From Fastidiosibacter lacustris (GTDB lineage: Bacteria > Pseudomonadota > Gammaproteobacteria > Francisellales > Francisellaceae): a stretch of DNA of 32,000 bases. The stretch covers positions 1-32,000 of the forward strand of contig NZ_QLIR01000004.1 in assembly GCF_003428155.1 (NCBI RefSeq), given 5' to 3'. The notes under the pieces were generated by a model. The model saw nothing but the letters and a program-made list of their open reading frames with translations, ran no database searches and was not told the DNA's origin. This document shows positions 1-32,000 of this stretch, piece by piece. The translations under genes were made by a program, and so were the position numbers. The number at the start of each line of letters is the position of its first letter. Position 1 is the stretch's first letter.

Positions 1-411
1 TTCATTGGTTATTTTGTGCAAATAACCGTGTTTATCATATTGATACCTCATCACAGTATCACTGCTGTTGTAAGGCGCTTGAACCGTAGCGGGAATAAAA
101 TGCTGATCATTCAGATACGTATAACGCGATTGTCTTGTATTGCTTTTATCAGCAGCGTTTACGGTGCTTATGTTTAACAGTCTGTTATGATTGTCATACT
201 CAAACGAGGTGACTAAGCCATTGACTTCATTAGTGATCAATTGAGGCAGTTCAGCTTCAGTAAACTGATAGCTGATCTTCAAAGCATTATCCTCGGTGCA
301 TTGCTGGACGAAAAAAAGGTTATTAGGGCAAGTATTCCCATAAGCGTATACTAAGGGAGACAGTAAAGACGATAGAATAAGGAGAGAGATTATTGAGCTT
401 TTTTTAACCAT
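1..411 (-). CDS. YD-repeat (Rhs-family) secreted protein, N-terminal 137 codons only; the gene continues past the left window edge
   Basis: Hand translation of the reverse strand from ATG (409-411) is open for all 137 codons to position 1. It reads MVKKSSIISLLILSSLLSPLVYA (signal-peptide-like), then YD-type repeats about 20 aa apart: FEYDNHNRLLNIS, RYTYLNDQHF, YQYDKHGYLHKITN. It is not in the supplied ORF track because no stop codon lies inside the window. Confidence 0.6.
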   Translation of the reverse strand, partial: MVKKSSIISLLILSSLLSPLVYAYGNTCPNNLFFVQQCTEDNALKISYQFTEAELPQLITNEVNGLVTSFEYDNHNRLLNISTVNAADKSNTRQSRYTYLNDQHFIPATVQAPYNSSDTVMRYQYDKHGYLHKITNE

Positions 412-875
412 TTTTAACTCTTAAAGTCAGTTTAGGCACTGTTAGCAATAATATGAGGTTATGCCTAAGTAAGGTAGTGTTTTCAAGTAAAAAAATATTG
501 CATTATGTGTGGTGTGGAAATAACAATGCAGCTACTTTTTGTTACTACAAATACTTTGATCAGTTTGTTATCTGACCATTAGAATATAAATTGTAAATTT
601 AGACTTAGTGCTATTCTATCGTATAGAAGCGGTAATATGGTTGATTTTAGCTTGATAAAACAACAACAAAAACTGTTGTATGCATACAAACTCAATTCGA
701 TTAAAAATATAATGTTGCCGTTTCAATCAACTTAATTATGGGGAGAGATCAGATCAAAAGCAATGTGTCGCAACGTGTCAAAAAAGAGATGAGCATTTTG
801 AAGCATTTAGAATAAATTCTTAGAAAAAATGAAGGAATAGAATAAAACCCAGATTAATGGTAGTAGGTTAGGGGG

Positions 876-3800
876 ATGGTATCAATGACTTACCGTGATT
901 TAAAAGTTTTAAAAAATAGAAATCTTGCAGAAGAATACAATAAAATCTGCATAATAATAAGTCAATCTTCCTGGTTAAATGAATTTATTACTGTATTAAG
1001 AGCAGAAGGATGGCAAATTAAAGCAGTTTATACAGACGTTTATGCTTCAATAATGCATAACGATAAGGAAATACTATGTTATCCACTACATAAAGCACTG
1101 TGTGACATTGATAAAACACAGGTAAATTATGTTTTTAGTATTGTGAATCCAATTATCTTGCCTCAACGTATTTTACAAAAATCAATTTGTGTGAACTTTC
1201 ATCCTGCATTGTTACCAAAATATGCTGGAGTATGTCCTGTAAATTGGGCAATTTTTCAGTCTGAAAAAACACATGGTTATACATGGCACTTTTGCAGTGA
1301 GAAAATCGATCAAGGTGCAATATTATTTCAATCAAAAATACCTGTATTGCCAAATGATAATGCAAAAAAACTTATGTTAAGGTGCTACAAAAAAGCTGTT
1401 GATGAGTTTTCTCACGTTTTGGAAATACTACTAGATTCTAAGTTTTGTCTTAGAGAAACAGATTCGATTGAGTATTATGGATATAATAGAAAGCCAAATT
1501 TTTTATTAACAGATTTTGAAGATTATGCAAGTTGCAAAAGACTATTAAATGCATCTGAATCAATGGATTCCTATAACGATTTTGGTGTTGTCAAAATACT
1601 TTTGGGCAAACACTTTTATATTCTTGATGTGCTGAATAAGGCTTTCAATACATCCAAGCAAGCCGATGATAGTATAATTTATTGGAATGGACAGAAATAT
1701 TATGCGCAACTGCGGTCCCTCTATGGTGATTCTGTGATTGAAAATGCGGTCTTGTCTCACATAGAAAGCATATATATACAAAATTATTTTACCCATGTTG
1801 ATAAGCTTGGAAAATACGAATATTATTGGCTGGGTCTTTTAAGAAATTTTATGAGCCCTAAGTTGTTTTCGTATGTTAATTATGCCTATAAGAATGTCAA
1901 TAATCGATTATCTTTTCAATGTGATTTCTTGAATGAAATTGATTTACCTTATAATAAAAAAGAACTTATTTTTGCTTTATGGTGTTGTATTATTTTAAAA
2001 ATCACAAATTACCAAACAAGCACAATTTGGTTAACCCATAACTATGCAATAAATGAAAAGTTACAACCATTGTTTTACCCTTATATTCCTTTTTTGTTAA
2101 AGGAGGTTGAACACACTAGTATCTTGGAATTTATTCAGTTTTTTATAGAGAAAAAAAATAAAATACGAGATAAATATTTTTTTCTGACAGATTTATTCGC
2201 AAGAGATTTTGTACTAAAAGAGGAAAAGGAGCAGTTTTCAAGCTTTTCATTTAGCTTTTCGTATGCAAATAGCATTGCATGTCAAAATCATCCTGTAATT
2301 TTTTATTATGACCAAAATAATAATATGATGTACGTTGATTGTTTTTTACCTGAGAATAGCTTTCTAATAAAAGCTTTAGCACAGTTTGAAACATACTTTA
2401 ACATACTAACTTCATATCATTTGAATTCGAAGTTAAATGAAATTTCGTTGAATAACAGGGTAAAAACGCAAGCTTTTGATATGAATAGGGTCTTGATGCA
2501 AAATACTAAATACCAAAAGCGACTTGAGCAATTGGTTAAAGATAATGCATATGCTCAACCAAATCATACTATTGTTGTACAAAATGATCAGCAATATACC
2601 TATAAAACGTTAGTGAACGATGTCTTACATTTGTCACAAGCTTTGTCTTTCTATATCCCAGCTTCAACAATTATTGGTTTAATTGTTCCACGAGGTTACG
2701 TTTTTATCAAAAATATGTTAGCTATTTTGGAAAATAAGTCTGCCTATTTACCGATTTTCCATGAAATGGATGAAGCTGTCATGCTTGATTTGATGCTCGA
2801 AATTGGCACGTATGGGTTTATCACGGATCGCATGGTTGAGGATGATAGAGTTGCATCCAAAATTAAAATAGATTCAAACTGCTTTTTTTATATTTTTAAG
2901 CAAAAAGAAAAAGTACGGTATTTATCTGATAACGTAGCATACGTGATGTTTACTTCTGGTTCCACAGGCAAACCAAAAGGGATTCCAATTAAACATTCTA
3001 ATATTATTAATTTATGTGAAACAGATTTTATTAGAGGGATTACAAAAAATAAAAAAGTGATGCATAACAGCCAGGTTTCATTTGATGCAGCTACGTTTGA
3101 GATTTGGGGTTCTTTGTTAAACACATCAACTATTTACATTTTGGAAAACTGTTATTTAATGAGAGAAAAGGCTTACGTTTTTGATTTTTGTAAGAAGTAT
3201 TCTATTAATACAATGTGGATGAGCACAAAGCTGTTTGAGTCTTATTTAACAGACATGGCATTATTATCACGGAGCGAGCTTGAATATTTGGTGTATGGCG
3301 GTGAAAGTTGTAATGTTAGCTTAATAAAAAAATTCAGTTCATCTTGCCCATTAAAGTTGATCCATGTATATGGTCCAACAGAGAATACCGTATTTAGTAC
3401 TATACATGAATGGAAACATGACGATGAGAGCTTTTATAATGACTATCCAAATATAGGCAAGCCCTTGAAAAATGTTGAAGTTGAGGTTTATGATAAATAT
3501 TTCAATACAATGCCTTACTACGTTCCTGAGAAGTTGTTTTTGTCTGGTTTAAGCCTTTTTGAAGGTTATCTCAACGCCCCTAATACAACGATTTCTTCCC
3601 AAGATAATAGAGCTGTTTACAACTCAGGAGACATTTGTTACCTAGATGGGAAAGGAGATTTACACATCATTGGTCGTGATGACAAACTCGTTAAATTAAA
3701 TGGTTATCGTATTGAATTGCGTCATGTGGAAAGTATTTTAGCAATTAACCCTGCTGTTACATCCTGTAAAGCTGAAGTGTTCAAGATGGATAATGGTCAG

Positions 3801-5621
3801 CAGTACTTGGTAGCTTTTATCATTAGTGACAATATTAATCAGGATGAATATGAGAAGAGTATTCGCCATACATTACCAAAGTATATGATCCCAAGCTATT
3901 ACTTATATTTGGATAAGTGGCCATTAACAAGAAATGGTAAGCTAGATAGAAAAGCATTAGTCGAACGTTTTAATACTCATATCACCCAGTATCATGAACA
4001 AAAGTTAATTTGTTCAAATACTCTTAGCTTAGATAATATAATTACATTATTTCAAAAAGTTTTACCTAGTAAACATATTGCCTTAGATGGTGATTTTTTT
4101 GACTTGGGTGGAGATTCTTTATCTTTAGTCTATTTAAAGACTGAAGTAAAAAAAAGCTTTGATTTTGATTTGTCATTAGTGCAATTTTTAGAAGCTCCAA
4201 CTCCTAGGGGATTGTATGGTTTATTAACGGATGAAAACAGTACTTCAAATTACAACGTAACGGATTATATATTAAAACGGTTTAATGAATACAAAAAAGA
4301 AATTGATGAGTCTGTAGTAACCGATTCGTTTGACATGGAGGTAAGTTGCAAAAACATTCTTCTTACAGGAGCGACTGGATTTTTAGGAAGCGAGGTCTTG
4401 CGATATTTGTGTCAATATAAGAAAAATACACAAGTATATTGTTTGATAAGAGCAAAAGGTCAAGCATTTGACGTAAGAGTAAATGAATTGTTGCAAAGTT
4501 TGAAGCTTGATCAAGTAAATTTCAGTAATATTCATTTTATCAATGGTGACCTTGAAAAGTTTCAATTTGGACTTTCAGACGACGATTACCATAATTTGGC
4601 TTGCAAGGTAACCTCAATTATTCACTGTGCTTGCCACGTTCACCATTTATATAGCTATAAACAACTTGAGCAAGCCAACGTTTTTTCAACGCTAGAATTG
4701 ATCAAGTTTGCATTTTTAGGGGTAAGGAAAATGATTGTTTACACATCTTCAATATCCGCAGTTGTGCCAAAAGATGTGTCGCAAACGATTTATGAAAAAG
4801 TTTATACAGACATCCATGATTTAGCTTTAGCCAATGGCTATAATCAGACAAAATACGTTAGTGAGCTGCTACTAAATTATGCTCATCAAAAAGGGATGGC
4901 ATGCATTATTGTTAGACCTGGCTGGATTGTTGGTAATAGCCAAAGTGGTTATTTTATAACAGAAAACGATCATTATTCTATGATACTTCGTTCAGTATTA
5001 AGTTTTGGTTATGCGCCAGAATTGAATTTCAATATCAACTTTATACCTGTTGATACATTGTCAGAATTGCTAGTTAAACTAGCAAATCAAGGAAAAGAAA
5101 ATAACAAAAAAATGCAGATTATGAACCTTAAAAATAGCAAACCTCTAGCATGGCAAAGGTTGTTGAAGTTTTTAAATATGAAAAAAAGAAAAGTTATTTA
5201 TGATACAGGTCAATGGTATCAAACACTGTTAAATACAGACGAAAAATCACCGCTATTTGTTTTAAAATCACTTTATGAATCAGCAGACAAATTAAGGTTA
5301 CTGTCAAAGTATCATATTATGAAAATCGATACGACTACATGTAAAGATTGGATGCGTCAATGTGGTATAACATTCCCAAGACTAGGAAGTAAAATCATGA
5401 TGAATTTATTTCAGGCAATTGTTCCAGAATCAACGAATACGCCAAAACCTTTTATGTTGACAAACTGGTGGCAAATTATAGGTGATTTTTTAAATACAGC
5501 AAAAATAAAGGTGATAAAAATACTCAGGAAAAACAAAATAATTTCTATTGTTGGTCCCTTGATTCTCACGTCATTATTGATATATATTTTTGATTTTTTA
5601 AGCATAGTCATTTTAGAGTAA
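876..5621 (+). CDS. Stand-alone single-module NRPS-like enzyme: formyltransferase - condensation-like remnant - adenylation - peptidyl carrier - thioester reductase - C-terminal TM helix
   Basis: 1581-aa ORF. ATG 885 is the more likely start, since the GGGGG at 871-875 lies 9 nt upstream of it and directly abuts ATG 876. Motifs read in the translation: formyltransferase VNFHPALLPKYAG and EKIDQGAI; adenylation A3 YVMFTSGSTGKPKG, A4 FDAATFE, A5 VYGPTEN, A7 YNSGD, A8 GRDDKLVKLNGYRIEL, A9 LPKYMIPS, A10 NGKLDRKAL; carrier FFDLGGDSLS; reductase LLTGATGFLGSE and YNQTKYVSE; terminal hydrophobic helix IISIVGPLILTSLLIYIFDFLSIVIL. Confidence 0.85.
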   Translation: MVSMTYRDLKVLKNRNLAEEYNKICIIISQSSWLNEFITVLRAEGWQIKAVYTDVYASIMHNDKEILCYPLHKALCDIDKTQVNYVFSIVNPIILPQRILQKSICVNFHPALLPKYAGVCPVNWAIFQSEKTHGYTWHFCSEKIDQGAILFQSKIPVLPNDNAKKLMLRCYKKAVDEFSHVLEILLDSKFCLRETDSIEYYGYNRKPNFLLTDFEDYASCKRLLNASESMDSYNDFGVVKILLGKHFYILDVLNKAFNTSKQADDSIIYWNGQKYYAQLRSLYGDSVIENAVLSHIESIYIQNYFTHVDKLGKYEYYWLGLLRNFMSPKLFSYVNYAYKNVNNRLSFQCDFLNEIDLPYNKKELIFALWCCIILKITNYQTSTIWLTHNYAINEKLQPLFYPYIPFLLKEVEHTSILEFIQFFIEKKNKIRDKYFFLTDLFARDFVLKEEKEQFSSFSFSFSYANSIACQNHPVIFYYDQNNNMMYVDCFLPENSFLIKALAQFETYFNILTSYHLNSKLNEISLNNRVKTQAFDMNRVLMQNTKYQKRLEQLVKDNAYAQPNHTIVVQNDQQYTYKTLVNDVLHLSQALSFYIPASTIIGLIVPRGYVFIKNMLAILENKSAYLPIFHEMDEAVMLDLMLEIGTYGFITDRMVEDDRVASKIKIDSNCFFYIFKQKEKVRYLSDNVAYVMFTSGSTGKPKGIPIKHSNIINLCETDFIRGITKNKKVMHNSQVSFDAATFEIWGSLLNTSTIYILENCYLMREKAYVFDFCKKYSINTMWMSTKLFESYLTDMALLSRSELEYLVYGGESCNVSLIKKFSSSCPLKLIHVYGPTENTVFSTIHEWKHDDESFYNDYPNIGKPLKNVEVEVYDKYFNTMPYYVPEKLFLSGLSLFEGYLNAPNTTISSQDNRAVYNSGDICYLDGKGDLHIIGRDDKLVKLNGYRIELRHVESILAINPAVTSCKAEVFKMDNGQQYLVAFIISDNINQDEYEKSIRHTLPKYMIPSYYLYLDKWPLTRNGKLDRKALVERFNTHITQYHEQKLICSNTLSLDNIITLFQKVLPSKHIALDGDFFDLGGDSLSLVYLKTEVKKSFDFDLSLVQFLEAPTPRGLYGLLTDENSTSNYNVTDYILKRFNEYKKEIDESVVTDSFDMEVSCKNILLTGATGFLGSEVLRYLCQYKKNTQVYCLIRAKGQAFDVRVNELLQSLKLDQVNFSNIHFINGDLEKFQFGLSDDDYHNLACKVTSIIHCACHVHHLYSYKQLEQANVFSTLELIKFAFLGVRKMIVYTSSISAVVPKDVSQTIYEKVYTDIHDLALANGYNQTKYVSELLLNYAHQKGMACIIVRPGWIVGNSQSGYFITENDHYSMILRSVLSFGYAPELNFNINFIPVDTLSELLVKLANQGKENNKKMQIMNLKNSKPLAWQRLLKFLNMKKRKVIYDTGQWYQTLLNTDEKSPLFVLKSLYESADKLRLLSKYHIMKIDTTTCKDWMRQCGITFPRLGSKIMMNLFQAIVPESTNTPKPFMLTNWWQIIGDFLNTAKIKVIKILRKNKIISIVGPLILTSLLIYIFDFLSIVILE

Positions 5622-5665
5622 AAATTACTTGAATGCTAAGCTTGTAAGTTTAAAGGAGATGTGAT

Positions 5666-7180
5666 TTGGATAAACAAGATAAAGAATTAAACGTTATAGT
5701 AAATCAATATGGAATAATAGAATGTATTGATAGCAAATGTGGAAGTAGCTCAAATTTTACTGCTTTTGTAGGTAAAAGTTATAATGAAGTTTTTAAAAAA
5801 ACACATCTATTTGGTTTGGATATAGACATCAAGGATATAGTACGACTTGATTGGAAATCGAGGAATAATGATATTGAATGCAAAAGGCATTATATAGTAG
5901 TAGTTAATAACCGTGATCACGGTATCGTAAAATATAAGTTAATTAATATAGATGAAATTTTATATACAGCTGAAATGGTAATTAAAGCTAAGACTCATGA
6001 GTTAGAAAGTATTATTGATATGATACCAGGAATCCTTTATTGGAAAGATGGAAGGGGAACCTACATAAAAACAAATAACTCTATACTTGCTGGTGGCATT
6101 AAAGTTAAAGATTTGCTTGGAAAAAATGACAAAGAGATTTGGTCAGAAAAAGCAGAAGAACTCAGTCAGCATGATAATCAAATTATGATGGGCATAGTTG
6201 AAGAAAAAGTGTTAGAAGAGTCTACAGTAGAAAATGGAGAAATTAAATATTATATTGCACATAAGAAGCCATACAAAGACCATAATAACAAAATAATTGG
6301 CATTATTGGCTTATCGATAGATATAACAGAACGCAAAAAACTTGAAGCTGAGACCATCCGCCAAAAAAATCAACTTGAAAAAAAGTTAGAATATCAAAAG
6401 AACTATTTTAAAGCTTATGGATACGATTATGTGGACGCACTTAAAAAAATCTCCGATGCACTTGAGAATATTGAAAAACGACTAATGAGACTTGATATGC
6501 CAACTGGGGTACGTAGTGAACTCAATGATGAGTTTTATAATATTAATGAAAGTTTATCTGACATATACTCGCTTTATCAAAAAATAAATACATCAATATT
6601 AGATCAAGAACGCAATAATGATGATCTAGAAAAAAATCAAATGCCACTTCACTTAGAACATTTAGTTGAAACGGAAGTCGATTTAGCAAAGGCTTGCATT
6701 AGTGCTGAATTTGATGTGAATGTCTCGTTTGATATGGATGAAAAATCCAAACAAAAGCTTTATGTCGATTATAAAAAAGTCAGGCACATTATCCGCACTT
6801 TATTTGCCAATTACACAAAAGCCATAGATAGAGACAGTAGAAAAAAAGACATTCGTTTAACTATCACTGCCGAAGATGGTATGAAAGATAAATTGTATGT
6901 TACTTTTGAATTTGATGGCAATATGCCCTTTCTAGAATTAGAAGACGGTAATATTCGCGCAGAGCATCTTGTCTATAAATCTCAAAGCCATATCGCCACA
7001 GATAAACATAACTTTGCTTATGATCTTTCCTTAGCCAAGTATTATGCTGACTTGCTCTGTGATGGCGAAGAATTGAATGATTCATTATTTGAAGGACCAA
7101 GCTTTTCGTTTACCTTACCGTTTCGCAAAGTCGAAAACGATGGCAACGCTAAAGTATTTAAGCCTGTGTTGATTGAATGA
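5666..7180 (+). CDS. Cytoplasmic PAS-domain sensor protein with a degenerate histidine-kinase-like C-terminal half
   Basis: 504-aa ORF with a TTG start 7 nt after AAAGGAG (5652-5658), 44 nt after the NRPS-like gene. PAS core: IPGILYWKDGRGTYIKTNN...IIGIIGLSIDITERKKLE. The H-box position reads FKAYGYDYVDAL, with no His. The N-box-like IIRTLFANYTKAI is retained. The G1 position (FEFDGNMPF) and G2 position (FAYDLSLAKY) lack the glycines. No TM segment is seen. Confidence 0.7.
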   Translation: MDKQDKELNVIVNQYGIIECIDSKCGSSSNFTAFVGKSYNEVFKKTHLFGLDIDIKDIVRLDWKSRNNDIECKRHYIVVVNNRDHGIVKYKLINIDEILYTAEMVIKAKTHELESIIDMIPGILYWKDGRGTYIKTNNSILAGGIKVKDLLGKNDKEIWSEKAEELSQHDNQIMMGIVEEKVLEESTVENGEIKYYIAHKKPYKDHNNKIIGIIGLSIDITERKKLEAETIRQKNQLEKKLEYQKNYFKAYGYDYVDALKKISDALENIEKRLMRLDMPTGVRSELNDEFYNINESLSDIYSLYQKINTSILDQERNNDDLEKNQMPLHLEHLVETEVDLAKACISAEFDVNVSFDMDEKSKQKLYVDYKKVRHIIRTLFANYTKAIDRDSRKKDIRLTITAEDGMKDKLYVTFEFDGNMPFLELEDGNIRAEHLVYKSQSHIATDKHNFAYDLSLAKYYADLLCDGEELNDSLFEGPSFSFTLPFRKVENDGNAKVFKPVLIE

Positions 7181-7416
7181 TGAATCTAATAACAGAAGCA
7201 GCAACAAATTATTTTACTCTCTGAACTTCTAACTAAAATCAAATGCACTCTTGACCGCAAATTTAAAGGCGGTGATGATGACATAACAAAGAAAGAGCGA
7301 CTGTTTTTTGGTTAGTCGTTTTCTCTAAATTGGGATTTAGCTAGTATTAAGCACTAGCTTCTATAGCGGCTTTTAGCTATGATGCACACGTTTTCATCAT
7401 CAAAAAGGTATAGAAT

Positions 7417-8238
7417 ATGTTTAAAAAGCTTGCTGTTTTTTTCTCACTACTTATGGTTGCTTTAAGCGGCTTTCAACTTGCAGAGGCCAAACGCTTTGGA
7501 GGTGGATCAAGCCACGGCTATAGTCGTTCAGCACCAACGCAAACACATAATAATGCGACTCATACCAATGCAACTCAGAAACAAACAGGTATGGGCACTT
7601 TTGGTAAAATCCTAACAGCACTTGGGCTTGGCGCTTTATTTGCTTGGTTGTTTAGCGCGCATGGTATGACAGGTTTACTCATTGTTATTGCACTTATTGC
7701 ATTAGTTGTTTTCATCATGCGCAGAAAAGCGATGCAGCACCAAATTAATCATAAATCCAATAGTAATTTTCAATATCAGCAGCCTTCCTCACTGCATTCA
7801 GTAGCAAATGCTTTTACCCAGCATGAAAATGTAACAACTCAAAGCGCAATGTCATCGAATACGATTCAAAATGGTCAACTTCCTGATGGCACACCTGAAA
7901 CGGTGTTTAACCATCAAGCTTTAAATTTATTTAACCAGCTACAATCATTAAACAATAAGACTGGGCTTGAAAAGATTAAAAGCTACATCACTGAAGACTT
8001 ATATAAAAGTGTAATTAATGATATTCAAAGCAATGAAGAGCTTGCCGAATTTAAAGATGTTAGCTGCAAAGTTATTGATTGTGACCGACAAGGCGATCAA
8101 TGGATTGCAAGTGTCATGTTTGTTGGACAAGTTAAGGAAAATAGTTCAGGTGATTGGCAAAATTTTGAAGAAATATGGCACTTTACACGCGAAGATGGAG
8201 AGCACTTATGGCAAGTTGCAGGGGTGCAGCAGTTCTAA
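7417..8238 (+). CDS. Tim44-like domain membrane protein
   Basis: 273 aa. It has an N-terminal signal/anchor MFKKLAVFFSLLMVALSGFQLAEA followed by KRFGGGSSHGYSRS, a central TM (LLIVIALIALVVFIM), and a C-terminal region (NHQALNLFNQLQ...WHFTRE...WQVAGVQQ) typical of bacterial Tim44-like proteins. An AAAAAGG RBS lies upstream. Confidence 0.65.
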   Translation: MFKKLAVFFSLLMVALSGFQLAEAKRFGGGSSHGYSRSAPTQTHNNATHTNATQKQTGMGTFGKILTALGLGALFAWLFSAHGMTGLLIVIALIALVVFIMRRKAMQHQINHKSNSNFQYQQPSSLHSVANAFTQHENVTTQSAMSSNTIQNGQLPDGTPETVFNHQALNLFNQLQSLNNKTGLEKIKSYITEDLYKSVINDIQSNEELAEFKDVSCKVIDCDRQGDQWIASVMFVGQVKENSSGDWQNFEEIWHFTREDGEHLWQVAGVQQF

Positions 8239-8253
8239 ACTTGTCAGTTAGCC

Positions 8254-8281
8254 TTGCAATTCAAAAACAGCTTTGTATAAT
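8254..8281 (+). promoter_or_regulatory. Putative sigma70 promoter of ndk
   Basis: TTGCAA (8254-8259), a 16-nt spacer, then TATAAT (8276-8281), about 85 nt upstream of the ndk ATG. Confidence 0.5.
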
Positions 8282-8364
8282 GCCAAAACTCTATATCCCC
8301 ATTGCGAATCATTCAATTCATTCACGACAGGGATCAAAAAAATAAAATAAAAAGGATACTCAAA

Positions 8365-8790
8365 ATGGCAATTGAAAGAACACTTTCTATTATTAAACCT
8401 GATGCTGTAGCTAAAAACGTTATCGGTGAAATATACTCTCGCTTTGAGAAAGCTGGCTTAAAAGTGATTGCAGCTAAAATGAAGCAACTATCTAGCAAAG
8501 AAGCAAGTGAGTTTTATGCCGTACACAAAGCACGACCTTTCTATAATGACTTAGTTAAATTTATGACTTCAGGTCCTGTTATGATTCAAGTGTTAGAAGG
8601 TCATAATGCAATCCTTAAAAACCGTGAATTAATGGGTGCCACGAATCCTAAAGAAGCAGCTCCTGGTACAATTCGCGCTGATTTTGCTGATAGTATTGAC
8701 GCCAATGCAGTGCATGGTTCAGATGCAGCTGAAACAGCCGCTGTAGAAATTGCATTTTTCTTTAGTGGTTTAGAAGTTTATCCACGTTAA
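8365..8790 (+). CDS. ndk: Nucleoside diphosphate kinase
   Basis: [15 protein letters not shown]... and NAVHGSD (active-site His). ATG 8365 is preceded by AAAAGGA. The track ORF start at 8302 is a TTG that adds 21 non-conserved residues. Confidence 0.95.
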
Positions 8791-8817
8791 CCACTTAACA
8801 GAATAAGTTATAAGATC

Positions 8818-9729
8818 TCAGCCAACCAAATCAGGTAAAATAAGCTTACCTTTTACAAAAGGCGGACACCATAAAAATTGAGTTGATATTATCTTTGAGA
8901 ATTTAAATAAACCATCTATGATCCCGTCCTCTTCTCCTATCATTCGTGCAAATTGCACTTCAAAGGGATAAAAATCTTGTGCAAAGCAAGAAAATATCAA
9001 TCCTCCATTCAATTGATCGTTAATCCAAGGCATTGACCGGCGCCACATAAAGGCTTCCGGTTCAAAACTCTCTTGTGCTGTACGCTTAATATGTGCTAAT
9101 GGCTTATTGTTTTCAAACTCTCGGTTATCATCTAAGCTTCTACCAATAAGCTCTTCTTTTGCATGCTGACTTGCTTTATCTAGCCAATCGAAATCATGGA
9201 GCCACTTTTGTATCACCCAACAGCTACTACCATCAATAAATTTATCGTCTGATTGAATAATAGCCGTATTAAACTGATCATCACCTTGCGGATTTTCTGT
9301 TCCATCCTCAAAACCAGATAAATCATGATTAACCAACTTGCCATTTTGCTCATGCGTCAAATAAGTACAAGCTCTTGCAATGTCACTACATACAAAAGCA
9401 TCTTGCAGTATTTTTATAAAACGCCTTGCGCTATGTGTTAGCACACCTTGATCATTATCTCTTAACCAAAGCACTAAATCGCAATCTGCTTTTGGGGTTA
9501 GCTTTTGTGCTTTTAGTGTTGGCGTATATGGGTGGTAAGGCGTATTTACTTGCAATAAAGCCATCACTTTGCCACCCAACCCTAAAATTGTTGAATCCCC
9601 ATCAACAAGTTGCAGCAAGCTTTGCAGTACTTGTTTGAGTTTATTTTTATGGGTTAACCTGAAAAACAAATAAATCGCTGACTTTGGTAGCTCTTTTAAA
9701 ATGCCAGATTGGTACTTTATTGTATTCAC
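8818..9729 (-). CDS. Dyp-type (YfeX/EfeB-like) haem peroxidase, cytoplasmic type
   Basis: 303 aa with the family motif GFEDGTENP and no Tat/Sec signal. It starts 3 nt after the glpK stop, so it is probably co-transcribed. Confidence 0.8.
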   Translation of the reverse strand: MNTIKYQSGILKELPKSAIYLFFRLTHKNKLKQVLQSLLQLVDGDSTILGLGGKVMALLQVNTPYHPYTPTLKAQKLTPKADCDLVLWLRDNDQGVLTHSARRFIKILQDAFVCSDIARACTYLTHEQNGKLVNHDLSGFEDGTENPQGDDQFNTAIIQSDDKFIDGSSCWVIQKWLHDFDWLDKASQHAKEELIGRSLDDNREFENNKPLAHIKRTAQESFEPEAFMWRRSMPWINDQLNGGLIFSCFAQDFYPFEVQFARMIGEEDGIIDGLFKFSKIISTQFLWCPPFVKGKLILPDLVG

Positions 9730-9732
9730 TTT

Positions 9733-11223
9733 TTACTCACTCCATCTTTTAGCACGTTCAACTGCTTTATGCCAATCATATAAATAGTGACTACGCTTTT
9801 GTTCATCTAGCTTATTGTTAAACTCCTGATCAACTGACCATAAGCTTTTAAGCTCATCAATCCCTGACCAATAACCAACAGCAAGTCCAGCCAGATAGGC
9901 TACACCTAACGCTGTTGTTTCCAGTACTTTTGGTCGGATCACTTTAGCATTCATCATATCTGCTTGAAATTGCATTAAGAAACTATTCGCTACTGCACCA
10001 CCATCAACACGCATTTCAGTAATATTCATTCCTGTATCTGCCATTTTTGCATTAGCAATATCTGTGACTTGATAAACAATGCTCTCTAACGCTGCTCTTG
10101 TAATATGTGCTTTTGAACTGCCTCGCGTTAAGCCTAGTATACTGCCACGAGCAAATTGATCCCAATGTGGCGCACCTAAGCCCACCATTGCTGGAACAAG
10201 ATATACCCCACCATTATCTTCAACAGATAGTGCTAATTTCTCGCTATCACTGGCGTGTTGCAAAATGCCTAGTTCATCTCTTAACCACTGAATGACTGCA
10301 CCTCCCATAAACACACTACCCTCTAAGGCATAAGTTGTCTGTCCATTTAGCTGCCATGCAATTGTAGTTAGTAAATTGTTATTTGAAATAGCAGGTTTAC
10401 TGCCTGTATTCATCATCATAAAGCAACCTGTGCCATATGTGGTTTTAAGCATTCCTGGATCGGTACACATCTGACCGAAAAGTGCAGCTTGTTGGTCACC
10501 TGCTACCCCTGCAATCGGAATCTTAGTCGCAAAAAGTGTCGTTGCAGTTTGTGAATAAATTTCGCTAGATGATCTTACCTCTGGCAACATACTTCTAGGA
10601 ACATCAAATAAAGCTAATAAATCATCATCCCAGTCATTGCTATGAATGTTATATAACATCGTTCTACTGGCATTAGTGGCATCGGTTGCATGGACCCTTA
10701 AATTGGTAAATTTTGCCATCAGCCAACTATCCACCGTACCAAAGCAAAGCTTGCCTTGCTTGGCTTTCTCGCGCGCACCTTCTACATTATCTAAAATCCA
10801 TTTCACTTTGGATGCGCTAAAATAAGCATCAACAACCAGTCCTGTTTTTTCTTGTATCATTTTTGCAAACCCATCTGTCTTGAGCTTATTACAAAATTCT
10901 GACGTGCGGCGATCTTGCCAGACAATAGCGTTATATATTGGCTTGCCTGTCTCACGTTCCCAAACAACGGTTGTCTCACGCTGATTTGTAATCCCGATTG
11001 CTGCAATATTTTTACCATTTATTCCTGCATTGGCGATTGCTGTTGCAGCTACTGCTGCTTGTGTACTCCAAATCTCCCTTGGATCATGTTCAACCCAGCT
11101 TGGCTTTGGGTAAATCTGTCTAAACTCTTGTTGTGCTATTTCAACAACTTGTCCCATTTGATCGAAAATAATTGCTCTTGAACTAGTTGTTCCTTGATCT
11201 AGAGTTAGAATATATTGTGACAT
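9733..11223 (-). CDS. glpK: Glycerol kinase
   Basis: 496 aa with [25 protein letters not shown] and [10 protein letters not shown], full length. No glpF or glpD is adjacent. Confidence 0.95.
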
Positions 11224-11324
11224 TTCGCCTCCTTAGTGATATACATCCCGACATTATCATATACTTGATAACCATCGTTTTACAAATTTTATTGCTTGAA
11301 ACTGTATGTGCTTGTAGGAGGTAG

Positions 11325-12557
11325 CTATCTCTGTTCTTCTTTAATAAAAAGTAAAATAATCAAAGCTAGAACAATACTGCCAGGCAACATACTAAATGCG
11401 ATTTCATAGCTTTGAATACTATAGTTTGCACCAGAAACACCCGGCTGTGTGTAATCTAAAATCATACCGACCAATCCTTCAAATGTACCACCAAATATTG
11501 GTTCACCTGTGTTGATCAATGCCACTGCGGTTGCCATTACCCATAACGGATTGACCTTACGCCCTACGACAAACACCAACGTAAAAGCACTAGTGACAAC
11601 TCCATACAAAATACAGCACACAATTAGCTGCCATACGCTTAAATGTAAATATAAAATTGCTAACAATGACAACAATCCAAGCACGGTACACCACATCATG
11701 ATTGGTACACAGCGTATTTTAACTGAAAGCTTTCCCATGATTGGCGCACCGATCCCCATACCAATAAAAATACAGGATATAAAATAACTTGCCTGAGTTA
11801 TCGTTAAATCATACTTTTGAACAAAAAAGCTATTCCCCCATAAACTACCAAACGCATCAATCGTCGTAAAAATAAGTCCTGAATATGTCATTAATAATCA
11901 ATTATTATGCGACATGATCACACGTTTAATCATGTGTATAATACTTTTTTGCTCTGCTTTTGACTGAATTTCCTCTTCAACGTTCACAGGTCCCTGCTTA
12001 GAATCATCACGTACAACAAACCAATAGATAATTGCAAATATAACACCAATAATAGCACAACAGTACAACCCTTGTTGCCATCCAACGGCATTAAATAACG
12101 CAGATAATGGCGCTTGTCCTACTACCGCACCTGTCATTGCCGCCGTTAATAACAAACTACTGGCAACTGAAAACCCTTTTTCATCAAACCATGTAGCCGC
12201 AGCTTTCATGTAACTTACTGTAGCAAACGCGACTCCAATTCCCATCATCGTACGTCCTATAAAGGCAAAAACGATGTGAGTTGAGGCTGCAAACAATAAA
12301 ATACCAAATGCACTTACGAGCAATGACACAGTACTAATGCTTCTACAGCCAAAGCGATCTAATAACAAACCTGCAAAAGGTTGTACCAGCAAAACACAAT
12401 ACAAAAACATGGCTGACAAGAAACCCATTTGCGCCGAGTTAAGGTCAAAATGAATTTTAATGTCACCTGCAATCAAGCTCGGAAAGACTAAAGCAATGTA
12501 CTTATAGAACAACAAAAATGAACTCAAAACAATAACAATCCACGCATATCCTTTCAT
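11325..12557 (-). pseudogene. MFS transporter interrupted by a single in-frame TGA (two 6-TM halves: 11898-12557 and 11325-11891)
   Basis: The N-half carries MFS motif A, GLLLDRFGCR. The TGA stop at 11898-11900 and the next ATG at 11889-11891 are in the same frame, 2 codons apart (...MSHNN*LLMTYSG...). The stop falls in the central cytoplasmic loop. Confidence 0.7.
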
Positions 12558-12834
12558 TTTTTTGACATTTCTGGCTACTAAATATGATTTTAACTGGCAT
12601 CATAGCAGTCATACTTAATGAGTACAGTTTGTTTTTATAATTGTTATTAACTTTTTATGTTTTTACACTACGCTTTTTGGCAAGGCAAACGATAAATGAA
12701 GTGTTTAAATGAAAAAAATAAACTTCTTTCTCTAAAATAAACTCCTTGGTTTAGCATGAGGCGTTGTTTCTTAAACCGAACATATAAGTCACATTTAAAC
12801 GGCTTTAATATGCCAATATGGGCAAAAATCATGC

Positions 12835-12863
12835 TTGACAATAACAATCATTCGTTCAATAGT
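12835..12863 (+). promoter_or_regulatory. Putative sigma70 promoter of ridA
   Basis: TTGACA (12835-12840), a 17-nt spacer, then AATAGT (12858-12863), about 30 nt upstream of the ATG. Confidence 0.4.
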
Positions 12864-12895
12864 TGCATGAAATTAATAATATTTAAGGGTAATTA

Positions 12896-13273
12896 ATGAA
12901 AGAGATAATTCAAACCAATCAAGCGCCACAAGCGATTGGCCCATATGTTCAAGCAGTGAAAATCAAAGATTTTATCTATACATCAGGTCAAATTCCGTTA
13001 AAGGCTAATGGTACATTGGTTGAGGGTGATATAAAAGTACAAACTCAACAGGCGATGCAAAACTTAAAAGCGATACTTGAGGCTTCAGGAAGTAGCATGA
13101 CTAAGATTATTAAGACGACGTGTTTTATCGCTGATATGAATGATTTTGCTGCATTTAACGAAGTGTATGCCACTTTTTTTGCAGGCATAACTCCACCTGC
13201 ACGCTCTTGTGTTGAAGTAGCCAGATTACCGAAAGATGTGTTGATTGAGGTTGAAGCGATCGCAATAAGTTGA
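12896..13273 (+). CDS. ridA: RidA/YjgF-family reactive enamine/imine deaminase
   Basis: 125 aa with GPYVQAV, TSGQIPL and ARSCVEVARLPKDVLIEVEAIA. Confidence 0.9.
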   Translation: MKEIIQTNQAPQAIGPYVQAVKIKDFIYTSGQIPLKANGTLVEGDIKVQTQQAMQNLKAILEASGSSMTKIIKTTCFIADMNDFAAFNEVYATFFAGITPPARSCVEVARLPKDVLIEVEAIAIS

Positions 13274-13384
13274 CAAAAATAAACTTGATTAAAATATAAA
13301 CAAAACTTATAAGAATGGTAAATTTCTCACAAAGATTTAGTTAAAATCCTACAGAAATTCTTTTTGTTTTAAAACATAATGACA

Positions 13385-13495
13385 TCCAAGCAATGGATGG
13401 CTGTCTTAATGGATGAAGAAAGAAAAGGATAGCCCCCCCCGCACGGATGAATTAATTAGGATAAGGATATCCTGAAAAGAAAGCCCGTGATTTTG
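13385..13495 (+). ncRNA. Candidate CsrA-binding (Rsm/Csr-type) small RNA; hypothesis only
   Basis: Six GGAU motifs lie on the + strand at 13395, 13411, 13427, 13445, 13459 and 13465. Three are in the A(U/C)GGAUG context. The last sits in the hexaloop of the hairpin AGGAU-AAGGAU-AUCCU (13458-13473). An outer stem CACGG (13442-46) / CCGUG (13485-89) is followed by AUUUU. The region lies in a convergent intergenic gap and overlaps the queG 3' end antisense. Confidence 0.3.
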
Positions 13496-14570
13496 ATTGT
13501 TCACTGATTGCCCAATTGATATGTTCGATGAGTAGTTTGTTTTCAGAATATTTATTTTTTGCGCTAATTAAAATCCTTAAAATTTCTTCGCTAAAAGGGG
13601 CATTACCAAGGGCTGTGTAAATATTTCTAAGCCATGCTTGATAACCAATTCTATGAATAGCAGAACCTTTAGTTTTGTTAAAAAAAGTTGTTTCTGACCA
13701 ATTTGCAAGATCAAGGAGTTTACTATTATCCAGTTGATGTCTAGGTTGAAAGTCTGCTTCGGTTGTTACAGCTGCCTTTTTATTGATTGGGCATACCAGT
13801 TGACAATCATCACAGCCATAAATACGGTTGCCTATGGCTTTGCGAAATTGTATTGGGATTATCCCTTTATTTTCAATTGTTAAATAGGAGATACATTTTT
13901 TTGCATCAATTATCCGTCCATCAATTATGGCATGAGTTGGGCAAGCTTTAATACAAGCTTGGCATTTCCCGCATTGATCATATGCTTTAGGATAAGAAAA
14001 AGAACTAAAATCTAAATTAGAATAGATGCAGCCTAAAAAAAAGAACGAGCCATCTTTCTCATTCAATAGGTTGCTGTTTTTACCAATCCAGCCAAGTCCT
14101 GCCTTTTCAGCTAAAGGTTTTTCCAATACTGGAGCACTATCTGTAAACACGCGAGCATGATGTGAAGGAAACAAATTTGTGATAAACTCACTAAGCTTAT
14201 CGAGTTTTTTACGTAATACTTTATGATAGTCGCGACCATGAGCATAGACAGAGATAGCAGCAACTTCATTGGCAGTTATGAATTTTTGACGAATATTCTT
14301 AAAATGATAAGGGGCTGGCAGATAATTTAAGCGTACGGTAATGACACTCTTGGTGCCTTCAACGAGTTCTTGTGGTGTGTAGCGTTTGCTACCATGCTTT
14401 ACCATATAGTCAAGGTCAGCATGGAAACCTTTTTCAACCCATTCTTGATATTTAGGAATGTAGTCTGATAGATCACAATTTGTAGCACTAATATCAGAAA
14501 AGCCAAGTTCATCAAGTGCGTGGTGCTTAATCTTATTCCACTCTTTCAAGCTTAGTTTTTGTACGTTCAA
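13452..14570 (-). CDS. queG: Epoxyqueuosine reductase
   Basis: 372 aa with the 4Fe-4S motifs CGKCQACIKACPTHAI and CDDCQLVCPINK, and a typical N-terminus (...GFSDISATNCDLS...). Confidence 0.9.
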   Translation of the reverse strand: MNVQKLSLKEWNKIKHHALDELGFSDISATNCDLSDYIPKYQEWVEKGFHADLDYMVKHGSKRYTPQELVEGTKSVITVRLNYLPAPYHFKNIRQKFITANEVAAISVYAHGRDYHKVLRKKLDKLSEFITNLFPSHHARVFTDSAPVLEKPLAEKAGLGWIGKNSNLLNEKDGSFFFLGCIYSNLDFSSFSYPKAYDQCGKCQACIKACPTHAIIDGRIIDAKKCISYLTIENKGIIPIQFRKAIGNRIYGCDDCQLVCPINKKAAVTTEADFQPRHQLDNSKLLDLANWSETTFFNKTKGSAIHRIGYQAWLRNIYTALGNAPFSEEILRILISAKNKYSENKLLIEHINWAISEQSKSRAFFSGYPYPN

Positions 14571-14594
14571 TTTTTAGCACTCAAATTTTGCCCG

Positions 14595-16703
14595 CTATGG
14601 CAACGCACGTTCTATTTTAAGACAGATTTTCAAGCGCTTTAAACTACGAATGACGCGCGCAAGATGGACACGATCCGTTATTTCAATAATAGTTTCAACA
14701 ATACCACATTGTTGATCGGATTCTAGGATGTTAAAGTTTAGGATATGTGCATTTTGATGAGCAATATTGGCAGTGACTTTAGCAATAGCGCCATGTACGT
14801 TTTGGATGTTAATAAAAAGTTTGGCAGAAAAATTATGTTTAATTCCCTTCCTCCAATCGGTTTCGATTAACTCATGAGTCTTAGTAGCTTTGTTGAGCTC
14901 GGAACATTTGTTTCTATGTATAGCTAACCCCTTATCCAAAGTAAGTAGACCAGTAATAGGGTCATCTGGAATGGGAGTACAGCAGGTGGCAAGCTGGCAG
15001 ATATTTTTCTCATCAATAAGCATCTTGCACGAGATATCCTTATTAATGCCAATTCCATCGAGGTTAATTTTTTCCTCAATAAGGTCAATAAAGGTATTGG
15101 CAGAGAAATGCACTTGCCCAATAGCAACGTAAAGTTCAGTAGTGCTTGGAAAATTAAATTTGGTCAAAGCTTCTTGCATTAACTCTCCAGAGATACTGTT
15201 TAAGTTAATGTGCCTTTTTAATAAAGCTTGGCTGAGAATTTGTTGACCAATGCGTACAAGTTCATCATGTTCATAGCGTTTGAGTGCATGTTTAATCGCA
15301 TGTTTTGCGCGTGCTGTGGTGATGAAAGTTAGCCATGAGGGATTGGGGTGTGCTGCTGGTGAAGTAATGATTTCCACCGTATCACCATGCGTCAATACAT
15401 AGCTTAAAGGTGTAAGACGGCGATTAACTTTAGCTGCAATGCAATGATTACCAATATCGGTATGAATATGATAAGCAAAGTCGATACAAGTTGCGTTTAT
15501 TGGCAGTTCTATGATTTCACCATTTGGCGTAAAAACATATACTTCGTCAGGAAATAAATCAAGTTTAACACTTTCAATAAAATCAGTTGATTTAGTGACA
15601 TGTTGTTGAAGATCAGAAAGCTTATCTAGCCATTTTTGAGCGCTATCATGACTTAATGATTTTGCTTTATAAATCCAATGCGCAGCAACCCCTTTTTCAG
15701 CTGTATCGTCCATTATTTTGGTTTTGATTTGCACCTCAATCGGTACCCCATAAGGTCCAAATACAGTAGTGTGAAGCGATTGGTAACCATTAGCTTTTGG
15801 GGTAGCAATGTAATCTTTAAAGCGTCCAGGAATAGGACGAAAGATTTCATGGATGGCACCAAGGATCGAATAACATTCGCGGCGACTAGGTGCAATAACT
15901 TTATAGGCATAGATGTCCATAATTTCTGAGAAAGACATTTCACGATCACGCATTTTTCGATAAATGCTGTATAAGCGTTTTTTGCGTCCATTTACTAAGT
16001 TTTCATTTTCAATTAAGCCTACTAAGTGGTGTTGAAGTCGTTCTAGGATTTTACGAAACAAGCGGTCACGATGCTTTTGTGCTTGGAGTACTTTTGCTTT
16101 TAGTGTTTTATAGCGATAGGGGTAGGTGGCTTCAAATGCAAGTTCTTCAAAACTGTTTTTGAAGTGATGCATACCAAGTCTATGTGCGATAGGAGCGTAT
16201 ATCTCTAGAGTTTCTAAAGCAATGCGTCGGCGTTTGTCAGGTCTAAGTGGCGCAAGAGTGGTCATATTATGTAAGCGATCAGCAAGCTTGATTAAGATAA
16301 CACGAATATCTTTTACCATTGCCAATATCATCTTGCGGAAATTCTCAGCTTGCTGCTCAGCTTTAGAGGTAAATTCAATTTTGCTTAATTTAGTAACGCC
16401 TTCAATAAGCTGTGCGGTCTTATCACCATAGCGTATGGCAATATCTTTTGCCTGAATTTCAGTATCTTCAATTACATCGTGTAGAAGAGAGGCGATGATG
16501 GTTTCACAATCAAGGCGCATTCCAGCAAGCACACATGCAACTGCCAACGGATGGGTAAAATAAGGTTCGCCAGAGTTTCTAACCTGTGATTCATGTGCAT
16601 CCGCGCCAAATAAAAAGGCATCAACAACAAGCGCACGCTGTTTTGGTGTTAAATAACTGTGTATGACTTTATTGAGTTTATAAAACAAAAACATGTTACT
16701 CAT
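14595..16703 (-). CDS. spoT: Bifunctional (p)ppGpp synthetase/hydrolase
   Basis: 702 aa with an intact HD hydrolase motif HDVIEDT, the synthetase region RFKDYIATPKANGYQSLHTTV, and TGS and ACT-like C-terminal domains. Confidence 0.9.
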   Translation of the reverse strand: MSNMFLFYKLNKVIHSYLTPKQRALVVDAFLFGADAHESQVRNSGEPYFTHPLAVACVLAGMRLDCETIIASLLHDVIEDTEIQAKDIAIRYGDKTAQLIEGVTKLSKIEFTSKAEQQAENFRKMILAMVKDIRVILIKLADRLHNMTTLAPLRPDKRRRIALETLEIYAPIAHRLGMHHFKNSFEELAFEATYPYRYKTLKAKVLQAQKHRDRLFRKILERLQHHLVGLIENENLVNGRKKRLYSIYRKMRDREMSFSEIMDIYAYKVIAPSRRECYSILGAIHEIFRPIPGRFKDYIATPKANGYQSLHTTVFGPYGVPIEVQIKTKIMDDTAEKGVAAHWIYKAKSLSHDSAQKWLDKLSDLQQHVTKSTDFIESVKLDLFPDEVYVFTPNGEIIELPINATCIDFAYHIHTDIGNHCIAAKVNRRLTPLSYVLTHGDTVEIITSPAAHPNPSWLTFITTARAKHAIKHALKRYEHDELVRIGQQILSQALLKRHINLNSISGELMQEALTKFNFPSTTELYVAIGQVHFSANTFIDLIEEKINLDGIGINKDISCKMLIDEKNICQLATCCTPIPDDPITGLLTLDKGLAIHRNKCSELNKATKTHELIETDWRKGIKHNFSAKLFINIQNVHGAIAKVTANIAHQNAHILNFNILESDQQCGIVETIIEITDRVHLARVIRSLKRLKICLKIERALP

Positions 16704-16998
16704 CGTGCAGCTGTTTTTAATATGTTCAGTATATCGGTAATTTAAAGAAAGCCCTACACTTGCCTTTGCAAATTCGAGGGAATTTGATTTTATAGCATAA
16801 AAAACCTGGTAAAATTTATCAATTTGTATAGAATTACTCAGTTTTCAATGCAGATAACTATTTTAAGTCTATACTCACTAGCAAAGATTAAAGTGTTTTT
16901 ATATTTTGGGGTTAATGCAATGGTTTTTGCACAAAGGTGAGATGTGGGGTTAATCAGCTTTGGAAGATAAAGCTACACAATTAAGGAGTAACTAACAA

Positions 16999-17187
16999 AT
17001 GTTAATTTTAACAAGAAAAATAGGCGAGACGGTCATGATTGGGGACGAGGTGACGGTGACTGTTCTTGGTATAAAAGGCAATCAGGTTCGTTTGGGCATC
17101 AATGCACCTAAAGATGTCTCTGTTCATAGAGAAGAAATTTTTGTTCGTATAAAAGGAGAACATTCTTTTGGAGACTCAGAAAACTGA
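16999..17187 (+). CDS. csrA: Carbon storage regulator / global translational repressor
   Basis: [47 protein letters not shown], with AAGGAG 9 nt upstream. Confidence 0.95.
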
Positions 17188-17193
17188 GTTTTA
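17173..17193 (+). terminator. Weak hairpin/U-tract overlapping the csrA stop codon
   Basis: ACTCAG-AAAA-CTGAGT followed by TTT. The stem is only 6 bp, so read-through into tRNA-Ser is possible. Confidence 0.4.
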
Positions 17194-17221
17194 GCTTATG
17201 AAAAATATCTAAATTAAGCGC

Positions 17222-17250
17222 TTGACATCAAAGGGTCAAGCCGCTAAATT
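17222..17250 (+). promoter_or_regulatory. Putative sigma70 promoter of tRNA-Ser
   Basis: TTGACA (17222-17227), a 17-nt spacer, TAAATT (17245-17250), then a GC-rich discriminator (CCGCGG) before the tRNA 5' end. Confidence 0.5.
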
Positions 17251-17263
17251 GTTGCAGTACCGC

Positions 17264-17357
17264 GGAGAGATGGCCGAGAGGCTGAAGGCGCTCCCCTGCT
17301 AAGGGAGTATGGGGACCAAAAACTCCATCGGGGGTTCGAATCCCCCTCTCTCCGCCA
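17264..17357 (+). tRNA. tRNA-Ser (anticodon GCU), CCA encoded
   Basis: Acceptor GGAGAGA/TCTCTCC, anticodon stem-loop CTCCC-CTGCTAA-GGGAG, long variable arm, T-arm GGGGG-TTCGAAT-CCCCC. The csrA-serV synteny matches that of enterobacteria. Confidence 0.9.
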
Positions 17358-17519
17358 TATTAAATTTTTTAAATATCTTTCAATTCCTTTCCTTTTAAAT
17401 TAAAGCGATACAGTAACAAAATAACAGAAAAATTCAAATCCCTATACCGTTAAAATACCGTAGAATGTTTTATGCCCTATTACACACTATAGAACACTAA
17501 ATGACCCTTGGCTTTCAGA

Positions 17520-17700
17520 GTATGTATACCTTTCCAGTTGAAAGTTCATGTTTTCATGGCACCAAACAGTGTTTCAATCTCCAAACGTCTGCGGTATTGA
17601 TTAATTGGTGCTTTGCTAGAGCTGTTAGAAACTAATGATAAGTAACCTCTCCAGGGGCTAATTTACGTGCACAAACATGTGCCTTACAGTCAGGATAAAT
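17520..17700 (-). mobile_element. Decayed IS4-family (DDE) transposase remnant
   Basis: Reverse-strand translation gives ...LSLVSNSSSKAPINQYRRRLEIETLFGAMKT*. This matches the Y-x2-R-x3-E-x6-K C-terminal signature (YRxRWxIExLFxxLK) of IS4-type transposases. Stops and frameshifts lie on both sides and no intact ORF remains. Confidence 0.5.
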
Positions 17701-17972
17701 AATCCTAAAACAATGTACGATGGGCATTCTAAAGTGTGACAAATATCGCTAAAACATTGTTTCAGTAGCTCTTAAAGTTCCTTTGTGTATTTCATGTTCA
17801 TTTTCATTTAAGTTTTAGCGAAACAAAAATGATATGAACGTGCCTTAAAATAAAGACTTTTAGCAACTATTGTCTTGTAGTGTAAATAAAAACGTACCAG
17901 TATTTGTTCTTTCCTCTTAAATACGGTATATTGCCACACAGTAAATAAGTTGATATTTAAGTCTAAAAAATC

Positions 17973-32000: not shown

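What the first reader, a model, noticed from the sequence alone, without database searches (positions are those of the whole stretch)
876..5621. Orphan single-module NRPS-like enzyme combining an N-terminal formyltransferase with a terminal reductase and a membrane tail
Seen in sequence:
- One polypeptide carries an apparently competent formyltransferase domain (N-x-H in VNFHPALLPKYAG, Asp in EKIDQGAI).
- It has a complete adenylation domain (A3-A10 motifs listed in the feature), a carrier domain with the DSL serine, and an SDR-type thioester reductase (TGATGFLGSE, YxxxK in YNQTKYVSE).
- It ends in a hydrophobic helix about 25 aa long.
- No second module, thioesterase, PPTase, MbtH or exporter is visible nearby.
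- Hand-counted sample lines give roughly 27-32% GC here, against about 40-50% in the flanking core genes.

Established knowledge: formylation-domain initiation modules are known from linear gramicidin LgrA and anabaenopeptilide ApdA. Reductive release is known from LgrD, Lys2 and carboxylic acid reductases.

Inference:
- F, A, T and R in a single module predicts an N-formyl amino aldehyde or alcohol. I am not aware of a characterised enzyme with this architecture.
- Asp235 (FDAATFE) and Lys517 (NGKLDR) argue for an alpha-amino acid substrate.
- My rough hand-extracted specificity code (D-A-F-?-V-G-V-V-F-K) looks aliphatic (Val/Ile/Leu-like) but is unreliable.
- N-formyl amino aldehydes could act as protease inhibitors or as host formyl-peptide-receptor ligands.
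Basis: partly seen in the sequence, partly recalled or inferred. Interest (0 to 1): 0.72.

Follow-up and report, generated by a model that had tools for sequence, protein, structure and literature searches.

The report
Formylating single-module NRPS paired with PAS sensor
This is an intact one-module peptide-synthetase-like enzyme of Fastidiosibacter lacustris, predicted to make an N-formylated valine- or isoleucine-type aldehyde or alcohol; it belongs to a family already noticed in Legionella whose members nearly always sit beside, and are twice fused to, a PAS sensor kinase, which points to a small-molecule signalling pair.

Summary
The ORF 876-5621 is real and intact (1581 aa) and under purifying selection (dN/dS 0.16 against a 98.7%-identical strain). 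It carries a formyltransferase, adenylation, carrier and thioester-reductase domain, all with catalytic residues in place.

- Residues 290-548 are the C-terminal half of a condensation domain without its HHxxxDG motif.
- The gene is not an orphan. The next gene (5666-7180) encodes a PAS protein. All 14 distinct loci with a same-architecture homologue that I examined (Legionella, Tatlockia, related MAGs) have a cytoplasmic PAS-histidine-kinase gene beside the synthetase. Two proteins only 55% identical to each other are natural synthetase-kinase fusions.

The architecture is not new.
- Tobias et al. 2016 predicted N-formyl amino aldehyde, alcohol or oxazoline products for Legionella "cluster C".
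- A mollusc Fmt-A-T-R enzyme was partly characterised in 2025.

This copy differs in three ways.
- It lies outside Legionellales.
- It has a C-terminal membrane helix not seen in 92 relatives.
- Its PAS partner has lost the phospho-acceptor histidine and the ATP-lid motifs.

The specificity code is DAFWVGVVFK (Val/Ile-like). The product and the signalling role are inferred, not shown.

The parts
876..5621 (+). Synthetase gene (1581 aa from ATG 876; the start is more likely ATG 885, giving 1578 aa = WP_192877932.1)
   Evidence: dN/dS is 0.16 against L001.
936..1433 (+). Formyltransferase catalytic (N-terminal) subdomain, aa 21-186, with Asn107, His109 and Asp145
   Evidence: Pfam PF00551, E 5.5e-19. 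PDB hits to sugar N-formyltransferases, ArnA and the LgrA F domain. Leave-one-out family HMM E 6e-43. N/H/D are invariant in 93 of 93 proteins.
1464..1742 (+). Formyltransferase C-terminal (Fmt-like) subdomain, about aa 197-289; weakly conserved here
   Evidence: Leave-one-out HMM E 1.9e-6. Homologues carry PF02911 Formyl_trans_C.
1743..2519 (+). Remnant of a condensation domain: the C-terminal half only, without HHxxxDG, running into the C-A linker (aa 290-548)
   Evidence: hhalign of the family alignment against genuine C domains: 98.4% probability, E 5e-15, C-domain columns 198-468 of 470. Pfam Condensation positions about 188-456 hit in homologues. Leave-one-out HMM on the window sequence E 7.5e-15.
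2538..3980 (+). Adenylation domain (aa 555-1035), specificity code DAFWVGVVFK
   Evidence: The best solved match is LgrA.
4035..4223 (+). Carrier (thiolation) domain, aa 1054-1116, with phosphopantetheine Ser1081 in GGDSL
   Evidence: Pfam PF00550. The Ser is invariant in 93 of 93 proteins.
4350..5420 (+). Thioester reductase domain (aa 1159-1515), with TGATGFLG and Tyr1322/Lys1326
   Evidence: TIGR01746 above its cutoff. PF07993. Y and K are invariant in 93 of 93 proteins.
5538..5618 (+). C-terminal hydrophobic helix (aa 1555-1581, IISIVGPLILTSLLIYIFDFLSIVILE), a predicted membrane anchor
   Evidence: Kyte-Doolittle 19-mer mean 2.53. Present in L001. Absent from the 92 other family members.
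5666..7180 (+). Partner gene: PAS-domain protein (504 aa, WP_116963540.1), 44 nt downstream, with no terminator-like site between the genes
6023..6337 (+). PAS_4 domain (aa 120-224) of the same subfamily as the PAS domains of the partner kinases (34-39% identity)
   Evidence: Pfam E 1.8e-12. Alignment. Identity matrix.
6338..7177 (+). Probable degenerate histidine-kinase core: H-box His replaced by Tyr (YGYDYVDAL against SHDIRTPL), G1 and G2 ATP-lid motifs lost, no REC or Hpt domain
   Evidence: Alignment. hhalign against partner kinase cores is only weak (probability 26%, E 7e-4, in register over the ATPase domain). No Pfam hit. The AF2 single-sequence model was unusable.

Best explanation
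The gene encodes a working stand-alone formylating NRPS module.

Proposed reaction (inferred from conserved residues and characterised relatives).
1. The adenylation domain activates a branched aliphatic L-amino acid. The code is Val/Ile-like.
2. The amino acid is loaded on the phosphopantetheine arm at Ser1081. This needs a PPTase encoded elsewhere.
3. The N-terminal formyltransferase, using N10-formyl-tetrahydrofolate, formylates the tethered alpha-amine, as the LgrA F domain does.
4. The terminal reductase releases the thioester with NAD(P)H. The product is N-formyl-valinal or -isoleucinal (two electrons), or the corresponding amino alcohol (four electrons, as the mollusc FmtATR T-R pair does).

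Structure. The half condensation domain between F and A has no catalytic motif. It most likely serves as the structural platform that holds the A domain. The C-terminal helix would tether the enzyme to the inner membrane.

Family and role. The enzyme is a divergent member (24-28% identity) of the Legionellales 'cluster C' family. Genomic linkage suggests that the small, uncharged product of this family is a signal tied to the adjacent cytoplasmic PAS sensor kinase. In Fastidiosibacter that partner keeps its PAS domain but has lost the kinase catalytic motifs. The receptor arm is therefore degenerate or rewired here, while the synthase is maintained.

Status of the steps. Shown: domain identities, intact catalytic residues, purifying selection, synteny and fusions. 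Inferred: substrate, product, redox level, membrane anchoring and the signalling role.

Rough confidences: enzyme chemistry 0.7; functional coupling to the PAS protein family 0.8; the PAS protein being the receptor of the product 0.4.
For: - Domains and motifs.
- N107/H109/D145, Ser1081 and Tyr1322/Lys1326 are invariant in 93 of 93 same-architecture proteins.
- dN/dS is 0.16, with 36 synonymous and 24 non-synonymous changes against 'Ca. Nebulobacter'.
- The best solved match of the A-T region is LgrA, whose first module makes formyl-Val. The F domain matches the LgrA F domain and sugar formyltransferases.
- Code extraction is validated because the same alignment columns return canonical codes in relatives: DAWTIAAICK, DAFWLGGTFK, DILQLGLIWK, DVWHISLIDK.
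- The half C domain.
- A PAS-kinase gene is adjacent in 13 of 13 other distinct F-C*-A-T-R loci. In my own scan it is the only PAS hit within the flanks held, up to 9-10 kb on each side where the contig allows.
- The kinases have no membrane segment. Most are PAS-HisKA-HATPase-REC-Hpt.
- Two fusion proteins, P0243 and P0147, are 55.5% identical to each other.
- A PPTase lies next to one fusion. An aldo-keto reductase lies next to one homologue, as LgrE does in the gramicidin cluster.
- Literature: the same product was predicted for Legionella cluster C (PMC5126622). The mollusc T-R pair reduces N-formyl-tyrosyl thioesters to alcohols (PMC11869996).
Against: - No product has been isolated for any bacterial member.
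- The window code DAFWVGVVFK matches no canonical code exactly: 7 of 10 positions to Val and 6 of 10 to Ile, judged against codes I recalled from memory.
- No PPTase, exporter or response regulator is in the 32-kb window.
- The partner here lacks the phospho-acceptor His. In the sister strain it is frameshifted in an A7 run, with 4 non-synonymous to 1 synonymous differences by my own reading of that two-sequence alignment. The receptor may therefore be non-functional in this lineage.
- A mirror-tree test of synthetase against PAS divergence gave no signal once close pairs were removed (r = 0.08).
- Adjacency and fusion show coupling. They do not show that the PAS domain binds the product.
- Two-electron or four-electron release cannot be told from sequence.
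Confidence: 0.6

Rival explanations
1. The product is a bioactive weapon or host-directed metabolite, for example an N-formyl amino aldehyde that inhibits proteases of protist hosts or competitors. In this reading the neighbouring PAS kinase only controls expression in response to some other cue such as redox, oxygen or a metabolite.
For: - Peptide aldehydes made by reductase-terminated NRPSs are well-known protease inhibitors (established knowledge; also PMC10548850 and PMC7586950, listed).
- The producers are protist-associated: Legionella, and Fastidiosibacter / 'Ca. Nebulobacter' in Euplotes (PMC9837558).
- In this lineage the synthase is conserved while the PAS partner decays. That fits a function which does not need the receptor.
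- No co-divergence signal between synthase and PAS.
Against: - A single formylated amino aldehyde is a weak inhibitor scaffold compared with di- or tripeptide aldehydes (inference).
- Strict adjacency over 24-45% identity, plus two independent fusions to the sensor, is unusual for a mere pathway regulator.
- The kinases are cytoplasmic, and no response regulator with a DNA-binding domain is linked to them.
Confidence: 0.3
2. The gene is a decaying horizontally acquired relic with no current function in Fastidiosibacter.
For: - AT-rich relative to its flanks (31.4% against 37.7-40.8%).
- The most divergent member of the family (24-28% identity).
- The partner gene is degenerate here and frameshifted in the sister strain.
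- The genome is reported to carry many pseudogenes (PMC9837558).
Against: - A 4.7-kb frame stays open in two strains with dN/dS 0.16.
- Every catalytic residue is intact.
Confidence: 0.05
3. The formyltransferase-like domain does not formylate the carrier-bound amino acid. It is either inactive scaffolding or acts on another acceptor, so the enzyme simply makes a free amino aldehyde that dimerises to a pyrazine, as the ATRed and AusA-type enzymes do.
For: - Minimal A-T-R enzymes give pyrazines (PMC7586950 abstract).
- The window protein's Pfam hit covers only profile positions 90-176 of Formyl_trans_N.
Against: - The Asn/His/Asp triad and the HxxLLPxYxG folate loop are kept in 93 of 93 proteins over deep divergence.
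- The leave-one-out HMM covers the whole N-terminal subdomain.
- The LgrA precedent shows the same fusion logic.
Confidence: 0.05

Closest known systems
Legionella 'cluster C' monomodular NRPS (Tobias et al. 2016, PeerJ, PMC5126622); TE-terminated variants are clusters G and I
   Same: - Formyltransferase, A, T and terminal reductase in a single module.
- The same predicted product: an N-formyl amino aldehyde, alcohol or oxazoline.
- Clustered with a regulator gene, and a signalling role was suggested.
- My searches recover the same family in L. cardiaca, L. maioricensis and many Legionella and Tatlockia MAGs.
   Different: - The window protein is only 24-28% identical to these proteins.
- It is from Fastidiosibacter (Thiotrichales), not Legionellales.
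- It carries a C-terminal membrane helix not seen in 92 relatives.
- Its partner has lost the kinase motifs and the REC and Hpt domains.
- I could not see the paper's figures, so equating cluster C with this family rests on its text description.
Mollusc FmtATR of the bursatellin/oxazinin pathway (JACS 2025, PMC11869996)
   Same: - The stated domain order Fmt-A-T-R.
- About 180 kDa.
- Predicted N-formyl amino alcohol product.
- The T-R pair was shown to reduce N-formyl/N-acyl aminoacyl thioesters to alcohols.
   Different: - Animal-encoded, Tyr-activating, and part of a multi-enzyme pathway.
- No sensor partner.
- I did not have the sequence, so homology to the window protein was not tested, nor whether the mollusc enzyme contains the half C domain.
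Linear gramicidin synthetase LgrA initiation module, with the LgrD reductase domain and the LgrE aldo-keto reductase
   Same: - An F domain formylates carrier-bound Val.
- LgrA is the best solved-structure match of the window's A-T region (E 3e-110 for the two-module LgrA chains, which match in two stretches; 2.7e-56 for the initiation module alone, 5es5) and also matches the F domain.
- The pathway ends with reductive release followed by an aldo-keto reductase. One homologue locus (L006) also has an adjacent AKR.
   Different: - In LgrA the F and A matches are about 65 residues apart. Here they are about 370 apart, because an Fmt-like C-terminal subdomain and a half C domain intervene.
- LgrA feeds a 16-module assembly line. 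Formylation and reduction are on different proteins.
Autoinducer synthase and sensor-kinase pairs LqsA/LqsS (Legionella) and CqsA/CqsS (Vibrio)
   Same: The logic of an adjacent small-molecule synthase gene and a sensor histidine kinase gene, in the same kind of bacteria (established knowledge).
   Different: - Unrelated enzymes: a PLP-dependent acyltransferase making alpha-hydroxyketones.
- Those sensors are membrane-bound, whereas the PAS kinases here are cytoplasmic.
- No experimental link between product and kinase exists here.
Minimal A-T-R enzymes (Xenorhabdus ATRed, PMC7586950) and AusA-type pyrazinone synthetases
   Same: Reductive release of amino or dipeptide aldehydes by a TIGR01746-type reductase. 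AusA is the top NCBIfam hit, though far below its cutoff.
   Different: There is no formyltransferase. The free amine lets those aldehydes dimerise to pyrazines or pyrazinones. N-formylation would block that route (inference).

Membership tests
F-C*-A-T-R monomodular NRPS family of Legionellales ('cluster C' type) | N-terminal formyltransferase domain with the Asn-His-Asp catalytic triad | tested here: met
   N107, H109 and D145 are present; invariant in 93 of 93 proteins. Pfam E 5.5e-19.
F-C*-A-T-R monomodular NRPS family of Legionellales ('cluster C' type) | Half condensation domain (C-terminal lobe, no HHxxxDG) between F and A | tested here: met
   Leave-one-out family HMM hits window aa 290-524, E 7.5e-15. 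Family profile against C domains: 98.4% probability, columns 198-468 of 470.
F-C*-A-T-R monomodular NRPS family of Legionellales ('cluster C' type) | One A domain for an alpha-amino acid, one carrier domain with Ser, a terminal thioester reductase with YxxxK; total length about 1520-1630 aa | tested here: met
   The protein is 1578-1581 aa; the family range is 1521-1630 aa.
F-C*-A-T-R monomodular NRPS family of Legionellales ('cluster C' type) | Adjacent gene for a cytoplasmic PAS histidine kinase (usually PAS-HisKA-HATPase-REC-Hpt) | tested here: inconclusive
   An adjacent PAS protein of the same PAS subfamily is present. It lacks the H-box His, the G1 and G2 motifs, and the REC and Hpt domains.
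F-C*-A-T-R monomodular NRPS family of Legionellales ('cluster C' type) | Product is an N-formyl amino aldehyde or alcohol | not testable with these tools
   A prediction only, both here and in PMC5126622.
LgrA-type formylating initiation module | F domain directly followed by the A domain (short linker), feeding a downstream condensation domain | tested here: not met
   About 370 residues lie between the F and A matches, against about 65 in LgrA. There is no downstream C domain; the module ends in a reductase.
LgrA-type formylating initiation module | Formyl transfer from N10-formyl-THF to aminoacyl-S-carrier | not testable with these tools
   The catalytic residues are conserved. Activity was not assayed.
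Carboxylic acid reductase (CAR) / Lys2 type A-T-R enzymes | Equivalog-level similarity to CAR or alpha-aminoadipate reductase | tested here: not met
   NF041592 scores 122 bits against a cutoff of 1300. TIGR03443 scores 228 bits against a cutoff of 1030.
Autoinducer synthase / cognate sensor pair | The sensor binds the synthase product and changes its output | not testable with these tools
   Only genomic linkage is available: synteny in all loci and two fusions. The co-divergence test was uninformative.

The most novel reading that the evidence does not exclude
The F-C*-A-T-R synthetase and its PAS hybrid kinase form an uncharacterised, widespread cell-cell or intracellular signalling module of protist-associated Gammaproteobacteria. 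N-formyl amino alcohols or aldehydes would be the signals. Different 'dialects' would be set by the A-domain code: Val in 42 of 93 proteins, Phe-type in about 25, plus Tyr, Ile, Gly and Ser. The soluble PAS domain would be the receptor. The Fastidiosibacter copy would be a laterally acquired, membrane-anchored producer that has lost or rewired the receptor. It might, for example, 'speak' to other bacteria or to its ciliate host without listening.
Probability: 0.35. Interest if true: 0.8.

Novelty: new variant of a known kind. Interest (0 to 1): 0.55.

Why it matters
For Legionella, only the Lqs alpha-hydroxyketone system is known to me as a cell-cell signalling system (established knowledge). 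The 2016 survey raised NRPS-derived signals only as a suggestion (PMC5126622).

The data here turn that suggestion into a sharp, testable hypothesis.
- A two-gene unit (synthase plus cytoplasmic PAS hybrid kinase) is conserved across very divergent genomes.
- The two genes are fused twice.
- The amino-acid specificity is variable.
- The unit occurs in culturable species such as L. cardiaca and L. maioricensis, where knock-outs and in-vitro reconstitution are feasible.

The Fastidiosibacter copy shows that the module moves between protist-associated lineages. It also shows that the synthase can be kept while the receptor decays.

The half condensation domain explains a 260-aa stretch that Pfam leaves blank in this protein. 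It also suggests how these initiation modules arose: a formyltransferase replaced the N-terminal lobe of a C domain.

Tried and rejected
- AF2 model of aa 1-553 with a 5-sequence alignment. pLDDT was 54 and the middle region was unreliable, so no fold search was run.
- AF2 single-sequence model of the PAS protein. pLDDT was 34, unusable.
- Word-indexed protein search with the N-terminal alignment. It returned only Fmt-like proteins.
- Pfam on the window's own middle region gave no hit. Homology had to be shown through the family profile.
- Mirror-tree test of synthetase against PAS identity. r = 0.68 overall but 0.08 without near-identical pairs, so it is uninformative.
- Promoter and terminator scans. 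Counts were not above shuffles in this AT-rich DNA. The only use is that no terminator-like site lies between the two genes.
- Supplement search of PMC5126622 for the kinase annotation of cluster C found nothing useful.
- The window's own genome was not among the genome-contig hits. The organism was identified by exact protein look-up instead.
- Rejected: frameshift or assembly fusion artefact (the same frame in two strains and 92 other proteins).
- Rejected: CAR, Lys2 or AusA membership (far below cutoffs).
- Rejected: an ArnA-like lipid A function (the A-T-R part is NRPS-type and LgrA is the best structural relative).
Full report
**What is there**

Window 876-5621 (+) is one open frame of 1581 codons. 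Pfam and NCBIfam find these domains:
- a formyltransferase domain, aa 93-177, E 5.5e-19;
- an adenylation domain, aa 555-899, plus its C-terminal part, aa 951-1022;
- a carrier domain, aa 1055-1116;
- a thioester reductase, aa 1160-1515 (TIGR01746, 228 bits, above its cutoff of 213).

The last 27 residues form the only strongly hydrophobic stretch of the protein, with a Kyte-Doolittle 19-mer mean of 2.53.

**Organism and integrity**

An exact-sequence look-up identifies the protein as WP_192877932.1 of Fastidiosibacter lacustris, annotated 'thioester reductase domain-containing protein' and starting 3 codons later. The next gene is WP_116963540.1, 'PAS domain-containing protein'. F. lacustris belongs to Thiotrichales, family Fastidiosibacteraceae.

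A 98.7%-identical copy lies on contig JAMBMW010000037 of 'Ca. Nebulobacter yamunensis', a Euplotes endosymbiont of the same species by ANI (PMC9837558). Between the two copies the synthetase has 36 synonymous and 24 non-synonymous changes, giving dN/dS 0.16. The gene is therefore maintained by selection. It is neither an assembly fusion nor a pseudogene.

The gene is 31.4% GC. The neighbouring core genes are 37.7-40.8% and the window is 36.0%.

**The unexplained 380 residues**

Between the formyltransferase catalytic subdomain and the A domain lie two pieces.
- An Fmt-like C-terminal subdomain. PF02911 hits homologues, and the leave-one-out HMM on the window scores E 1.9e-6.
- A region of about 260 aa with no Pfam hit in this protein.

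In homologues that second region matches the Pfam Condensation model at positions about 188-456 of 456, with E down to 1.3e-10. A profile of ten family members aligns to a profile of genuine condensation domains with 98.4% probability (E 5e-15). The aligned part covers C-domain columns 198-468 of 470, so it lies after the HHxxxDG motif at columns 138-144 and runs into the C-A linker. A family HMM built without the window sequence still hits window aa 290-524 at E 7.5e-15.

The true order is therefore F (two subdomains), half C domain (C*), A, T, R, membrane helix. LgrA lacks this insert. Its F and A matches are about 65 residues apart, against about 370 here.

The F-C*-A-T unit is a common initiation unit in multimodular NRPSs of cyanobacteria, Photorhabdus and others.

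**The family**

Searches with family alignments recover 93 proteins with the order F-C*-A-T-R, 1521-1630 aa long. Where they are named, they come from Legionella (L. cardiaca, L. maioricensis, many MAGs), Tatlockia and unclassified Gammaproteobacteria. In all 93 the following residues are intact:
- formyltransferase Asn, His and Asp;
- the carrier Ser;
- the reductase Tyr and Lys.

The window protein is the most divergent member. It is 24-28% identical to the others, which are 30-45% identical among themselves in the 12-locus subset compared. It is also the only one with a hydrophobic C-terminal extension.

**Specificity**

Stachelhaus positions were read from alignment columns anchored on the core motifs. 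The same columns give textbook codes in relatives, which validates the mapping:
- DAFWLGGTFK (Val), 42 of 93;
- Phe-type codes, including the exact GrsA code DAWTIAAICK, about 25 of 93;
- DASTIAAVCK (Tyr), DILQLGLIWK (Gly), DVWHISLIDK (Ser), and Ile-like codes.

The window code is DAFWVGVVFK. It is unique in this set and closest to the Val and Ile codes. The amino-acid assignments of these codes rest on published code tables recalled from memory, not on a predictor run here.

**Not an orphan**

The gene 44 nt downstream (5666-7180) encodes a 504-aa protein with a PAS_4 domain.

Every other F-C*-A-T-R locus I examined has a PAS-histidine-kinase gene immediately beside the synthetase. It is usually downstream and often overlaps the stop codon. 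In Tatlockia it is divergent upstream. This holds in metagenomic contigs, MAGs and complete genomes. Full-length partners are PAS(-PAS)-HisKA-HATPase_c-REC-Hpt hybrid kinases without membrane segments. In the 12 loci covered by my own scan, the PAS profile hit nothing else within the flanks held, up to 9-10 kb on each side where the contig allows.

TE-terminated relatives in Legionella MAGs also have an adjacent PAS kinase. The two-module relatives in a related Gammaproteobacteria MAG have one about 1.7 kb upstream. F-initiated NRPSs of other phyla have no adjacent PAS kinase; only two weak PAS or kinase hits turned up, several kb away.

Two proteins, P0243 (2327 aa) and P0147 (2213 aa), are only 55.5% identical to each other. 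Both are continuous F-C*-A-T-R-PAS-PAS-kinase fusions. One of them is followed by an Sfp-type PPTase gene.

Conserved adjacency plus independent fusion is strong evidence that the two proteins work together. It does not show how.

**The partner in this window**

Its PAS domain is 34-39% identical to those of the partner kinases, which is more than the synthetases share. The rest is degenerate.
- The H-box reads YGYDYVDAL where the kinases have SHDIRTPL.
- The G1 and G2 ATP-lid motifs are gone.
- REC and Hpt are absent.
- Profile comparison with kinase cores is only weakly positive: probability 26%, E 7e-4, in register.

In the sister strain a 1-nt deletion in an A7 run breaks the frame. The receptor arm therefore looks degenerate or rewired in this lineage, while the synthase is conserved.

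**Prior art**

Tobias et al. 2016 (PMC5126622) described Legionella 'cluster C' as a monomodular NRPS. It was predicted to give an N-formylated amino acid, reduced by a C-terminal reduction domain to the aldehyde or alcohol, possibly cyclising to an oxazoline. They described TE-terminated variants (clusters G and I). They noted clustering with a regulator gene as a hint of signalling. No compound was isolated.

A mollusc Fmt-A-T-R enzyme of about 180 kDa was reported in 2025. Its T-R pair reduces N-formyl/N-acyl tyrosyl thioesters to alcohols (PMC11869996).

The architecture and the predicted chemistry are therefore known. The items below were not in the text or supplements I could search of that paper (its figures were not available to me), and further literature searches turned up no other report of such a system:
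- the half C domain;
- the strict PAS-kinase pairing and the fusions;
- the spread of specificities;
- this out-of-order copy with a membrane anchor and a pseudo-kinase partner.

**Mechanism and verdict**

Most likely (0.7) the enzyme loads Val or Ile, formylates it on the carrier and releases N-formyl amino aldehyde or alcohol. It is very likely (0.8) functionally coupled to the PAS-protein family. Whether the PAS domain senses the product (about 0.4), or the kinase merely regulates production of a bioactive compound (about 0.3), cannot be decided from sequence.

Noticed in passing
window 21811-24525 (+): A 904-aa ORF with no Pfam hit, in a second AT-rich block (31.6% GC) between murB and the tuf-rpl cluster. 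Possibly another laterally acquired or effector-like gene.
   Followed up: no
window 11325-11891 and 11898-12557 (-): Two adjacent ORFs both match MFS_1, separated by a stop. This is either a split (pseudogenised) MFS transporter or two half-transporters. It is the only transporter-like gene near the synthetase.
   Followed up: no
L001 5466-6449 (= window 5666-6650): In 'Ca. Nebulobacter yamunensis' the PAS gene has a 1-nt deletion in an A7 run that truncates it after the PAS domain. The last ~50 nt of the contig diverge from the window. The contig ends on both sides of this two-gene unit.
   Followed up: partly
P0243 (locus L093 3048-10031) and P0147: Natural fusions of the whole synthetase with a PAS-PAS-histidine kinase (with a REC domain in P0243). 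They are 55.5% identical to each other. L093 has an Sfp-type PPTase gene directly downstream (10380-11156).
   Followed up: partly
L006 302-1243: An aldo-keto reductase gene ends 6 nt before the synthetase start in one metagenomic homologue. This recalls LgrE, which reduces the aldehyde released by LgrD.
   Followed up: no
L089 (L. cardiaca CP119078.1) and L091, 7052-17122: A conserved four-gene arrangement: GNAT acetyltransferase, synthetase, PAS-HK-REC-Hpt, and a 640-aa protein without Pfam hits. A possible acetylation step or resistance function was not examined.
   Followed up: no
one search list (e.g. P0039, P0042, P0044; 2900-2980 aa): A numerous class of proteins of about 2900-2980 aa begins with the same F-C* unit. 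They are probably two-module versions. Their termini and neighbours were not examined.
   Followed up: no
L022, L025, L028 (one Gammaproteobacteria MAG, MFD00731): Three paralogous two-module F-initiated NRPS loci in a single genome. L025 and L028 have a PAS kinase about 1.7 kb upstream; in L022 the corresponding gene is split into two ORFs about 3.3 kb upstream.
   Followed up: no
window 1-411 (-): The 5' end of a gene for a secreted protein with weak RHS-repeat and ACP-like-domain hits, cut by the window edge and divergent from the synthetase.
   Followed up: no
window 850-890: The Shine-Dalgarno-like AGGGGGA abuts ATG 876. ATG 885, the NCBI start, has normal spacing, so the protein is probably 1578 aa.
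   Followed up: partly

What the first reader, a model, noticed from the sequence alone, without database searches (positions are those of the whole stretch)
13385..13495. Periodic cluster of six GGAU motifs in a convergent intergenic gap: candidate CsrA-sponge sRNA near csrA
Seen in sequence:
- GGA triplets, all followed by U, occur on the + strand at 13395, 13411, 13427, 13445, 13459 and 13465. The spacings are 16, 16, 18, 14 and 6 nt.
- Three sit in the context A(U/C)GGAUG. This resembles the CsrA SELEX consensus RUACARGGAUGU as I recall it.
- One lies in the loop of a perfect hairpin AGGAU-AAGGAU-AUCCU. Another lies in the loop of UCUU-AAUGGAUG-AAGA.
- In a genome this AT-rich, far fewer than one GGAT would be expected by chance in 80 nt.
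- The region lies between convergent genes (ridA stop 13273, queG stop 13452), so it is not a 5' leader.
- A CATAAT -10-like hexamer is at 13375-13380.
- An imperfect AGAAATTCT palindrome at 13353-13361 weakly resembles the LetA/GacA-type box reported upstream of Legionella rsmY/rsmZ. It is one base short.
- CACGG/CCGUG plus AUUUU (13442-13494) could terminate the transcript.

Inference: this is an Rsm/Csr-type CsrA-titrating RNA, or a CsrA-bound ridA 3' UTR. It partly overlaps the queG 3' end in antisense.
Basis: partly seen in the sequence, partly recalled or inferred. Interest (0 to 1): 0.55.

Follow-up and report, generated by a model that had tools for sequence, protein, structure and literature searches.

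The report
Conserved GGA-rich small RNA, likely CsrA sponge
Between ridA and queG of Fastidiosibacter lacustris lies a conserved gene for a roughly 110-nt small RNA with six invariant GGAU motifs, most likely an undescribed decoy RNA that soaks up the global regulator CsrA, a known kind of regulator.

Summary
Six GGAT lie on the + strand at 13395-13468, against about 0.23 expected, and none of 2000 simulated windows reached six.

The window is Fastidiosibacter lacustris (Thiotrichales, Fastidiosibacteraceae), not Legionella.

The same element sits just 3' of queG, on the opposite strand, in eight distinct lineages. These include two Cysteiniphilum species, Caedibacter taeniospiralis and four MAGs.
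- All 24 GGAT positions are invariant, against 28 of 66 other core positions (p=1e-7).
- The core is more conserved (78-92%) than the queG coding DNA (73-78%).
- A -10 hexamer (CATAAT/CATACT/TATAAT) keeps a fixed position. An upstream block and a terminal hairpin followed by a U-run are also shared.
- Two GGA always fall in hairpin loops, and one of those hairpins shows compensatory changes.
- In Cysteiniphilum the upstream neighbour is a divergent rpiA, so this is its own gene and not a ridA 3' UTR.
- Caedibacter has duplicated the 3' module and carries 12 GGA.
- A canonical CsrA is encoded in the window and in named relatives.

No Rfam Csr/Rsm model matches and no full GacA/UvrY box is present.

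Verdict: a new sequence family of a known kind, the Rsm/Csr-type CsrA sponge. Transcription and CsrA binding remain untested.

The parts
13315..13334 (+). Conserved upstream block ATGGTAAATTTCTCACAAAG, about -73 to -54 from the predicted start. On the - strand it reads TGTGAGA (13331-13325), identical to the left half-site of the E. coli csrB/csrC UvrY box. It is a candidate activator site.
   Evidence: ATGG..A(A/T)AT.TC is conserved in all 8 lineages at a fixed 60-61 nt from the -10. It is unique in the window. The half-site comparison uses PMC4682653 and the TGTRRGA scan.
13343..13353 (+). Conserved block AAAATCCTACA next to the -35 position. On the - strand it reads TGTAGGA (13353-13347), a second half-site-like motif 22 nt from the first, in the same orientation.
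   Evidence: TCCTACA is identical in 6 of 8 lineages. Two of the 11 TGTRRGA matches in the whole window lie here.
13354..13374 (+). Promoter spacer. The distance from the TCCTA block to the -10 is constant in the lineages counted, while the sequence varies.
   Evidence: Alignments A2 and A4. I counted 23 nt between TCCTA and CATA in the window, L081, L084 and L086. The sequence is unrelated between lineages.
13375..13380 (+). -10 hexamer CATAAT.
   Evidence: It occupies the same column in all 8 lineages as CATAAT, CATACT or TATAAT. In L131 the homologous site is part of TTGAAT-16-TATAAT, a 10/12 match.
13388..13496 (+). Predicted small RNA of about 105-110 nt. The ends are inferred: the start from the -10 and the end from the U-run at 13491-14494 read as 13491-13494.
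   Evidence: The covariance model built from the 8 orthologues matches 13388-13477 at 110 bits. The fold is -27.9 kcal/mol with z=-2.8. The core is 78-92% identical across lineages, against 73-78% for queG DNA.
13395..13398 (+). GGAU site 1 (CAAUGGAUGG), near the 5' end.
   Evidence: Invariant in 8 lineages. Unpaired probability is 0.2-0.8.
13404..13419 (+). Hairpin H1, UCUU-AAUGGAUG-AAGA, presenting GGAU site 2 (13411-13414) in its loop.
   Evidence: Two pairs show C-G to U-A compensatory changes. L131 has a re-registered 7-bp version, UAGCUUU/AAAGCUA. The GGA is unpaired with probability 0.8-1.0 in 7 of 8 lineages.
13427..13430 (+). GGAU site 3 (AAAGGAUAGC).
   Evidence: Invariant GGAU. Pairing varies between lineages.
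13433..13440 (+). C8 tract, conserved as a C-rich run. Its role is unexplained.
   Evidence: A CCC core is invariant in 8 lineages. Such a run is unusual in a 36% G+C window.
13445..13448 (+). GGAU site 4 (GCACGGAUGAA). Its GG can pair with a CC just before the U-run.
   Evidence: GGAUGA is invariant. The window pairs CACGG/CCGUG. Other lineages pair differently but analogously.
13456..13475 (+). Hairpin H2, UUAGGAUA-AGGA-UAUCCUGA. GGAU site 5 (13459-13462) is in the stem and site 6 (13465-13468) is in the loop. H2 is the core of the terminal stem-loop and is a near-palindrome, so it may terminate transcription in both directions.
   Evidence: AGGAUA.GGAUAUCCUGA is invariant in 8 lineages. Loop GGA unpaired probability is about 1.0 in 5 of 8 lineages and 0.56-0.88 in the other three.
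13485..13494 (+). CCGUG, the 3' arm of the outer stem, followed by AUUUU. This is the predicted end of the RNA.
   Evidence: A run of 4-5 U follows the terminal stem-loop in 7 of the 8 lineages; L131 has only UUUGUU. The consensus terminator scan does not call it, because the stem has only 2 G-C pairs.
13452..13487 (-). C-terminal tail of queG (...SRAFFSGYPYPN*) that reads antisense into the RNA gene.
   Evidence: The roughly 11-residue extension is not shared with the 23 aligned QueG relatives; only Caedibacter (P0005) has a long tail, and its sequence is unrelated. In relatives only the stop codon region overlaps the U-run.
16999..17187 (+). csrA, the presumed protein partner.
   Evidence: NCBIfam CsrA equivalog at 111.7 bits against a cutoff of 73. 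Orthologues at 90-93% identity occur in Caedibacter and Cysteiniphilum.

Best explanation
An independently transcribed, non-coding small RNA of about 105-110 nt, on the + strand from roughly 13388 to 13496, acts as a CsrA sponge of the Rsm/Csr type.

Proposed mechanism:
- It is made from its own sigma-70-type promoter. The -10 is CATAAT at 13375-13380. The -35 is weak. Conserved upstream blocks at -73 to -54 and -45 to -35 probably bind an activator.
- It ends at a terminal stem-loop followed by a U-run.
- Six invariant GGAU motifs, spaced 14-18 nt apart apart from one 6-nt gap, offer high-affinity sites for CsrA dimers. Two sit in conserved hairpin loops and three in weakly structured linkers.
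- When the RNA accumulates it titrates CsrA away from mRNA leaders and so relieves CsrA control.

Shown here: the motif cluster is non-random, the whole unit is under strong purifying selection in 8 lineages, the motif positions are the most constrained part, and a canonical CsrA is present in the window and in named relatives.

Inferred: the transcription start and end, CsrA binding, and the identity of the activator.
For: 1. Enrichment. Six GGAT fall in 75 nt against about 0.23 expected, and 0 of 2000 simulations reached 6.
2. Orthologues. The element lies next to the queG 3' end in 8 distinct lineages (nhmmer; covariance model, 80-116 bits).
3. Motif constraint. All 24 GGAT positions are invariant against 28 of 66 other core positions, Fisher p=1e-7. 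Spacing is also kept.
4. Overall constraint. The core is more conserved than the neighbouring coding DNA.
5. Own gene. The -10 is conserved at a fixed position. The spacer has constant length and variable sequence. L131 has a 10/12 sigma-70 promoter at that spot. In Cysteiniphilum the upstream gene is a divergent rpiA, which excludes a 3' UTR origin.
6. Structure. Sites 2 and 6 are predicted in hairpin loops in nearly all lineages (sites 2 and 6 score 0.25 and 0.88 in the duplicated Caedibacter RNA; site 6 is 0.56-0.58 in L129 and L131). H1 has 2 compensatory pairs plus a re-registered stem in L131.
7. Motif context. Three or four sites read CA-N-GGAUG, close to the CsrA SELEX consensus RUACARGGAUGU, in which GGA lies in hairpin loops (PMC4347634).
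8. Modular growth. Caedibacter has a tandem duplicate of the 3' module with all its GGAU retained, giving 12 GGA in total. This is how known sponges vary.
9. Partner. A canonical CsrA is encoded in the window and, at 90-93% identity, in Caedibacter and Cysteiniphilum. The element is absent next to queG in Francisella novicida, a genus that PMC7366521 reports to lack CsrA.
10. Weak resemblance. The best sub-threshold Rfam hit to the Caedibacter copy is PrrB_RsmZ on the predicted strand (15.5 bits, E=0.21).
Against: - There are no expression data. The strand and the ends are predictions.
- No Rfam Csr/Rsm family reaches threshold, and none appears even at E<=10 in the window.
- No full GacA/UvrY palindrome TGTAAGN6CTTACA lies upstream at up to 3 mismatches. 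Only half-site-like TGTGAGA and TGTAGGA are present, and I noticed those post hoc.
- Covariation is thin. H2 never varies, only 2 pairs covary, and 12 of 500 shuffles reach the observed score.
- Site 5 is buried in a stem, and site 3 is paired in the window's minimum-energy fold.
- The consensus scans call no + strand promoter or terminator in the window.
- H2 is a near-palindrome at the end of queG, so part of the conservation could reflect a terminator for queG.
- The conserved C-tract has no role in the sponge model.
Confidence: 0.75

Rival explanations
1. The RNA is real and conserved, but its main job is something other than CsrA sequestration. It could be a base-pairing regulator that uses the C-rich tract or the GGAU repeats, or a decoy for a different RNA-binding protein.
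For: The C-tract is conserved and has no role in the sponge model. No Csr/Rsm covariance model matches. No canonical GacA box is present.
Against: The most constrained positions are exactly the GGA(U) motifs, in the contexts and spacing that CsrA prefers. A canonical CsrA is present in the window and in named relatives. Module duplication that multiplies GGA sites fits titration better than base pairing.
Confidence: 0.12
2. The conserved block is the 3' end of queG read on the - strand: a 3' UTR with a terminator structure, possibly bidirectional. On this view the GGAU repeats on the + strand are the mirror image of AUCC repeats with no + strand function.
For: The element always follows queG. 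H2 is palindromic and sits at or just after the queG stop codon. The scan finds terminator-like sites only on the - strand.
Against: A terminator does not need about 200 nt of conserved sequence. It also does not explain a fixed-position TATAAT-like hexamer facing the other way, an upstream conserved block, or invariant GGAU spaced over 75 nt. The - strand folds no better than shuffled sequence (z=-1.3 against -2.4 to -2.8 for the + strand). The U-G pair at the base of H2 would be C-A on the - strand. The - strand terminator-like hairpins in the window are not conserved in relatives.
Confidence: 0.07
3. It is a DNA-level element: an array of GGATG-type binding sites for a DNA-binding protein, or a remnant of a mobile or repeat element inserted after queG.
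For: The motif repeats at a fairly regular 14-18 bp. The presence/absence pattern among relatives (absent in L085, L127, L128, L132) could suggest insertion.
Against: There are no terminal repeats or mobility genes. The motifs all point one way, and a promoter-like element and a U-run sit in matching orientation. Hairpin covariation points to selection at the RNA level.
Confidence: 0.03
4. It is a CsrA-bound 3' UTR of ridA.
For: In the window and in 5 relatives ridA lies directly upstream on the same strand.
Against: In C. litorale, C. halobium and MAG L129 the upstream gene is a divergently transcribed rpiA, yet the element and its upstream block are intact. A conserved -10 lies between ridA and the GGA cluster.
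Confidence: 0.03

Closest known systems
Pseudomonas RsmX / RsmY / RsmZ (Rfam RF02144, RF00195, RF00166)
   Same: Similar size (about 110-130 nt). Five to eight GGA motifs, partly in hairpin loops and partly in single-stranded linkers. A stand-alone gene with a weak -35, an upstream activating sequence roughly 60-80 nt before the start, and a 3' terminator hairpin. Function is CsrA/RsmA titration. The comparison details are from my own knowledge. The best sub-threshold Rfam hit of the Caedibacter copy is PrrB_RsmZ.
   Different: No significant sequence or structure match: nothing at E<=10 in the window, and 15.5 bits against a gathering score of 44 in Caedibacter. No TGTAAGN6CTTACA palindrome. 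A conserved C-tract. A different genomic context, convergent with queG.
Legionella pneumophila RsmX/RsmY/RsmZ and the LetS/LetA cascade
   Same: Short GGA-rich sponges in an AT-rich gammaproteobacterium associated with amoebae or protists, controlling a CsrA switch (PMC5338858).
   Different: The organism is Fastidiosibacter (Thiotrichales), not Legionella. I could not verify the LetA consensus sequence in the held literature.
Coxiella burnetii CbsR12 (and CbsR1)
   Same: A lineage-specific CsrA-binding sRNA with only 4-5 A(N)GGA sites, found in a bacterium where no RsmY/Z homologue was recognisable by sequence (bioRxiv 10.1101/679134). This is a precedent for new sponge families outside Rfam.
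   Different: CbsR12 also base-pairs with mRNAs and is processed by RNase III. There is no sequence relationship. No binding has been tested for the present RNA.
E. coli / Salmonella CsrB and CsrC
   Same: The same principle: many GGA sites titrate CsrA. The conserved upstream block read on the - strand (TGTGAGAAATTTACCAT; TGTGCGACATTTGCCAT in C. halobium) resembles the weakly symmetric csrC UvrY site TGTGAGACATTGCCGATA. TGTAGGA near the -35 recalls the TGTAGGAGA accessory motif of csrB (PMC4682653).
   Different: CsrB and CsrC are 2-3 times longer with 9-22 sites (my own knowledge). Their UvrY inverted repeat lies about 180 nt upstream. The present match is limited to a half-site, and I noticed it post hoc.

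Membership tests
Rsm/Csr-type CsrA-sequestering sRNA (functional class) | A short non-coding region with many GGA motifs, far above chance | tested here: met
   Six GGAT in 75 nt against about 0.23 expected; 0 of 2000 simulations reach 6. No ORF of 40 aa or more on the + strand in 13274-13451.
Rsm/Csr-type CsrA-sequestering sRNA (functional class) | GGA motifs exposed in hairpin loops or single-stranded segments | tested here: met
   Sites 2 and 6 lie in loops (unpaired probability 0.8-1.0 for site 2 in 7 of 8 lineages; about 1.0 for site 6 in 5 of 8 and 0.56-0.88 in the rest). Sites 1, 3 and 4 are intermediate. Site 5 is in a stem. H1 is supported by 2 compensatory pairs. These are predictions only.
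Rsm/Csr-type CsrA-sequestering sRNA (functional class) | GGA motifs conserved among orthologues while the flanks drift | tested here: met
   24 of 24 motif positions are invariant in 8 lineages against 28 of 66 others, p=1e-7.
Rsm/Csr-type CsrA-sequestering sRNA (functional class) | A cognate CsrA/RsmA protein encoded in the genome | tested here: met
   csrA at 16999-17187 passes the NCBIfam equivalog cutoff. It is 75% identical to E. coli CsrA. Orthologues are named in Caedibacter and Cysteiniphilum, which carry the element, and in Facilibium, where the element was not examined.
Rsm/Csr-type CsrA-sequestering sRNA (functional class) | An independent transcription unit with its own promoter and terminator | tested here: inconclusive
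   The -10 is conserved at a fixed position. L131 has a 10/12 promoter. The divergent rpiA upstream in Cysteiniphilum excludes read-through. A terminal hairpin and U-run are present. No RNA data exist, and the window's own promoter and terminator fall below the scan thresholds.
Rsm/Csr-type CsrA-sequestering sRNA (functional class) | Direct, GGA-dependent binding of several CsrA dimers, and relief of CsrA control in vivo | not testable with these tools
   This needs gel shifts, RIP-seq and genetics.
Rsm/Csr-type CsrA-sequestering sRNA (functional class) | Transcription driven by a GacA/UvrY/LetA-type response regulator through an upstream palindrome (TGTAAGN6CTTACA) | tested here: not met
   No match with up to 3 mismatches lies anywhere near the element. 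Only half-site-like TGTGAGA (13325-13331, -) and TGTAGGA (13347-13353, -) occur in the conserved upstream blocks. I could not test whether a GacA orthologue is present in the genome.
Rfam families CsrB (RF00018), CsrC (RF00084), RsmY (RF00195), PrrB_RsmZ (RF00166), RsmX (RF02144), TwoAYGGAY (RF01731) | A covariance-model score at or above the family's gathering threshold | tested here: not met
   The window shows only tRNAs at gathering thresholds. None of these families appears at E<=10 in 13200-13600. The Caedibacter copy scores 15.5 bits against 44 for PrrB_RsmZ.
Legionella RsmY/RsmZ | A Legionella genomic context and a conserved LetA box upstream | tested here: not met
   The organism is Fastidiosibacter lacustris. 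The AGAAATTCT palindrome lies in a spacer of non-conserved sequence.
Intrinsic (possibly bidirectional) terminator of queG/ridA | A G+C-rich hairpin immediately followed by a U-run, with nothing else conserved | tested here: not met
   H2 followed by a U-run could terminate transcription. However, conservation extends about 200 nt and includes a promoter-like -10 and four further GGAU sites. In L128 ridA and queG converge with only an 8-nt gap and no such element.

The most novel reading that the evidence does not exclude
This is the founding member of a previously unrecognised CsrA-sponge family specific to Fastidiosibacteraceae, a family that includes the emerging pathogen Cysteiniphilum and the Paramecium killer symbiont Caedibacter.

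On this reading it departs from the canonical Gac/Bar/Let scheme in three ways:
- It is wired to a regulator other than a classical GacA/UvrY palindrome binder, acting on direct-repeat TGTRRGA half-sites 22 bp apart.
- It carries a conserved C-tract that gives it a second, base-pairing or self-masking function.
- Its 3' end doubles as the terminator of the convergent queG gene.
Probability: 0.2. Interest if true: 0.65.

Novelty: new member of a known kind. Interest (0 to 1): 0.5.

Why it matters
CsrA is a master post-transcriptional switch, and its activity cannot be understood without knowing the RNAs that titrate it. I found no Csr/Rsm sRNA described for Fastidiosibacteraceae or Francisellaceae in the held literature, and Rfam has no model that detects this one.

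What the element offers:
- A concrete handle on CsrA regulation in three settings: culturable Fastidiosibacter and Cysteiniphilum (an emerging human and coral pathogen), and the obligate endosymbiont Caedibacter, where the sponge has expanded by module duplication.
- A covariance model that could seed a new Rfam family.
- A conserved upstream block that is a ready-made probe for the unknown upstream regulator.

The mechanism itself is well known, so this is an incremental advance and not a conceptual one.

Tried and rejected
- The genome-contig scan with a QueG alignment returned only distant gammaproteobacterial loci. I switched to exact-protein look-ups.
- A metagenome scan for AGGATANGGATATCCTGAAA gave 40 loci. 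Only L117 is a true homologue, nearly identical to Caedibacter. The rest are chance matches, including L120, which scores 24.7 bits and lies in coding-like sequence.
- The look-up for Facilibium QueG (P0008) found nothing.
- Rfam at a permissive threshold gave only noise such as snoRNA, U6atac and FTX.
- I looked for a second copy or paralogue in the window and in all loci with nhmmer and the covariance model. None was found.
- Other GGA clusters on the - strand (about 17318-17392 and 25300-25373) are the antisense of tRNA-Ser and the start of an ORF. They are not comparable.
- The 5' hairpin CAUCCA/UGGAUG of the first fold uses bases upstream of the predicted start and is not conserved in relatives, so I rejected it.
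- A 9-codon mini-ORF (ATGGTAAAT...TAA, 13315-13344) is seen in 4 relatives. I rejected it because it has no Shine-Dalgarno sequence, it is not preserved in L086 or L131, and its substitutions are not biased to third codon positions.
- A sigma-54 reading of TGGCAAAT..TCGCA fails because the GG-GC spacing is 10, not 12 (direct inspection).
- An alternative promoter further upstream (TTGATT-17-TTATAA, 13286-13314) is conserved only among the closer relatives and lacks the invariant final T of a -10. I kept it as a minor possibility.
- I could not verify the Legionella LetA box or the locations of rsmY and rsmZ. Sahr 2009 is not held, and a text search for AGAAATTTCT was uninformative.
- The supplement of the Caedibacter dual RNA-seq paper does not list this locus.
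Full report
**Observation**

Reading 13100-13700 and scanning for GGAT confirms six + strand GGAT at 13395, 13411, 13427, 13445, 13459 and 13465. Three are in the context A(U/C)GGAUG. The + strand rate in the window is 97 per 32000 nt, so about 0.23 are expected in 75 nt. This is the only stretch on either strand with more than three. None of 2000 first-order Markov simulations of the whole window reached six in any 75-nt stretch, and five was reached in 5 of 2000.

ridA is 12896-13273 (+) and queG is 13452-14570 (-), with spoT 14595-16703 (-) and csrA 16999-17187 (+) beyond.

**Organism**

QueG is 100% identical to the protein of Fastidiosibacter lacustris, which belongs to Thiotrichales, Fastidiosibacteraceae. 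The Legionella frame of reference was therefore wrong.

**Comparative evidence**

One genome-contig scan was lost to distant hits. I then fetched the DNA around individual QueG relatives.

The element is present immediately 3' of queG, on the opposite strand, in:
- Cysteiniphilum litorale (L081) and C. halobium (L082, L083);
- Caedibacter taeniospiralis (L084, record PGGB02000009.1; identity from PMC7297999);
- four MAG or metagenome lineages (L086, L129, L130, L131);
- a metagenome contig nearly identical to Caedibacter (L117).

It is absent next to queG in L085, L127 (Francisella novicida), L128 and L132.

In the alignment of eight distinct lineages (A4 and A5), every one of the six GGAT is invariant. 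That is 24 of 24 motif positions against 28 of 66 other positions of the 90-nt core (Fisher p=1e-7). The spacing is kept. The core is 78-92% identical to the window, more than the adjacent queG coding DNA at 73-78%.

**Is it its own gene?**

Four observations say yes.

1. The hexamer CATAAT (13375-13380) occupies the same column in all lineages, as CATAAT, CATACT or TATAAT. In the most divergent lineage, L131, the scan calls TTGAAT-16-TATAAT (10/12) exactly there, on the RNA strand.
2. The 23 nt upstream of the -10 are constant in length in the lineages I counted but unrelated in sequence, as expected of a promoter spacer.
3. Further upstream, two blocks are conserved: ATGGYAAATNTCNCACAAAG (13315-13334) and AAAATCCTACA (13343-13353). 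The first is unique in the window.
4. In Cysteiniphilum and L129 the upstream neighbour is a divergently transcribed rpiA instead of ridA, yet the element and its upstream blocks are intact. The 'ridA 3' UTR' alternative is therefore rejected.

Downstream, seven of the eight lineages have a run of 4-5 U shortly after a terminal stem-loop built on the invariant UAGGAUA-WGGA-UAUCCUG; L131 has only UUUGUU. In the window the GG of site 4 pairs with CC just before the U-run (CACGG/CCGUG). Other lineages make different but analogous pairs. The predicted RNA is thus about 13388-13496, or about 108 nt. Both ends are inferences.

**Overlap with queG**

The window's QueG carries an 11-residue C-terminal tail (SRAFFSGYPYPN) not shared with the 23 relatives in the alignment; only Caedibacter (P0005) has a long tail, and its sequence is unrelated. 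This tail is simply the ORF reading into the RNA gene. In relatives only the queG stop codon overlaps the U-run. Antisense control of queG is therefore not a conserved feature. The near-palindromic H2 may, however, serve as a terminator in both directions.

**Structure**

The + strand folds better than shuffled sequence (z=-2.4 to -2.8). The - strand does not (z=-1.3).

Across lineages two local hairpins recur.
- H1, (A)CCUU-AAYGGAUG-AAGG(U), shows two C-G to U-A compensatory changes. L131 has a re-registered 7-bp version, UAGCUUU/AAAGCUA.
- H2 is invariant, so it says nothing either way.

GGA sites 2 and 6 are predicted in loops in nearly all lineages: site 2 is unpaired at 0.8-1.0 in 7 of 8, and site 6 at about 1.0 in 5 of 8 and 0.56-0.88 in the other three. 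Sites 1, 3 and 4 lie in weakly structured segments. Site 5 is in the H2 stem. With eight closely related sequences the covariation support is modest: 12 of 500 shuffles reach the observed score.

**Link to CsrA**

The window's csrA passes the NCBIfam equivalog cutoff. Orthologues at 90-93% identity are named in Caedibacter and Cysteiniphilum, and at 89% in Facilibium.

The site contexts (CA-N-GGAUG) resemble the SELEX consensus RUACARGGAUGU, in which GGA lies in hairpin loops (PMC4347634). Spacings of 14-18 nt suit bridging by a CsrA dimer; that point rests on my own knowledge of Mercante et al. 2009 and was not verified here.

Caedibacter carries a tandem duplicate of the 3' module with all its GGAU kept, plus extra GGA in the linker, 12 in total. 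This is the modular kind of change expected of a titrating RNA.

PMC7366521 states that Francisella lacks CsrA, which agrees with the absence of the element at the syntenic site in F. novicida.

Proximity to csrA in the window (3.5 kb) is not conserved in relatives, so it carries no weight.

**Comparison with known families**

No Rfam Csr/Rsm model matches: the window shows only tRNAs at gathering thresholds and nothing relevant at E<=10. The Caedibacter copy gives a sub-threshold PrrB_RsmZ hit on the predicted strand (15.5 bits against 44). The RNA is therefore not a member of those sequence families, although it looks as if it works like them.

The canonical GacA/UvrY palindrome TGTAAGN6CTTACA is absent at up to 3 mismatches. 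Read on the - strand, the conserved upstream blocks contain TGTGAGA and TGTAGGA. These are 22 nt apart, in the same orientation, and account for 2 of only 11 TGTRRGA matches in the whole window. TGTGAGA is the left half of the E. coli csrB and csrC UvrY sites, and TGTAGGA(GA) is an accessory motif at csrB (PMC4682653). I noticed this after the fact. I treat it as a lead to the regulator and not as evidence.

I found no report of a Csr-type sRNA in Francisellaceae or Fastidiosibacteraceae in the held literature. Coxiella CbsR12 is a precedent for lineage-specific sponges that homology searches miss.

**Verdict**

The element is a strongly conserved, most likely independently transcribed small RNA.
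- Confidence that it is a functional conserved element: about 0.9.
- Confidence that it is a CsrA sponge: about 0.75.

It is a new sequence family of a well-known functional kind. Its value lies in the access it gives to CsrA regulation in an understudied lineage. The mechanism is not new. Transcription, the ends, CsrA binding and the upstream regulator all remain to be shown.

Noticed in passing
window 13452-13487 (-): The F. lacustris QueG ORF has an 11-residue C-terminal extension (SRAFFSGYPYPN) not shared with the 23 aligned relatives; only Caedibacter has a long tail, of unrelated sequence. It is encoded antisense to GGAU sites 5 and 6 of the RNA, so it is probably an accidental read-through into the RNA gene.
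   Followed up: partly
L084 6290-6400 (- strand); also L117 4387-4480: Caedibacter taeniospiralis carries a tandem duplication of the 3' module (GGAUAGC...GGAUAUCCUGAAAAC twice), doubling the number of GGA sites to 12. A 68-aa ORF is called on the opposite strand across the duplicated region and is probably spurious.
   Followed up: partly
window 13433-13440 (+): A C8 tract inside the RNA is conserved as a C-rich run in all 8 lineages, despite a 36% G+C genome. The sponge model gives it no role. It could mask GG dinucleotides or pair with G-rich targets.
   Followed up: no
L081 6100-6217, L082 6070-6187, L129 (- strand): In Cysteiniphilum-like lineages the 5' CAAYGGAUGGC of the RNA is complementary to GCCAUCUGUUG inside the last codons of queG (antisense). 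This gives a predicted long-range closing stem. The window has only a weak, G-U-rich equivalent.
   Followed up: partly
window 11325-11891 and 11898-12557 (-): Two adjacent ORFs each match half of an MFS transporter. This is probably one gene split by a frameshift or stop, either a pseudogene or a sequencing error.
   Followed up: no
window 876-5621 (+): A 1581-aa NRPS-like protein with an adenylation domain and a terminal thioester-reductase domain. It is followed by a 504-aa PAS-domain protein (5666-7180).
   Followed up: no
window 21811-24525 (+): A 904-aa ORF with no NCBIfam or Pfam match at the thresholds used.
   Followed up: no
L128 7080-7089; L132 5077-5261: In some relatives ridA and queG converge with only an 8-nt gap and no RNA gene. 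In L132 the spacer instead holds a G+C-rich inverted repeat (CCCTCCC.../GGGAGG...). The RNA gene is therefore either an insertion in one clade or has been lost repeatedly.
   Followed up: partly
window 13325-13331 and 13347-13353 (-): TGTGAGA and TGTAGGA are half-site-like motifs 22 nt apart in the conserved promoter-upstream blocks. They match half-sites reported at E. coli csrB and csrC for UvrY.
   Followed up: partly
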